64,000 nt of DNA from an uncultured Bacteroides sp. (GTDB lineage Bacteria > Bacteroidota > Bacteroidia > Chitinophagales > Chitinophagaceae), in assembly GCA_902168085.1 (NCBI GenBank), contig CABHOP010000078.1, positions 33 through 64,032 on the forward strand, in the 5' to 3' direction. Made by a program: the position numbers and the translations under genes. This document shows positions 1 through 64,000 of this stretch, one piece after another. The notes below the pieces were generated by a model. It worked only from the letters and a program-made list of their open reading frames with translations. It had not been told where the DNA came from and searched no databases. The first letter of the stretch is position 1; every line of letters starts with the position of its first letter.

Positions 1-24
1 CTCGGAGATGTGTATAAGAGACAG
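1..24 (+). other. Nextera/Tn5 library adapter remnant (technical artefact)
   Basis: CTCGGAGATGTGTATAAGAGACAG is the 3' part of the Nextera read-2 adapter, including the 19-bp Tn5 mosaic end. It sits exactly at the contig end and reads as AVSYTHL on the minus strand. Confidence 0.97.
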
Positions 25-625
25 CATCCAAGCCTATAAAACCCCAGATCTTCTCTCCTCTTATACAATACAATTCCACGGCTTTCAGAAATTCGTTTAA
101 TATCAAAGGTCTGAAGAATTGGATATCCTCTTCTTTTAAAAAATCATGGGTCGCCCGCACAGAAGCTTCCCACAAGTCCGTCAGTTCTTGAAAATCCGAG
201 GTTCTTGGAATTTCTATCTCATGACCTTGCGAGTTCACTGCTTCATTCTTAACTGCCTGGTTTTGTTGTATTATATCGGCAAGCTGATGTTCATTCATAC
301 CGGCTTCTTTCAATGCTTCGGTGATAAAGGCTGTCTTTCCAGCTACATATACGTCTATGTCATTCACATGCTTATCTGCAAGCCTATGCTTGAGCACAGC
401 GTATTTTTCTTTCAGTTTCGCATTGGCACGCAGTCTGTCGCGCAGTAATAAATGATTCTGGTGGCTTGTACTGCCTTCCGTACACACATAGAGGTGGTGC
501 TCCGGCCAGATAGTATCTGTCTCCGTATAGGGCACGGATTTGTCCATCCGTTCAAACGCTTGTCTATCCAGAATCCCCCTGTCGCCAACATGGTGATAGT
601 GAAGTACAGGGAGGAGGTGTTCTGG
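25..625 (-). CDS. GrpB(UPF0157)-family domain fused to YjaB-like GNAT acetyltransferase; fragment lacking both start and end
   Basis: Hand translation of an open minus frame absent from the ORF track: YHHVGDRGI...PEHHLYVC...NHLLLRDRLRAN...YAVLK...YVAGKTAFI (GrpB motifs), then LWEASVRATHDFLKEEDIQFFRPLILNEFLKAV (YjaB-type GNAT N-terminus). It runs into the adapter; TAA at 628-626 lies upstream with no proper start. Confidence 0.8.
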
Positions 626-630
626 TTATT

Positions 631-2703
631 GTGCCCTGGCCGGGTCAGCCGTCCAAGTATTTTGTTTTCTACATTAAATCTGGAGGGCTGAGATATAGTG
701 TTGTTGATATGACGCTGGATGCCGGAAATGGCGCCGTTGATGCTTCCGTCAAAAATGTACTTGTTGGTAAAAATGCCGAGCTAATCGAACAGAAGATGAC
801 GGCGGTCCTCGGCTGCAATGGTATATGGCTGGTGGTGAGGTCCAGGAATGAAGGGAAATTCTATTCGTACCGGATCAGCGAAAGCGGTCTTGACACAACC
901 CGTGTAGAATCATTGATAGGGAACTTACCATTCAACCAATATGGCGGGCTAAACAGTTACTCAGGTGTGATCAAGTCATCGCCGGATGGGAGAAGATTGG
1001 TGTCTGCTAATTGCATTGGTGTGCCGGGCAGCAGCCAGCTGCCGAAGGGTGGCTTAGAGATCTATGATGTCGAGCAATGCAGCGGGAAAATTACGAATGC
1101 AGTCCTTCTTGATACAGGCGCATACTACGGTGCCTGTTTCTCTCCGGATGGTACCAAACTATATGCTACCCGGATATTTGACAGGACTGTCTACCAGTTT
1201 GACCTGAGCCTGCCAACCAATGCCGCCATTATCGCGTCGAAAACATTTATTCTAGCCAATTCATTTTTCAGCTGGTATCCCGAAGAGTATATTCTCGGAG
1301 ACCTTAAAAGAGGGCTGGATGGAAAGATATATCTTTCAAACAACGTTTGCACAAACAGCCCATATACAAACGGCATGCATGTGATCACGCAGCCTAATGT
1401 AGCGGGTACTGGCTGCAATCCATTACTGAATACGATTATAACAGGAGGCGCGGGAGCCTGTACGGGATTGAATCTTCCTGCTGATATCATTTACTATGTC
1501 AAACAGGATACTTTAAGCGGTACCCGGTACAAACTTACAGCCTGCTTTTTGGATTCGACTACGGCCATTGCTGCCGACGGAGCTTGCCACGTATGGTCTG
1601 ACGGTGTATCAGGCAAAGAGCGAGTGTTCAGGGTTCCCGGTGAATACGCCTGTTATTACCAGAATGGCAACTGCCAGATGTTAGTAGATACTTATACGGT
1701 TAAGTTTATACAGGTTCCGCAAGTCGCCGCTGCCGAATATAGCTGCATTAACCGTGGCATGGCTTACATTGCATTTTACAAAGCCACAGGCGAAGCGCTT
1801 TCTTACTCGCTGAAAGATAATGCCGGGGGTACCTTAGCCCAGGGGCAATCCCGAAACAGAGACACACTGGGAGGTCTGCTGCCGGGTATCTATCGTTTAC
1901 AGCTAATAACAAAAGAGGGGTGTGATACGACCTTTACCATTACAGTTAAAGCACTGCCCAAACCCGAGGCTGATTTCGAAATTGCAGAAACTGCCTGCGA
2001 GGGAAACCGAATAGATATCGAGAACCGGTCTGTCGCCCCTTGGGTGAAATGGTATTACTTCTATGATTCATCCGCAGCCAAAACGCCCGACATCGTATTC
2101 TATCATACCGGATTTCAGGATGTAACACAAGTCGTTCGGAACGTCGAAGGTTGTTATGACACACTGGTGCAGTCTATATTCATTCGTGATTTTCACGTTA
2201 CCCTGGCTGCCGAGCCGCCGGTCGTTCACAAAAATGAGTGGGTCACACTAACCTCCGATGCTGGAGAAGCTTTTAAGGTACTTTTCTGGAAGCCATTACT
2301 ATCCGATAGCTCGGCGAAAACGCTTCGCCTGCAGCTTGATACAACCAAGGTATTTACGGTGTTTGCAGAATCTGAATTTGGTTGCCGGGATAGCGCCAGT
2401 ATTACAGTGAATGTCGAGCCATATGTGTTTTTCCCTTCGGCATTCACGCCTAACGGTGATGGTAAAAATGACCGGTTCAGGCCGGTCAGCGCGGGCGCGC
2501 CTATTTTTGTCACCTTTTTTTATATCTACAACAGGTGGGGACAGTTAGTTTATGGCGGCCAAGGCCCAGCCGCCCGTGACGGGTGGGACGGTACATTCAG
2601 GGGCAAACCCTGTGATGTCGGGACCTACTACTATATGATACAGGTCGAGACGCCGCAAGGCGAAATCGTCAAGCAGACTGGAGACGTCACATTATTAAGA
2701 TAA
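631..2703 (+). CDS. T9SS type-B (gliding motility-associated/CHU_C CTD) secreted protein with beta-propeller-like and PKD/Ig-like regions; 5' truncated
   Basis: C-terminal FFPSAFTPNGDGKNDRF...IYNRWGQLVY...WDGTFRG...GTYYY...GDVTLLR motif. It begins mid-domain (VPWPGQPSKYFVF) with no signal peptide; in-frame stop at 511-513. Confidence 0.85.
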   Translation: MPWPGQPSKYFVFYIKSGGLRYSVVDMTLDAGNGAVDASVKNVLVGKNAELIEQKMTAVLGCNGIWLVVRSRNEGKFYSYRISESGLDTTRVESLIGNLPFNQYGGLNSYSGVIKSSPDGRRLVSANCIGVPGSSQLPKGGLEIYDVEQCSGKITNAVLLDTGAYYGACFSPDGTKLYATRIFDRTVYQFDLSLPTNAAIIASKTFILANSFFSWYPEEYILGDLKRGLDGKIYLSNNVCTNSPYTNGMHVITQPNVAGTGCNPLLNTIITGGAGACTGLNLPADIIYYVKQDTLSGTRYKLTACFLDSTTAIAADGACHVWSDGVSGKERVFRVPGEYACYYQNGNCQMLVDTYTVKFIQVPQVAAAEYSCINRGMAYIAFYKATGEALSYSLKDNAGGTLAQGQSRNRDTLGGLLPGIYRLQLITKEGCDTTFTITVKALPKPEADFEIAETACEGNRIDIENRSVAPWVKWYYFYDSSAAKTPDIVFYHTGFQDVTQVVRNVEGCYDTLVQSIFIRDFHVTLAAEPPVVHKNEWVTLTSDAGEAFKVLFWKPLLSDSSAKTLRLQLDTTKVFTVFAESEFGCRDSASITVNVEPYVFFPSAFTPNGDGKNDRFRPVSAGAPIFVTFFYIYNRWGQLVYGGQGPAARDGWDGTFRGKPCDVGTYYYMIQVETPQGEIVKQTGDVTLLR

Positions 2704-2723
2704 GGGAGGCATTTGCTTCCCTT
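2702..2723. terminator. Hairpin between convergent genes
   Basis: AAGGGAGGCA-TT-TGCTTCCCTT inverted repeat between the stop at 2703 and the stop at 2731. Confidence 0.55.
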
Positions 2724-2730
2724 ACCTCTT

Positions 2731-4755
2731 CTATAGGCTCAAACGTCTGCTTTTTTCTTCCTTGACCTCCTGCGGTTCCTCACTTGCTACACCGGCGTTA
2801 TGAGCCGTTGGCTGATTGTTCTGACCACATTCCCCCAGAATTGTCTGGATATCACCCTTGATCCTGTAATAGTTGGCCATCACCTCTTCATTCGTAAGGC
2901 TGCTACGCACCATAGGGATATCCTCATAAGTCTGTTCAGATTCTTTGATGCGTTCATGATCGTTAATAACCTCGGCATGAAACATTTTAAGATCAATGCG
3001 CTCATCCGGATTATCCGCGACAATCCCGACAAAGCTCCCAGAAGACAAAGACGAAATCGTTGAAGCGGGGATGGCACTGTCCAACTGCGTGGATCGGCTA
3101 AGGGATGTGTCTGAACTATTGACGGACATACTTCTGCGTTCCTGGATGATCTTGCCAAACCGCTCAGACAGTTGTTTGGCCGTTTCCCCGGTAGCTTGCC
3201 CGCTGATAATATTACCTGTGATGTTCATGATCACATCTGCCTGTTCCCGGCCGTAGTCCTTCTTTAATTGCGAATAGTCCTGCACTACCAGCGTTGCAGC
3301 AACTTTATTTGAGCGGGCTGTGGCAATGAGGCTATCCATACCATTGAAGTAAATAGTCGGAAACTCGTCAAAAATCAGGCTGCATTTTATCTGGTCTTTC
3401 CTGTTTACCTGCTTTACAACCCGGGAAATGTATAAAGACAAAACGGCACCATATATCTGGAGTTTTTGCGGGTTGTTTCCCATAGACACGATTTTGGGAT
3501 CTCTTGGATTGTTTATGTCCAGCGTGAAGTCATTCCCGGATAATACATAATAGAGTTGCGGCGAAGACAGTCGTGCCATACTGATCTTGGCACTGGCTAT
3601 CTGCCCCTCCAATTGCTCCATCGCATCATTCTGATAAGCGGAGACAAAGGGATTTACCAATACCTCGATCTCCGGCTCTGCCATAAGCACGGGGAAAAGC
3701 TTTTTATATTCTACCTGCATCAATTCAATTACGTGAGGTAGTGTGCAATAGATACCATCCTTGTATTTCCTCAGGTACCAGATAATCGCGGTAACGAAGT
3801 TGATAGGAGACTCTACAAAAAAGTCGCCCTGCTTCTTGACCCATTCCCTGTTAAGTCCAAGCATGATGGTCCGCGAGGCTTCCGTTGCGTCACTTATATC
3901 CTGCATACCAGCAGGATCAAGCGGATTGCAGCGATGCGAACACTTCAAATCGTCAAAATTGATGACATAGAACTTCGGCGGTACCGAATAGCAACCTCTC
4001 GATTGTAATAGCTGATTATAGGCGATCGTCGTCAAATCCGGATACTTAAAGTCGTATAGGAACATGGTAAATCCTTTCTCGATTTGTTGCGTCAAGACGT
4101 TCCTAATGATAAAGTAGGATTTCCCAGACCCGGGATTACCGATTACCAGAAGTCCGCGGAACGGGTTAATGATATTGATCCAGCTCTTTCTGACCTTGCT
4201 CTTCAAATTATAACGTGTGGGCAGATTGATAGAAAATTCATTCGTGATTTTTCGCTCTTCCTGTGGAAAGGTCTCATTCAATGAATTGAAAACGTCGTTG
4301 GAGAGCTTCTGAGTAATAAGGCGCGACAGCCTTGTTCCCCCGGCCAGTATCATCAGGAATCCAAGAACGGATAGGCACAAAATTGCCTTTTGGCATGAGT
4401 TTAAATTATGGAGGGGTAGCAGTGGTGCAGCAAAGTACATCATCAGCCCAAGGCCAACAAGTGCCAGATTTGATCGGACGCTGATCTGTTCATCCTTTCG
4501 ACCTTTGGCGCCGATCAAGGAAATGCCTAACAGGATAATCGGTGATATCTGCAGGGCATACTTGCAGGAGAATATAGGTGAATGGAGCAGGTTATTAATA
4601 ATTTTGTCCGCAATTGCCACCGTCAGTTCCGCACGTTCGAAAATGAGATGGCAGGTGACATACAAGTATACTATTAGCATGACGATGCCGATCAGCCTGG
4701 TGAGGTCCAGTATTTTCCGCAAGGCCTGCTCATTCTCTCCGGTTTGATGTGCCAT
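2731..4755 (-). CDS. mobC: Type IV coupling protein, Bacteroidetes MobC (VirD4-like)
   Basis: N-terminal GENEQALRKILDLTRLI plus TM helices; Walker A GNPGSGKS; YDFKYPDL, FDEFPTIYF, TARSNKVA and QDYSQL motifs typical of CTn MobC. Confidence 0.92.
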   Translation of the reverse strand: MAHQTGENEQALRKILDLTRLIGIVMLIVYLYVTCHLIFERAELTVAIADKIINNLLHSPIFSCKYALQISPIILLGISLIGAKGRKDEQISVRSNLALVGLGLMMYFAAPLLPLHNLNSCQKAILCLSVLGFLMILAGGTRLSRLITQKLSNDVFNSLNETFPQEERKITNEFSINLPTRYNLKSKVRKSWINIINPFRGLLVIGNPGSGKSYFIIRNVLTQQIEKGFTMFLYDFKYPDLTTIAYNQLLQSRGCYSVPPKFYVINFDDLKCSHRCNPLDPAGMQDISDATEASRTIMLGLNREWVKKQGDFFVESPINFVTAIIWYLRKYKDGIYCTLPHVIELMQVEYKKLFPVLMAEPEIEVLVNPFVSAYQNDAMEQLEGQIASAKISMARLSSPQLYYVLSGNDFTLDINNPRDPKIVSMGNNPQKLQIYGAVLSLYISRVVKQVNRKDQIKCSLIFDEFPTIYFNGMDSLIATARSNKVAATLVVQDYSQLKKDYGREQADVIMNITGNIISGQATGETAKQLSERFGKIIQERRSMSVNSSDTSLSRSTQLDSAIPASTISSLSSGSFVGIVADNPDERIDLKMFHAEVINDHERIKESEQTYEDIPMVRSSLTNEEVMANYYRIKGDIQTILGECGQNNQPTAHNAGVASEEPQEVKEEKSRRLSL

Positions 4756-4761
4756 GTTGTA

Positions 4762-6006
4762 TCAATTATTATTATGTCTGCGTTTTTTCTTTCTCTTTTT
4801 TCGTGGGCCTAACTCGAAAGGCATATTTGCTTGCTGGTCTTGTTCGGTAAGCATCTGTAGCGAAAAATGCATGGGAGAAGTCAGCTCGAAGCCGTCCATC
4901 AGGTTTGCATTTTCGCTCTTGACAGCTTTGTTTAACGGCTGCGCAGATTGGGAATTTGCCTCGAACGTTCGCTGTAGACCAACAGGAGTGAAATCCTTAC
5001 CGAGATGACTACCGTTGAAAACACATCTGTTTCTGTGGTCGACATAGGTTACGCCATAGGTCCTGCCGGCCTCATTGGTACGCGTTAAAACATCTATATT
5101 CCTGGTGGCCAAGGCGCGTGAAAACGCCGTCCATGAGCTTATACTACTATCATTAAGAACCATTTTAATTTCCTCAGCAAGCGCTCCGTTATGGCGCTTC
5201 CTCAGTACCTCGTTCACAGCAAATCTTTTGCGAAGCGTCCGCATAATTGGCTTACCGGGGAGACTGCTTCCTTTAATTGGTACGCCAAGTCCCAGCCCGT
5301 TTTTATCCAGTATACGGTATTGTATTCCGTCTGTTGATCTGAGGTAGCTTCCCTCAAGGCCCGTTTCCGCATGCACGTTAAAGGCTCTGAGCACAGCGTT
5401 GAGTTCCGGTATCGAGCAGTATTTGTACTCCTTGCAAACAAAAGAAACGACTTTCGCGATCGCATCTTTTGTTCCTTCAATCCCATAAGCCGCCGGGCGA
5501 GGCTTTCCAATGTCGGCAGATTGCTTTGCGTTTTCCTGGGTCCCGGCTACGCTCAAACCAAAATCCTTTTCCAGCTGTTTTCGTGCTGGTTCCGACAGCA
5601 GACGGCCGATATTGTGTGTGTTGATACGCGTGCCATCCTGTTGTACCAGTGAAGTCACAATATGTATATGCGGGTGCCCGGCGTCCTTGTGTTCATATAC
5701 CAGGAATGGCTGCTCACCGAAGCCAATCTTTTCCATATAACTGGTAGCAATGGTGTGTAACAGATCTGCGCCAAGACGATCATTTACATGAAAATTCAGC
5801 GAAATATGCAGCGTGTTTGTTTTAGCTCTTGGGTTAGCCTGATTGAGCAGCCTGAACCTGTTTAGCTTGTTTTTGAAAGTCAGATGTTCGATCTCGCATA
5901 GAAACTTGTTAGCCAAAATGAGTTCGGCTTTTCCCTGTTCCACTTTCCGCTCATTGTAGTTAAGTACATCACGGACACATTTACTGTGATGAATTATTGC
6001 AACCAT
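4762..6006 (-). CDS. mobB: Relaxase/mobilisation nuclease (MobB)
   Basis: VLNYNERKV, HISLNF and EHKDAGHPHIHIVTS (HUH motif), NGSHLGKDF, and a basic C-terminal tail RKKRKKKRR. Confidence 0.92.
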   Translation of the reverse strand: MVAIIHHSKCVRDVLNYNERKVEQGKAELILANKFLCEIEHLTFKNKLNRFRLLNQANPRAKTNTLHISLNFHVNDRLGADLLHTIATSYMEKIGFGEQPFLVYEHKDAGHPHIHIVTSLVQQDGTRINTHNIGRLLSEPARKQLEKDFGLSVAGTQENAKQSADIGKPRPAAYGIEGTKDAIAKVVSFVCKEYKYCSIPELNAVLRAFNVHAETGLEGSYLRSTDGIQYRILDKNGLGLGVPIKGSSLPGKPIMRTLRKRFAVNEVLRKRHNGALAEEIKMVLNDSSISSWTAFSRALATRNIDVLTRTNEAGRTYGVTYVDHRNRCVFNGSHLGKDFTPVGLQRTFEANSQSAQPLNKAVKSENANLMDGFELTSPMHFSLQMLTEQDQQANMPFELGPRKKRKKKRRHNNN

Positions 6007-6398
6007 TTAACAGCCATTTTTGATATAGCCTCCAATAGAACTTCCACTTTTTCGCCTACTGTTTTGTACTGTTCCGCAGCCCGCATTGCATTGAAAACTC
6101 TTTGGCCATCTGTATCGGAAATATGAAAGCGATGGGTAATTTGGTTGATATTAATACCGATTGAACGTAACTCCTTTCTAATACTCGCGAGTTCTTCCAT
6201 AACGGCATTCATCGAGTCGTCACGGTTGATAACCGTGATTTTTTCCTGAGATAATATTCTTCTTGCCACCTCTCCGACAGATGAGCAGTTTGAATTATCA
6301 TGCAGCTTTTCCAGCTTATCAAACAATGCTTCTGTGATTCGAAATGATATCAGCCTGGTCAATAATTTTTCCCTTGATATTGCCTTGTTCCTGCCCAT
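5994..6398 (-). CDS. Relaxosome accessory ribbon-helix-helix protein (MobA/MobC-type)
   Basis: ISFRITEA...SSVGEVARRIL...IGININQITHRFH; overlaps the relaxase start. Confidence 0.85.
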   Translation of the reverse strand: MGRNKAISREKLLTRLISFRITEALFDKLEKLHDNSNCSSVGEVARRILSQEKITVINRDDSMNAVMEELASIRKELRSIGININQITHRFHISDTDGQRVFNAMRAAEQYKTVGEKVEVLLEAISKMAVKWLQ

Positions 6399-6474
6399 GG
6401 ATGTTCAGTTTCCAGGTAATGGGAAAGCGCAAGTTCCGCGGCGCTTTAGTCCCTTATGAGCCGGGCGAAGAAGG

Positions 6475-6509
6475 GCAAGATTATTTTTGTAGACAAAAAT
6501 ACATCTTGC
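6475..6509. other. Candidate oriT hairpin
   Basis: GCAAGAT-TATTTTTGT-AG-ACAAAAATA-C-ATCTTGC inverted repeat (one bulge), directly upstream of the mob operon. Confidence 0.65.
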
Positions 6510-6550
6510 CACACACGCCAACCGTGGGTTGCTTCCCATCCCTGGTTTTG

Positions 6551-6868
6551 CTAATACTGCTGTTTGTTGGACTCCAGCATGTCTTTTATATCGTCTCCGG
6601 AGTAATATATCAAACCGCCGACTCGGGTAAACGGAAGTTTGCCGCTAATGCGAAGGCTAAGTAATTTCCCTCTGGATATATTCAGCAGCTTTTGAACCTC
6701 TGATGATTTCATCCACTTTTTTGTTATACCTGTATGTTCCTGTTGCTGGAGGAGGTTCCGAATTTCTTGAAATAATTGCGTCCTAAACGCCGCCAGATCA
6801 TCTTTGGTTAATAATTGTGCGGGTAGATTTCCTTCGCGCCACTGACTTAAACTCACTGCTTCGCTCAT
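6551..6868 (-). CDS. Excisionase-like helix-turn-helix (HTH_17) protein
   Basis: LLTKDDLAAFRTQLFQEI...KWMKSSEVQKLLNISRGKLLSLRISGKLPFTRVGGLIYY, the standard Bacteroidetes element HTH. Confidence 0.88.
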   Translation of the reverse strand: MSEAVSLSQWREGNLPAQLLTKDDLAAFRTQLFQEIRNLLQQQEHTGITKKWMKSSEVQKLLNISRGKLLSLRISGKLPFTRVGGLIYYSGDDIKDMLESNKQQY

Positions 6869-7272
6869 AAAATTGTATTTAGGTTTTGAGCAAATGTGAT
6901 GGATTGACCCTGTAGTGTTTTACATGTTGGTATGTAAGATGGTCGATTTTTTTTTCGCCACTAATTGTGTAGGCGAAGTGGAAACAGATCAAAGGTTTTG
7001 CTGAAGTTTCAAGGTATGTGCTGCAAACATGAATTCGCTTACTTGCAGATAACTGACATTCTGCAAATAAGATCATCTCAAGATTAAAGGTAGCCTCGAT
7101 GATCTCTTAGATTCAAATCTTGAGGCAGTGGAAATTTTTTTTAACCTGTGTCCGTTAGCCGATAAGTGCCATGTCGGTCATTGATAAGAATAGGGGAATT
7201 TCTCATAGCAAAAGTCCATTATTTGGTCCTGCATTTAATGTCGTGAACCGTCGTACAAATAAAAAATATCCG

Positions 7273-7722
7273 TTAACGCGCAGAAGCAATCCTCTTTTCT
7301 GTATTCATTACACTAGCATTTTTGAGATGTATGTTCATGGGTGACACGAGTTTATAAGGCCTGTTAAAAGCCTCCTGAGAGACTTTAAAATAGGTAGACA
7401 GTCCCCGAATGATTTCCTTCGAAAAGCCTTTTTTATAATTAAGGATGTCTGATATAAGCCCTTTGCTGACATTTAATATCTCCACCAGATCCTTTGCTTT
7501 CATTCCACGCTCTGCCATTAATGACTTTAGCAGAGAGACAGGATCGACTTCATGAAAGGTATTATGCTCCTCATCCCATGTATGGATAAGCAGCGTCAGC
7601 AACTCAATTTCATCATTCTGAGCACTGTTTTTTTCATCCAGGCTACAAAGGTCTTCTAAAATATTGCAGTACTGGTTATACTGCTTTTTGGTTTTGATAA
7701 TTCTATATTTCAACTCTTCCAT
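7273..7722 (-). CDS. higA: HigA-family antitoxin (HTH)
   Basis: DEIELLTLLIHTWDEEH...DPVSLLKSLMAERGMKAKDL...ISDILNYKKGFSK; lies downstream of higB. Confidence 0.88.
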   Translation of the reverse strand: MEELKYRIIKTKKQYNQYCNILEDLCSLDEKNSAQNDEIELLTLLIHTWDEEHNTFHEVDPVSLLKSLMAERGMKAKDLVEILNVSKGLISDILNYKKGFSKEIIRGLSTYFKVSQEAFNRPYKLVSPMNIHLKNASVMNTEKRIASAR

Positions 7723-7743
7723 AATACTCGATATTTATTATTC

Positions 7744-8076
7744 CTAATAAACAGATATCGTATACTGCTTCCCTTGGTTACATAACCGGTTGTATTGAGC
7801 ATGTGTTCCGATCCAACAAACAAATAGATGTACCTGCCTGTCTCCAAAAGCATACTTACATATCACCCGATAATTGTTGCCGCCGATATCAAAAACAACT
7901 CTTTCCGTTCCATTGCCTAACAGGTCCGCAGAGCCAAAACTGATTTGAATATCTTCAGGGCGCTCCCAGTCTGCATACTTCAGGATGTTTAACCAAATTT
8001 CCAGCGACGGCCGGCTTCGTGCGTTTGCGGCGCCATAAGCCTCAATCGTTTGCTTTTTAATAAGGTGCACTTTCAT
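7744..8076 (-). CDS. higB: HigB-family toxin
   Basis: WERPEDI...FGSADLLG...RVVFDIGGNNYRVIC...WIGTHAQY; toxin-first gene order. Confidence 0.92.
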   Translation of the reverse strand: MKVHLIKKQTIEAYGAANARSRPSLEIWLNILKYADWERPEDIQISFGSADLLGNGTERVVFDIGGNNYRVICKYAFGDRQVHLFVCWIGTHAQYNRLCNQGKQYTISVY

Positions 8077-8103
8077 AGAAATGCGTTATAAAGTTACGAA
8101 TAA

Positions 8104-8120
8104 GTTCACAAAAAGTGAAC
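8104..8120. promoter_or_regulatory. Candidate HigA operator
   Basis: Perfect GTTCAC-N5-GTGAAC palindrome about 30 bp upstream of the higB start. Confidence 0.55.
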
Positions 8121-8138
8121 AATTTTTTCATGGATGAA

Positions 8139-9359
8139 TTAGAGACCGGCGTTAAGCTTTTGTTTAAGGAGTTTCATATCATCGCTTACTTTACGGTCGA
8201 GTATCTTGGCATAATGCTGTGTTATCTTGATATTCTTATGTCCGAGCATCTTGCTAACAGATTCTATGGGAACGCCGTTAGATAAAGTGACAGTGGTAGC
8301 GAAAGTGTGCCGAGCTATATGGAAGGTCAGTACCTTGTTTATTCCGCATAGGTCTGCGATCTCTTTCAGGTATGCATTCATCTTTTGATTGCTCAACACA
8401 GGAAGCACTCTGTCTTCAGAAACGCATTGTGGGTGATCATTATATTTGTCAACAATTCCCTGGGCGATCGGAAGTAGTGGTATGCGCGATTGGGTATCCG
8501 TTTTTTGCCTTTCGGTAAATATCCACTTATCACCATCTACACCCAATGCAATTTCGGAACGCTTCAGCTTCTTCACATCGGCATATGCAAGTCCTGTGAA
8601 ACAACAGAACAGAAAAATATCCCGTACCTGACCCAATCGTTCCGTAGCAAAGGGCTTGTCAGCCATAATCTGTAGCTCACCGTCAGAGAGATAGTGACGC
8701 ACTACTTCCCGTTTTGTCATTTTAAAACCCAGAAACGGATCCTTTTGCAGCCACCCATTTCTGATACAGATATTGACAATCTTTCGAAAGTTGCCGATAT
8801 ACTTCATGGTCGTATTATGGTTGCAATTACGAATACTTTTTAACCAGAACTCGTAGTCGGTGACAAATTCATAATTCAACTTGTCGATGGCGATATCTTC
8901 AATACCATACTTCCATTTTAAAAAGGACTTCGTATGATCAAAAGATGTCTTATAGCGCTCCAAGGTCGCTGCGGAGTAGTCCTTGTTAATTAGTTGGCCC
9001 ATTTTATTATTATGCTCTGTAAAAACCTCACACAGCATACGCGACTTGTCGGCAACCCCGGACCATTTGGCTTTAAAAGTTTCAACAGTTAACGGCTCAT
9101 CGCTTTGGAGGATTTCCTTTTGGTAGGTATACACCTTTGCCCGCAACGTGTCAAGGTAAACGTTTACGCGCTTGGCATCTTCCGAACTACCTTTCATTCG
9201 GCCGGCCTCAGTCGACCATTTTGATCTGTCCACATCCCTATGTGTACTTACTTCAAATCTGGTTCCATTAATTGTTACCCGCAGGTAGATAGTAGCCTGT
9301 TCATCTGACTTTTTCCTCTTTGATTTTGCAAAAAACAAAATGCTTAGTCGCGTCTCCAT
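8139..9359 (-). CDS. Site-specific tyrosine integrase (arm-binding + SAM-like + catalytic domains)
   Basis: IYLRVTING (arm-binding domain), RDIFLFCCFTGLAYADV, TFHIARHTFATTVTLSNGVPIESVSKMLGHKNIKITQHYA (catalytic R-H-R-H-Y). Confidence 0.96.
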   Translation of the reverse strand: METRLSILFFAKSKRKKSDEQATIYLRVTINGTRFEVSTHRDVDRSKWSTEAGRMKGSSEDAKRVNVYLDTLRAKVYTYQKEILQSDEPLTVETFKAKWSGVADKSRMLCEVFTEHNNKMGQLINKDYSAATLERYKTSFDHTKSFLKWKYGIEDIAIDKLNYEFVTDYEFWLKSIRNCNHNTTMKYIGNFRKIVNICIRNGWLQKDPFLGFKMTKREVVRHYLSDGELQIMADKPFATERLGQVRDIFLFCCFTGLAYADVKKLKRSEIALGVDGDKWIFTERQKTDTQSRIPLLPIAQGIVDKYNDHPQCVSEDRVLPVLSNQKMNAYLKEIADLCGINKVLTFHIARHTFATTVTLSNGVPIESVSKMLGHKNIKITQHYAKILDRKVSDDMKLLKQKLNAGL

Positions 9360-9458
9360 ACTTATCTGCTTTAAAAGTTTCTAAATATAAATTCTTCACG
9401 TTTCCGGAATTACCAAGTTGGTATGTCTGAGAGCCTTATTTAGCAAGGCTTTCAGACG

Positions 9459-9502
9459 AATTCGGTGATACCGATTCGGGGAATAGTTCGTATCACCGAA
9501 TT
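9459..9502. repeat. 13-bp inverted repeat in the att region (possible integrase arm-type sites)
   Basis: AATTCGGTGATAC (9459-9471) / GTATCACCGAATT (9490-9502), between the integrase and the tRNA. Confidence 0.5.
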
Positions 9503-9554
9503 TTCCCCTAGCAGATTGAACAAGATTAGCTGAGTTAAGACAGGCCAAAAACAA

Positions 9555-9588
9555 AAAAGCCCGTAAAATCAGCGTTTTACGAGCTTTT
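9555..9588 (-). terminator. Hairpin downstream of tRNA-Ser
   Basis: AAAAGCCCGTAAAA...TTTTACGAGCTTTT imperfect inverted repeat with an A/T tail. Confidence 0.55.
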
Positions 9589-9612
9589 GAACAATTTTGG
9601 TATTGATACCAG

Positions 9613-9697
9613 CGGAGAGAGAGGGATTCGAACCCCCGGACCTTTGACAGTCAACGGTTTTCAAGACCGCCGCATTCGACCGCTCTGCCATCTCTCC
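9613..9697 (-). tRNA. tRNA-Ser(TGA)
   Basis: Reverse complement GGAGAGATGGCAGAGCGGTCGAATGCGGCGGTCTTGAAAACCG...GGTTCGAATCCCTCTCTCTCCG has a long variable arm, discriminator G and no encoded CCA. TAATTTTG promoter element at 9703-9710. Confidence 0.97.
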
Positions 9698-9849
9698 GGG
9701 GGCAAAATTAGACAAGCAGACTTATTTTCAAAACATTTTTTGGCAGAGGAGGCATATATTTTATAATGCCATGTTAAATAAACTGCTGAAAGCCATATCC
9801 AACAAACCTAAACAGCGAACTTTGCGTATCTAAACGGTAAAGAGGAAAT

Positions 9850-10527
9850 ATGATATACCGCACATTAAAGCACACCGTATTATTAGTATTATTACTACAA
9901 CTTACCGCTTGCGCACAGGATGGTAAATATGAAAAATCGAAAACTTTTAGCCAAATGAATAATGCAAAGCCAACGGGGAATGAGAAAAAACTGGAAGTAG
10001 CCACTTTTGCCGCGGGCTGCTTTTGGTGTGTAGAGGCACAGTATCAACAATTGAAGGGCGTAGAAAAAGTAGAATCGGGCTATATAGGGGGTAGCGTACC
10101 CAATCCTACCTACAAACAGGTTTGCACCGGTAACACCGGCCATGCTGAAGCTTGCAACATCTATTACGACCCCAGCATAATAAGTTATGACGAACTATTA
10201 GCCGCCTTTTGGACGGCTCACGACCCTACACAGTTAAATCGCCAGGGAAATGATGTAGGTACACAATACCGTTCTGCCATCTTTTATCACAATGATGAAC
10301 AAAAGCAGAAAGCGGAAGACTACAAACGTAAGCTGAACGAAGAAAAGGCATATAATGATGATGTAGTAACGGAGATATCCCCCTACTCTACTTTCTACAA
10401 AGCTGAAGATTATCATCAAAACTATTACAACGATAACCCATCTCAGGGCTATTGTGTGTTCGTAGTAAAACCCAAATTAGATAAGTTTAAGAAAGTATTT
10501 GCCGGCAAGCTGAAGGATAGCAAGTAA
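9850..10527 (+). CDS. msrA: Peptide-methionine (S)-S-oxide reductase, exported
   Basis: GCFWC active site, GHAEAC, HDPTQLNRQGNDVGTQYRS and AEDYHQNYY; N-terminal signal-like segment. Confidence 0.96.
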   Translation: MIYRTLKHTVLLVLLLQLTACAQDGKYEKSKTFSQMNNAKPTGNEKKLEVATFAAGCFWCVEAQYQQLKGVEKVESGYIGGSVPNPTYKQVCTGNTGHAEACNIYYDPSIISYDELLAAFWTAHDPTQLNRQGNDVGTQYRSAIFYHNDEQKQKAEDYKRKLNEEKAYNDDVVTEISPYSTFYKAEDYHQNYYNDNPSQGYCVFVVKPKLDKFKKVFAGKLKDSK

Positions 10528-10538
10528 AAGGAGATGAC

Positions 10539-10585
10539 AAAAACAAAGAGCCGTTATTGCTAAGCAATGGCGGCTCTTTGTTTTG
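10539..10585 (+). terminator. Intrinsic terminator
   Basis: CAAAAACAAAGAGCCGTTATTGC-TAA-GCAATGGCGGCTCTTTGTTTTG. Confidence 0.8.
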
Positions 10586-10660
10586 CAATCAGTTTGTTAA
10601 AAAAACGAAACTACTTCGCTGCGCTATGTACTGCATATACTTTTGCATAAAACAAAAAAT

Positions 10661-10963
10661 ATGAACCTCCAGCAGGCAAAACAAATAATAGACCAACTGG
10701 CAGTGCACAAGGGGAACTCCATGAAGCCTTACAGTGCACCTATTAAAGGTTTTGTTATCATCCCGAACGATCAACAGGCTTATATGCAGATGTATAAAAG
10801 CATGGCAGATGAAAAGCTTTCTTTCAACCAGGCCATATCTCCATATAGCGACGATGTAACGATAGTGGTATATTTTGATGCAGCAAACACTTCAGATAAT
10901 GCCTATTGCAGTTACACACAATTTGTTGCTACCAATAACCTGGACATACAAATCCCCAGCTAA
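10661..10963 (+). CDS. Hypothetical protein
   Basis: Only plausible ORF in the gap. TACTTTTG promoter element at 10638-10645 favours ATG 10661 over 10643; hairpin at 10975-10998 follows. Confidence 0.65.
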   Translation: MNLQQAKQIIDQLAVHKGNSMKPYSAPIKGFVIIPNDQQAYMQMYKSMADEKLSFNQAISPYSDDVTIVVYFDAANTSDNAYCSYTQFVATNNLDIQIPS

Positions 10964-10996
10964 TCGCCGTAACGAAGCCCTGTGATAACGGGGCTT

Positions 10997-12037
10997 TTAC
11001 ATTTCCAGCTTTACATCTCCATATAGGGGGTGGCCTACACAGGTTAAAACCAAACCTTTGGCCAGGTCAGCTTCGGTAAGCACTTCATTGTAGGAGTGCC
11101 ATATGTTGCCTTCAATACAAGTAGCAACACAGCTACCACATTTACCGGTTTCGCAGCTGTAAGGCAATGGCAATCCTGCTTTCTTAGCGCTTTTCAGTAT
11201 CGAATCGGGATACGTTACTAAAAACTCGGTTTCCCTACCTGCTTTTATTATGGTGGCTTTATGAGATGCTTTATCGGGCGGGGCAAGGTTTATACTAGGA
11301 CTTTTATCCACTATAAAGGTTTCCCTGCGGATATTGGTTGATGGTATTGCCGCTTCCTCCAGTGTATAGGTGCACATACGCATATAGTTTTCCGGTCCGC
11401 ATATGTAGCAAAGCAATTTATCACGTTGCGATACAGCAAATTCATCCAGCAGTTCTACTATCAGTTCTTTGTGCAGCCGTGCTTTTACCAATTGTGGTGT
11501 ATTGCTAAAAAGAAAGACCGCATGCAGGCGGTCTGCATATTGCTGCTGCAATGCTTCCAATTGCCGAAGGTACACCGCACTACTATGGCTATGATTGCTG
11601 TAAATAAGCACTAGTTCGAGAGCCGGATACTGCACCAATGCAGTCTTTATCAGCGAAAGGATTGGGGTAATGCCGCTACCCGCAGCGAAGAAAAATAATT
11701 GCCTAGCGCTATTTACATCATCGGGCAGTACGAAAAACCCACCGCTGCCGATGGTCTGCAATGTATCGCCCGGTTTGGCCGTGTCTGCAAACCAGCGGGA
11801 GAAAATGCCATTATCAATGCGTTTGACACCAATAGAAAGGGGCTCATTAAGTGCCGGCGATGATGTGATGGAGTAAGAACGACGTATTTCTTTATTTCCC
11901 AGTTGCTTTACAAAAGTGAGATACTGACCAGCTTTGTAATCAATGTGATGGCTGTCTTCAAATACCACTGTTTTAAAGCCCGGCACTTCATCTACCAGTT
12001 CACGTATGCTTAGTGTTATGTATGCACTATCATTCAT
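10997..12037 (-). CDS. Ferredoxin-NADP reductase-type oxidoreductase with C-terminal 2Fe-2S domain (PaaE-like)
   Basis: RRSYSITS (FAD), FAAGSGITP, YICGP and YSCETGKCGSC...VLTC. Confidence 0.92.
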   Translation of the reverse strand: MNDSAYITLSIRELVDEVPGFKTVVFEDSHHIDYKAGQYLTFVKQLGNKEIRRSYSITSSPALNEPLSIGVKRIDNGIFSRWFADTAKPGDTLQTIGSGGFFVLPDDVNSARQLFFFAAGSGITPILSLIKTALVQYPALELVLIYSNHSHSSAVYLRQLEALQQQYADRLHAVFLFSNTPQLVKARLHKELIVELLDEFAVSQRDKLLCYICGPENYMRMCTYTLEEAAIPSTNIRRETFIVDKSPSINLAPPDKASHKATIIKAGRETEFLVTYPDSILKSAKKAGLPLPYSCETGKCGSCVATCIEGNIWHSYNEVLTEADLAKGLVLTCVGHPLYGDVKLEM

Positions 12038-12061
12038 ATACCGAAGAATACGGAAGATATT

Positions 12062-13153
12062 TTAATGGCTTCCCAGTTCCGGTTCGGCCTTCAGCGTTGC
12101 CCCTTTTTTCTGCTCAATGTATGGACGATGATATTGTTCCATAAATTGCCTTTTGGCATCCCTATAAGTAGCTACCCCACCTATTGCATGCAGTACGCGC
12201 ACATAAACATAAGCTAAGTCTAACTGGTACGGCAGAAAGCCAGACCTGGCGCTGGCGGGAAACAGGTGGTGATTATTATGCCATTCGCCAGCTACATATC
12301 CCGGCCATATCTGGTTGATGGACATGTCTTTCATATTATGGTCTATACCTTCCCTTCTTTTATCCTTACCCTTACCATGCCCTTCATAGTTGAATGTGCG
12401 CACGCCGGCTGTCCATACAAATGCAGAACCGAAGATGGCAGTAGTTAGGCTCAAGCCGTGGCCGCCTATCAGGTACTCACCTATGCAATACAGCAATAGG
12501 AACCAGAATGTCCAGTTCAAGGCCCAGCTAGTTAATACCCTTACGGGGTTGTCTATACTCCCCCACTTTTGGTACTGCCGATAGGTGTTAGGCTTTACAC
12601 CCGTGTGTTTCATCAAGCCTACTACGCGGTTGTAATCTTCTTCGCTAAGGTTGCGGTTTATAGGTTGATGATTCGCATCTGCAAGAAAGCAATACAAGAA
12701 CCCCGCACTGGCATTATACGGATCGCCCGGCTCGTCAGACTTTGCATGATGCACATGGTGCGATACTACATATATCTCTTCAAACACGGTTTTAATAACC
12801 AGGTGCTGCGTAATAAAGCGCCAGAACTTGTTTTTGAAAGTGTACGCATTGTGCGTGCAATACCGATGATACCAGATAGTGCCGTGCGTGCCCATCAATA
12901 TCATGCTATATACAAAGCCGGCTACTACGTACCACCAGTTGAAATACGCTGTAAAGAACAGGATGAGAAATGGCAGTAATAAAAGTAATTGTACCCAACT
13001 GGTAAAGGTCATCCAGTTTTTGCGCGTCTTAAAGATATTAACGCGTGAAAGAAACTCTTTCAGTATCTGTTTCTGGGTAGGTTTTACAAGATTGCCTTGT
13101 TCATCTTTCCAGCCATATGATGGTGGCTCTAATATATAATCAAATAATGCCAT
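12062..13153 (-). CDS. Membrane fatty-acid (acyl-CoA) desaturase
   Basis: His boxes HGTIWYHRYCTH, HHVHH and HNNHH. Start moved to MALFDY (13153). Confidence 0.88.
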   Translation of the reverse strand: MALFDYILEPPSYGWKDEQGNLVKPTQKQILKEFLSRVNIFKTRKNWMTFTSWVQLLLLLPFLILFFTAYFNWWYVVAGFVYSMILMGTHGTIWYHRYCTHNAYTFKNKFWRFITQHLVIKTVFEEIYVVSHHVHHAKSDEPGDPYNASAGFLYCFLADANHQPINRNLSEEDYNRVVGLMKHTGVKPNTYRQYQKWGSIDNPVRVLTSWALNWTFWFLLLYCIGEYLIGGHGLSLTTAIFGSAFVWTAGVRTFNYEGHGKGKDKRREGIDHNMKDMSINQIWPGYVAGEWHNNHHLFPASARSGFLPYQLDLAYVYVRVLHAIGGVATYRDAKRQFMEQYHRPYIEQKKGATLKAEPELGSH

Positions 13154-13268
13154 GAGGATACTTACTAAAATAGAGAAAATGCAACACCCAAGGTAACTGT
13201 TTGTTCTTAATATTGAGCATAATTGCAACCGGGTATGTCATAAACGCGTCAAAAGCAGGAAAATTGCA

Positions 13269-13625
13269 TTAATAAAAGGCATCTTCAAAATGCAGTATCT
13301 CTTGTGCTGCACCCTGTTTCATTAGTATGCTTATAATATCAAAACGGATACTCTCAAAATCAGTATAATCTTCTGCAAAGGCTTCTGCCGCAGTTTTCAT
13401 ATGCTGCTGCTTTACCAGGCTTACGGCCTCTTCAGGAAAGCCAAAATCGAAACTATATCGTGTCTTTACCTCTACAAATATCAAAAAGCCCTCATATCGT
13501 GCTATAATATCTATTTCCTTGCGCTGCCAGCGCCAGTTCTTATGCAGGATAGTATATCCTTTATTTAGCAAAAAGTTTTCTGCTATTTGTTCGCCTTTTA
13601 TGCCAGTTTCCTTATGTTTGGCCAT
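13269..13625 (-). CDS. YraN family (UPF0102) endonuclease-like protein
   Basis: GIKGEQIAENFL...NWRWQRKEIDIIA...FVEVKTR...IRFDII. Confidence 0.92.
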   Translation of the reverse strand: MAKHKETGIKGEQIAENFLLNKGYTILHKNWRWQRKEIDIIARYEGFLIFVEVKTRYSFDFGFPEEAVSLVKQQHMKTAAEAFAEDYTDFESIRFDIISILMKQGAAQEILHFEDAFY

Positions 13626-13642
13626 CGAATTCGAAAAATAAT

Positions 13643-14626
13643 ATGAAGCAATTAGTTACAGACTTTCCAATACAGCTGCAAGAGTCACTTATAATAGGTC
13701 AAAATTACCGTTTCACTTCTGCAAAGAAAACATTTGCAAACGTAGTACTTACTGGCCTTGGCGGTAGCGGCATTGGCGGCTCTATCATTCAAAATTATGT
13801 ATTCGATAAAATGAAGGTGCCTTTTGTAGTTAATAAAGACTACTTCATGCCATCTTTCATCAGCAGCGATAGCCTTGTTATCATTTCATCATACTCAGGC
13901 AATACGGAAGAGACCATAGCTGCTATGCAGCAGGCCATAAAAGCCAAAGCAACCATCGTTTGCATCACATCAGGCGGTAAGGTAGCTGAAACAGCGAAGA
14001 AAAAGCATTTGGATTGCATACTGGTTCCTGCGGGCATGCCACCACGTGCTTGTGTAGGCTATTCTATGGTGCAAGTGCTTTACACCCTGCAACACTTTGA
14101 CCTGGTAAAAGACAATTTTGAAAAAGACATCAAAGCAAGCATCAGGCTGCTGAAAGATGAGGCAAAAGACATACAGAAGCAGGCAAAAGCAATAGCTAAA
14201 AAGCTGATAGGCAAAACACCCATTATCTATGCCGCATCAGACTACGAGGGTGTGGCCATACGTTTTCGCCAGCAGATAAATGAAAATGGCAAAATGCTGT
14301 GCTGGCACCATGTAATACCTGAAATGAACCACAACGAGCTGGTAGGCTGGCGCGACAAAGATAATAGCCGTGCGGTAGTGATATTGCGCACAGAAGATGA
14401 TTATGAGCGTGTGCAGCTACGCATGGAGATAAACAAAAAGGTGATAAAGAAATACACCAATAGCATCACCGAGATATATGCGAAAGGAAAGAGCTATTGG
14501 GAAAAAGTATTTTACTTCATACACCTTACAGATTGGGTATCTGTATACCTGGCCGACCTGCATGAGCAGGATGCTACAGAAGTAAAGGTTATTGACTTTC
14601 TGAAAGCTGAACTGGCAAAATCATAA
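13643..14626 (+). CDS. Bifunctional phosphoglucose/phosphomannose isomerase (SIS)
   Basis: GLGGSGIGG, SSYSGNTEET, ITSGG, GMPPRAC, QINENGK and PEMNHNE. Confidence 0.93.
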   Translation: MKQLVTDFPIQLQESLIIGQNYRFTSAKKTFANVVLTGLGGSGIGGSIIQNYVFDKMKVPFVVNKDYFMPSFISSDSLVIISSYSGNTEETIAAMQQAIKAKATIVCITSGGKVAETAKKKHLDCILVPAGMPPRACVGYSMVQVLYTLQHFDLVKDNFEKDIKASIRLLKDEAKDIQKQAKAIAKKLIGKTPIIYAASDYEGVAIRFRQQINENGKMLCWHHVIPEMNHNELVGWRDKDNSRAVVILRTEDDYERVQLRMEINKKVIKKYTNSITEIYAKGKSYWEKVFYFIHLTDWVSVYLADLHEQDATEVKVIDFLKAELAKS

Positions 14627-14646
14627 TAGCTTATTATACAGTTAGT

Positions 14647-14678
14647 AAAAAACCACTTCATATAGAAGTGGTTTTTTT
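14647..14678 (+). terminator. Intrinsic terminator
   Basis: AAAAAACCACTTC-ATATA-GAAGTGGTTTTTTT. Confidence 0.8.
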
Positions 14679-14726
14679 ATGTTATAAAATTTGCAGACTG
14701 CGAATTATTATCTTACTTTTGCAGCC

Positions 14727-14824
14727 CTGGCAAGTCTTATACGGCCAGCTCCTGCTGAATCCCCCAGGACAGGAATGTAGCAAGGGTGGGCGGTTGTAGC
14801 GGCGCGATGTAAGTAACTTGCCAG
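14727..14824 (+). ncRNA. ffs: Signal recognition particle RNA (small bacterial SRP, 4.5S)
   Basis: Terminal helix CTGGCAAGT/ACTTGCCAG encloses the domain-IV-like ATCCCCCAGGACAGGAATGTAGCAAGGGT. TACTTTTG element at 14714-14721; T-run at the 3' end. Confidence 0.88.
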
Positions 14825-14957
14825 TTTTTTTATGCCTTATAATGAGCATAAATACCACAACCGGCAATATTTGATAAAAGTTTTACATTCTATTTCCTAC
14901 AGATAAACTTATTTTGCCAACAATTCAGAAATCGTAAATAACAAATCCGTACAGTAT

Positions 14958-15611
14958 ATGAAGTTTTTTATCGATACAGCTAACATTGCACAGATACAGG
15001 AAGCACACGATATGGGCATTTTGGATGGTGTTACCACCAATCCATCGCTGATGGCCAAAGAAGGCATTAAAGGTGAGGCTGCTATTGCCAAACATTATGT
15101 AGACATCTGCAACATAGTAGATGGCCCTGTAAGTGCAGAAGTATTGAGCACCGACTTTGCGGGTATAGTAGAAGAAGGTAAAAAACTGGCTGCCCTGCAC
15201 GAAAACATCGTGGTAAAGGTGCCGATGATAAAAGACGGTATCAAAGCCATCAAATGGTTTACAGATAACAACATCAAAACCAACTGCACATTGGTATTCT
15301 CTGCCGGCCAGGCCATATTGGCTGCTAAGGCAGGTGCTACTTTCGTATCTCCCTTCCTGGGCCGTGTAGACGATAGCGGTTGGGATGGCGTGCAACTGAT
15401 AGAGCAAATAGTAGGCATCTACAATGCACAAGGCTTTATGACAGAAGTACTGGCAGCATCTATCCGCAACCCGCTGCACATCATTCGCTGTGCTGAAGCC
15501 GGTGCCGATGTGTGCACATGCCCCCTGTCATCTATCATGGGCTTGCTGAAACACCCGCTTACAGACCTGGGACTGGAACAATTCCTGAAAGATGCAAAAT
15601 CGATGCAATAA
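14958..15611 (+). CDS. fsa: Fructose-6-phosphate aldolase/transaldolase family
   Basis: MKFFIDTAN, GVTTNPSL, VVKVP, TLVFSAGQA, SPFLGRVDD and LAASIR. Confidence 0.93.
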   Translation: MKFFIDTANIAQIQEAHDMGILDGVTTNPSLMAKEGIKGEAAIAKHYVDICNIVDGPVSAEVLSTDFAGIVEEGKKLAALHENIVVKVPMIKDGIKAIKWFTDNNIKTNCTLVFSAGQAILAAKAGATFVSPFLGRVDDSGWDGVQLIEQIVGIYNAQGFMTEVLAASIRNPLHIIRCAEAGADVCTCPLSSIMGLLKHPLTDLGLEQFLKDAKSMQ

Positions 15612-15636
15612 GCATTTATCAAAAACATACACGAAG

Positions 15637-15663
15637 AAGCCGTCTTAACCGACGGCTTTTTTT
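15637..15663. terminator. Terminator between convergent genes
   Basis: AAGCCGTC-TTAACC-GACGGCTTTTTTT. Confidence 0.75.
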
Positions 15664-16507
15664 ATTGTACCACCATCTTGCGGAATGTAAGGTTTATCCT
15701 CGGCATCGTCACCTTCTTCGATTTAGGCAGGCTGTGTAGCCAGTGTGTTTGGGTGACGCCCTTCATCACCAGCAGGCTGCCGTGTTGCAACATCATAGCC
15801 AGTGTTTCCTTGGTATCCCTGTGCCGGAAAGAGAACTTACGCTCTGCACCAAAACTCAGCGATGCTATGGCCCCATTTTTCGCCAGCATCTTTTCATCAT
15901 CGCTATGCCAGGCCATACCTTCATTACCTGTATGGTACAGGTTAAGCAGGCAAGAGTTGTAGGTTTCACATGTCAATTGTTCTACTAATATTTTTAGCTG
16001 CAGTAAGTTTTCTGTCCACGGCAAGGCTCGCTTGGTGGTATTGGAATAGGTATAATCGTAGCCCGCATCGCCATACCAGGCCACTTTACGTGCAGTAACT
16101 ATGTGCCTGCCAAATATCACTGCCTCATCATGCTGCCAGGCTATTTCCTGCAACAGCCCTTGCAGATATGCATCTGCCGCAGCACTGTCTATCACCACGC
16201 CATAATACTCCACTACCCCATCGTATGGCAGCAGGTTTTGCACGGGTGCGTTATCAAATAAGTTCATTTTTCGTTCCTTCCATTTTTTGTAAGCGTGCAG
16301 CATGCAGTGCCCGCATGGCCTGTAACCGGCATGTATTGCTGCTGATTCATTCGTAAAGAATACGCGGTTTTCGCGCTTCATTCGCTTGCCCGATGCGCAC
16401 GACAGTTTACCATATATCTTCAGCCTGCTATTACCACCTATGGTTACCTGTTGCTTTCTTATCATAGCACGCACTGCGGCGGCATCCAGTTCGCTGTGCT
16501 GCCACAT
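15662..16507 (-). CDS. alkB: Ada metal-binding-like domain fused to AlkB-family 2OG-Fe(II) dioxygenase
   Basis: N-terminal IYGKLSCASGKRMKRENRVFF...GYRPCGHC; C-terminal YNSCLLNLYH...WHSDDE...IASLSFGAER...HSLPK...RINLTFR. No stop at the junction (AAA TGG AAG GAA CGA AAA ATG AAC). Confidence 0.9.
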   Translation of the reverse strand: MWQHSELDAAAVRAMIRKQQVTIGGNSRLKIYGKLSCASGKRMKRENRVFFTNESAAIHAGYRPCGHCMLHAYKKWKERKMNLFDNAPVQNLLPYDGVVEYYGVVIDSAAADAYLQGLLQEIAWQHDEAVIFGRHIVTARKVAWYGDAGYDYTYSNTTKRALPWTENLLQLKILVEQLTCETYNSCLLNLYHTGNEGMAWHSDDEKMLAKNGAIASLSFGAERKFSFRHRDTKETLAMMLQHGSLLVMKGVTQTHWLHSLPKSKKVTMPRINLTFRKMVVQ

Positions 16508-17355
16508 TACCCTTCTCCATTTACCTGTGCTGCTTCCCAGCCTATCATGGCTGCCTTTCGGGTACTACCCCAGTGGTATTGCCCCAACGCCTCACCCGAC
16601 TGTATCACCCTGTGGCAAGGTATGAGGAATGCAATGGGGTTATCGCCCACCGCAGAGCCCACTGCCCGCGATGCGGATGGCGCCTGTAGCTGCGCTGCAA
16701 TGCTGCCGTAGCTGGCCAGTTTGCCGGTAGGTATTTTGAGCAATGCCTCCCATACCTTCAGTTGAAAATCGGTACCTTTCAGGTGTAGTTTTATTTTATC
16801 ATGATTGTTCCAATCGTGGCGGAATATCTGTAATGCCGACTGCTGCAGTATATCCGTCATTTGTCGGTATTGCGCATTGGGGAATATGTGCTGCAGCTCT
16901 TTTAATGCCAGTGCCTCATCGTCTGCAAAGGCCATGTAGCAAATACCTTTGGTTGTAGAGGCTATGAGCATATTACCGAATGGCGTTTCCGCATAGCTAT
17001 AGTTGATGGTGAGTGCTGCGCCCCCATTCTTATATTCGCCCGGGGTCATCCCTTCTATATTCACAAACAGATCGTGCAGCCTGCCGGTGCCTGAAAGCCC
17101 CGTTTCAAAAGCAGCTTCAAACAAGGTAGCACCTTTATCTTTCAATAGCGTGCGGGCATGGGCTATGCTAATGTATTGAAGAAACTTCTTTGGGCTTACA
17201 CCTGCCCATTCTGTAAACAAACGTTGAAAATGGAAGGAGCTTAAATGCATGGCTGTTGCTACTTCACCCAGGTTAGGCTGCGCTTTAAAGTTATTTCTGA
17301 TATAATCTATGGCTGCTGCTATACGTTCGTAATCTGTGGCTTCCCTTGTCATCAT
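16507..17355 (-). CDS. ada: AraC-HTH + O6-methylguanine-DNA methyltransferase (Ada/Ogt-like)
   Basis: SSFHFQRLFTEWAGVSPKKF, GLSGTGRLHDLF, GTDFQLKVW and active-site IPCHRVI. TAATG overlap with the next gene. Confidence 0.92.
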   Translation of the reverse strand: MMTREATDYERIAAAIDYIRNNFKAQPNLGEVATAMHLSSFHFQRLFTEWAGVSPKKFLQYISIAHARTLLKDKGATLFEAAFETGLSGTGRLHDLFVNIEGMTPGEYKNGGAALTINYSYAETPFGNMLIASTTKGICYMAFADDEALALKELQHIFPNAQYRQMTDILQQSALQIFRHDWNNHDKIKLHLKGTDFQLKVWEALLKIPTGKLASYGSIAAQLQAPSASRAVGSAVGDNPIAFLIPCHRVIQSGEALGQYHWGSTRKAAMIGWEAAQVNGEG

Positions 17356-17426
17356 ATCTTACCGTATTTATTACACAAAACTACCATCCCTTGCCATAGC
17401 TCCCTACCCGAAAGTTGCGGACTTAT

Positions 17427-17458
17427 AAAAAACAAAAGCCTGTACTATGTACAGGCTT
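17427..17458 (-). terminator. Terminator after tRNA-Leu
   Basis: AAGCCTGTAC-TAT-GTACAGGCTT with an A-tract on the left. Confidence 0.7.
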
Positions 17459-17466
17459 CCATCCAG

Positions 17467-17551
17467 TGCGGCAGAGGAGATTCGAACTCCCACGCCCATG
17501 ACAGGCGCTACCACCTCAAAGTAGTGCGTCTACCAGTTTCGCCACCGCCGC
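17467..17551 (-). tRNA. tRNA-Leu(GAG)
   Basis: Reverse complement GCGGCGGTGGCGAAACTGGTAGACGCACTACTTTGAGGTGGTAG...GAGTTCGAATCTCCTCTGCCGCA; anticodon loop TTGAGGT. TACATTTG element at 17571-17578. Confidence 0.96.
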
Positions 17552-17612
17552 ATGTGTTTTTGAGGGACTGCAAATGTAACCCGAAAACTGAAAAATCAAA
17601 AATGAAAAAACA

Positions 17613-18746
17613 TCAACGCCTTAGTATGATGCGGAAGGTAGTACCCTTGCCTGCTTCTGTTTGCTTTACAAACAAAGAACCATGGTGGTATTGCTCTATA
17701 ATACGCTTGGATAAAGACAAGCCTAAACCCCAGCCGCGCTTCTTAGTAGTATAGCCGGGTGTAAATATCTTCTTCACCTGGTGCCTGGCCATCCCTTTAC
17801 CGGTGTCCGATACATCTACCCATACCTGCTGCTTCTGGTCTTGTATACGCACTTCTATTTCCCCCTTCCCATCCATAGCATCCAGCGCATTGCGCATCAG
17901 GTTCTCTACTACCCAGTCGAACAATGGGCCGCTGATATTTACCGGTACTTCTTTATTATCTGTCTGCAGGCTGATGTTCACTTTATTGGGCGAACGCTTT
18001 TGCATATAGTCCACCATATTCTGCATGCGTGCTACCAGGTCTTCTTCTTCCAGTTGTGGCGCGCTACCTACTTTGCTAAACCTATCGGCCACCAGTTTCA
18101 GCCGATCCAGGTCTTTTTGCATTTCAACCACGGCTTCGTTATTGCTTTCGGTATCCTTCAGCAGTTCCAGCCAGCCTTCCATAGAACTGAGCGGCGTGCC
18201 CAACTGATGTGCTGTTTCTTTAGACAGGCCTACCCATACCTGGTTTTGTAGCGAGCGGTGCGCCGAGCTGAGTGCTATCAATACTACTATCAGAAACAGT
18301 ATGATGATGGTAAGCTGCACATAAGGATAATATCTTAGCTGTTGCAGCAAAGACGATTCGCCATAGTACACATATTGCTGCCCGAAATCGTAATTGAAAA
18401 TAATAGGTGGGTGCAATTCCTTAAACTCGGCCAGTTTGTGTTGCAGGTAAGCATTATCTTTCTCTATTTTGTTGCTGTCAAGATTTTTATAATCCTGCAC
18501 TACATCCTTGTCATCGCTTAATATCAGGGGGATGGTCTTGTTCTGACCTATGGCTATAGAGGCATATTGCTGTGTGGCGGGATCGGTACTGTATTGCAGC
18601 TTCAGCACCTCCACCAGTTGCTCTACATTTTTCCGTTCTTCATGGGCCAGGTTGGCTGCCAGCCTGTTGGTATAGTAGAGCGAAGCTGCCACTATACACA
18701 TAGCAATTATTATTAAATAGTTTTTCCAGTTAAGATATTGACGCAT
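17613..18746 (-). CDS. Sensor histidine kinase (no adjacent response regulator)
   Basis: Two TM segments, ETAHQLGTPLSS (H box), ENLMRNALDAM, DTGKG and FTPGYTTKKRGWGLGL. Confidence 0.93.
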   Translation of the reverse strand: MRQYLNWKNYLIIIAMCIVAASLYYTNRLAANLAHEERKNVEQLVEVLKLQYSTDPATQQYASIAIGQNKTIPLILSDDKDVVQDYKNLDSNKIEKDNAYLQHKLAEFKELHPPIIFNYDFGQQYVYYGESSLLQQLRYYPYVQLTIIILFLIVVLIALSSAHRSLQNQVWVGLSKETAHQLGTPLSSMEGWLELLKDTESNNEAVVEMQKDLDRLKLVADRFSKVGSAPQLEEEDLVARMQNMVDYMQKRSPNKVNISLQTDNKEVPVNISGPLFDWVVENLMRNALDAMDGKGEIEVRIQDQKQQVWVDVSDTGKGMARHQVKKIFTPGYTTKKRGWGLGLSLSKRIIEQYHHGSLFVKQTEAGKGTTFRIILRR

Positions 18747-18840
18747 CGAGGCCTTTAAATAACGAAATCAGGGTAAAAATATTATGATTTTGAGGGAATA
18801 ACTATTATTTTTGTCCGCGGAAATTATCATTTTCAACAAC

Positions 18841-19068
18841 ATGCAACACAACCAGGAACATAATTTGGGCCAACACGCAGATTTGGACAACCCAGCTGAT
18901 ATAGAACTGAGCAAACCGTCTAAATCGCGTTTCTTATTCCTGCTTTTCTTCTTCGGCATATTCATCTTCTCTTGGGCAGGCTGTTACAACCTGTACGAGC
19001 ACAAGTTTAAGAAGAATGCTGACGTTGTAGCTCCAGACAATACGCTTTACGATCCTAAGTATAAATAA
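18841..19068 (+). CDS. Small single-pass membrane protein
   Basis: Hydrophobic FLFLLFFFGIFIFSWAG; probably co-transcribed with the GT2 gene. Start uncertain (18811 or 18841). Confidence 0.6.
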   Translation: MQHNQEHNLGQHADLDNPADIELSKPSKSRFLFLLFFFGIFIFSWAGCYNLYEHKFKKNADVVAPDNTLYDPKYK

Positions 19069-19085
19069 TCATTGTTCATAGGGCA

Positions 19086-20135
19086 ATGATTAACTGCACA
19101 CAAGATACGGCCGTAGTTATACTCAGCTATAATGGCCGTAAGTGGCATGAACTATTCCTGCCGCTCATTGTGTCAGAAGCACATACGGGGTACGATGTAG
19201 TAGTGGTAGATAATGCATCTACCGACGATACGCTGCAATACGTACAAGAAAATTATCCCACCGTTCATACGCTGCAGATAGCTGTGAACCGTGGGTTTTC
19301 TAATGGCTATGCCGAAGCTTTAAAGCAGATACAGGCTAAATACTATGTATTGCTTAGTGCCGATTTTGAAGTAACCACCGGCTGGTTTCCTCCGCTTATC
19401 AATGCTATGCACCGATACCAGGGCCTGGCTGCCTGCCAGCCCAAAATACGCTATTGGAAAGACCGCGAATTCTTTGAATATGCAGGTGCTGCAGGTGGTT
19501 TCAAAGATAAGTACGGCTATATGTTTTGCCGCGGCCGCATCTTTAACGAGCTGGAAAAAGACAACGGGCAATACAACGACGATATTGAAATATTTTGGGC
19601 ATCCGGCGGCTGCCTGATGGTACGCGCCGACTTATATCATAAAGTAGGTGGGCTGGATCCCGATTTTTATGCACACATGGAAGAAATAGACCTATGCTGG
19701 CGCCTGAAAAATGCGGGCTATAAAATAGGCTATATCGCCGGCTCTACCGTATACCATGTGGGCGGCAGTGTTATCAGTTACGGCAGCCCGCAAAAGCTGT
19801 ATTACAATTTTAGAAACAGTCTGATATTATTACTTAAGAACGAGAAAGCTGCTACCCTGCTATGGCTCTTTCCGTTGCGATTGATGCTGGATGGTGTTGC
19901 CGGCGTGCATATGCTGCTGGGTGGCAAGGTGAAGGAAATGTTCATCATCATCAAGGCACATCTTCACTTCTACGGCAGCCTGGGCAAATGGCTGGGCCGG
20001 CGCAAAGAAGCTAACAAAAATATCACCCATCGCAATGAAGCGGGGCTGTATAAGCGTAGCATCGTATGGCAATTCTTCGCCCTGCGCAAACGCATTTTCA
20101 CTAAACTGAACTGGACACCTGAAAGGCTTAGCTAA
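19086..20135 (+). CDS. Glycosyltransferase family 2
   Basis: VVILSYNG, VVDNASTD, WASGGCL and AHMEEIDLCWR. Confidence 0.92.
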   Translation: MINCTQDTAVVILSYNGRKWHELFLPLIVSEAHTGYDVVVVDNASTDDTLQYVQENYPTVHTLQIAVNRGFSNGYAEALKQIQAKYYVLLSADFEVTTGWFPPLINAMHRYQGLAACQPKIRYWKDREFFEYAGAAGGFKDKYGYMFCRGRIFNELEKDNGQYNDDIEIFWASGGCLMVRADLYHKVGGLDPDFYAHMEEIDLCWRLKNAGYKIGYIAGSTVYHVGGSVISYGSPQKLYYNFRNSLILLLKNEKAATLLWLFPLRLMLDGVAGVHMLLGGKVKEMFIIIKAHLHFYGSLGKWLGRRKEANKNITHRNEAGLYKRSIVWQFFALRKRIFTKLNWTPERLS

Positions 20136-20184
20136 AGCCGCACTCACCGCCTTTCAGCAGTATAACCTCCATTACCTAAAATCA

Positions 20185-20214
20185 TTTACCGACCATTAAG
20201 CGCCGTTTACCGAC
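20185..20214 (+). promoter_or_regulatory. Candidate LytTR-binding direct repeat
   Basis: TTTACCGAC at 20185 and at 20206: a 9-bp repeat with a 12-bp spacer, upstream of an operon that ends in a LytTR regulator. Confidence 0.65.
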
Positions 20215-20301
20215 GCTGCTTCCTGCTTTACCTAATACGGTTTTAGCGGCTGGTGTTGTGGTTATACTTTTACATCATAAAGTTTCAAAAAAGGAATTGA
20301 C

Positions 20302-21036
20302 ATGAGAAGACATTTTGATAATCCAGAACAGTGGCGCCGCAAGCAAAAAGGCGACAAGATATGGTTCGGATTGGCCCTGGCGGCTTTGGGTATATTCCTT
20401 ATGCTTAAGAAAATGGGGCTGTTCTTTTTCGACTGGCACTCTTTCTGGCCTATCATCCTTATCGCAGTAGGTTTGTTAATAGGCGTAAAAAAGAAATTCC
20501 GGAACCATGCATGGTGGATACTGATACTGATAGGTGGCGCACACCTGGTACCTGAATTCATGATAGGCGATACATCATCTTCCAGCCTCGTATTCCCGCT
20601 GGCACTGGTGATAGGCGGTATTGCCATTGCATTCCGGTCGCGCAAGAATAGCAAGATGTGCGAAAACCCCATGCAGGTAGTAACCAATACCGATAATGAC
20701 CTGAACATAGACGTAACATTTGGTGGGCGAAAAGAAATCATCACATCCAAAGAGTTTAAGGGCGGTTCCGTAAGTGCCACATTTGGCGGCGTAGAAGTGA
20801 ATATGATACAGGCAGACAGTACTGTGCAGCCAATGGTATTGAACATGAAGATATCCTTCAGTGGCGCAGAGCTTATTGTACCATCGCACTGGGATGTGCA
20901 GAATGAAATATCGCCGTCATTCGGCAGTGTAGAAGACCATCGTGGCCTGCGCACACAGCAGGCGGGCGAAGACAGGAAAGTGCTGATACTGCGTGGCAGC
21001 TGCAACTTCGCAAGCATTGAGATCAAATCATATTAA
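20302..21036 (+). CDS. LiaF-like cell-wall-active antibiotic response membrane protein (DUF5668/DUF2154-like)
   Basis: Four TM helices with WPIILIAVG; C-terminal FGG...FKGGSVSATFGGVEV...VPSHWDV...FGSVED. Confidence 0.82.
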   Translation: MRRHFDNPEQWRRKQKGDKIWFGLALAALGIFLMLKKMGLFFFDWHSFWPIILIAVGLLIGVKKKFRNHAWWILILIGGAHLVPEFMIGDTSSSSLVFPLALVIGGIAIAFRSRKNSKMCENPMQVVTNTDNDLNIDVTFGGRKEIITSKEFKGGSVSATFGGVEVNMIQADSTVQPMVLNMKISFSGAELIVPSHWDVQNEISPSFGSVEDHRGLRTQQAGEDRKVLILRGSCNFASIEIKSY

Positions 21037-21086
21037 TCAATCTTATCCTTTGCAAAGGGGATATATAAACTACAAAATGGTGTATT

Positions 21087-21422
21087 ATGAAAGCCTACAC
21101 TGCACAAATAATCTACAGAATAAAATGCGATGGTGTTTCTACAGAACAGTATGAAGAGCAATGGCGCCTGGTTTATGGTAACGATATGCGCGATGCACTG
21201 TTCCAGGCACGTGTGGTAGCAAAAGAAGAAGAAGCTACATTTGTGGACCGTCACGGGCGTACCGTTGCATGGGAACTTATAGCAGTTAAAGACCTGCAGG
21301 AAATAAAAGTACAACACGGCACACTGCTGTTTTCTGAAGTAAAAGAAGTTCAGCCAATAGCATCGCCTTTGTGGACAGAGCCTGCAACCGTATATACACA
21401 ACAAGCCGATAATTGCCACTAA
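21087..21422 (+). CDS. DUF4288-like protein
   Basis: YEEQWRLV...A...E...F....G..V.WE..AVKD pattern. Confidence 0.6.
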   Translation: MKAYTAQIIYRIKCDGVSTEQYEEQWRLVYGNDMRDALFQARVVAKEEEATFVDRHGRTVAWELIAVKDLQEIKVQHGTLLFSEVKEVQPIASPLWTEPATVYTQQADNCH

Positions 21423-22444
21423 TACAAAAAAATATGCGATGGGTATTGCCGCTGCTGGCCCTGCTGGTAGGCGGCATTCACCTATGCTTACTTTTTTACT
21501 TTGCAGGGTTGCCCTTCGATGTGGCACTTACAGATAGCATTGTAAATACCGGCATTCTTTCCTTGTCCGTATGGGGTATGCTGTTGGTGGTAAATGCCTA
21601 CCCTACCCGCGTGGGTGTTATCATCTATGCCATTCTTATTGGTAGTTTTTTCGCACTCTCTGCCGGTTATGCCTCATGGCAGGCTATGAGGTTATCGATA
21701 GGGAAAGACGATAGAAGCTATTATATGTGGCTGGCTAAAACGATGCCCATACGCTATATTATAAATGTGCTGATATGCGGCTGGCTGGCCACATATACAG
21801 CTATGGAAAAACAAGCGGAAGCACTGGAAAACAAATTCCTGAAACAAACGGATGCCGCTGTGCTGCACAAAGAAGCGGAACTGTATAAGCTAAGGCAGCA
21901 ATTGCAACCCCACTTTTTGTACAATAGCCTCAACTCCATCAGTGCCCTTACTATGATAGCACCTGAAAAGGCCCAGGATATGATAGGTAAGTTGTCCGAT
22001 TTCCTGCGCAGCTCTGTAAGGCGCGAGGGACAGGAGAAAATCTCTATTGTGGAAGAACTGGGCTATATAGAAGCCTATCTTTCTATAGAATCGGTACGCT
22101 TTGGCAACAGGCTGCGCGTGGAGTTTGAAAAAGAATATGCCGACGACGCACAGATACCACCATTCCTGCTGCAACCCTTACTGGAAAATGCCATTAAATT
22201 TGGCCTGTACGGTAAGACGGGGAATGTAACCATACGTGTACACATAGCACTACAGGAAGATATGCTGCATGTAAAGATCACTAATCCTTTCGATAATGAT
22301 AGCCAGCCACCAAGAGGTACCGGTTTTGGCCTGGAGGGTATCCGCCGCAGGTTATACCTGCTCTTTGCCCGTACCGACCTGCTTGAGACACATAAGGCAG
22401 ACAATACATTTATAACGACACTAAAGATACCCCAGCATGTATAA
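21413..22444 (+). CDS. LytS/YehU-type sensor histidine kinase
   Basis: QLQPHFLYNSLNSI, EELGYIEAYLSIESVRFG, LQPLLENAIKFG and GFGL. Start may be 21434. Confidence 0.93.
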   Translation: MPLIQKNMRWVLPLLALLVGGIHLCLLFYFAGLPFDVALTDSIVNTGILSLSVWGMLLVVNAYPTRVGVIIYAILIGSFFALSAGYASWQAMRLSIGKDDRSYYMWLAKTMPIRYIINVLICGWLATYTAMEKQAEALENKFLKQTDAAVLHKEAELYKLRQQLQPHFLYNSLNSISALTMIAPEKAQDMIGKLSDFLRSSVRREGQEKISIVEELGYIEAYLSIESVRFGNRLRVEFEKEYADDAQIPPFLLQPLLENAIKFGLYGKTGNVTIRVHIALQEDMLHVKITNPFDNDSQPPRGTGFGLEGIRRRLYLLFARTDLLETHKADNTFITTLKIPQHV

Positions 22445-23174
22445 GGTTATCATCATAGACGACGAACCATTGGCAAGACAGCTTGTTAGCACCTTTCTGC
22501 AACCATATAAAGAAATAGAAGTGGTAGCCGAATGTGGTGATGGTTTTGAGGGTTTTAAAGCCGTACAGGAATTGAAACCCGACCTGATATTCCTGGATGT
22601 GCAAATGCCCAAGTTGAATGGCTTTGAGATGCTGGAACTGCTGGACGAAGTACCTTCTGTAATATTTACGACCGCCTTTGATGAATATGCCATGAAGGCT
22701 TTCGAAGCACATGCTATTGACTACCTGCTAAAACCCATCAGCCGCGAACGTTTTGACAAAGCCGTTCAAAAATGGATGCAGGTAGCTACAGCCAAAAACA
22801 CGGCAACATTCGACGGAATGGTACCTACTAATGTATATGAAGGTTATCAGCACCGCATAGTGGTAAAAGACAATGGCCTTATCCGAATCATACCGGCGCA
22901 GGATATATTTTATATCGAGGCCAATGATGACTATGTAAAGATTGTAACCGATGCAGGCAGCTATTTAAAGAAAAGTACGCTAAGCCATATTGAGCAAAGC
23001 CTGGACCCGCAACAGTTTGTAAGGGTGCACCGCTCTTATCTCATCCCCATCAGCCAGCTATCGCGTATAGAGCCGTATGAAAAAGAAAGCCATATCGCTT
23101 TACTTCATTGCGGCGCTAAGGTCACCGTGAGTAAAAGCGGTATGGCTAAATTAAAAACTGTATTAGGCTGGTAG
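22437..23174 (+). CDS. LytTR-family response regulator
   Basis: IIDDEPLAR, FLDVQMP, FTTAFDEYA and FVRVHRSY. Confidence 0.95.
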   Translation: MYKVIIIDDEPLARQLVSTFLQPYKEIEVVAECGDGFEGFKAVQELKPDLIFLDVQMPKLNGFEMLELLDEVPSVIFTTAFDEYAMKAFEAHAIDYLLKPISRERFDKAVQKWMQVATAKNTATFDGMVPTNVYEGYQHRIVVKDNGLIRIIPAQDIFYIEANDDYVKIVTDAGSYLKKSTLSHIEQSLDPQQFVRVHRSYLIPISQLSRIEPYEKESHIALLHCGAKVTVSKSGMAKLKTVLGW

Positions 23175-23177
23175 GCG

Positions 23178-23477
23178 CTAAGCCCCACCACCTGCATCCT
23201 GCCTGCGTTCCAGCACATAGCGTATCAGCAGTCCCCCGCCCGCTTCACATGCATAAAACGTCAACACCTTCAGCGGATTATCCAGTAAAAACCGCTGAAC
23301 ACTTGCTACCTGAAGTGTTCCTTTATAGGTAAGCATCACAATAAAAGCACCTATAAACATGGCAGTGAGCATGGCAATGATGGTCATAAAAACCCAAAGC
23401 GCGGGCGACAAGCCTTTTCGCCTTGCAATTTTGCTGTTGCTATAAGCAAAAAAACCAAATAGTATAATATCCAGCAT
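23178..23477 (-). CDS. Small membrane hypothetical protein
   Basis: Three hydrophobic segments with ARRKGLSP; 5 bp downstream of the previous minus-strand gene. Confidence 0.65.
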   Translation of the reverse strand: MLDIILFGFFAYSNSKIARRKGLSPALWVFMTIIAMLTAMFIGAFIVMLTYKGTLQVASVQRFLLDNPLKVLTFYACEAGGGLLIRYVLERRQDAGGGA

Positions 23478-23482
23478 TCAGC

Positions 23483-24688
23483 TTATATATTTTTCATAAA
23501 CTCACTTACACTCTCCATCACATGGCTTATCTGTGCATCATTCAGGCCATGATGGCAAGCCAGCAGCATACCGCCACGCATTACCTTGTCAGACTCCGGA
23601 TAGCCATCTGCAGCAGCTTTGTGCGGATAATGTTTGAAGCCGGGTTGACGCAGGATGTTACCTGTGAACACCGTACGTGTTTGTATATTCCTTTTCTCCA
23701 GGAATATCTGCAGGTCGCGGCGAATGAATGGAGCACTTTCTCTAACCGTCACTGCAAAGGCCAGCCAGCCCGTGCGCGAATCAGGCAGTTGTTTCGGCAG
23801 TATAAAATGCTCTTCGTACTGGCTGAAGAATTCGCGCATGCGGCCATAGTTGCGTGTGCGGGTGTCTATATTATGCGCCAGGTCGTCCAGCTGCACATTA
23901 CCAAATGCTGCACCCATTTCAGATGGCTCAATGTTATAACCCGGCTCTTCAAATACGAATTTCGCATCGTAAGGGATACCCTCTATCTCCACATTGAAAC
24001 GGTTCTCTATTTTTTCTGATTCTACAAACAGGGAAGAACTGCGACCCCAGCTACGCAACAGGCGGCCACGGTCATAAAAAGCTTCTGTATTCACACACAG
24101 CATACCGCCATTACCGGCACAGTTGATAATGTGCGAACCGTAGAAGCTGGTAGTGCTCATATCAGTATAGCGGCCCGATGTTTTACCGCCTATTTCAGCA
24201 CCCAGTGTATCAGCAGAGTCTTCCAGCAGGAAGATGTTGTATTTATCGGCCAGGTCGCGCAGGGCTTTCCAGTCGGGCAGGTTCCCTATCAGGTTGGGTA
24301 TGATCATCGCCTTGGTCTTAGGCGTTATCATTTCTTCTACTTTATTTACATCTATATTGTAAGTACCTTCTTCTACATCTACAAAAGCAGGCACCCAGCC
24401 TTTCTTTACTTGTGGCGCTACGGTTGTAGAGAACGTAAGTGCAGGTGTAATGATTTCTGAACCCGGCTCATAATCCAGCAGGTCTGCCGCCAGGTATAGC
24501 GCCGAAGAACCACTATTCACCATGATACCATACTTTTTACCATACAGTGCGGCAACGCGTTCTTCCATTTTACGCACATGCTTGCCCATTTGGGTGCTGC
24601 TGCGCAATACCTGCATTACGGCTTCTATTTCCGCTTCGCCATATACGGCTTTACCGTACGGCACATGTATGTAATCTGTCTGTAGCAT
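23483..24688 (-). CDS. DegT/DnrJ fold-I enzyme, RfbH/ColD-like (His in the catalytic-Lys position)
   Basis: NSGSSAL, EDSADTLG, SFYGSHII (H instead of K), GRLLRSWGR and GYNIEP. Confidence 0.82.
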   Translation of the reverse strand: MLQTDYIHVPYGKAVYGEAEIEAVMQVLRSSTQMGKHVRKMEERVAALYGKKYGIMVNSGSSALYLAADLLDYEPGSEIITPALTFSTTVAPQVKKGWVPAFVDVEEGTYNIDVNKVEEMITPKTKAMIIPNLIGNLPDWKALRDLADKYNIFLLEDSADTLGAEIGGKTSGRYTDMSTTSFYGSHIINCAGNGGMLCVNTEAFYDRGRLLRSWGRSSSLFVESEKIENRFNVEIEGIPYDAKFVFEEPGYNIEPSEMGAAFGNVQLDDLAHNIDTRTRNYGRMREFFSQYEEHFILPKQLPDSRTGWLAFAVTVRESAPFIRRDLQIFLEKRNIQTRTVFTGNILRQPGFKHYPHKAAADGYPESDKVMRGGMLLACHHGLNDAQISHVMESVSEFMKNI

Positions 24689-24768
24689 AATATATTATAG
24701 ATGAGATTGCGAATGTAATAGTAAAGCTGCAAAATAATAAGTTAAGGCTTTCAGAAAAAGCTTAAAAC

Positions 24769-24800
24769 AAAAAAATGCCCGGCATTAACCGGGCATTTTT
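24769..24800. terminator. Intrinsic terminator
   Basis: AAAAATGCCCGG-CATTAA-CCGGGCATTTTT. Confidence 0.78.
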
Positions 24801-24824
24801 AATGGTGTATTAACGATATTAAGG

Positions 24825-27668
24825 TTAGTTCTGAACCGGTTTACCGTTCCTGTCCAGCTCTATCACTTCATAGCCCAGTTTGCTGATGCCTTCCCACACT
24901 TTAGCTTTATCACCTACCAGCACAATGTTCACGCCACCCATTTCAGGCATAGCGGCAGCTCTTAGTTTGCCAAGGTCTGCCAGTGTCATCTTGTTCAGCA
25001 CCTCTGTTTGCTTGCCGGGGTAATTGGCAGGCAGGTTGTAATCCAGTATGCGCGACAGGAATATGGCTTTCTGGAATTGAGACTCATATTTACGTGCATC
25101 GCTCTGGCCCAATGATTTTTTGGTAAATGCCAGCTCGTCTTCCGTAGGGCCTGCTTTTTTATACTCATTCCATATGCTGATGATGTCTTTCAGGGCACTA
25201 TCGGTAGCATTCGCTTTGATACCTGCACTGAAAGTATAGCTACCGGTATATTTATCCGCATCAAAGTTGGCACGGGCACCATAAGTCCAGCCTTTCTCTT
25301 CACGCAGGTTCAGGTTCAAGCGGCTATTGAAGGCACCACCAAACGGATAGTTAAGGATGCCTGATTTATAATAGTTCTCGAATGCATCATACTTCATATC
25401 GGTAACCGTACCTATCCGAAACTCTGTTTGCGCAGCGTTCGGCACATTTACAAAGTATATTTTGGTTTTAGCCACCTTTGGCGCTGCGGATAATTGTGGC
25501 AGAACTACATTCTTTTCCGGCAGTTGTTGCAGGAATGCCAGCTTCGGCAACAGTTCATCCTGCGAAACATCACCTACTACTATTATATCCATGTCTTTTT
25601 TAGACATATTGGTGTTATAATAATCTTGCACATCACTCAGCTGAATGTTGCTAACTGTGGCTTCCGTACCACCACCGGGCCAGCCTAGTATATTGTTCTC
25701 GCCATACAGCACGTTGTTATACACTACGCTCGCTACATAGTTTGGTCGCACCATAGCATTTTTTATGCCTTCTATATTGCGCTTTTTGATGTTATTGAAT
25801 GCCGCTTCTGTAAACTGCGGGCGCAGTATGCGCTCTTCCAGCAGTGCCATAGTTTTATCCAGGTTTTTGCGCAGCGAGCGAACGCTTACATCAACGCCGT
25901 CTGTACTGGCATTTACACTAATGCTGCTGCCCAGTTTATCCAGCGCTACGCTGAATGCTTCTGCGGAATAATTCTTGGTATCTTCTTCCATCATATCTGC
26001 AAATATGCTGGTAAGGCCGGCTTTGTTAATAGCGCCATTTTCCAGCAGCCTGCCGCCTTTGAAATGCAGCAGCACTGTTACTACAGGTATCTCGTCAGAC
26101 TTTGCACCTATTACATTAATGTTGCCGGGCAGTTCTTTCTTCCAGAATTCAGGCACTTTCACTACAGGGTTGTCGCCATTACCAGGTATTTTACTGCGAT
26201 CAAAGTTGTCTTTTGCTTTGTTATATTTCAGCCCGTTATAACCATAATCCGGAGCTTTATAACCATCGGTAGCAACAGTATAATTATCCGGCGCTACTTT
26301 ATCTGCATAATCTTTGGTCAGCACACTTACCACCAGGGAATGCTTGCCTTTTATATATTGATTGTACACGCGCATTACATCTTCTTTGGTAACGCTTGTA
26401 TAACGTTTCAATTCCTTGCCTATGTAGTTTGCATCACCGGTAAAAGTATAGAACGCAGCCAGCTGAGAAACTTTCCCTGACACGCTTTCCAGGCCATTGA
26501 TCGCATTTGCTTCCATACTGTTGGTAAACTTCTCAATATCTTCATCCGTTACACCGCGCTTTTCAAATTCAGCTTCGGCTTCCCTCACTTGCTTTTCCAT
26601 ATCAGCTAATGTCTGCCCGGGGAATGGTATTACACTGAATACAAATTCTCCCGCCAGTTCTGATGTGGAGTTATAAACACTCACGTTTACGGCTTTTTGT
26701 GCTTTCACCAGGTTTTTATACAAAATCGAGTTCTTGCCTTGTCCCAGTATTTCGGCCAGGCAATCCAGCGGAGCTTCGTCTTTATGATATGTAGGCACAG
26801 TAGGATATACCACGCGCAGCGATGGCAGCTTTGCATAGTTATCCTGCATAGATATATAGCGGTCTTTTTCAAGCGCTACCGCAGGCACCTTCACAGGTGT
26901 CACTTCCGGCCCTTTAGGTATCGAGCCAAAGTATTTCTCAACCAGTTTCACTACATCTTTCGCATTCACGTCTCCGCCTACGGTTACTACCGCATTATTA
27001 GGGCCATACCAGCGCAGGAAGAAGTTTTTGAGATCTTCTACATTTACCCTGTTCAGGTCTTCTATATAGCCTATTGTCAGCCATGAGTATGGGTGTCCAT
27101 ATGGATACAGATTTTTAGCGGTCACTTCGCTCACCAGTCCGTAAGGCACGTTATCATAACGCTGGCCTCGCTCGTTCTTCACGGTAGCGCGCTGCACTTC
27201 AAATTTCTTTTGTGTTACCGCATCCAGCAAAAAGCCCATACGGTCGGCTTCCAGCCATAGCATTTTTTCCAGCTGGTTGCTGGGCACTGTTTCAAAGTAG
27301 TTGGTCCTGTCACGGTTGGTAGTACCGTTCAGCGTACCGCCTGCTTCGGTTATGATTTTAAAATGTTGCTCGTCTGCTACGTTATCAGAACCCTGAAACA
27401 TCATATGCTCAAAGAAGTGAGCAAAGCCTGACTTACCTATCTCTTCCCTTGCAGAACCCACGTGGTAAGTAACATCTACATGTACTATGGGGTCTGAATG
27501 GTCTTCGTGCACCAGTACGGTAAGGCCGTTGGGCAATACATACTTTTCGTAAGGTATTACAACCTCATTCCCCTTCCTGGCTACTTTTTCTACCAGCTTA
27601 GCCTGCGCTGCTACTTGTTGTATACCCAATAATGATAGGGCATACAATGACAGTACGATACGTTTCAT
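24825..27668 (-). CDS. M16 family zinc metallopeptidase (PqqL/pitrilysin-like), exported
   Basis: Signal peptide, inverted zinc motif HFFEHMMF, NGTTNRDRTNY and RLNLNLREEKGWTYG. Confidence 0.93.
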   Translation of the reverse strand: MKRIVLSLYALSLLGIQQVAAQAKLVEKVARKGNEVVIPYEKYVLPNGLTVLVHEDHSDPIVHVDVTYHVGSAREEIGKSGFAHFFEHMMFQGSDNVADEQHFKIITEAGGTLNGTTNRDRTNYFETVPSNQLEKMLWLEADRMGFLLDAVTQKKFEVQRATVKNERGQRYDNVPYGLVSEVTAKNLYPYGHPYSWLTIGYIEDLNRVNVEDLKNFFLRWYGPNNAVVTVGGDVNAKDVVKLVEKYFGSIPKGPEVTPVKVPAVALEKDRYISMQDNYAKLPSLRVVYPTVPTYHKDEAPLDCLAEILGQGKNSILYKNLVKAQKAVNVSVYNSTSELAGEFVFSVIPFPGQTLADMEKQVREAEAEFEKRGVTDEDIEKFTNSMEANAINGLESVSGKVSQLAAFYTFTGDANYIGKELKRYTSVTKEDVMRVYNQYIKGKHSLVVSVLTKDYADKVAPDNYTVATDGYKAPDYGYNGLKYNKAKDNFDRSKIPGNGDNPVVKVPEFWKKELPGNINVIGAKSDEIPVVTVLLHFKGGRLLENGAINKAGLTSIFADMMEEDTKNYSAEAFSVALDKLGSSISVNASTDGVDVSVRSLRKNLDKTMALLEERILRPQFTEAAFNNIKKRNIEGIKNAMVRPNYVASVVYNNVLYGENNILGWPGGGTEATVSNIQLSDVQDYYNTNMSKKDMDIIVVGDVSQDELLPKLAFLQQLPEKNVVLPQLSAAPKVAKTKIYFVNVPNAAQTEFRIGTVTDMKYDAFENYYKSGILNYPFGGAFNSRLNLNLREEKGWTYGARANFDADKYTGSYTFSAGIKANATDSALKDIISIWNEYKKAGPTEDELAFTKKSLGQSDARKYESQFQKAIFLSRILDYNLPANYPGKQTEVLNKMTLADLGKLRAAAMPEMGGVNIVLVGDKAKVWEGISKLGYEVIELDRNGKPVQN

Positions 27669-27744
27669 AATTATAAATCCGTAAGATGATTTTTGTAAAT
27701 ATAACGAACTCGACAGCCTTTTGTATTATATGCTGAATTAAAAT

Positions 27745-28239
27745 CTATTGCTGCGTAAGGGTATAAAGAATGCCAATGTTATATATACCCCCGTTATATT
27801 CAAAGCCGGGAGAAAGGCTCATGTCTATATCAAAAGTATTACCGCTGGTACCGGCATTACCCCGGCTACCCGTTTTCAATGTAACACCACCTGTAGAAAG
27901 GCTTACAAAGCTCGATGAGCCGTTTCTGCGTATGCCCACTACGCTCGCCGGCATGTTTGTGCTCGCACCCGTTGTCATAGGCTGGAAATAAGCGCTTTGC
28001 GCGGAAACACTTACCTGCCAGCTTACATTACTCTTAATGGCAATGGTAGCAGAATTATTAATGGTTTGCCCGCTGAAATAGTCATTGGGAGTATTAAATG
28101 ATACCACCCCACTCAGGTTGGTAATGTTCAGGTTCAGCACCGAATAGATATCTACATTGCCCGATGTGCTGGAACTGAAACTCTGCCCGTGAACGGTGCA
28201 GGAAAACAACAACAGCCATATGATGATCCAACTTCTCAT
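27745..28239 (-). CDS. Secreted pilin-like subunit (paralogue 1)
   Basis: Signal peptide (VHG|Q); SFNT..Y..G, KSN..W.VSV.A, MP; C-terminal PGFEYNGGIYNIGILYTLTQQ shared with its neighbours. Confidence 0.55.
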   Translation of the reverse strand: MRSWIIIWLLLFSCTVHGQSFSSSTSGNVDIYSVLNLNITNLSGVVSFNTPNDYFSGQTINNSATIAIKSNVSWQVSVSAQSAYFQPMTTGASTNMPASVVGIRRNGSSSFVSLSTGGVTLKTGSRGNAGTSGNTFDIDMSLSPGFEYNGGIYNIGILYTLTQQ

Positions 28240-28709
28240 GGCCTTGTCATAGTAAACAGTATAGTGAAATTATAATGTCCCGGCGGGTATGCATAGCCCG
28301 GTGCTTTCAGTATCAGGTTATAGTTAAAACTATAGGTTTTATTCGTCTTCGACTGTGTAAAGAGGCGCTGATCGCTGGATGTAAGGGTGAGCGCAGAGGT
28401 TACTAAATTACCCGCATTGGGCGAATTATCAGATGTCCAGTCGAGCTGTATGGGATAGGTGCCGGTAACAAAACCACTGGGGCCTAAAAAAGAAGACATA
28501 CGGGCGTATATGGAGCAGTTACTGCTCTTGGTCCTCACTATCAATGTTATAGCCCCCGCTATGGTTTGGTCGTTCTCCAGGTCTGCAGGGTCGCTGCAGG
28601 TAAAATTGAGGCCGGTATTGGTGTAAAGTTGCAAATTATTGGTAGCATTCTGTGCTGTTGCACAGAATGGCAGATACCATAACAAAACCAGCAGGGTTAT
28701 AATTCGCAT
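28236..28709 (-). CDS. Secreted pilin-like subunit (paralogue 2)
   Basis: Start at MRIITLL (28709), signal peptide (ATA|Q), C-terminal PGYAYPPGHYNFTILFTMTRP; 4-bp overlap with paralogue 1. Confidence 0.55.
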   Translation of the reverse strand: MRIITLLVLLWYLPFCATAQNATNNLQLYTNTGLNFTCSDPADLENDQTIAGAITLIVRTKSSNCSIYARMSSFLGPSGFVTGTYPIQLDWTSDNSPNAGNLVTSALTLTSSDQRLFTQSKTNKTYSFNYNLILKAPGYAYPPGHYNFTILFTMTRP

Positions 28710-28785
28710 GCAGCAGGAATAATTCGCAGAGGTATTTTGATATTGTTGGTAAAAATAGTTGTTTTGTGTATCATTTAAAACAAAT

Positions 28786-29592
28786 ATGAAGCGTACTTGC
28801 TTACCCCTTTTTTTCTCAGCATTATTCATCTGTCTTTCTTTTTTTGCTAAAGCACAAAATGTAGGCGCTTACCCCACTACATTAGATTTTCGCCTTGGCG
28901 GTGGCCTTAGCGAAAGCCAGGTGATCAACATTTCCAACACATCGGGTAAAAAAGTGCAATTCAAGTTGTACCTCAACGATTGGGTACGCGACAGTATGGG
29001 TGGCCATATTTATTACCGCGCTGATACGCTCAGTCGCTCCTGCGCCAAATGGGTGGCCCTTAGCGATAATTTCGTAGAACTTGAATCCGGCCAGGTGAAG
29101 CAAGTGACGGTAAAGCTTTCTATGCCGGCCGATGCTGAAGCTACCAAAGAAATGAAATGGGCGATGCTTTTCATAGAAACGGTGAAGGAAGCGAATGCTA
29201 CAAATGACAAAACAACACAGGCCAGTGTAAACAACCTGCTGCGTATAGGAGTGCATATATACCAAACGCCGCCTGCACTTACTAATAAAGAAGTAAAGGT
29301 TTATGACCTGAAGCCTTCTCCCGAAGGGCTGAATATTTACAACCTGATTTGCCAGAACACGGGCGATGTAATGCTGGAATGCAAATCGTACCTGGAACTG
29401 GCAGCTATCAGCGATGGCAGCAAAACCAAGTTAGACCCGATAGAGTTTCCCATGTTCCCCGGCCAAAAGCGATATGTGAGTTTTGAGCTGCCCAAAAACA
29501 TGGCCAAAGGAAAATACTCGGTGCTGGGCGTAGTAGATGGTGGCGAAGATATGTCGCTGGAAGCCATTGAAAGCCAGCTGGAAGTGAAATAA
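28786..29592 (+). CDS. Putative periplasmic pilus chaperone (PapD/EcpB- or DUF916-like)
   Basis: Signal peptide (AKA|Q); YPTTLDF, INISNT, LYLNDW, SCAKWV, KWAMLFIE, RIGVHIYQTP, NTGDV, FPMFPGQKR and GKYSVLGVVDGG suggest two Ig-like domains. Confidence 0.6.
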   Translation: MKRTCLPLFFSALFICLSFFAKAQNVGAYPTTLDFRLGGGLSESQVINISNTSGKKVQFKLYLNDWVRDSMGGHIYYRADTLSRSCAKWVALSDNFVELESGQVKQVTVKLSMPADAEATKEMKWAMLFIETVKEANATNDKTTQASVNNLLRIGVHIYQTPPALTNKEVKVYDLKPSPEGLNIYNLICQNTGDVMLECKSYLELAAISDGSKTKLDPIEFPMFPGQKRYVSFELPKNMAKGKYSVLGVVDGGEDMSLEAIESQLEVK

Positions 29593-29748
29593 CACCTTAC
29601 AACCGCAGGTTAATTTTCTATTACATCATTAACAACTCGTTTGCAAATGTTAATCAGTTGTTATACATTCGTATCATAATACGATGCAATTGTGTATCGG
29701 CTAAGGAAGAGAGTTTTTATATAGAGAAATAATTAACCTGGCAAGGTT

Positions 29749-30279
29749 ATGAAGAAGAGGATCCTTACCATTATTGTTTTACTTATGGCTTTTGCAGTCC
29801 GTACCCTGGCAGAATCGGGTACCGCACAGCAATCCATACTATTGAATTTACTACCCATTATAGAAATTGCCAACGTATCCGGCAATACCATCAGCCTTTC
29901 TTTCAATACGATATCTCAATACGAAAACGGGCTTAATACCGGCAAACAGGTATTTAAAGTACGTTCCAACAGGGGCTTTATGGTTTCTGTAAGCGCCGAT
30001 GCCCCTACTTTCTCTTATAGCGGCATCGGCACTTCTGAAAAAGCAATGCCTGTTGATAACACATTATTTCTGTCGCTGGTAGAAAACAGTACGAAGGGCG
30101 AAATAGCTAATGGCGTCCATACGGATATGCCCCTATCTGCTACCGCAAAAGATATACTTGTAAACTGTGGCCGCGGCGATGAACAAAGCTTTGCAGTGAA
30201 CTATAAGGCAAAACCAGATCTTACATACCCTGCCGGCAACTACCAGGTAGGCATTATATATACGGCTACACAACCATAG
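29749..30279 (+). CDS. Secreted pilin-like subunit (paralogue 3, likely major)
   Basis: Signal peptide, QQSILLNLLPIIEI N-terminal strand, C-terminal PDLTYPAGNYQVGIIYTATQP; has its own terminator. Confidence 0.58.
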   Translation: MKKRILTIIVLLMAFAVRTLAESGTAQQSILLNLLPIIEIANVSGNTISLSFNTISQYENGLNTGKQVFKVRSNRGFMVSVSADAPTFSYSGIGTSEKAMPVDNTLFLSLVENSTKGEIANGVHTDMPLSATAKDILVNCGRGDEQSFAVNYKAKPDLTYPAGNYQVGIIYTATQP

Positions 30280-30303
30280 CCCCCCTAACCCCATGAAAAC
30301 TAC

Positions 30304-30330
30304 AGCCACACATTCTTGTGTGGCTTTTTT
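30304..30330 (+). terminator. Intrinsic terminator
   Basis: AGCCACACA-TTCT-TGTGTGGCTTTTTT. Confidence 0.78.
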
Positions 30331-30390
30331 GTTTATGTTCTAAAATGGATTGGCTATTCTCCTCTTTACTGTGGCATAGATTTTTAAACA

Positions 30391-30822
30391 ATGCGGCAAA
30401 CTGCTTTTATGAGGTGTTCTGTATTTATTTTGGGTATTTCTATGCTCTTAGCTGCATCTTCTTGTAGAAGCAGCAAAAAAAGGAACAATCCCTGCAGGTC
30501 GAATGTGATATGCACCGAAATGTTTGCAATGGTAACTATAAACATTAAAGACACCACCGGTGAGGGTGTGAAACTGGATAGCGCTTATACCATAAGGAAG
30601 AGTACTAATGAAAAGATACACCATGAACAAACCACGTTTATAGATGGTTCCTACATTGTGCTGGATGACAACTATCACAAAAAATTCGTGAACACAAACG
30701 ACAGCTTCTACTTTTACGGATTTTTAAATGGCACGCAGGTAGTCAATGAAGGCTACCTGATAACCAGCGACTGCTGCCACATCCGGAAGACAGGCGGCAA
30801 TACAGATGTTACACTCAAATAA
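30391..30822 (+). CDS. Hypothetical lipoprotein
   Basis: Lipobox LAASSC; paired Cys (CRSNVICT, SDCCH). Confidence 0.7.
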   Translation: MRQTAFMRCSVFILGISMLLAASSCRSSKKRNNPCRSNVICTEMFAMVTINIKDTTGEGVKLDSAYTIRKSTNEKIHHEQTTFIDGSYIVLDDNYHKKFVNTNDSFYFYGFLNGTQVVNEGYLITSDCCHIRKTGGNTDVTLK

Positions 30823-30823
30823 T

Positions 30824-31585
30824 TTACAATCGCGACAGTGTAGATGTACAAGTATCATTTACCGTAGCACCCCCCACCCTATATGAAATGATGATCGTAT
30901 TGTCATCAAAAGTACCGTTACCGCTAAACGTCACACCATTAATAGACTGTGCAGGAATTACAAGTGTATTATCGGCCGGGTTCAGGTTAGCGTAAATTAT
31001 ATTGCTCCATACGCCACTCCACAGGCCTTTAAAGTTCACGCGGTTCTGGGTTGTCTGGTCTTTCTCTACATCTACGGTATCGCCTACATTCCCCCCTTGT
31101 GTGCAAGCGGCCTGCTCCCTGAATAAACCTATCAAGCCATCAGCCGCATTGCTGTATGGAAGCACAGTAAGTGTCATAGTAGAATCGGTAAAGCCACTAC
31201 TCTGGCTAGACCCGCGCACTATTACATCATAGGTGCCTGCTTTTACACGTGTACATTTTATAGTCAGCATGGTATTGAATGAGGGCTTGCCTATCGTAAT
31301 GGGCGTAAAGGTAGCTGTAGCGCCTGCCGGTAAGTTCCTCACCGCCATCATAATATCTTCTATTTTGCCGGATGTCCTTTCTATAGATAGTTGCATGGTA
31401 CCTTCCCCTATGCGCTCCATGGTCAGGTCTTTCACGCCATTGATTTTATACTTCAGGTCGCCGTAGTTATTGCCATAGTCAGGTGTTGGGGTTTCTGTTT
31501 TACTGCCGCAACTGCCTATCAATGCTGCCATAGCTATAGCCGCAACGGACACACATTTCCTGCCTATGCTTTGAAACTTTACCAT
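30824..31585 (-). CDS. Hypothetical lipoprotein
   Basis: Lipobox LIGSC, then an Ig-like and beta-rich region. Confidence 0.7.
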   Translation of the reverse strand: MVKFQSIGRKCVSVAAIAMAALIGSCGSKTETPTPDYGNNYGDLKYKINGVKDLTMERIGEGTMQLSIERTSGKIEDIMMAVRNLPAGATATFTPITIGKPSFNTMLTIKCTRVKAGTYDVIVRGSSQSSGFTDSTMTLTVLPYSNAADGLIGLFREQAACTQGGNVGDTVDVEKDQTTQNRVNFKGLWSGVWSNIIYANLNPADNTLVIPAQSINGVTFSGNGTFDDNTIIISYRVGGATVNDTCTSTLSRL

Positions 31586-31711
31586 TTTACTAAGATAAGG
31601 AATGTTGGGTTACGTTTATAATTATTGTCTCCCGGCTAATATGCACAACTTGTTGATAGATTTACAGTTCAAAAAATAAGTAAAAAAACTATTTTAGAGA
31701 AAATTTACACT

Positions 31712-32050
31712 ATGGACACCCAAAAAGTTGACATGTACATCATGGCTAACAGCAAATACTTTGAAAGCCATCAGATTGCCATCATCCGCGATATGCTATT
31801 AAAGGCCGATGAATCCCGCTGGATGAATATACAGGCACTGGACCTGAAAGACCCCATTACCATGCTTATCATTTCTCTTCTCGGTGGCCAGTTAGGTATC
31901 GACCGTTTTGTACTGGGCGAAACCGGTCTCGGCCTTGCCAAGCTGCTCACCTGCGGTGGCCTTGGTATCTGGGCTATTGTTGACTGGTTCCTGATTATGG
32001 GCCGTGCAAAGGAAATAAATATGCAGAAACTGCAAATGGCGCTGTACTAA
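31712..32050 (+). CDS. TM2 domain-containing protein
   Basis: LKDP...LLGGQLGIDRFVLGETGLGLAKLLTCGGLGIWAIVDWFLI. Confidence 0.92.
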   Translation: MDTQKVDMYIMANSKYFESHQIAIIRDMLLKADESRWMNIQALDLKDPITMLIISLLGGQLGIDRFVLGETGLGLAKLLTCGGLGIWAIVDWFLIMGRAKEINMQKLQMALY

Positions 32051-32061
32051 TGCCGTAACAG

Positions 32062-32472
32062 ATGAAGCCGTCAGAAACCATACGTTTTTATGCATCGACA
32101 GGCTTACTGTGGATGGGCTCTTGTGCATGGTTGGCTTACAACTTATACAATAGCTCATCTGCTTCCATCTGCTTATTTAAAAATATAACTTCACTGCCCT
32201 GCCCCGCCTGTGGCACTACCCGTTCGGCAGTCAGTATTATGCAGGGCCATTTACTCCATGCTGTTTATATCAATCCATTAGGGTTTCTGGCCATTATATT
32301 ACTGTTAGCCGTACCCATATGGCTGGTTACAGATATGGTACGCCACAAGCAAACATTACATCATACCTACAAAGCTTTTGATGGTTTCTTTAGGAAGCAC
32401 CCGGCTATTATCATAATAGTGTTGGCGGCATTAAGCTTCAACTGGCTTTGGAATATCGCAAAACATTTATAA
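32062..32472 (+). CDS. DUF2752 domain membrane protein
   Basis: CLFKNITSLPCPACGTTRS...A...NPLG. Confidence 0.9.
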   Translation: MKPSETIRFYASTGLLWMGSCAWLAYNLYNSSSASICLFKNITSLPCPACGTTRSAVSIMQGHLLHAVYINPLGFLAIILLLAVPIWLVTDMVRHKQTLHHTYKAFDGFFRKHPAIIIIVLAALSFNWLWNIAKHL

Positions 32473-32480
32473 CCCTTGCC

Positions 32481-32921
32481 ATGCTCAATTACAAACCCCT
32501 GGAACACGAAAAGGAAAAAGCATCCAATGGATACCTGATGTCGGTAATGGCCGTAATGGCAGGCTTGCCGCTACCTATCGTCAATCTGTTAGCCACATTT
32601 CTTTTCTTCATCCTTAACCGTCGTGCTACACCTTTTGTTAAATGGCATTGCACGCAGGCGCTTGTTTCGCAGCTCACTATTTTCATTATGAACAGTGCAG
32701 CCCTCACATGGACCATCAAAGCCTTTACCGGCAGCACACCGTTTACCGATAAATACTTTGCCTATATTATAGTAGTTCTTGTTTTTAATGTAGCCGAAGT
32801 CGTTGTCAATATTTCTGCAGCCATACGTGTTCGCAAGGGTGCTACCGTACGCTGGTGGTTTTGGGCAGCCCTTGCCGATATGTTGGTTCGCAAACCTGCC
32901 TCACCTTATCACGCACAATAG
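32481..32921 (+). CDS. DUF4870-like membrane protein
   Basis: EHEKEKASNGYLMS...LPLPIVNLLAT...FVKWHCTQAL. Confidence 0.75.
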   Translation: MLNYKPLEHEKEKASNGYLMSVMAVMAGLPLPIVNLLATFLFFILNRRATPFVKWHCTQALVSQLTIFIMNSAALTWTIKAFTGSTPFTDKYFAYIIVVLVFNVAEVVVNISAAIRVRKGATVRWWFWAALADMLVRKPASPYHAQ

Positions 32922-32923
32922 TT

Positions 32924-33706
32924 ATGAAAAAACTGCTATTCCAATTCACTATACTTGCTGTGGTATTTGCAGGCGCATGGTATGCACTAAGCCAGTTGCC
33001 CTGGTCTAAATGGCTGCATGCTTCCAGCTTTAATAAGAAACGCCAGGAAAAACTGGGCGAGCTTTTTATCAAAACCCATCGGCTCGATAAAAAAGAAATA
33101 ACGAATGACAGCGTAGTATATATTATCAATAGCCTTAAAAACAACATTTGTATGGCTAACCATATAGACACTGGCAATATTAAAGTGTATGTGTTTCGAG
33201 ACGAGCAAGTAAATGCGTTTGCATTGCCCGGTGGCAGCATCGTTGTCAATTCAGCACTCATTAGCTTCTGCGATAGCCCCGATATGCTGGCCGGTGTTAT
33301 AGCGCACGAAATAGGGCACATTCAAAATGGCCACATCAGCAAACGCATGGCTAAAGAAGTAGGCTTGAGTATCCTCATGATGTTTGGTGGCGAGAATATG
33401 GGCTTGCTGAAAGAACTGTTGCGTTCTGTTACATCCGGCAAATTCGACAGATCACAGGAAAGCGAGGCCGACCAAAGTGCTGTTTATTATCTGGACAAAA
33501 CCAATATCAATCCTGCGCCTCTGGCTGATTTTTTTGAGAAAATGGGCAAAACATATGGCAACATGCCCGGCATGCTGGAATGGGTAAATACACACCCCAA
33601 TGCTAAAGAACGCACCAGCATGGTAAGGAAACTGGCTAAGAAAAAAACATACCGCACTGCACTGCCTGTTGGCGAATGGGCATACCTGCACAGTTACAAT
33701 TACTAA
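32924..33706 (+). CDS. M48 family metallopeptidase
   Basis: VNAFALPGG, AHEIGH, SQESEAD and THP; N-terminal anchor. Start at MKKLLFQ. Confidence 0.9.
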   Translation: MKKLLFQFTILAVVFAGAWYALSQLPWSKWLHASSFNKKRQEKLGELFIKTHRLDKKEITNDSVVYIINSLKNNICMANHIDTGNIKVYVFRDEQVNAFALPGGSIVVNSALISFCDSPDMLAGVIAHEIGHIQNGHISKRMAKEVGLSILMMFGGENMGLLKELLRSVTSGKFDRSQESEADQSAVYYLDKTNINPAPLADFFEKMGKTYGNMPGMLEWVNTHPNAKERTSMVRKLAKKKTYRTALPVGEWAYLHSYNY

Positions 33707-36162
33707 TTATACTCTTCTACCTTTTTGCCCGATGGGAAATACCGAAAACGGTAAACGATAGAACACATGTAATAACTGCCTACCCTATTCACGCTGCGGT
33801 CTTCAAAATAATTATCGCCTACCACACGTTGCACATTCGGGTAGTTATTAAATATATCGTAGGCCTGCAGCCTTACAGAAAAGCCACGCGGCTTATCAAA
33901 AGATTTATCCAGCATGGCATTCACCAGCAGGAAATCTTTATCCAACCCGGCCGATAAGCCATCGTTCAGCACATAGTTAATGTAATAAGTAAACTTAAAA
34001 TTGAGCGGAAGCGTAATAGTACCGGTACTACTCACATTATGCGTCTGCAATATATTGGTGGCAGTGGCAGGGTTCTCAACACCATTCATACGGTAGCTAT
34101 AGCTTAGGTCGCCCTCATACCACTTATCCGATAAGTACACCATCCGCACGGAAGGCTGCAGGTTATAGTTGCCGATACTTAATTGCTGCCCGTTGGTTAT
34201 CGTTATGTTGTTTGAGTAGCCACCATTCAAAGAAAATGTCGTTTTCAAAGCTCTCGCAAAAAGCGGTATGGTATAATTACCATTGACATTTACACTATAG
34301 TTACCATTAGCATTTACAGGCGTCGTTATCCTGCGCGATGCGTTGATGTCCGATTTATTAATGATCTTCTGATCGGTACGGCTGTAGCGTATCGATACCC
34401 AGGCCATGCGCTGGCTTTTTATATCGTAATAGTTGTACGATGCCGCGATATTATGATTTATCTCCGGCCGCAAAGACGGGTTGCCTATGTATATATTCAG
34501 GCTATCGGTATAGTCCGGTATAGGCTGCAGTTGTGTCAATTCCGGCGAGCGTATGCTGCCGTTATAATTCAGGTTATAGGTATTGTTCTTAGGTGTAGTA
34601 TACCGCGCAGAAAGATTGGGGAAGTAATTGATACCCTTTTGCTCCACCACATTCTTTGTTGTGCCCGATAGTTCGCTATACCTCTTATACGGGCGTGCAT
34701 CCAGCCCTGCACTGGCTGTTATCCGCTCTGCACTGTACTGGTAAGTAAGCCCCACAGGGTTTTCCATATTACGGTTCACATAACCCCGGCTCTGGTTGGT
34801 GTCTTTTACCAGCTCACCATTATTATTCTGGTTCACCAGCTTGTCGCTGGTACTATTGGCATACACATTATTATATGCCAGCGATAGCAAATGTCGTTTG
34901 CCCAATGGCTCTGTATACCTCAGGTTTACATTCGTGCTGGTATTCTCTTTATTTTCTTCGGTTACAAAGGCATTATAATTGGTACCGGGCGGTGTATAAT
35001 ACTGGTTGATGTTATCATTATTGCCATGCAGCTTATCCTTTCCGTAGTTGATGCTGGCCCCTATAGATACCGTTCTGCCTTCTTTCCTAAATCTTTTACG
35101 ATAGGTATCAGACAAGGTAAAGCCGTATGCATCTGTATTCGCTTTATTATCGGCCTGGCGCTTAAAGTTGATAGCATCTTCCTGCTGGTAAGCCGTCATA
35201 TCATTACTGGCATTGCCCGTGTTTGCTGTGCGGTAATAAGCGCTGCCGTCCAGTTGCATCTGGTTCTTTTCATTTAGCTGGTAGCTGCTGCGCAGGTTCA
35301 GCCTGTGCTGGCGGGTATGGCTGTTCTGGTTGGTGGTTTGCCTGCGCAGCAAGGTGCTATCGCCTTGCAGGTAGGTAGTGCGGAATAAAGACTGCTGCAG
35401 CGAGTTATCACTGTTCGATACATCGTAGCTCCCATTCAGCCGAAACGCTTTAGTACGTTCATAGCCAAAGTTGATATGCCCGCTCTGCTTGGTATTTACC
35501 CCGTTCTGGGGCCGGCTGGCTGCCCTGGCATTGTCACCGCTGTTACGGTCCACATCACTGAGGCCGGTGTTGTTCGCATTACCAATACCGGTTATCCGTA
35601 TCGAGTCTGTTATATAATTCGCAAACACGCCACCCTGGTAACGGTCTTTAGTGCCATACCCTGCAGCCGCACGGCCATATACACCGCCCTTATACTTCTT
35701 TTTGAATTGCAGGTTGATGATTTTCTTGTCCGTATTGGGCTTTACCCCGCTAAACTGGGCATCCTCATCATAATAATCGGCCACCTGTATCTTTTCCAGC
35801 ACCTCAGCGGGCAGGTTTTGGGTAATGGTACGCAGGTCGTCCGATGTATATTCTTTACCATTGATGTATATCTTGGTTATTTCCTTGCCCTGTACTGTAA
35901 TCTTCCCATCACTACCTACTTCCACACCCGGCAGGCGTTTCAGCACATCTTCTGTAGTAGCCATAGGGTTCTTGTAAAAAGAATCTACCGTATAGCTCAC
36001 AGTATCTTTGCTGATTTTTATTTTGGTACGGGCTTTAATGATTACCTCGCCTATGTTCATCGTATCCCTCAGGCGCGACTTTGCAGAGTCTGCATTTTGT
36101 GCAAACACAGCATCAGCAAAACCCAGCAATAAACAAAAAAGGACGACAAGCCGTTTCCACAT
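33703..36162 (-). CDS. Outer-membrane beta-barrel protein with plug-like N-terminus (TonB-receptor-like)
   Basis: DTVSYTVDSF...EDVLKRLPGVEV..DGKITVQGKEITKIYINGKE; barrel repeats; GNPSLRPE. Confidence 0.85.
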   Translation of the reverse strand: MWKRLVVLFCLLLGFADAVFAQNADSAKSRLRDTMNIGEVIIKARTKIKISKDTVSYTVDSFYKNPMATTEDVLKRLPGVEVGSDGKITVQGKEITKIYINGKEYTSDDLRTITQNLPAEVLEKIQVADYYDEDAQFSGVKPNTDKKIINLQFKKKYKGGVYGRAAAGYGTKDRYQGGVFANYITDSIRITGIGNANNTGLSDVDRNSGDNARAASRPQNGVNTKQSGHINFGYERTKAFRLNGSYDVSNSDNSLQQSLFRTTYLQGDSTLLRRQTTNQNSHTRQHRLNLRSSYQLNEKNQMQLDGSAYYRTANTGNASNDMTAYQQEDAINFKRQADNKANTDAYGFTLSDTYRKRFRKEGRTVSIGASINYGKDKLHGNNDNINQYYTPPGTNYNAFVTEENKENTSTNVNLRYTEPLGKRHLLSLAYNNVYANSTSDKLVNQNNNGELVKDTNQSRGYVNRNMENPVGLTYQYSAERITASAGLDARPYKRYSELSGTTKNVVEQKGINYFPNLSARYTTPKNNTYNLNYNGSIRSPELTQLQPIPDYTDSLNIYIGNPSLRPEINHNIAASYNYYDIKSQRMAWVSIRYSRTDQKIINKSDINASRRITTPVNANGNYSVNVNGNYTIPLFARALKTTFSLNGGYSNNITITNGQQLSIGNYNLQPSVRMVYLSDKWYEGDLSYSYRMNGVENPATATNILQTHNVSSTGTITLPLNFKFTYYINYVLNDGLSAGLDKDFLLVNAMLDKSFDKPRGFSVRLQAYDIFNNYPNVQRVVGDNYFEDRSVNRVGSYYMCSIVYRFRYFPSGKKVEEYN

Positions 36163-36322
36163 GGTGATAGCAATACAAATAATAACAGCTATCTAAGATA
36201 GAAAATGAATTGATTATATACTGCAATAATGCCGACTATAAAATTTGGTGCATTATAACCAGCCAGCACAGTCTGATAACACTTTCATTTGCATATGAAA
36301 TGTATGCTGTATATTTTACAGC

Positions 36323-37162
36323 ATGCAAACACAGCAAGCTGCACATACCTGCAAAAACTGCGGAAATATATTTACCGGCACATATTGCAACCAATGTGGC
36401 GAAAAACACTATACCGACCATGATAAATCGATAAAGCATATACTGGAGGAAGCTGTACACTTTCTCACCCATTTTGAAGGCAAGCTTTTCACATCGCTGA
36501 AAACAATAGTTACCATGCCCGGTAAAATAAGCCTTGATTATTGCCATGGCATCCGGAAGAAATATTTTCCACCTACTTCCCTTTACCTTATTTTCATAGT
36601 CATCCTGCTGGCTTTCCCTACAGGCAAGGGATTAGATCATTATCCCAATGCTCAGGATAAGTCCACTATTACCCCCTATGCCAATAAGGTGATGCAAGCC
36701 AAAATGGAACAAACCGGACAAACCCGCGAACACCTGGGAGAAACCTACTACCACAAAGCAGGAAAATTGTCTAAAATACTACTGCTGCTATTGCTACCGG
36801 TGAATGCGCTAGTGCTTCTGATATTATATAAAGACGTAAAACGTCCGTTTTTCGATCATTTTATTATAGCTACCGAAATAGCCACCGTTATCCTGGTCGT
36901 CTTTTACTACATCACCCCGTTGCTGCAAATCCTAGCCATGGCTATCGGCACAAAGAAAGATAGTGTTATGGGTGTTATAATAGGCAGTCTGCTATATCAT
37001 GTACCCATCTTCACATTCAACTACCTGGCATTCAGGCGGTTTTATAAGGTATCTGCTACGCAAAATGCAGCCCGTACTGTTTTCTATTATTTAACCAGTA
37101 CTATTATTATGCTATTCTTATATCAGTTCCTGCTTATTACTATAGTAATGTGGCTTTTATAA
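36323..37162 (+). CDS. DUF3667 domain membrane protein
   Basis: CKNCG...YCNQCGEK, EGKLFTSLK...PGK...Y..G.RKKY.PP, then TM helices. Confidence 0.88.
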   Translation: MQTQQAAHTCKNCGNIFTGTYCNQCGEKHYTDHDKSIKHILEEAVHFLTHFEGKLFTSLKTIVTMPGKISLDYCHGIRKKYFPPTSLYLIFIVILLAFPTGKGLDHYPNAQDKSTITPYANKVMQAKMEQTGQTREHLGETYYHKAGKLSKILLLLLLPVNALVLLILYKDVKRPFFDHFIIATEIATVILVVFYYITPLLQILAMAIGTKKDSVMGVIIGSLLYHVPIFTFNYLAFRRFYKVSATQNAARTVFYYLTSTIIMLFLYQFLLITIVMWLL

Positions 37163-37210
37163 CGCATTAAATTTTCTTTGACTTTTTGTTCATTTAATTA
37201 CATTTTTCCT

Positions 37211-37302
37211 TACCTTTGCACTCCAATTCTCATATTGCTCTTATTAAGGTTGCATTTGGGAGAATAGGCCGGAGCTAATACTCTGGTAATTCGTTAAAAC
37301 CA
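37211..37302 (+). promoter_or_regulatory. rplK promoter (-7 TACCTTTG) and candidate L1-binding leader
   Basis: TAnnTTTG at 37211-37218. TGGGAG-GAAT...CCGGAG/CTCTGG...ATTC-GTTAAAACCA at 37257-37302 forms an asymmetric internal loop just before rplK. Confidence 0.55.
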
Positions 37303-37315
37303 AAAAGATTAAAAA

Positions 37316-37759
37316 ATGGCTAAAGAAATTACTGGCTATGTGAAGCTGCAATGTAAAGGCGGCCAAGCCAATCCGGCACCTCCGATAGGCCCAGCACTGG
37401 GTTCTAAAGGTGTCAACATCATGGAGTTCTGCAAGCAATTCAACGCTCGCACTCAAGACAAAATGGGTAAAGTATTACCTGTTCTGCTTACAGTTTACGC
37501 TGACAAGTCTTTCGACTTTGTTATCAAAACCCCTCCTGCTGCTGTACAATTGATGGAAGCTGCTAAGATCCAGAAAGGTTCTAAAGAAAGCAACCGTAAC
37601 AAAGTAGGTAAGGTAACCTGGGCTCAGGTAGAAGAAATTGCCAAAGATAAAATGGCTGATCTGAACTGCTTTACGCTGGATAGCGCCATGAAAATGGTTG
37701 CCGGTACTGCGCGCAGCATGGGTCTGACAGTTGATGGCGCTGCCCCCTGGAATAATTAA
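37316..37759 (+). CDS. rplK: 50S ribosomal protein L11
   Basis: [29 protein letters not shown]. Confidence 0.99.
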
Positions 37760-37794
37760 TCCATTGGTTCACCTTATTCAAAATCATTGTAGCA

Positions 37795-38487
37795 ATGGCA
37801 ACAATCACTAAAAAAAGAAAAGCGGTAGACGCTAAAGTTGATAAAAACAAACAATACTCACTGGGCGAAGCTGCAGCACTGGTAAAAGACCTGAACTGCA
37901 CAAAATTCGATAGCTCTGTTGACGTACACATCCGCCTGGGTGTAGACCCTAAAAAAGCAGACCAGGCTATCCGCGGTACTGTAAGCCTGCCACACGGTAC
38001 AGGTAAAACAAAACGCGTACTGGTACTGTGCACGCCCGATAAAGAAGCAGAAGCGAAAGCTGCCGGTGCCGATTTCGTAGGCCTGGATGAATTCGTTCAG
38101 AAAATAGAAGGCGGCTGGACAGATATCGATGTGATCATCGCTACACCTGCTGTAATGCCTAAAATAGGTAGGCTGGGTAAAGTGCTGGGCCCTCGTAACC
38201 TGATGCCAAACCCTAAAACAGGTACGGTTACAAACGATGTAGCAACAGCTGTAAACGACGTAAAAGGTGGTAAAATAGCTTTCAAAATTGACAAAGCCGG
38301 TATCATACACGCTTCCATCGGCCGCATCTCTTTTGAGCCTAACAAAATAGCTGAAAATGTGCAGGAACTGGTAAACACCCTGGTACGTATGAAGCCCGCA
38401 ACGGCTAAAGGTACATACCTGAAAGGTATCAGCATGGCTTCTACAATGAGCCCCGGCATAGCTATAGACACTAAGAGTGTAGCTTAA
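37795..38487 (+). CDS. rplA: 50S ribosomal protein L1
   Basis: [25 protein letters not shown] and [15 protein letters not shown]. Confidence 0.99.
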
Positions 38488-38533
38488 TTTGTGTGAACGA
38501 AAGGTATTTTAATCCCTTAAAAAAAATTTTGAA

Positions 38534-39121
38534 ATGACACCAGCTCAAAAACAAGAAGTAATAGAAGTACTGAAGGAGAAATTCTCTCAGTACAACAATT
38601 TCTATATCACAGATACAGAATCGCTGAACGCAGCACAAGTGAGCACCCTGCGCAGGCATTGCTTTGATAAGCAAGTAGAGATGACGGTAGCTAAAAATAC
38701 CCTTATCCGCAAAGCCCTGGAAGCTCTGGACGCTGAAAAATACAGCGGCGTTATGGATTCTCTGCACAACGTTACAGCGTTGATGTTCAGCGAAAGCCCC
38801 AAAGAGCCCGCTCTGATCATCAGCTCTTTCCGCAAGGCAAACAACAATGAAAGGCCTGAACTGAAGGCAGCTTTCATCAATGGTGATGTATTCGTTGGCG
38901 ATAACCAACTGACTGCACTTACCAACATCAAAACCAAAAACGAGCTTATCGGCGAAGTTATCGGTTTGCTGCAATCTCCTGCAAAACGCGTTATCGCAGC
39001 ATTGCTGCATAATGCAGAAAAAGGTGGTGAAGCTGCTGAAACACCTGCCGCTGAAGCGCCTGCTGCTCCTGAGGCACCGGCTGCTGACGCTCCTGCAACA
39101 GATGCACCTGCTGCAGAATAA
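38534..39121 (+). CDS. rplJ: 50S ribosomal protein L10 with an Ala/Pro/acidic C-terminal tail
   Basis: VAKNTLIRKAL...ELIGEVIGLLQSPAKRV; position between rplA and rplL. Confidence 0.97.
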   Translation: MTPAQKQEVIEVLKEKFSQYNNFYITDTESLNAAQVSTLRRHCFDKQVEMTVAKNTLIRKALEALDAEKYSGVMDSLHNVTALMFSESPKEPALIISSFRKANNNERPELKAAFINGDVFVGDNQLTALTNIKTKNELIGEVIGLLQSPAKRVIAALLHNAEKGGEAAETPAAEAPAAPEAPAADAPATDAPAAE

Positions 39122-39215
39122 TATACCGGCCGGGTACAAAACGGCACATTAAACATTGGCTTCCAAGTCACGATATAAATCAATTTTAAAAAACAACAAT
39201 TAAAACATTATAACA

Positions 39216-39590
39216 ATGGCAGACATTAAAGCATTAGCCGAATCATTAGTAAACCTGACAGTTAAAGAAGTTCAGGAACTGGCTGACGTATTGAAAGCAG
39301 ATTACGGTATAGAGCCGGCTGCTGCTGCAGTAGTAGTAAGTGGCGGTGGCGACGGTGCTGGCGCGGCTGCTGCTGAGAAAACATCTTTCGATGTTATCCT
39401 GAAAAGCGCAGGTGCTTCTAAACTGAACGTGGTTAAAGTTGTAAAAGAACTGACTGGCCTGGGTCTGAAAGAAGCAAAAGAACTGGTTGACGGTGCTCCA
39501 AAACCAGTAAAAGAAGGTGTTAGCAAAGGCGAAGCTGAAGATCTGAAAGCTAAACTGACTGAAGCTGGTGCTGAAGTTGAAATAGCTTAA
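39216..39590 (+). CDS. rplL: 50S ribosomal protein L7/L12
   Basis: [14 protein letters not shown]...[24 protein letters not shown]. Confidence 0.99.
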
Positions 39591-39611
39591 TCTTATACAG
39601 GTTATAGATAC

Positions 39612-39636
39612 AAAGCCCCTCGTATGAGGGGCTTTT
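39612..39636 (+). terminator. rplL terminator
   Basis: AAAGCCCCTC-GTAT-GAGGGGCTTTT. Confidence 0.85.
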
Positions 39637-39746
39637 CTATTTTACAGCCTTTTAAAAATCAGGCGTCGTAAACTAAAAAAATTACAATTACGTTATTATC
39701 CTGTGTTTCAGTCAATAACAATTATAGGTAACTTGCCGCCCAACGC

Positions 39747-41207
39747 ATGAATCATCAGCATAGTAAAAGACATAGGAGCTATCCATTCCTGGTTCTATCA
39801 ACGGTATTATCGTTACTGCCCTCTATTATATTTTCACAACAGTTTGTTGGCCTCCCAACTACAGATTATTCCGCTATACATCAAGTACCACTCAATCCTG
39901 CATGGGTCAATAGCTCTGATAATGGTACAGAGTTCATGGCATTCTCATTTAGTGCACTGGCAGGTACCAATGCATACCAGTTCAAGCGTAAATGGGTACT
40001 GGATGGGTTTAGCGGAAAAGCCAGGGAAGGCAAAGATTACTTTGCCAATACAAGCCGTAGAATGAAGCATATGTGGGCCAACTTCGACATTATGGGGCCT
40101 GCCGTGTCCTTCAAGTATAAAGAAGAGCACCATATAGGCGTCTATACCCGTATGCGCCAGTTATATCGTGGGGGCAACTTCAGCAGCTCGCAGCTTGGCC
40201 TATTCGGTGATAATACGCCCGTAGTATATTACGACCAGGATGTCCACTTTAAAAAGGCAGGTTTCTCCGTACACAACTTCAGCGAGATAGGCTTTTCATA
40301 TGGCCGTATACTGCGCAATGATGAGTACCATATAATACGCGCCGGTGTTACCGTAAAGTACCTGATGGGCTTTGTAGCCGGCTCTGTATATACTAACGAA
40401 CTTACATACCGAAGGGATAATAAAGACACCGCCGCCGCTATAACAGGTGACGTTACAGCCCTTTACACCTACAATGCCACTTCTTACCTGGATAATGATG
40501 CCAGCAACGACTTTTCGCAATGGTTTCAGCGGGCAGGCAAGGCGGGCCTTGGGTTAGATATAGGTGTGCAATATGAATACCATCCTAATGGCACACCCAA
40601 TGAAGAAACCCCTTATCTATACAGCATAGCTGCTTCTATTACAGACATAGGAGGGATAGGCTATGTAGCAGACAGGGGTAGCAATAACTATACGCTTACC
40701 GCCAGTAATGTAGTCATCAACAACCTGAGCCTGAAAGATTATGAAGGGCTGGACCAGTATATGGACCGTCAAGTAAAAGATAGCCTTATAACTGCCAAAG
40801 GCACCGTAGAAAAATTTCGTATGGGGCTGCCTACAGCTTTCAGGGTAAATACCGACTGGAACCTGTCTCCACAATTTAATATAGGGGTCAATGTATTGCT
40901 CAATATGAAAGGCAATGGTGGCGATATATACAGGCCGGCTTATGTTAACTATTTCAACATAACGCCTACGTATGGCAACCGTAAGTATAGCATCAGCGCA
41001 CCTTTTTCCCTTATAGGTTATCAAAACCTGTGTATAGGTGCAGCATTCCGTTACGGGCCGTTTTATATCGGCTCTTCTTCCCTGCTCTCTTCTATGATCG
41101 TAAAGAACATCAGCAGTATAGATGCCTATGCAGGGCTGGTTTTCAAGTTCAAAAAGACGTACAACTATTATACGGGCGAAGGGCGGTACAACCGCTTTCG
41201 TCCTTAA
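39747..41207 (+). CDS. DUF5723 family outer-membrane protein
   Basis: NPAW, GLGLDIGVQY, LPTAFRVN and GPFYIGS; beta-barrel-like. Confidence 0.8.
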   Translation: MNHQHSKRHRSYPFLVLSTVLSLLPSIIFSQQFVGLPTTDYSAIHQVPLNPAWVNSSDNGTEFMAFSFSALAGTNAYQFKRKWVLDGFSGKAREGKDYFANTSRRMKHMWANFDIMGPAVSFKYKEEHHIGVYTRMRQLYRGGNFSSSQLGLFGDNTPVVYYDQDVHFKKAGFSVHNFSEIGFSYGRILRNDEYHIIRAGVTVKYLMGFVAGSVYTNELTYRRDNKDTAAAITGDVTALYTYNATSYLDNDASNDFSQWFQRAGKAGLGLDIGVQYEYHPNGTPNEETPYLYSIAASITDIGGIGYVADRGSNNYTLTASNVVINNLSLKDYEGLDQYMDRQVKDSLITAKGTVEKFRMGLPTAFRVNTDWNLSPQFNIGVNVLLNMKGNGGDIYRPAYVNYFNITPTYGNRKYSISAPFSLIGYQNLCIGAAFRYGPFYIGSSSLLSSMIVKNISSIDAYAGLVFKFKKTYNYYTGEGRYNRFRP

Positions 41208-41243
41208 ATGATAAAGGCCCTGCATGCAGGGCCTTTATCATTT
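41206..41243. terminator. Bidirectional terminator (perfect palindrome)
   Basis: AAATGATAAAGGCCCTGCA|TGCAGGGCCTTTATCATTT between convergent genes. Confidence 0.82.
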
Positions 41244-41253
41244 TTATCTCCAA

Positions 41254-41838
41254 TTAGTTAAAGTTGCCGTAAGGGGCGAATGGCTTTTTATCCAGGTAGA
41301 ATATCACACTATCTAATATTATTTCATCCTGCTTGTTTTCAGGTTGTGGTGCCTGCTTGTATATCGTGCCATCTATCATACCACGCATGGTACCATTCTG
41401 GCCACTTAACAGGTAGATGAACGTATCTGCCAAAGCAGGGTCCCTGCGGTAATATTTATTACGTTTCAAAACCGTATCGTAGAATGAATAAGTAAGGCCA
41501 CCATTTACTACGGCGTTTGTTTTACCGCTATAAGAGCTGTCATAACCAACAATTGTTATTGTCCTCCTGTAAATAGAATCATCTATTACCCTGCCCCATA
41601 CGTGGCGGATACCATCCGTATCTACCATGTAGTATGCCGGTGCAAATACTAATGTTTTCCCATTCACTTTACCCTTCATGCTACCAAGCATTACTACGGG
41701 GTTATTGGCAGGGTCCAACGGGTTTAAAATACCGTTATTGTCTTTATCAGGGTCGGTATCATATTTACCATTGTCGCAAGACCACAGGGCCAGCGCAGCA
41801 GCTGCAGTAAAAAGAGATGCCTTCAGGAGTTTTTTCAT
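41254..41838 (-). CDS. Hypothetical lipoprotein
   Basis: Lipobox LWSC. Confidence 0.7.
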   Translation of the reverse strand: MKKLLKASLFTAAAALALWSCDNGKYDTDPDKDNNGILNPLDPANNPVVMLGSMKGKVNGKTLVFAPAYYMVDTDGIRHVWGRVIDDSIYRRTITIVGYDSSYSGKTNAVVNGGLTYSFYDTVLKRNKYYRRDPALADTFIYLLSGQNGTMRGMIDGTIYKQAPQPENKQDEIILDSVIFYLDKKPFAPYGNFN

Positions 41839-41893
41839 ACGTAAAAGTTACTGAGTATAAAGATAGCAATCAGATTATAAAATCAAAATATCC

Positions 41894-43666
41894 TTACGCC
41901 TTCTTTTGTATCAATTGTAATTCGTCCAGTTGTTTATCATCTATGGCCGATGGCGCATCCAGCATCACATCCCTACCCGCATTGTTTTTAGGGAAGGCAA
42001 TGAAATCACGAATCGTTTCCTGGCCACCCAGCAGGGCGCACAGCCTGTCGAAACCAAAGGCAATACCACCATGCGGCGGCGCACCATATTCGAAAGCCCC
42101 CAGCAGGAAGCCGAATTTCTCCTGTGCTTCTTCTTTATCCATGCCTAGTGCGGCAAACATTTTCTCCTGCAGGTCGCGTTGGAAGATACGGATAGAACCA
42201 CCACCTATCTCCGTACCATTCAGCACTATATCATAGGCATTGGCCTTTATTTCTTTATACTTATCCGGGTTGCCCATCCATTCTATCTGCTCCGGCTTAG
42301 GCGATGTGAAGGGATGATGGCGTGCTACCCAGCGGTTCTCTTCTTCATCATGCTCAAACAGCGGGAAGTCAATAACCCACAGCGGTTTATAATCATCCGG
42401 GTTGCGCAGGCCCAGGCGGTTGCCCATTTCCAGGCGCAGTTCACTCATAGCTTTACGTGTACGGGTTTCTTTACCCGCCAGTATCAGTATCAGGTCGCCT
42501 GCATTGGCACCGCAAAATGCTGCTAGGTCGTTCAGTTGCTGCTCGTTAAAGAATTTATCTACGCTGCTTTTGTACGTACCATCGGTATTGCATTTCACGT
42601 TCACAACACCGGTCATACCTATCTGCGGGCGTTTTACCCACTCGGTCAGTTCATCCAGTTGCTTACGCGTGTATTCGCCGGCACCGGGTACGGCTATAGC
42701 CAATATTGTTTCTGCCTCGGCAAACACTTTAAAGTCTACCGCGTTCAACACTTCTGCATGTACCCTACCCTCTGCCTTCAGGTTCTTCAGCTTCATGCCA
42801 AAGCGTATATCAGGCTTATCATTACCATAATGCCACATCGCATCGTCCCATGTCATACGCGGGAAGGCCTCAGTTATTTCCACGCCCTTAACATCGCGGA
42901 ACACGTGCTTGAATAAGCCTTCAAACGTTTGCAATATATCTTCCTGCTCTACAAAGCTCATTTCGCAGTCTATCTGCGTAAACTCGGGCTGCCTGTCGGC
43001 ACGAAGGTCTTCATCGCGGAAGCATTTCACTATTTGATAGTACTTATCATAACCGCTCACCATCAGCAATTGCTTGAAGGTTTGCGGGCTTTGCGGCAGG
43101 GCATAAAACTGTCCTTCGTTCATGCGCGAAGGCACTACAAAATCGCGTGCACCTTCGGGGGTAGATTTTATGAGGAACGGTGTTTCAATATCCCAGAAAC
43201 CTTGTGTATCCAGGTAATTGCGCACCGAGCGATTTACTTTATACCGCAGCTCCAGGTTGCGGCGCAGCGTAGGGCGGCGCAGGTCGAGGTAGCGGTATTT
43301 CATACGCAGCTCATCACCACCGTCTGTTTCTTCTTCTATGGTAAATGGTGGTGTAGACGCCATATTCATGATGGCAAAGTCCATTACTTCTACCTCTACA
43401 TCGCCGGTAGGTATCTTGCTATTCTTATTGCTGCGCTCTACTACTTTTCCTTTCACCTGTATCACATATTCCCTACCCAGTGGTGTTTCGTCAAGGCGGC
43501 TATTCAGTGATTCATTGAATAGCATTTGGGTGATGCCATAACGGTCTCGCAGGTCTACAAAGGTGATGCTGCCAAACTTACGAACGGTTTGTACCCAGCC
43601 GGCCAGTGTTACCTCGCTACCGGCATTCGCTATCCTTAATTCTCCACAGGTATGTGTACGATACAT
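41894..43666 (-). CDS. aspS: Aspartate--tRNA ligase
   Basis: [38 protein letters not shown] and [14 protein letters not shown]. Confidence 0.99.
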
Positions 43667-44062
43667 ATTATAAATTAGAAACTATTTTGTTCAAAATCTT
43701 TAATGGCTGCAAATTAAGCTAAAAAGGCCGCTGCTGAAACTACCCGCATAAACGAACAGAGAATTTGTTGTGTTTTGTTGTGTTTTTATCCGTTTTCTCT
43801 ATTTCAATTTGAACCCATGAAAGAAGCCTTTGCATTCTAAACATTTCCCCTCATTTTGTTTCCGATTGTTTCCGGTTTTCAGCAAGGCATTAAAGAAACA
43901 AAATGCCCCTTATCACCCATATACAACCATAACAAATATACAACTTTTAGATGAGACAACATTCACCATAGACCGGGGCATTAAATGTTCAATAACATTT
44001 GCAAAATGAATATATTTCGTATATTCACATTACATTTTTAACCATTTTAAAGAATCATCACC

Positions 44063-44470
44063 ATGAAAAAGACCATCCTCAGCACATTCGTGCTGCTGTT
44101 GCTGTGCATTGCATCTTATGCACAAAACGCCACCAACCGCGCTTATTGCGACATTACCATCCGTCAAATTTGCTATGACCTTAGCTGTACGCCTGTAAGC
44201 AGTACTGTTTTAACTGTTCCTGCCGGTACCAGGGTACGCATGCCGGCACCTTGCAGGCGCCCATTCTACACGGTATATGAGGTATGCTGGACGAGTCCTT
44301 GCATGGCTGCCACTGCCTGTGTAACCATTGATGGCAGTGTGCCTATAAGCCCTTGCGGCCCCGGCACCTATACAGGTACTATTCAGAGTTGCGATTACTG
44401 CGCCAATTTTAACGGCACTGTAGCGGTTACTTTCGACCCAACAACGGGCGACATAGATATCGTGCCATAA
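44063..44470 (+). CDS. Small secreted cysteine-rich protein
   Basis: Signal peptide (SYA|Q); 10 Cys in the 115-aa mature part; terminator follows. Confidence 0.72.
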   Translation: MKKTILSTFVLLLLCIASYAQNATNRAYCDITIRQICYDLSCTPVSSTVLTVPAGTRVRMPAPCRRPFYTVYEVCWTSPCMAATACVTIDGSVPISPCGPGTYTGTIQSCDYCANFNGTVAVTFDPTTGDIDIVP

Positions 44471-44489
44471 CCAAGCTTCAACTAAAACG

Positions 44490-44517
44490 AAAAAGGCGGG
44501 ACATGTCCCGCCTTTTT
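44490..44517. terminator. Bidirectional terminator
   Basis: AAAAAGGCGGGACATGTCCCGCCTTTTT perfect palindrome. Confidence 0.85.
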
Positions 44518-44537
44518 TATTACCAGTTATTAGAACC

Positions 44538-46706
44538 TTATTTCGTTTTGTATGTCAGTCCCATATTATACAGCAGGAAAGCCCATTTATCGGCTTGCTC
44601 GTCTATTATCATAGCCGTAGGCTTGCCGGCACCGTGGCCTGCTTTGGTTTCTATGCGTATGAACACCGGGGTGCGGCATATTTCACGTTGCGCATCCTGC
44701 AGGGCAGCAGCAAATTTGAAAGAGTGCGCCGGCACTACCCTGTCATCATGGTCGCCCGTCATTACCATAGTAGCGGGATAGCATACGCCTTTCTTCACAT
44801 TGTGCACGGGTGAATATTTGTACAGGTAGTCGAACATTTCTTTACTATCATCAGCCGTACCGTAGTCGTAAGACCAGCCAGCACCGGCAGTAAATTTGTG
44901 ATAACGCAACATATCCAGCACACCTACCGCAGGGAAGCAAACCTTAAACAAATCGGGACGCTGGGTAAGGCAGGCACCCACTAGCAAGCCACCATTAGAA
45001 CCACCTGAAATAGCCAGGTAGTCTTTTGATGTGTATTTCTCTTTAATGAGATATTCTGCGGCTGCTATAAAGTCGTCAAATACGTTTTGTTTCTGCATTT
45101 TGGTGCCTGCATTGTGCCAGTCATCGCCGTATTCGCCACCGCCACGCAGGTTGGCCACTGCATATACACCACCATTTTCCATAAACACCAGGTTGCTGAC
45201 GCTGAAAGAAGGCGTAATACTTACATTGAAGCCACCGTAACCATATAGCATAGTCGGGTTCTTGCCATTCAGTACCACACCTTTTTTGCTGGTGATGATC
45301 ATAGGCACTTTTGTACCATCTTTAGAGGTATAGAACACCTGCTTGCTTTCATATTGAGCAGGGTCGAATTTCACATTCGATTTTTTATACACGGTAGATT
45401 TACCTGTAGCAATATCGTATTTGAAGATGGTAGAAGGGTATACATAAGAAGTAAAGCTATAGTACAGTTCTTTTTCTTCGCGCTTGCCACCAAAACCACC
45501 TGCAGTACCCAAGCCCGGCAGGGTTATATCCCTTTCTTTTTTACCATCCAGGCTGTATTGAGACACCTGTGAAACGGCATCTTTCAGGTATTGGGCAAAC
45601 AACTTGCGGCCACATGCCGATACTGTAAGCGGGAACTTGGTTTCTGCTATCAGTTCCTTCCAGTTGGCAGGTTGCGGTGCATCGGCACTTACGGTTACCA
45701 GCTTGCGGTTAGGGGCATTCAGGTTGGTAGCTATATATAGCGTGCCATTTTCAGCATATACTACATCATGCTCGTTTTCAAAACCTGTAACGATAGGACG
45801 GATAGGGGCATCCGGTGTTGACAGGTCTTGTATATACAGCTCATTACCATAAGTGGCATTTGCGGTAGATATGATAAGATACTTCTGGTCTTCGGTAACA
45901 CCACCTCCTATATAGCGGCGCTGTTGTTTTTCGCCACCAAATACCAGTTTGTCATCGCTCTGGTCAGTACCCAGCTTGTGATAATACAGCTTGTGCATCT
46001 GTGTCATGCCCGATAGCTGGCTGCCTTCTTTAGGCTTATCGTAGCTGCTGTAGTAAAAGCCTTCATTGCCCTTCCACGACAGGCCGCTGAACTTTACATC
46101 CATCAGCGTATCGCCTACCTGAGCTTTGGTTTTTGTATCCAGTATGATCACCTTGCGCCAGTCGCTGCCACCTTCAGATATCTGGTAAGCGCACAGGGAA
46201 CCATCTTTTGTAAACTCGATACCCGCCAATGAGGTAGTACCATCGGAAGAGAATTTATTAGGGTCGAGGAATACCTCCGGCGTACCGGTTCCCTTCTGGC
46301 GGTACAGTACCGACTGGTTTTGCAATCCGTCGTTTTTATAGAAGTAAGTGTATTCACCTTCATTAAAAGGTGCGCTGTATTTCTCGTAGTTCCACAAGGC
46401 GGCCAGGCGCTTTTGCATGTTGTTGCGGAAAGGTATCTGGGTGATATACGCCTGTACCAGTTCGTTCTGCTCATTTATCCACTGACGGGTAGCAGGGTCG
46501 GTATCATCCTCCAGCCAGCGATACGGGTCGGCAACCTTTGTACCGAAAAATTCCGTTACCACATCACCCTTCTTGGTTTCAGGGTAAGGCATGGTATTGG
46601 TACCCGCGGGCAGGCTGACGGTGGTATTGGTGATCTTTAACTGTTTTTGTGCAGATGAGGACATAGACAATAAAATAGCAGGCAAAAAGATTGCTACACG
46701 TTTCAT
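44538..46706 (-). CDS. Prolyl oligopeptidase (S9A), exported
   Basis: DPYRWLE, GGSNGGLL (nucleophile Ser), DHDDRVVPAHS and AGHGAG. Confidence 0.96.
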   Translation of the reverse strand: MKRVAIFLPAILLSMSSSAQKQLKITNTTVSLPAGTNTMPYPETKKGDVVTEFFGTKVADPYRWLEDDTDPATRQWINEQNELVQAYITQIPFRNNMQKRLAALWNYEKYSAPFNEGEYTYFYKNDGLQNQSVLYRQKGTGTPEVFLDPNKFSSDGTTSLAGIEFTKDGSLCAYQISEGGSDWRKVIILDTKTKAQVGDTLMDVKFSGLSWKGNEGFYYSSYDKPKEGSQLSGMTQMHKLYYHKLGTDQSDDKLVFGGEKQQRRYIGGGVTEDQKYLIISTANATYGNELYIQDLSTPDAPIRPIVTGFENEHDVVYAENGTLYIATNLNAPNRKLVTVSADAPQPANWKELIAETKFPLTVSACGRKLFAQYLKDAVSQVSQYSLDGKKERDITLPGLGTAGGFGGKREEKELYYSFTSYVYPSTIFKYDIATGKSTVYKKSNVKFDPAQYESKQVFYTSKDGTKVPMIITSKKGVVLNGKNPTMLYGYGGFNVSITPSFSVSNLVFMENGGVYAVANLRGGGEYGDDWHNAGTKMQKQNVFDDFIAAAEYLIKEKYTSKDYLAISGGSNGGLLVGACLTQRPDLFKVCFPAVGVLDMLRYHKFTAGAGWSYDYGTADDSKEMFDYLYKYSPVHNVKKGVCYPATMVMTGDHDDRVVPAHSFKFAAALQDAQREICRTPVFIRIETKAGHGAGKPTAMIIDEQADKWAFLLYNMGLTYKTK

Positions 46707-46907
46707 ATTATTAAGTTGATAAGAACCTGTAAAATAATGAGTTTATCGCTTACAGCAACAGTTTTAACAAGAATTATACAGAACCCATTGCAGCATAATC
46801 GCTTGTAATGCGTTGATTAAATATAATATGGAAGGATGTGGCCGAATCGTGTTATTTTTGTGGTCATTATTTTTAAGGGAAAGTAGCTGAAACGGATACT
46901 TAAAATA

Positions 46908-49900
46908 TTGCGAAACACAGCCCTGACGCTGATAGGGCTGGTGATACTGCTGGTGGTGCTTATCAACTTCACCCCGGTGCAGAATCTTATTGCCCGAAAG
47001 GCAGCCTCTATACTGGCCGAAAAACTGCAAACCACCGTTAGCCTCAAATACGTGCGAATAGACTTTGCCAACCACGTGGTGATAGAGGGCCTATATATTC
47101 AGGATAAAGCAAAAGACACCCTTTTATATGCCGGTGAAGCAAGGGTACGCATTACGGATTGGTTCTTTGTGCGGAAAGATGTGCCGGTTCTAAAGTTTGT
47201 AGGGCTTAAAAATACTTATGCCCACCTGTACCGCACACGCACATCAGACCAATGGAATTACCAGTTTGTGATAGATGCCTTTGATACCGGGCCATCGCAG
47301 CCGAAGAAGAAAAAGCAAGGCGGCAATTTTGAAATGGACCTGGAAAAAGTGAGGCTGGAAAATGTGCGCTTTCATATGGACGATGCATGGGTAGGCAGTG
47401 ACATGGACTTTGACGTGGGCAGCCTGCTGGTAGATGCTAATGAGATAGACCTGAATAAGAAACTGATAGATGTAGATAAAATAGACATTGAGAAAGTAGC
47501 CATCCAGTTTAACGACTATGAAGGAGGAAGGCCACCGAAGCCAAAGACGAAAAAGGTCGCGGTGATAGACACCACAGCTTTCAATACCGATAACTGGATT
47601 GTAAAGCTGAAAAGCCTGAAGCTGGATGATTGTTTCTTCGGCCTGGAATCGGGCACAGGGAAACCCCTTGCAGGTGAGTTTGACCCCGAACACATGGCTA
47701 TCAGTGGCATAAATATAGATGCCCGCAACCTGACCATTACCAAAGACACCCTGCGTGCCGAACTGCGCAACCTGGCTGCTGTAGAAAGATGTGGTATCGT
47801 CATCAAGAAAGCAAAAGCAGATGTAACGGTATCGCCTAATGCATCTATCTGCAAAAACCTTTTCCTGCAAACGGCTAATAGCACGCTGAAAAGCTACTAT
47901 GCCATGCACTATACCCGCTTTCCCGATTTTAATGACTACATAAATAAAGTAGTGATGGTGGCCGAGCTGGATAATGCTACCATCCATTCAAAAGATGTAG
48001 CTTTTTTCGCCCCTGTATTGCGTCAATACCCTACTATACTGAAAGCATCGGGGAAAGCGAAGGGCACCGTGGCTAATATTGCAGCACAGAAGCTGAATAT
48101 AACAGACGGTACATCGGTAATAAAAGGCAATCTGAAAATGAAAGGCCTGCCGGATATTGAGAAGACCTATATAGAATATAATGAAGGTGAGCTGGCAACT
48201 ACCGGCCAAGGTATACTGAAATATGCCCCCAACCTGAAGAATAATCCCAATATAGCGATAGAAAAGCTGACGCATATCTACTTCAAAGGGAACTTCATTG
48301 GCTATATCAACAACTTTGCTACCAACAGCATACTGGTTACCAACCTTGGCTCTATAAAGTCGGATATAAAAATGCAATTGCCTGCCGGCAAAAATGCAGC
48401 CCCCGGTTACGCAGGTACCGTAACCACAGATAATTTTCAATTGGGCACGCTGCTGCGCCAACCCCAACTGGGCAGCCTGACCATCAACGGTAAAGTAAGC
48501 GGTAAAGGTTTCGACCCGTTAGAAGCCAACATCACCCTGGATGCAACGGTAAAGCAGATAGAATTTAACGGCTATAAATACCAGAACATCACCATGGATG
48601 GTGAGATACAGCACAAGGTATTTAAAGGCAACCTGCTGGTAGATGACCCTAACCTGGCACTTGCCTTCTACGGGAACATCGACTTCAGCAAAAAGGAACT
48701 GAACATCAATGCGAAGGCCAACCTGCTGAAGAGCAATTTTGCAGTACTGAATTTTACGAAAGATACCATCACGGCTTCTGCCGACTTTGACCTGAACTTT
48801 ATAGGTAGCAGCATTGATGAGTTTGTAGGCGATGCTAAGCTCTATAACATTAACCTGATGCGGAACGGCCACCGCCTGGACCTTGACTCTGTATATGCAC
48901 GGGGCGGGCAGGAAGATGGCCAGGAAGTATTGGAAATAGAAAGCAATGCCCTCGCTGCCAAGATCAAAGGGAATTATCAACTGAGCCAGTTGCATCATTC
49001 TGTGCAGTATTATGTTGCAGGGTATTTGCCCGGCTACATTAAAGCCCCCACTAAAGTGCCCCCCGCACAAGACCTGACCTTTAGCGTTGTAACACGAGAA
49101 GTGGACAGCCTGCTGGCTGTAGTTGTACCCGACATACGCGGCTTCAGCAATGCCACCATTTCGGGCAGCCTCAATACCGACCGCCAGCAATTGACTCTGG
49201 ATGCCATGATACCATTTGGCTATTTCAGTGGGATAGCAATGAATAACGTATCGGTAAATGCGAATGGCAATTTTAATAAGCTTTCCATCAACGCGAAAGC
49301 AGCCAATGTAAGCATGGCCGATAGCGCCATGAACGGCGGCATAGATGTAGCCACTACACTGGGCAACAACGAGCTGGATTTTAAAATAGCCACCACATCT
49401 ACCAACACTTACGGCACCGCTACGCTGAATGGTAAAGCCTTGGCGCATGGCGATACGCTTAACTTTACGCTGTTGCCCTCAGAGTTTTTCCTGAACGATG
49501 TGAAATGGGAGATACCTAAAGGGTACGCCACCCTATCAAAAAATTACCTTTTTGTGCGCGACCTGAACCTGGCTTCAGGATTGCAGAGTATTAGTATCTA
49601 TTCAAGGCCGGCAGCAAGCAGCCCTGCACTGGTGGCCGAACTGGCTAATATAGACATTGCTCAACTCAGCAACATTGTGGGATTGGAAGACTACCAAACC
49701 GATGGCCGCATCAATGGCAATGTGCAGGTAAATGATATGTTTGGCAAAATGTTGCTGACCGGCGATATAAAAGCCACAGATGTAAAAATTGGCAATGATA
49801 CACTGGGCAACATCAACCTATCCGGCAGCTACGATGCGGGGAAACAGGTAATAACCCTGAATGACCAAAGCGGTATCTATCGTGGCAATGCATCCGTAAC

Positions 49901-51692
49901 TGCATCGGGCAGTATGTCGTTCGATAGCACGAACAACCAAAGGCTGGTAGGTAACGTACAACTGAACAACACACCTGTATCGTGGGCTACACCACTTGTT
50001 ACAGATATATTGAGCAACCTGGGTGGTACGCTTACCGGCAATATAAAAATAGGCGGCAGTGCAGCGGCGCCTGATGTGGATGGCAGTGTAAAGCTGAATG
50101 ATGTTACCATGCGTGTAGACTTCCTGGGGCCGCAGTATACCATACCTACCGGCACCGTTATTCTTAATAACCGTACTATTGACTTCGGCGACATAGATGT
50201 ATACGATGCTTATAAAAACAAGGCTACCCTTAGCGGAGAAATAACCCACACCCGCTTTGATAATATGCGGCTGAACATCAATATGAGTTCATCCAAATTC
50301 CAGGTAATAGACCTTGACGAAGAAGAGAATGAAGTATTCTACGGGAACCTGATAGCCAGCGTGGGCAGTATGACGGTACGCGGCCCTATTGATGATATTA
50401 CCATACGCATTCAGCGCGCTACGCCGGTTGAAAAATCGCACCTGTACTTGCCGATAGGCTCCGGTTCAGGCATCAGTAGCTATAGTTATGTGACATTTAA
50501 GAGCTATGGTACGGCACAGGTAGCGCCTAAGAAGAGCAAGAATAAAATGTCTATCTCCATACAGGCACTGGCTAACGAACTGGCCGAGATCAGTATGGTG
50601 CTCGACCCATCTACCGGCGATGCCATCAATGCTACCGGTACGGGTACACTACAAATAGATATACCATCGGGCAACGATATACGCATGAGTGGTAAGTATT
50701 TTGTATCGAAAGGCGACTATACATTTACATTAAAACAACTCTATTTCAAACGCACCTTCGAACTGAACGATGGCAGCGAAATAAGCTTTAATGGCCCGAT
50801 AGGGCAAACATCGCTTAATGTAGAAGGCCTTTATAAAACACGCGCAAGACTATATGATCTTTTGAGCAAGAACGAGAAAGCACTCATCGATCAATTAGAG
50901 AGCAGGGACAGGGAATATATTGAAGCCAAAACATTGCAGGACATCAATATCCAACTGTTTATGAAAGGATCGCTATCCAGTCCTTCACTGAGCTTTAAAC
51001 TGGCGCTGGCAAATGGTGCCACTACAGGTAGCATTGCCACTACCAAGCTGCAACGGGTGAACCAAGACGACCGCGAACTGTTCAACCAGGTAGCATCACT
51101 GCTGCTTATCAATACCTTCCTGCCATCGGACGGCAATATAGATGCGGGTGCTACGGCAGGTGCCATCAGTAATGTCAGCCAGATACTATCGGGCACTGCA
51201 TCTTCGCAACTTACCAACCTAATAAGTAAACTGACCGGTGATGAAAACCTGAGCATCGACCTGAAATATAAAACCTACAATTTTTCAGATGCCAATACTG
51301 CAGCTAACCGTAACGAGCTTTCGCTTGGTGTGCGCAAAAACTTATTTAAGGACAGGCTATCGGTAGAAGTAGGTAGTGCGTATGACTGGGGAAGACCAAC
51401 CAGTACCAGCAACGCCAGCAACTTCAACCCTGTAGGTGACTTCCGTATCCAATACCAGTTCAAAGAAGGGGGTAACTTACGCGGTTATGTTTTCCGCACC
51501 AGCAGTTACGATGTATTGATGGACCGCAACATCAACCGTGGTGGTGTGGGCCTTAACTGGCATAAAACATTTAATACGCTGGGCGATTTATTCCGCAGTC
51601 AGGCATACCTGCGCCGCAAAAAGCTGGAAGAAGAGCAACGCTATATCGAGATCGATTCCAACCAAAGACGCACAAGCGGCGTTATAAACTAG
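46908..51692 (+). CDS. tamB: Translocation and assembly module TamB-like protein
   Basis: N-terminal anchor, a long beta-taenoid-like body and a DUF490-like C-terminus (LFKDRLSVEVG...GDF...YQF). Start may be CTG 46887. Confidence 0.85.
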   Translation: MRNTALTLIGLVILLVVLINFTPVQNLIARKAASILAEKLQTTVSLKYVRIDFANHVVIEGLYIQDKAKDTLLYAGEARVRITDWFFVRKDVPVLKFVGLKNTYAHLYRTRTSDQWNYQFVIDAFDTGPSQPKKKKQGGNFEMDLEKVRLENVRFHMDDAWVGSDMDFDVGSLLVDANEIDLNKKLIDVDKIDIEKVAIQFNDYEGGRPPKPKTKKVAVIDTTAFNTDNWIVKLKSLKLDDCFFGLESGTGKPLAGEFDPEHMAISGINIDARNLTITKDTLRAELRNLAAVERCGIVIKKAKADVTVSPNASICKNLFLQTANSTLKSYYAMHYTRFPDFNDYINKVVMVAELDNATIHSKDVAFFAPVLRQYPTILKASGKAKGTVANIAAQKLNITDGTSVIKGNLKMKGLPDIEKTYIEYNEGELATTGQGILKYAPNLKNNPNIAIEKLTHIYFKGNFIGYINNFATNSILVTNLGSIKSDIKMQLPAGKNAAPGYAGTVTTDNFQLGTLLRQPQLGSLTINGKVSGKGFDPLEANITLDATVKQIEFNGYKYQNITMDGEIQHKVFKGNLLVDDPNLALAFYGNIDFSKKELNINAKANLLKSNFAVLNFTKDTITASADFDLNFIGSSIDEFVGDAKLYNINLMRNGHRLDLDSVYARGGQEDGQEVLEIESNALAAKIKGNYQLSQLHHSVQYYVAGYLPGYIKAPTKVPPAQDLTFSVVTREVDSLLAVVVPDIRGFSNATISGSLNTDRQQLTLDAMIPFGYFSGIAMNNVSVNANGNFNKLSINAKAANVSMADSAMNGGIDVATTLGNNELDFKIATTSTNTYGTATLNGKALAHGDTLNFTLLPSEFFLNDVKWEIPKGYATLSKNYLFVRDLNLASGLQSISIYSRPAASSPALVAELANIDIAQLSNIVGLEDYQTDGRINGNVQVNDMFGKMLLTGDIKATDVKIGNDTLGNINLSGSYDAGKQVITLNDQSGIYRGNASVTASGSMSFDSTNNQRLVGNVQLNNTPVSWATPLVTDILSNLGGTLTGNIKIGGSAAAPDVDGSVKLNDVTMRVDFLGPQYTIPTGTVILNNRTIDFGDIDVYDAYKNKATLSGEITHTRFDNMRLNINMSSSKFQVIDLDEEENEVFYGNLIASVGSMTVRGPIDDITIRIQRATPVEKSHLYLPIGSGSGISSYSYVTFKSYGTAQVAPKKSKNKMSISIQALANELAEISMVLDPSTGDAINATGTGTLQIDIPSGNDIRMSGKYFVSKGDYTFTLKQLYFKRTFELNDGSEISFNGPIGQTSLNVEGLYKTRARLYDLLSKNEKALIDQLESRDREYIEAKTLQDINIQLFMKGSLSSPSLSFKLALANGATTGSIATTKLQRVNQDDRELFNQVASLLLINTFLPSDGNIDAGATAGAISNVSQILSGTASSQLTNLISKLTGDENLSIDLKYKTYNFSDANTAANRNELSLGVRKNLFKDRLSVEVGSAYDWGRPTSTSNASNFNPVGDFRIQYQFKEGGNLRGYVFRTSSYDVLMDRNINRGGVGLNWHKTFNTLGDLFRSQAYLRRKKLEEEQRYIEIDSNQRRTSGVIN

Positions 51693-51695
51693 GCT

Positions 51696-52883
51696 TTATT
51701 TACGATTGGCTATTTGCATAAGATAGCCCTCTAGCATTTGGGCTATAGCATCCCAGCCAAAGCGGGCACGCATTACAGCCATACCTTTTTCGCCTACTGT
51801 TTTTCGTTTCTCCTGCGAGTCGAGCAATGCTATCACACTATTGGCAAAGGCTGTAGCTTCTGTTTGCATAATGGCCCCTTCACCACTTGCGATGCCTAAG
51901 CCCTTAAAGCCTACCGAAGAGCAAACCACTGGTACACCCATGGCCATTGCTTCCAGTACTTTGTTTTGTGTGCCTGCACCAAAACGTAGCGGCGCTACCA
52001 CTACGCTGGCCGCATCATACACCGCAGCCAGGTCTTTTACAAAACCCGTCACTTCAATATGGTCGTTTGCCAATTCCTGCACTTTTTTTACGGGCCGCTG
52101 GCCGGCTATTACAAATTTTACCTGCGGGTGCTTCTGCCTTATTAGTGGTAATATCTCTTCGGTAAAGTATCCTACGGCATCTACATTGGGTGCATAGTCC
52201 ATATTGCCGGTAAAAAGCAATGTATGATTGTGCGAATAATCGTGGCTGCCACCTTTAAAAGTATCAAGGTCTACCCCATTAGGCAAAAGGTTGATATTAT
52301 GCAGGTCGTGCTGGGCCACCAGATAATCAAGGTCTTCCTGCGAGCAGACCAATGCCATATCATAAGCCGCCATTACGTGCTCGTATTTCAATACACGGCG
52401 CTGTTCTATGGTTTCAAATATTTTAAGGAAAGGATTTTTCTGGGCTTTCTTCCGGCGCTCCCAATACATAGAAAAAGCATCTGGCATATCCAGTATGCGC
52501 GGTACATTGTGCATACCAGCTAGGTAGGGCGACATGCGCAGGTGCTGCACGTGTATGGCATCAAAAGCATCTGCTGCCAGCACTTCATTAATTTTTTTGC
52601 GCATGGCTGCAGACCTGAAATATAATACCTGTAAGGGTAGCTTACTCCATAATGCAGAAAGGCAGTTGAGTGCAGAACGCCATTTGGGCAGGTATATAAA
52701 ATGTACTTTGGTAAATATCTTCTCAAGCTCTGCTTTGTATTGCAGGTCTTCCTCTGTTTGCGCAAAGGTGAGCAAGTGCAATTCATGCCTGCCTGCCAGG
52801 CGGCGGGCAAGGTTATATATCTTGAGCTTATCGCCACGATAAGGCGGATAAGGCACACGATTGGCTAAAAAGAGAAATTTCAA
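51696..52883 (-). CDS. Glycosyltransferase family 4
   Basis: PYPPYRGDK, FTGNMDYAPN and GTQNKVLEAMAMG. Confidence 0.9.
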   Translation of the reverse strand: MKFLFLANRVPYPPYRGDKLKIYNLARRLAGRHELHLLTFAQTEEDLQYKAELEKIFTKVHFIYLPKWRSALNCLSALWSKLPLQVLYFRSAAMRKKINEVLAADAFDAIHVQHLRMSPYLAGMHNVPRILDMPDAFSMYWERRKKAQKNPFLKIFETIEQRRVLKYEHVMAAYDMALVCSQEDLDYLVAQHDLHNINLLPNGVDLDTFKGGSHDYSHNHTLLFTGNMDYAPNVDAVGYFTEEILPLIRQKHPQVKFVIAGQRPVKKVQELANDHIEVTGFVKDLAAVYDAASVVVAPLRFGAGTQNKVLEAMAMGVPVVCSSVGFKGLGIASGEGAIMQTEATAFANSVIALLDSQEKRKTVGEKGMAVMRARFGWDAIAQMLEGYLMQIANRK

Positions 52884-52910
52884 AACGGCAGTTAACTTTA
52901 AAGCAAGGTA

Positions 52911-54110
52911 CTATTTAAGTATTTCGTGTCCCAGTTTATCGCGCTTGGTTTGCAGGTAAAACTCGTTGTGTTTGTTAGGCACTATTTCTATCGGCACATT
53001 GTCTACTATTTCCAATCCATAGCCCAGCAAGCCGGCACGTTTGCGCGGGTTATTGGTCATCAGGCGTATTTTAGAAATACCTAAATGACGCAGTATCTGT
53101 GCACCCACACCATAATCGCGCTGGTCGTTCTTAAAGCCCAGGGCCAGGTTAGCATCCACCGTATCTACACCTTCCTCCTGTAGTTTATAAGCTTTCAGCT
53201 TGTTCAGCAACCCTATGCCGCGGCCTTCCTGGTTCATATACAGTACCACACCTTTACCTTCTTCTTCTACCATTTCCATGGCTTTTTGTAGTTGTTCACC
53301 ACAGTCGCAGCGCAGGGAATGCAGTATATCGCCCGTAAAGCAAGAGCTATGCACGCGTACCAGTACGGGCTCATCTTTATCCCAGGTACCTTTTCTAAGT
53401 GCCAGGTGTTGCTCACCGGTGTTTTTCTGCCTGAAGGCTACCAGTTCAAAGTCGCCATGCTTAGTAGGCATCTGCACACGTACTTCTTCCTCTACCAGGC
53501 TTTCGGTACGCAGTCTGTATGCTATCAGGTCTTTTATCGAGATTATTTTCAGGTCGAACTTCTTAGCGATTTCCATCAGCTCCGGCAGGCGGGCCATGGT
53601 GCCATCATCGTTCATTATTTCTACCAGCACACCTGCAGGCTCAAACCCGGCAAGGCGTGCCAGGTCTACCGTAGCCTCTGTGTGGCCCGAACGGCGCAAC
53701 ACCCCCTCACTACGTGCACGCAGCGGGAAGATATGGCCGGGGCGGCCCAGGTCTTCCGGTTTGGTATTTGGGTCTATCAGCGCTTGTACCGTTTTAGCAC
53801 GGTCGTGTGCCGATATACCCGTGGTGCAACCCTGTCCTATTAAATCTACCGATACCGTAAACGGTGTTTGGTGCAATACGGTATTATCTTCTACCATCAG
53901 GTTCAGCTTCAGCTCGTTGCAGCGCTCCTCTGTAATAGGGGCGCATATCAGGCCACGGCCGTGCTTCGACATGAAGTTGATTATTTCGGGGGTAACATTA
54001 CGTGCAGCAGTTACAAAATCGCCTTCATTCTCGCGGTCTTCATCATCTACCACTATCAGCAATTTGCCGTTCCTCAGGTCCTCCAGCGCAGATTCAATTG
54101 TATCTAACAT
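52911..54110 (-). CDS. ribBA: Bifunctional DHBP synthase/GTP cyclohydrolase II
   Basis: [27 protein letters not shown]...CDCGEQL and QEGRGIGL. Confidence 0.97.
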
Positions 54111-54276
54111 TATAAATAATTCAAAAGTAAAAATTCAGATAAATCGTCCTTGATTCCTCTAATTACCTACAAATTTACAACCAATTGCATGTAAATACGA
54201 TATACACTTATTGATATTGCCGATGATACACGATGAAACGGTAAATATCCGGTATAAAATGATGTAAATGGTTGAT

Positions 54277-55485
54277 TTAGCGCGATAAAAGAGCTTCTAC
54301 TTTCCGGCTCAATGTAGCGGCGAGTGCAGCCGCATCATACCTATCACGAATAAGCGCCGCGGCCGCATGGCCTATAGCAGTAGCCTGTGTTTTATTGTTT
54401 AAAGCAGCATCTACAGCATCGGCAAATGCCTGTGGCGTATCGGCCAGCAGGTAGTGCGAGCCTGCGACGGCTGCTATACCCTGCATGCCTATAGCAGTAC
54501 TGATAACCAGCTTGCCCGCTGCCATAGCTTCTAATGTCTTTACTCTGATACCACCACCGGATAATAGTGGTACCAGTAATATCTTTTTATCGGCTATAAA
54601 CGCGGCAGCATCGGCCACTTCGCCGGCACAAGTGATGCCATCAGCCTGTACATCAAAATAACGCCGGGGCATATGGCGGCCTGCAAAGTGAAAGGTAAAA
54701 TCAGGTTGTTTCTGTTTTATCAATGGCCATACCTGACCTATAAACCAGTCGATGGCCTGCTGGTTGGGCAGCCAGTCCATAGCACCTATATGATAGCCGG
54801 TCCAATCTGCATCCGGCTGTTGCTTTATCTTGTCTATAGCTATACCAAAAGGAATGGTGAGTACTTGCTGAACATAGGCATGTTGCTTTACCACCGCAGC
54901 ATCTACTTCCGTTATGGGTAGCAGCAGGTCATATTGTTTCCATACTTTCTCCTCATAACGCTGCATCCTTTGCGATAGTGTTTGCAGGTACCGACGCTTT
55001 AATGGATTGCCCGTTTGCGCAGCCAGCCGTTGCCATATCTGCCATTCTATATTGTGCAGGCGCAGTATAACCTTAGCATTAGAATGTTGCTTAATTAATG
55101 GCAGATATGAAGAAAGAAATACACTTTCCACCTGCACTGCATCGGGCTGAAATTGCTTTAATACAGTTTCCAGTTTATCGGCAAATGCCTGCTTGTAAAA
55201 ACGCGCTGCATGTTCCGGTTCTTTGCTAAACAACAGGTTCTTTACAGCTCCCGCAATCGTGATGCTGTTATCTACATCCACCGTTTCAAATGCACACAAA
55301 TCTGTATAAATGGTGCTCAACACTCTGTCTTCCACCCTATGCCTGCTGGTGTTCATCGACAGCAGGTACACTTCCCAACCCTGCTGCTTGTAGCCTTGTA
55401 TCATAGCATGCATGGCAAGGTTGCCACCATCATTCAAGGGGTATGGCACACGGTTGGTGATTATCAGTATTCGCTTGCGGTGCAT
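54277..55485 (-). CDS. Glycosyltransferase family 4
   Basis: PYPLNDGG, GAMDWLPN and GIRVKTLEAMAAG. Confidence 0.9.
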   Translation of the reverse strand: MHRKRILIITNRVPYPLNDGGNLAMHAMIQGYKQQGWEVYLLSMNTSRHRVEDRVLSTIYTDLCAFETVDVDNSITIAGAVKNLLFSKEPEHAARFYKQAFADKLETVLKQFQPDAVQVESVFLSSYLPLIKQHSNAKVILRLHNIEWQIWQRLAAQTGNPLKRRYLQTLSQRMQRYEEKVWKQYDLLLPITEVDAAVVKQHAYVQQVLTIPFGIAIDKIKQQPDADWTGYHIGAMDWLPNQQAIDWFIGQVWPLIKQKQPDFTFHFAGRHMPRRYFDVQADGITCAGEVADAAAFIADKKILLVPLLSGGGIRVKTLEAMAAGKLVISTAIGMQGIAAVAGSHYLLADTPQAFADAVDAALNNKTQATAIGHAAAALIRDRYDAAALAATLSRKVEALLSR

Positions 55486-55594
55486 ATATAGCTATGAAAT
55501 AAACGCCGCCCTGCTGCGTTTTATTTCTACGGTTGCAAAGAAACCATATTTCGTCCATAACACATAAAAGCTGTATTTTGGCAACCGCAAGTCA

Positions 55595-56695
55595 ATGAAA
55601 AGAGCCACCCGCATAGTTTTCACCGTTACTAACGATCTGAATTATGACCAGCGTATGATACGTATCTGTACCACGCTGGCAGATGCCGGGTATGATATCA
55701 CTATCGTTGGCTTCAGGAAAAAAGACAGTAAGCCGCTGGCACAGCGCCCTTATAAACAGGTAAGGCTGCCCATCATTGCCGAAAAAGGTAAACTGCTGTA
55801 TGTGGACTTCTGGACTAAGCTCTTTTTCTTTCTCCTTTTCAGGCCGGCAGACATTATGTGCTGTATAGACCTTGACACCATACTGCCGGTTTATTTTGCA
55901 TCGGCCATCCGCAGGAAGAAACGGGTGCATGATGCGCATGAACTATTTGTAGAGCTGAAGGAAGTCATATCCCGTCCTTCCATTTCCCGTATGTGGAATG
56001 CGATAGCCAACTTTGCCGTACCACGTTTTCCGCATGGGTACACGGTGGGTGCGGGCATTGTAACAGAGCTAAAAAAGCGCTATGGTGTAGACTATGCCCT
56101 GGTGCGAAATATTACGGTACTGAAACCCTTAGCTATTCCTGAAAAGAAAGAGAAGTATATCCTGTACCAGGGTGCCGTAAACGTAGGCCGCCGGTTTGAG
56201 CAGGTAATACCTGCTATGCAGTATGTAGATGCACCACTCATTATTTGCGGTGCAGGCAATTTTTATGATGAGGCCATCACCATCATGAAGGAACATAAGC
56301 TGGAACATAAGATTACCTTTAAAGGCTATGTGCCACCCGAAGAACTAAAACAATATACCATCAATGCATGGGTAGGTATTACCCTGTTTGAAGACACCAG
56401 CCTTAGCAATCGCCTGTCTCTGGCCAACCGTTTTTTCGATTATATGCACAATGGCGTGCCGCAGATATGCAACCGGTACGAAGAGTATGAATATGTGAAC
56501 AACGAATTTGAAATAGCTACCCTCATTGCCGACCCAACGCCTGAAAACATTGCAGCGGCGTTGAATAGGCTGCTGCACGATGAGCCATATCATCACCAAC
56601 TGCAACAAAACTGCCTGCCTGCACGGGAAAAATATTGCTGGCAGCACGAAGCGAAAACATTACTCGACTTTTACGATAACCTTGCCAAAGCATAA
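55595..56695 (+). CDS. Glycosyltransferase family 4
   Basis: VTNDLNYDQRM, LYQGAVNVGR and SLANRFFDY. Confidence 0.88.
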   Translation: MKRATRIVFTVTNDLNYDQRMIRICTTLADAGYDITIVGFRKKDSKPLAQRPYKQVRLPIIAEKGKLLYVDFWTKLFFFLLFRPADIMCCIDLDTILPVYFASAIRRKKRVHDAHELFVELKEVISRPSISRMWNAIANFAVPRFPHGYTVGAGIVTELKKRYGVDYALVRNITVLKPLAIPEKKEKYILYQGAVNVGRRFEQVIPAMQYVDAPLIICGAGNFYDEAITIMKEHKLEHKITFKGYVPPEELKQYTINAWVGITLFEDTSLSNRLSLANRFFDYMHNGVPQICNRYEEYEYVNNEFEIATLIADPTPENIAAALNRLLHDEPYHHQLQQNCLPAREKYCWQHEAKTLLDFYDNLAKA

Positions 56696-57809
56696 GCTAC
56701 ATATCATATCGTTTGATGTACCTTATCCGCCTACTTACGGCGGTGTGATAGATGTATTTTATAAACTGAAGCACCTGTACGAAGCAGGTGCAGAGATATA
56801 CCTGCATTGTTTTGAATATGGCCGTGCCCATAGCGAACAGTTGCAGCCATATTGTAAAGAAGTGTGGTACTATCCCCGTAAAACAGGCTTAGCCGGCATT
56901 TCGTTCAGCAAGCCATATATAGTCAACTCACGCCGCAGTGATTTATTATTGCAGCGCCTCATAGCAATAGATGCCCCCATCCTCTTTGAAGGGATACATA
57001 CTACCTATTACATCAACCATCCATCGTTAGCGCAAAGGCAAAAGGCCATCCGCAATCATAATGTGGAATGGGACTATTACAGGCAATTAGGCAATAAAGA
57101 AGACCAATTGTTTAAGAAAATGTTTTTCAGAACAGAGTCAAGGCTACTGAAACGCTATGAAGAACAACTAAATGCCGCTAATGTATTCCTACCGCTGTCC
57201 ATGGCAGATGCTGGCTACTTTGAAAGACTATATCCGAATGCTGTTACGCAATTCATTGCACCGTTTCATCCATATGAAAAGGTGAATAGCAAAACTGGCA
57301 CAGGTACTTATTGCTTATATCACGGCAATCTCTCCCACCCGGAAAACATAGAAGCCGCTTTATTTTTAACACAACAGGTATTTAATACTATAGATACACC
57401 ACTCATCATAGCCGGCAGCAACCCGGATGAGAAGGTAGTGGCTGCCTGCAATGCTATGCATAATTGCCGGTTGGTGGCCAACCCCAATGATGCTACCATG
57501 CGGCAACTAATACAAGATGCGCAAATACATGTGTTGCCTACATTTCAACCCACCGGAATGAAGCTGAAGCTGCTCTATGCATTATTCAATGGTCGCCATG
57601 TACTGGTGAATGATAAAATGCTGAACGGAACAGGACTGGATAGACTTTGTCATATCGCGGTGTCGGCTCAGGACTTTGTAGCAGACATCAGGAAACTGAT
57701 GCATGTCCCGCTAACAGAAAACGACATTACACACCGTAATGCCGCTTTGCTAAAAGATTATGATAACCGGCGCAATGCCGAAAAACTGCTTACATACCTG
57801 CAGGTGTAA
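56682..57809 (+). CDS. Glycosyltransferase (GT4-like)
   Basis: HIISFDVPYPPTYGGVIDVFYK, YHGNL and GMKLKLLYAL. Probable TTG start overlaps the previous stop. Confidence 0.85.
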   Translation: MPKHKLHIISFDVPYPPTYGGVIDVFYKLKHLYEAGAEIYLHCFEYGRAHSEQLQPYCKEVWYYPRKTGLAGISFSKPYIVNSRRSDLLLQRLIAIDAPILFEGIHTTYYINHPSLAQRQKAIRNHNVEWDYYRQLGNKEDQLFKKMFFRTESRLLKRYEEQLNAANVFLPLSMADAGYFERLYPNAVTQFIAPFHPYEKVNSKTGTGTYCLYHGNLSHPENIEAALFLTQQVFNTIDTPLIIAGSNPDEKVVAACNAMHNCRLVANPNDATMRQLIQDAQIHVLPTFQPTGMKLKLLYALFNGRHVLVNDKMLNGTGLDRLCHIAVSAQDFVADIRKLMHVPLTENDITHRNAALLKDYDNRRNAEKLLTYLQV

Positions 57810-58479
57810 TTTCCTTTATCCCCCCCTGCTCTATACGCACCACACGCGCGGGATATTTATGAATGATAGTATAATCGTGCGTAGCCATGATAAATGCGGT
57901 ATGGTTATCGCGGCAAATGTTGAATAAGAGTTGCATGATTTCATCTGTAGTATCCGGATCCAGGTTTCCGGTGGGCTCATCTGCAATAATGAGTTTAGGA
58001 TTGTTCAGCAATGCCCGTGCAATGTCTACCCTTTGCTGCTCCCCACCCGACATTTCATGCGGCATTTTAAAGCCCTTTCCTCTCAGGCCTACTTTATTCA
58101 GTACATTTTCTATCTTCTCTTTCATCAGCACCTTGTCTTTCCAGCCGGTGGCGGTCAGCACAAATTCCAGGTTATCATGCACATTACGGTCTGAAAGCAG
58201 CCTGAAGTCCTGAAACACGATACCCAGGTTACGGCGCAGCAATGGCACCGTTTTCCATGAAAGGTCCTTCAGGTTAAACCCTGCCACATTCCCCTCTCCT
58301 TCTTTCAGGTACAGGTCGCCATACATTGTTTTCAAAAGGCTCGATTTACCACTACCGGTCTTACCTATCATGTATACAAACTCACCTTTATTTACTTCGA
58401 AATTCACATTGCTAAGTATCAGGCTTTTACCCTGGTAAATGTTTGCATTACGTAAATAAACTATCCTGGTATCGCTCAT
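57790..58479 (-). CDS. ftsE: FtsE-like ABC ATP-binding protein
   Basis: GKTGSGKS, GIVFQDFRLL, MSGGEQQRV and ADEPTGNLD; no ftsX adjacent. Confidence 0.72.
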   Translation of the reverse strand: MSDTRIVYLRNANIYQGKSLILSNVNFEVNKGEFVYMIGKTGSGKSSLLKTMYGDLYLKEGEGNVAGFNLKDLSWKTVPLLRRNLGIVFQDFRLLSDRNVHDNLEFVLTATGWKDKVLMKEKIENVLNKVGLRGKGFKMPHEMSGGEQQRVDIARALLNNPKLIIADEPTGNLDPDTTDEIMQLLFNICRDNHTAFIMATHDYTIIHKYPARVVRIEQGGIKEITPAGM

Positions 58480-58550
58480 CTTTATAATAGCCTTTGATAA
58501 CAAAATTAACGGTAAACCACCGCAAAGCACGAATATAAAAAGATAAAAAG

Positions 58551-64000: not shown

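What the first reader, a model, noticed from the sequence alone, without database searches (positions are those of the whole stretch)
27745..30330. Class-5-pilin-like subunits plus a chaperone in a Bacteroidota genome: possible undescribed donor-strand pilus or surface polymer
Seen: three 157-176-aa Sec-exported paralogues with no lipobox and no T9SS CTD share F(N)T..Y/L..G, V(K/R)SN...VSV.A, MP and a terminal P...Y..G.Y...I.(Y/F)T.T(Q/R)(P/Q) strand. They flank a divergent two-Ig-domain chaperone-like gene. Established: the CFA/I major pilin CfaB ends in AGNYSGVVSLVMT and starts with a donor strand VEKNITVTASVDPAIDL, and WxL proteins end in Y...LTWTL...P and pair with DUF916. Paralogue 3 has AGNYQVGIIYTAT and QQSILLNLLPIIEI. 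Bacteroidota are known for lipoprotein type V pili, not chaperone-usher pili. Inference: an alternate-chaperone or WxL-like assembly system.
Basis: partly seen in the sequence, partly recalled or inferred. Interest (0 to 1): 0.72.

Follow-up and report, generated by a model that had tools for sequence, protein, structure and literature searches.

The report
Chaperone-assisted donor-strand pilus locus, Bacteroidota
A soil Chitinophagaceae (Flavipsychrobacter-like) genome carries a conserved, unannotated four-gene cluster: three small secreted pilin-like proteins related to the orphan "TLP-1" fibril seen by cryo-EM in pond water, plus a two-domain chaperone-like protein. It gives that fibril class a candidate genetic home and points to a chaperone-dependent pilus type not described in this phylum.

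Summary
Three Sec-exported paralogues (164, 157 and 176 aa) surround a divergently transcribed 268-aa protein, C, modelled as two beta-sandwich domains.

- **Chaperone-like protein.** C's best solved-structure matches are pilus chaperones CfaA and CsuC and the Gram-positive WxL-interacting protein WxLIP (Foldseek E about 1e-11). All 59 C homologues tested give a mostly sub-threshold sequence match to WxLIP's DUF916 domain.
- **Subunits.** They match no Pfam family. The S3 model's best PDB match is TLP-1a, an environmental fibril of unknown origin that polymerises by donor-strand exchange; CU pilins (FimF/G, CfaB, PapE) follow and CsuA/B ranks 27th. The subunit-family profile hits the TLP-1 sequences (E about 1e-5) across the N-terminal region expected to hold the donor strand.
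- **Conservation.** The cluster recurs in 76 of 80 loci from Chitinophagales, Sphingobacteriales and Cytophagales.
- **Possible exit pore.** 32 of those loci also carry an adjacent 915-aa all-beta protein with no known family, a candidate usher analogue. It is absent from this 64-kb window.

Most likely this is a chaperone-assisted donor-strand pilus or surface polymer. It fails the sequence tests for the class-5 and classical fimbrial families and for a canonical WxL cluster. Polymerisation, the chaperone-subunit interface and the outer-membrane route are inferred, not shown.

The parts
27745..28239 (-). S1, a 164-aa secreted pilin-like subunit with a full-length N-terminal extension (QSFSSSTSGNVDIYSVLNLNI...) and the tail ...GGIYNIGILYTLTQQ. 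It is the second gene of the S2-S1 operon.
   Evidence: ORF and translation. Paralogy to S3 at E=5e-10. Matches the family HMM at 2e-55. An S1-type gene sits downstream of the S2-type gene in most loci.
28236..28709 (-). S2, a 157-aa secreted subunit. Its mature N-terminus is about 12-13 residues (one strand) shorter than in S1 and S3. It has two Cys conserved in this type (NFTC, NCSIYA) and the tail YNFTILFTMTRP. Candidate tip or initiator subunit (inferred). Its stop overlaps the S1 start (ATGA).
   Evidence: In most loci the S2-type gene lies immediately beside C and is transcribed divergently from it. The ATGA overlap was read.
28710..28785 (.). 76-bp divergent intergenic region between S2 and C; presumed to hold promoters for both operons.
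   Evidence: Sequence read. The sigma-70 consensus scan was not above background (9 sites against 7.1 expected), and Bacteroidota promoter types are not covered by the tool.
28786..29592 (+). C, a 268-aa secreted two-domain (Ig-like beta-sandwich) chaperone-like protein with no C-terminal membrane anchor. It has a variable, low-confidence loop at 134-152, followed by the most conserved segment of the protein, R153-x-G-x-H-x-Y-x-T-P-P, a candidate G1-type donor strand.
   Evidence: AF2 model, pLDDT 89.5. Foldseek: CfaA 8e-12, WxLIP 1.3e-11, CsuC 2e-10. PF06030 matched in 59 of 59 homologues. Conservation map. 237 homologues, 56-76% identical among the 59 aligned.
29749..30279 (+). S3, a 176-aa secreted pilin-like subunit. 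Residues about 26-35 (AQQSILLNLL) are the candidate donor strand, 38-43 and 47-52 correspond to TLP-1 beta2a/beta2b, and 163-174 (NYQVGIIYTATQ) to the last strand lining the cleft. Candidate rod subunit (inferred).
   Evidence: AF2 model, pLDDT 86.3, with the N-terminal 22-37 not forming a strand. Foldseek best hit TLP-1a at 1e-4. Profile alignments to TLP-1 residues 5-66.
30304..30325 (+). Intrinsic-terminator-like hairpin (9-bp stem, 5 G-C pairs, then TTTTTTGTTT) 25 nt after the S3 stop; closes the C-S3 unit.

Best explanation
The four genes most likely encode a chaperone-assisted donor-strand pilus or surface polymer of the TLP-1 class.

Proposed steps, with what is shown and what is inferred:
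1. S1, S2, S3 and C are exported by Sec. Signal peptides are seen; export is inferred.
2. In the periplasm, C holds each subunit by filling its open cleft with a strand. C is a two-domain protein that fold-matches pilus chaperones and WxLIP, and its domain 1 is distantly related to DUF916. The likely strand is the strictly conserved segment 153-163, which follows the flexible loop 134-152. This parallels CU chaperones and WxLIP-WxL. (Inferred from fold and conservation.)
3. Subunits then polymerise by donor-strand exchange. The N-terminal amphipathic strand of one subunit (S3 about 26-35) replaces the chaperone strand in the cleft between beta2a/b and the C-terminal YT.TQ strand of another, as observed in the solved TLP-1 fibril. 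(Inferred by homology.)
4. S3, and possibly S1, would form the rod. S2 lacks one N-terminal strand and carries two conserved Cys, a likely disulfide, so it would be a tip or initiator subunit. (Inferred.)
5. In many relatives the adjacent 915-aa all-beta protein U probably serves as the outer-membrane exit and assembly platform. This window has no U, so here the exit route is unknown.
For: - Paralogy of S1-S3.
- C model and fold matches to CfaA, WxLIP, CsuC, Caf1M, EcpB and FimC.
- DUF916 sequence signal in 59 of 59 C homologues, best E 4.9e-8, plus sub-threshold matches to MSP, ASH, Cep192 and PapD-like Ig-fold families.
- S3's best PDB fold match is the TLP-1a fibril, followed by FimF/G, CfaB and PapE, with CsuA/B at rank 27.
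- Subunit-family profiles hit the TLP-1b and TLP-1a sequences at E 1.2e-5 and 2.5e-5, over TLP-1 residues 5-66 at the N-terminus, where the paper places the donor strand beta1.
- TLP-1 residues 5-66, searched against all 3,652 ORFs of the loci, return only S-family genes in the 40 best hits shown; the best is 9e-7.
- TLP-1 assembles by donor-strand exchange, and its AFDB homologue's N-terminus is likewise disordered in the monomer prediction (PMC11494351). S3 residues 22-37 behave the same way.
- C and S genes co-occur in 76 of 80 genome loci across three orders, with a fixed S1<-S2<-|->C core.
- C is far more conserved than S, as expected for a periplasmic factor serving exposed subunits.
- The conserved segment 153-163 follows a variable disordered loop, like the WxLIP hairpin that orders on binding WxL (PMC10599100).
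- U is linked to S and C in 32 genome loci and in 2 of 2 metagenome loci found starting from U.
- Short contigs from soil runs labelled metatranscriptomic cover parts of all four genes.
Against: - No complex or polymer was modelled or observed, and the tools gave no model coordinates, so an open groove in S3 was not shown.
- There is no sequence-level link to classical or class-5 chaperones, pilins or ushers: hhalign against FimC 0.1, FimD 1.7, CfaB 0.24 and the Fim pilins at most 3.3 probability.
- No usher or U homologue lies within the 64-kb window, and most loci of this clade lack one within 8 kb.
- U's outer-membrane barrel nature is only suggested by its all-beta amphipathic pattern and aromatic-rich centre. 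It matches no Pfam or PDB family.
- S3-type genes are missing within 8 kb in at least 18 loci that keep S1, S2 and C, so the rod assignment is uncertain.
- The expression evidence is thin, and DNA carry-over cannot be excluded.
Confidence: 0.6

Rival explanations
1. A WxL/WxLIP-like surface complex rather than a polymer. C binds each S protein stably by strand insertion and presents or retains it at the envelope, as DUF916 proteins do for WxL proteins in Firmicutes. No fibre is formed.
For: DUF916 (PF06030) is the only family that matches C by sequence in all 59 homologues. WxLIP ranks second by fold at 1.3e-11. The WxLIP loop that completes the WxL sandwich parallels C's loop 134-152 plus strand 153-163. 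No usher is present in the window.
Against: C lacks the DUF3324 second-domain signal and the C-terminal membrane helix of WxLIP. The S proteins show no WxL Pfam signal, and no WxL entry appears among the 50 best fold hits. The S family is instead homologous to TLP-1, which does polymerise. The host is a diderm without exposed peptidoglycan.
Confidence: 0.15
2. A self-assembling, chaperone-free donor-strand fibre in the manner of TasA, CanA or archaeal bundling pili. C would act as a nucleator, cap or anchor (TapA-like) rather than a periplasmic holdase, and the polymer would form outside the cell or in the periplasm without a dedicated usher.
For: U is absent from the window and from most loci of its clade. 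CanA is a low-ranked fold hit for S3. TapA is described as acting by strand complementation (PMC10151520, title and abstract only). TLP-1 fibres were recovered free in filtered water.
Against: C's best fold matches are genuine periplasmic pilus chaperones. The tight S-C-U linkage in 34 loci argues for a dedicated envelope machine. In a diderm, exported subunits still need an outer-membrane route.
Confidence: 0.15
3. Not an assembly system. S1-S3 are monomeric secreted or periplasmic beta-sandwich proteins, for example lectin- or binding-type, and C is an unrelated Ig-fold protein that happens to be syntenic.
For: No Pfam or NCBIfam family matches the S proteins. Beta-sandwich folds attract many weak structural hits.
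Against: Linkage holds across three orders and through rearrangements. There is specific homology to a fibril that assembles by donor-strand exchange. The conserved amphipathic N-terminal strand is unstructured in the monomer model. C matches chaperone folds at 1e-11.
Confidence: 0.08

Closest known systems
TLP-1a/TLP-1b fibrils (PDB 9IKJ/9IKK; CryoSeek, Wang et al., PNAS 2024, PMC11494351)
   Same: Best fold match of S3 (E 1e-4, TM 0.59 on the query). The subunit-family profile hits both sequences (1.2e-5 and 2.5e-5) over TLP-1 residues 5-66, at the N-terminus. The signal peptide is removed, and the N-terminus is disordered in monomer predictions. The paper's best AFDB look-alike is also from Bacteroidota (a Flavobacteriales bacterium).
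   Different: TLP-1 protomers are about 236 aa with large outward loops, against about 135-155 aa for the mature S proteins here. The TLP-1 source organism, genes and assembly factors are unknown. Only the N-terminal third aligns significantly by sequence. Whether S fibres would use the n+4 donor geometry or form a tube is unknown.
Alternate (class 5) chaperone-usher fimbriae: CFA/I, with CfaA chaperone and CfaB pilin
   Same: CfaA is the top fold hit for C (8e-12). CfaB is the third fold hit for S3 (1.6e-3). Both systems have an N-terminal strand followed by Pro and a C-terminal (A)GNY...hydrophobic-alternating strand, and both use small single-domain subunits.
   Different: No detectable sequence homology (hhalign probability 0.24 against CfaB; Fimbrial_CS1 matched in 1 of 124 subunits at E 0.011). 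No CfaC-type usher. No two-domain tip adhesin. A different phylum.
Archaic chaperone-usher pili: Csu, with CsuC and CsuA/B
   Same: CsuC is a strong fold hit for C (2e-10, TM 0.50-0.58). CsuA/B matches S3 at rank 27 (E 0.039, TM 0.48-0.53, probability 0.99).
   Different: No matches to spore-coat-U-type or usher Pfam families were listed for the subunits or for U, and there is no CsuD-type usher.
WxL / WxLIP (Csc) clusters of Firmicutes (PMC10599100; PDB 9I25, 9I1Y)
   Same: C domain 1 gives a DUF916/WxLIP_PGBD match in 59 of 59 homologues. Fold match 1.3e-11. Several small secreted paralogues cluster with one conserved two-domain partner. Binding by insertion of a partner strand into an incomplete sandwich is predicted for WxLIP-WxL.
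   Different: No WxL domain or Trp-x-Leu motifs in S. No DUF3324 signal and no membrane anchor in C. No LPXTG partner. A diderm host. A polymerising homologue (TLP-1) exists for S.
Type V pili of Bacteroidota (FimA/Mfa1 class)
   Same: Same phylum, and strand-exchange polymerisation in principle.
   Different: From general knowledge, type V pilins are lipoprotein precursors cleaved by an Arg/Lys protease, are much larger and two-domain, and use no chaperone. The S proteins here have no conserved lipobox and are small and single-domain.

Membership tests
TLP-1-type donor-strand pilins | Protomer fold like TLP-1a/b | tested here: met
   Foldseek of the S3 model against the PDB: 9ikj_A is ranked first, E 1e-4, probability 1.00, TM 0.59 (query) and 0.46 (target).
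TLP-1-type donor-strand pilins | Sequence homology to TLP-1a/b | tested here: met
   Profile A5 against PDB sequences: 9ikk 1.2e-5, 9ikj 2.5e-5, residues 5-66. The TLP-1 fragment recovers only S-family ORFs among 3,652 in the 40 best hits shown, best 9e-7; the window's S3 alone scores only 0.012.
TLP-1-type donor-strand pilins | N-terminal strand donated in trans to complete a neighbour's Ig-like domain, forming a fibril | not testable with these tools
   Only indirect evidence. The conserved amphipathic N-terminal segment aligns with the N-terminal residues of TLP-1 and is non-strand with lower confidence in the monomer model. No multimer prediction was available.
Chaperone-usher pili (classical, alternate, archaic) | Periplasmic chaperone built of two Ig-like domains | tested here: met
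   Two beta-sandwich domains, pLDDT 89.5. CfaA 8e-12, CsuC 2e-10, Caf1M 5e-8, EcpB 8e-8, FimC 4e-7. The domain arrangement itself could not be inspected.
Chaperone-usher pili (classical, alternate, archaic) | Chaperone belongs by sequence to the pilus-chaperone (PapD) families | tested here: not met
   No pilus-chaperone family among the Pfam matches listed for C. hhalign of the C family against FimC gives probability 0.1. Only 2 of about 120 homologues are named PapD by a source.
Chaperone-usher pili (classical, alternate, archaic) | Pilin belongs by sequence to a fimbrial family (Fimbrial, Fimbrial_CS1, spore coat U) | tested here: not met
   124 subunits scanned: Fimbrial_CS1 matched 1 of 124 at E 0.011 and nothing was consistent. 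hhalign against CfaB 0.24 and Fim pilins at most 3.3 probability.
Chaperone-usher pili (classical, alternate, archaic) | Outer-membrane usher encoded in the cluster | tested here: not met
   No usher-like or U-like gene in the 64-kb window. In 32 related loci a 915-aa protein is adjacent, but it shows no usher similarity (Pfam; hhalign against FimD probability 1.7).
WxL / WxLIP (Csc) cluster | DUF916 (WxLIP_PGBD) domain in the conserved partner protein | tested here: inconclusive
   The window's C scores 18.6 bits (E 0.002), below the 27.3-bit cut-off. All 59 homologues match at E<=1, best 4.9e-8. Fold match to WxLIP 1.3e-11.
WxL / WxLIP (Csc) cluster | DUF3324 second domain and C-terminal transmembrane helix in the partner | tested here: not met
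   No DUF3324 match was listed. C ends ...EAIESQLEVK with no hydrophobic stretch.
WxL / WxLIP (Csc) cluster | WxL domain with two Trp-x-Leu motifs in the small paralogues | tested here: not met
   No WxL family match was listed for 13 members at E<=10, and none among the 25 most frequent families for 124 members at E<=1. The terminal motif is Y/F-T-x-T-Q, without Trp.
Type V pili (Bacteroidota FimA/Mfa1) | Lipoprotein precursor with a conserved lipobox Cys | tested here: not met
   The Cys in the signal peptides of S1 and S2 is not conserved in orthologues. An Mfa-family Pfam match (Mfa2, the Mfa1/Mfa2 anchor-protein family) appeared in only 1 of 124 at E 0.036.
T9SS cargo | C-terminal sorting domain | tested here: not met
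   No Por_Secre_tail hit in the S proteins or C. The C-terminus is the conserved structural strand.

The most novel reading that the evidence does not exclude
This locus represents a widespread, so far undescribed pilus pathway of soil and freshwater Bacteroidota and is the genetic basis of the orphan TLP-1 fibril class.

Its parts would be small donor-strand pilins, a DUF916-related two-domain chaperone that links proteobacterial pilus chaperones with Gram-positive WxLIP, and a 915-aa outer-membrane assembly protein unrelated in sequence to ushers. The Flavipsychrobacter-type variant in this window, which has no such gene nearby, would export or assemble its subunits by a different route.
Probability: 0.4. 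Interest if true: 0.82.

Novelty: new variant of a known kind. Interest (0 to 1): 0.72.

Why it matters
- **Phylum.** To my knowledge, and in the library searched, Bacteroidota are credited with type V (lipoprotein) pili and T9SS adhesins but not with chaperone-dependent donor-strand pili.
- **Orphan structure.** The TLP-1 paper states that the organism, genes and machinery behind its fibril are unknown. This cluster supplies candidate subunits, a candidate chaperone and, in relatives, a candidate outer-membrane platform. It also names cultured species in which to test them.
- **Evolution.** C resembles both proteobacterial pilus chaperones and Firmicute WxLIP. That suggests strand-donating two-domain partners are an older and broader solution than the chaperone-usher pathway alone.
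- **Annotation.** None of the three families has a curated Pfam model that passes its threshold. The subunit family alone spans at least 1,070 clusters at 50% identity.

Tried and rejected
- **Subunit families.** Pfam and NCBIfam scans of the subunits gave nothing consistent.
- **PDB by sequence.** C alone and the C-family profile gave no hit.
- **Profile comparisons.** None was significant: C family against FimC (0.1), U family against FimD (1.7), subunit family against FimA/I/F/G/H (at most 3.3) and against CfaB (0.24). Membership of the classical and class-5 CU families by sequence is therefore rejected.
- **WxL domain.** Rejected for the subunits: no Pfam signal, and no WxL entry in the top 50 fold hits.
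- **Type V pilin and T9SS cargo.** Rejected: no conserved lipobox and no C-terminal sorting domain.
- **The 819-aa outer-membrane protein at 33703-36162.** Considered as a local usher substitute. It does not travel with the cluster; it was absent from the recurrent neighbour families.
- **U.** The centre of U was scanned against Pfam at E<=10 and the whole family against PDB sequences, with no hits. An amphipathicity and composition check is compatible with a barrel but not decisive.
- **Promoters.** The sigma-70 scan was not above background.
- **Metagenome scan.** A four-sequence alignment found only two loci.
- **Literature.** No description of this cluster was found. The cyanobacterial CT pilus paper was checked and concerns a cyanobacteria-only pilin.
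Full report
**What is in the window**

Four genes sit between an M16-type peptidase gene (24825-27668, minus strand) and two small lipoprotein genes (30391-30822 and 30824-31585).
- S2 (28236-28709) and S1 (27745-28239) lie on the minus strand. The S2 stop overlaps the S1 start in an ATGA.
- A 76-bp spacer separates them from the divergently transcribed C (28786-29592), which is followed by S3 (29749-30279).
- A clean hairpin plus T-run at 30304-30325 closes the C-S3 unit.

All four proteins begin with Sec-type signal peptides. The three S proteins are true paralogues: S1-S3 E=5e-10, S1-S2 6e-7, S2-S3 3e-5. There is no conserved lipobox Cys (orthologues) and no T9SS sorting domain.

**The chaperone-like protein C**

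C has at least 237 homologues; the 59 aligned are 56-76% identical to it, and almost all are labelled hypothetical. With a 59-sequence alignment AlphaFold2 gives a confident model (pLDDT 89.5). It has two beta-sandwich domains, 26-133 and 153-267, joined through a low-confidence loop at 136-149.

Foldseek against the PDB gives these matches:

| Rank | Match | E-value |
|---|---|---|
| 1 | CfaA, class-5 fimbrial chaperone | 8e-12 |
| 2 | Enterococcus faecium WxLIP, free and bound to a WxL protein | 1.3e-11 |
| 7 | CsuC, archaic chaperone | 2e-10 |
| 23 and below | Caf1M, CupB2, EcpB, FimC, SafB, FaeE | 5e-8 and weaker |

By sequence, the window's C gives a sub-threshold match to PF06030, the DUF916 or WxLIP_PGBD domain (E 0.002). 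All 59 aligned homologues match that family, with a best E of 4.9e-8. Many also touch other Ig-fold families such as MSP, ASH and Cep192 domains.

There is no detectable sequence link to FimC (hhalign probability 0.1). There is no DUF3324 match and no C-terminal membrane helix.

Over 79 sequences from three orders, the most conserved stretch of C is R153-x-G-x-H-x-Y-x-T-P-P (mean column identity 0.89). The variable loop 134-152 in front of it scores 0.46. A conserved strand after a floppy loop is the arrangement used by pilus chaperones to complement subunits. It is also the arrangement predicted for the WxLIP hairpin that completes the WxL sandwich (PMC10599100). That C works this way is an inference.

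**The subunits**

A single-sequence search with S3 finds only 12 relatives. A profile search finds 83 in the word-indexed collection and 1,070 clusters at 50% identity in the exhaustive search. No Pfam or NCBIfam model fits them.

They fall into three orthologous types matching S1, S2 and S3. The S2 type is about 12-13 residues shorter at the mature N-terminus and has two conserved Cys.

The S3 model (pLDDT 86.3) is an all-beta domain. Its first ordered strands are 38-43 and 47-52, and its last is 163-174. The conserved amphipathic segment in front (AQQSILLNLLPI) is not a strand in the monomer and has lower confidence.

Its best PDB match is 9IKJ, "TLP-1a" (E 1e-4, TM 0.59). Donor-strand pilins follow: FimF/FimG, CfaB, PapE, FimA and, at rank 27, CsuA/B.

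The link to TLP-1 also holds by sequence:
- The family profile hits TLP-1b and TLP-1a at 9e-4 and 1.8e-3.
- A broader 124-sequence profile hits them at 1.2e-5 and 2.5e-5, over TLP-1 residues 5-66 at the N-terminus, with a collinear weak match at the G...F.V.Y..P motif.
- In reverse, the TLP-1b fragment 5-66 searched against all 3,652 ORFs of the related loci returns only S-family genes among the 40 best hits shown, best 9e-7.

**What TLP-1 is**

Wang et al. (PNAS 2024, PMC11494351) solved two 8-nm tubular fibrils from filtered pond water without knowing their source.
- Protomers polymerise by donor-strand exchange: the N-terminal beta1 of protomer n+4 fills the cleft between beta2a, beta2b and beta7 of protomer n.
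- The best predicted-structure match was an unannotated Flavobacteriales protein, whose N-terminus AlphaFold also left disordered.
- Mass spectrometry and metagenomics failed to identify the organism or genes.

A follow-up preprint does not resolve this. I found no paper describing the cluster studied here.

**Genomic context elsewhere**

C homologues occur in at least 104 species-representative genomes. They are almost all Chitinophagales (Flavipsychrobacter, Taibaiella, Niastella, Chitinophaga, Longitalea, Flaviaesturariibacter), Sphingobacteriales (Mucilaginibacter) and Cytophagales (Lacihabitans). The window itself is 98-100% identical to Flavipsychrobacter-type contigs.

In 76 of the 80 loci fetched, C has at least one S gene nearby. 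The commonest layouts are S1<-S2<-|->C->S3 (22 loci, including the window) and S1<-S2<-|->C (18 loci). In most loci the S2-type gene is the one transcribed divergently from C.

Clustering all neighbouring ORFs revealed one further recurrent partner: a protein of about 915 aa, here called U, in 32 loci. Most of these loci are from the more distant genera, where U usually lies just downstream of a third, TLP-1-closest subunit. Two are from the Flavipsychrobacter clade.

A scan starting from U found two metagenome loci. Both have S genes directly upstream of U, and one has the full C<-|->S->S->S->U layout.

U has the following features:
- a signal peptide;
- two N-terminal Ig-like domains;
- a central stretch of about 460 aa, aromatic-rich and amphipathic-beta, with no Pfam or PDB similarity;
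- two C-terminal prealbumin-like domains.

That layout mirrors an usher, but there is no sequence similarity to FimD and I could not model it. U as an outer-membrane assembly platform is therefore a hypothesis. U is absent from the 64-kb window.

**Expression and habitat**

Near-identical DNA occurs in soil, rhizosphere, sediment and activated-sludge metagenomes. Read-length contigs from runs labelled as soil metatranscriptomes cover parts of S1, S2, C and S3. This is weak support for transcription, because DNA carry-over cannot be excluded.

**Interpretation**

The best-supported reading (about 0.6) is a chaperone-assisted donor-strand pilus or surface polymer of the TLP-1 class.
1. Subunits are exported by Sec.
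2. C holds them through strand complementation.
3. They polymerise by exchange of the N-terminal strand.
4. S2 is a likely tip or initiator. S3 and/or S1 form the rod.

The outer-membrane step is assigned to U in relatives and is unknown here.

Shown:
- the genes, their paralogy and their conservation;
- the linkage of S, C and U across loci;
- the fold-level and profile-level relationships.

Inferred:
- every physical interaction;
- the subunit roles;
- the function of U.

Rivals:
- a non-polymerising WxLIP-like presentation complex (0.15);
- a self-assembling TasA/CanA-like fibre with C as nucleator or cap (0.15);
- unrelated beta-sandwich proteins (0.08).

**Family membership**

The subunits pass the tests I could run for the TLP-1 class, namely fold and sequence. 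The system fails the sequence-membership tests for classical and class-5 chaperone-usher families: chaperone, pilin and usher alike. It also fails three of four defining features of WxL/WxLIP clusters, with the fourth (DUF916) inconclusive. So it works like a chaperone-dependent donor-strand system without belonging to those families.

It is not statistically supported.

**Verdict**

This is a real, conserved and unannotated system: a new variant of a known kind. It has added value because it gives an orphan cryo-EM fibril class a candidate genetic locus, host phylum and assembly factors, and it can be tested in cultured Chitinophagaceae.

Noticed in passing
L024:2763-5525(-), L042:2796-5543(-), L078:4216-6948(+), L083:7986-10733(+) and 29 other loci; not in the window: A protein family of about 915 aa ('U') with no name. 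It has a signal peptide, two Ig-like domains, about 460 aa of aromatic-rich all-beta sequence with no Pfam or PDB match, two SdrD_B/CarboxypepD_reg-like domains and a basic tail (FEIRQKKRxINI). It always lies next to S genes. Candidate usher analogue.
   Followed up: partly
window 28710-28829: The S2 ORF stays open 120 nt upstream of the likely start, giving 197 aa. Gene callers have used that long form (P0155, a 197-aa protein). The extension has no signal-peptide character and would overlap the C start on the other strand; orthologues are 157-160 aa.
   Followed up: partly
L001 (JANLJF010000002.1), L050, L051, L063: Contigs carrying this Bacteroidota-type cluster are filed under MAGs named Azovibrio restrictus (100% identical to the window), Williamsia, Dadabacteria and Sphingomonadales. 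These are probably binning errors rather than horizontal spread.
   Followed up: no
window 30391-30822(+) and 30824-31585(-): Two small predicted lipoproteins (143 and 253 aa) lie directly downstream of S3. They are syntenic in 18 and 27 related loci, but only within the close clade. The 253-aa protein gives a weak hit to NF058595, 'lipo-invert putative C-terminal anchoring domain' (E 0.005).
   Followed up: partly
window 24825-27668(-), 32855-33706(+), 23483-24688(-), 33703-36162(-): Flanking genes read from their sequences: an M16 (insulinase-type, HFFEH) peptidase of 947 aa; an M48-type (HEIGH) peptidase of 283 aa; a DegT-like aminotransferase of 401 aa; and an 819-aa outer-membrane beta-barrel-type protein. 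None travels with the cluster outside the close clade.
   Followed up: partly
L078:1657-4156(+), L069:4495-7556(-), L076:4584-7137(-): Cytophagales and Mucilaginibacter loci carry tandem arrays of four to five S paralogues next to U and C. This suggests subunit diversification or alternative rod subunits.
   Followed up: no
window C residues 86, 189, 199; S2 residues in NFTC and NCSIYA: Invariant or nearly invariant Cys residues are present in C (C189 and C199 in domain 2) and in S2-type subunits. This is consistent with disulfides formed outside the cytoplasm.
   Followed up: no
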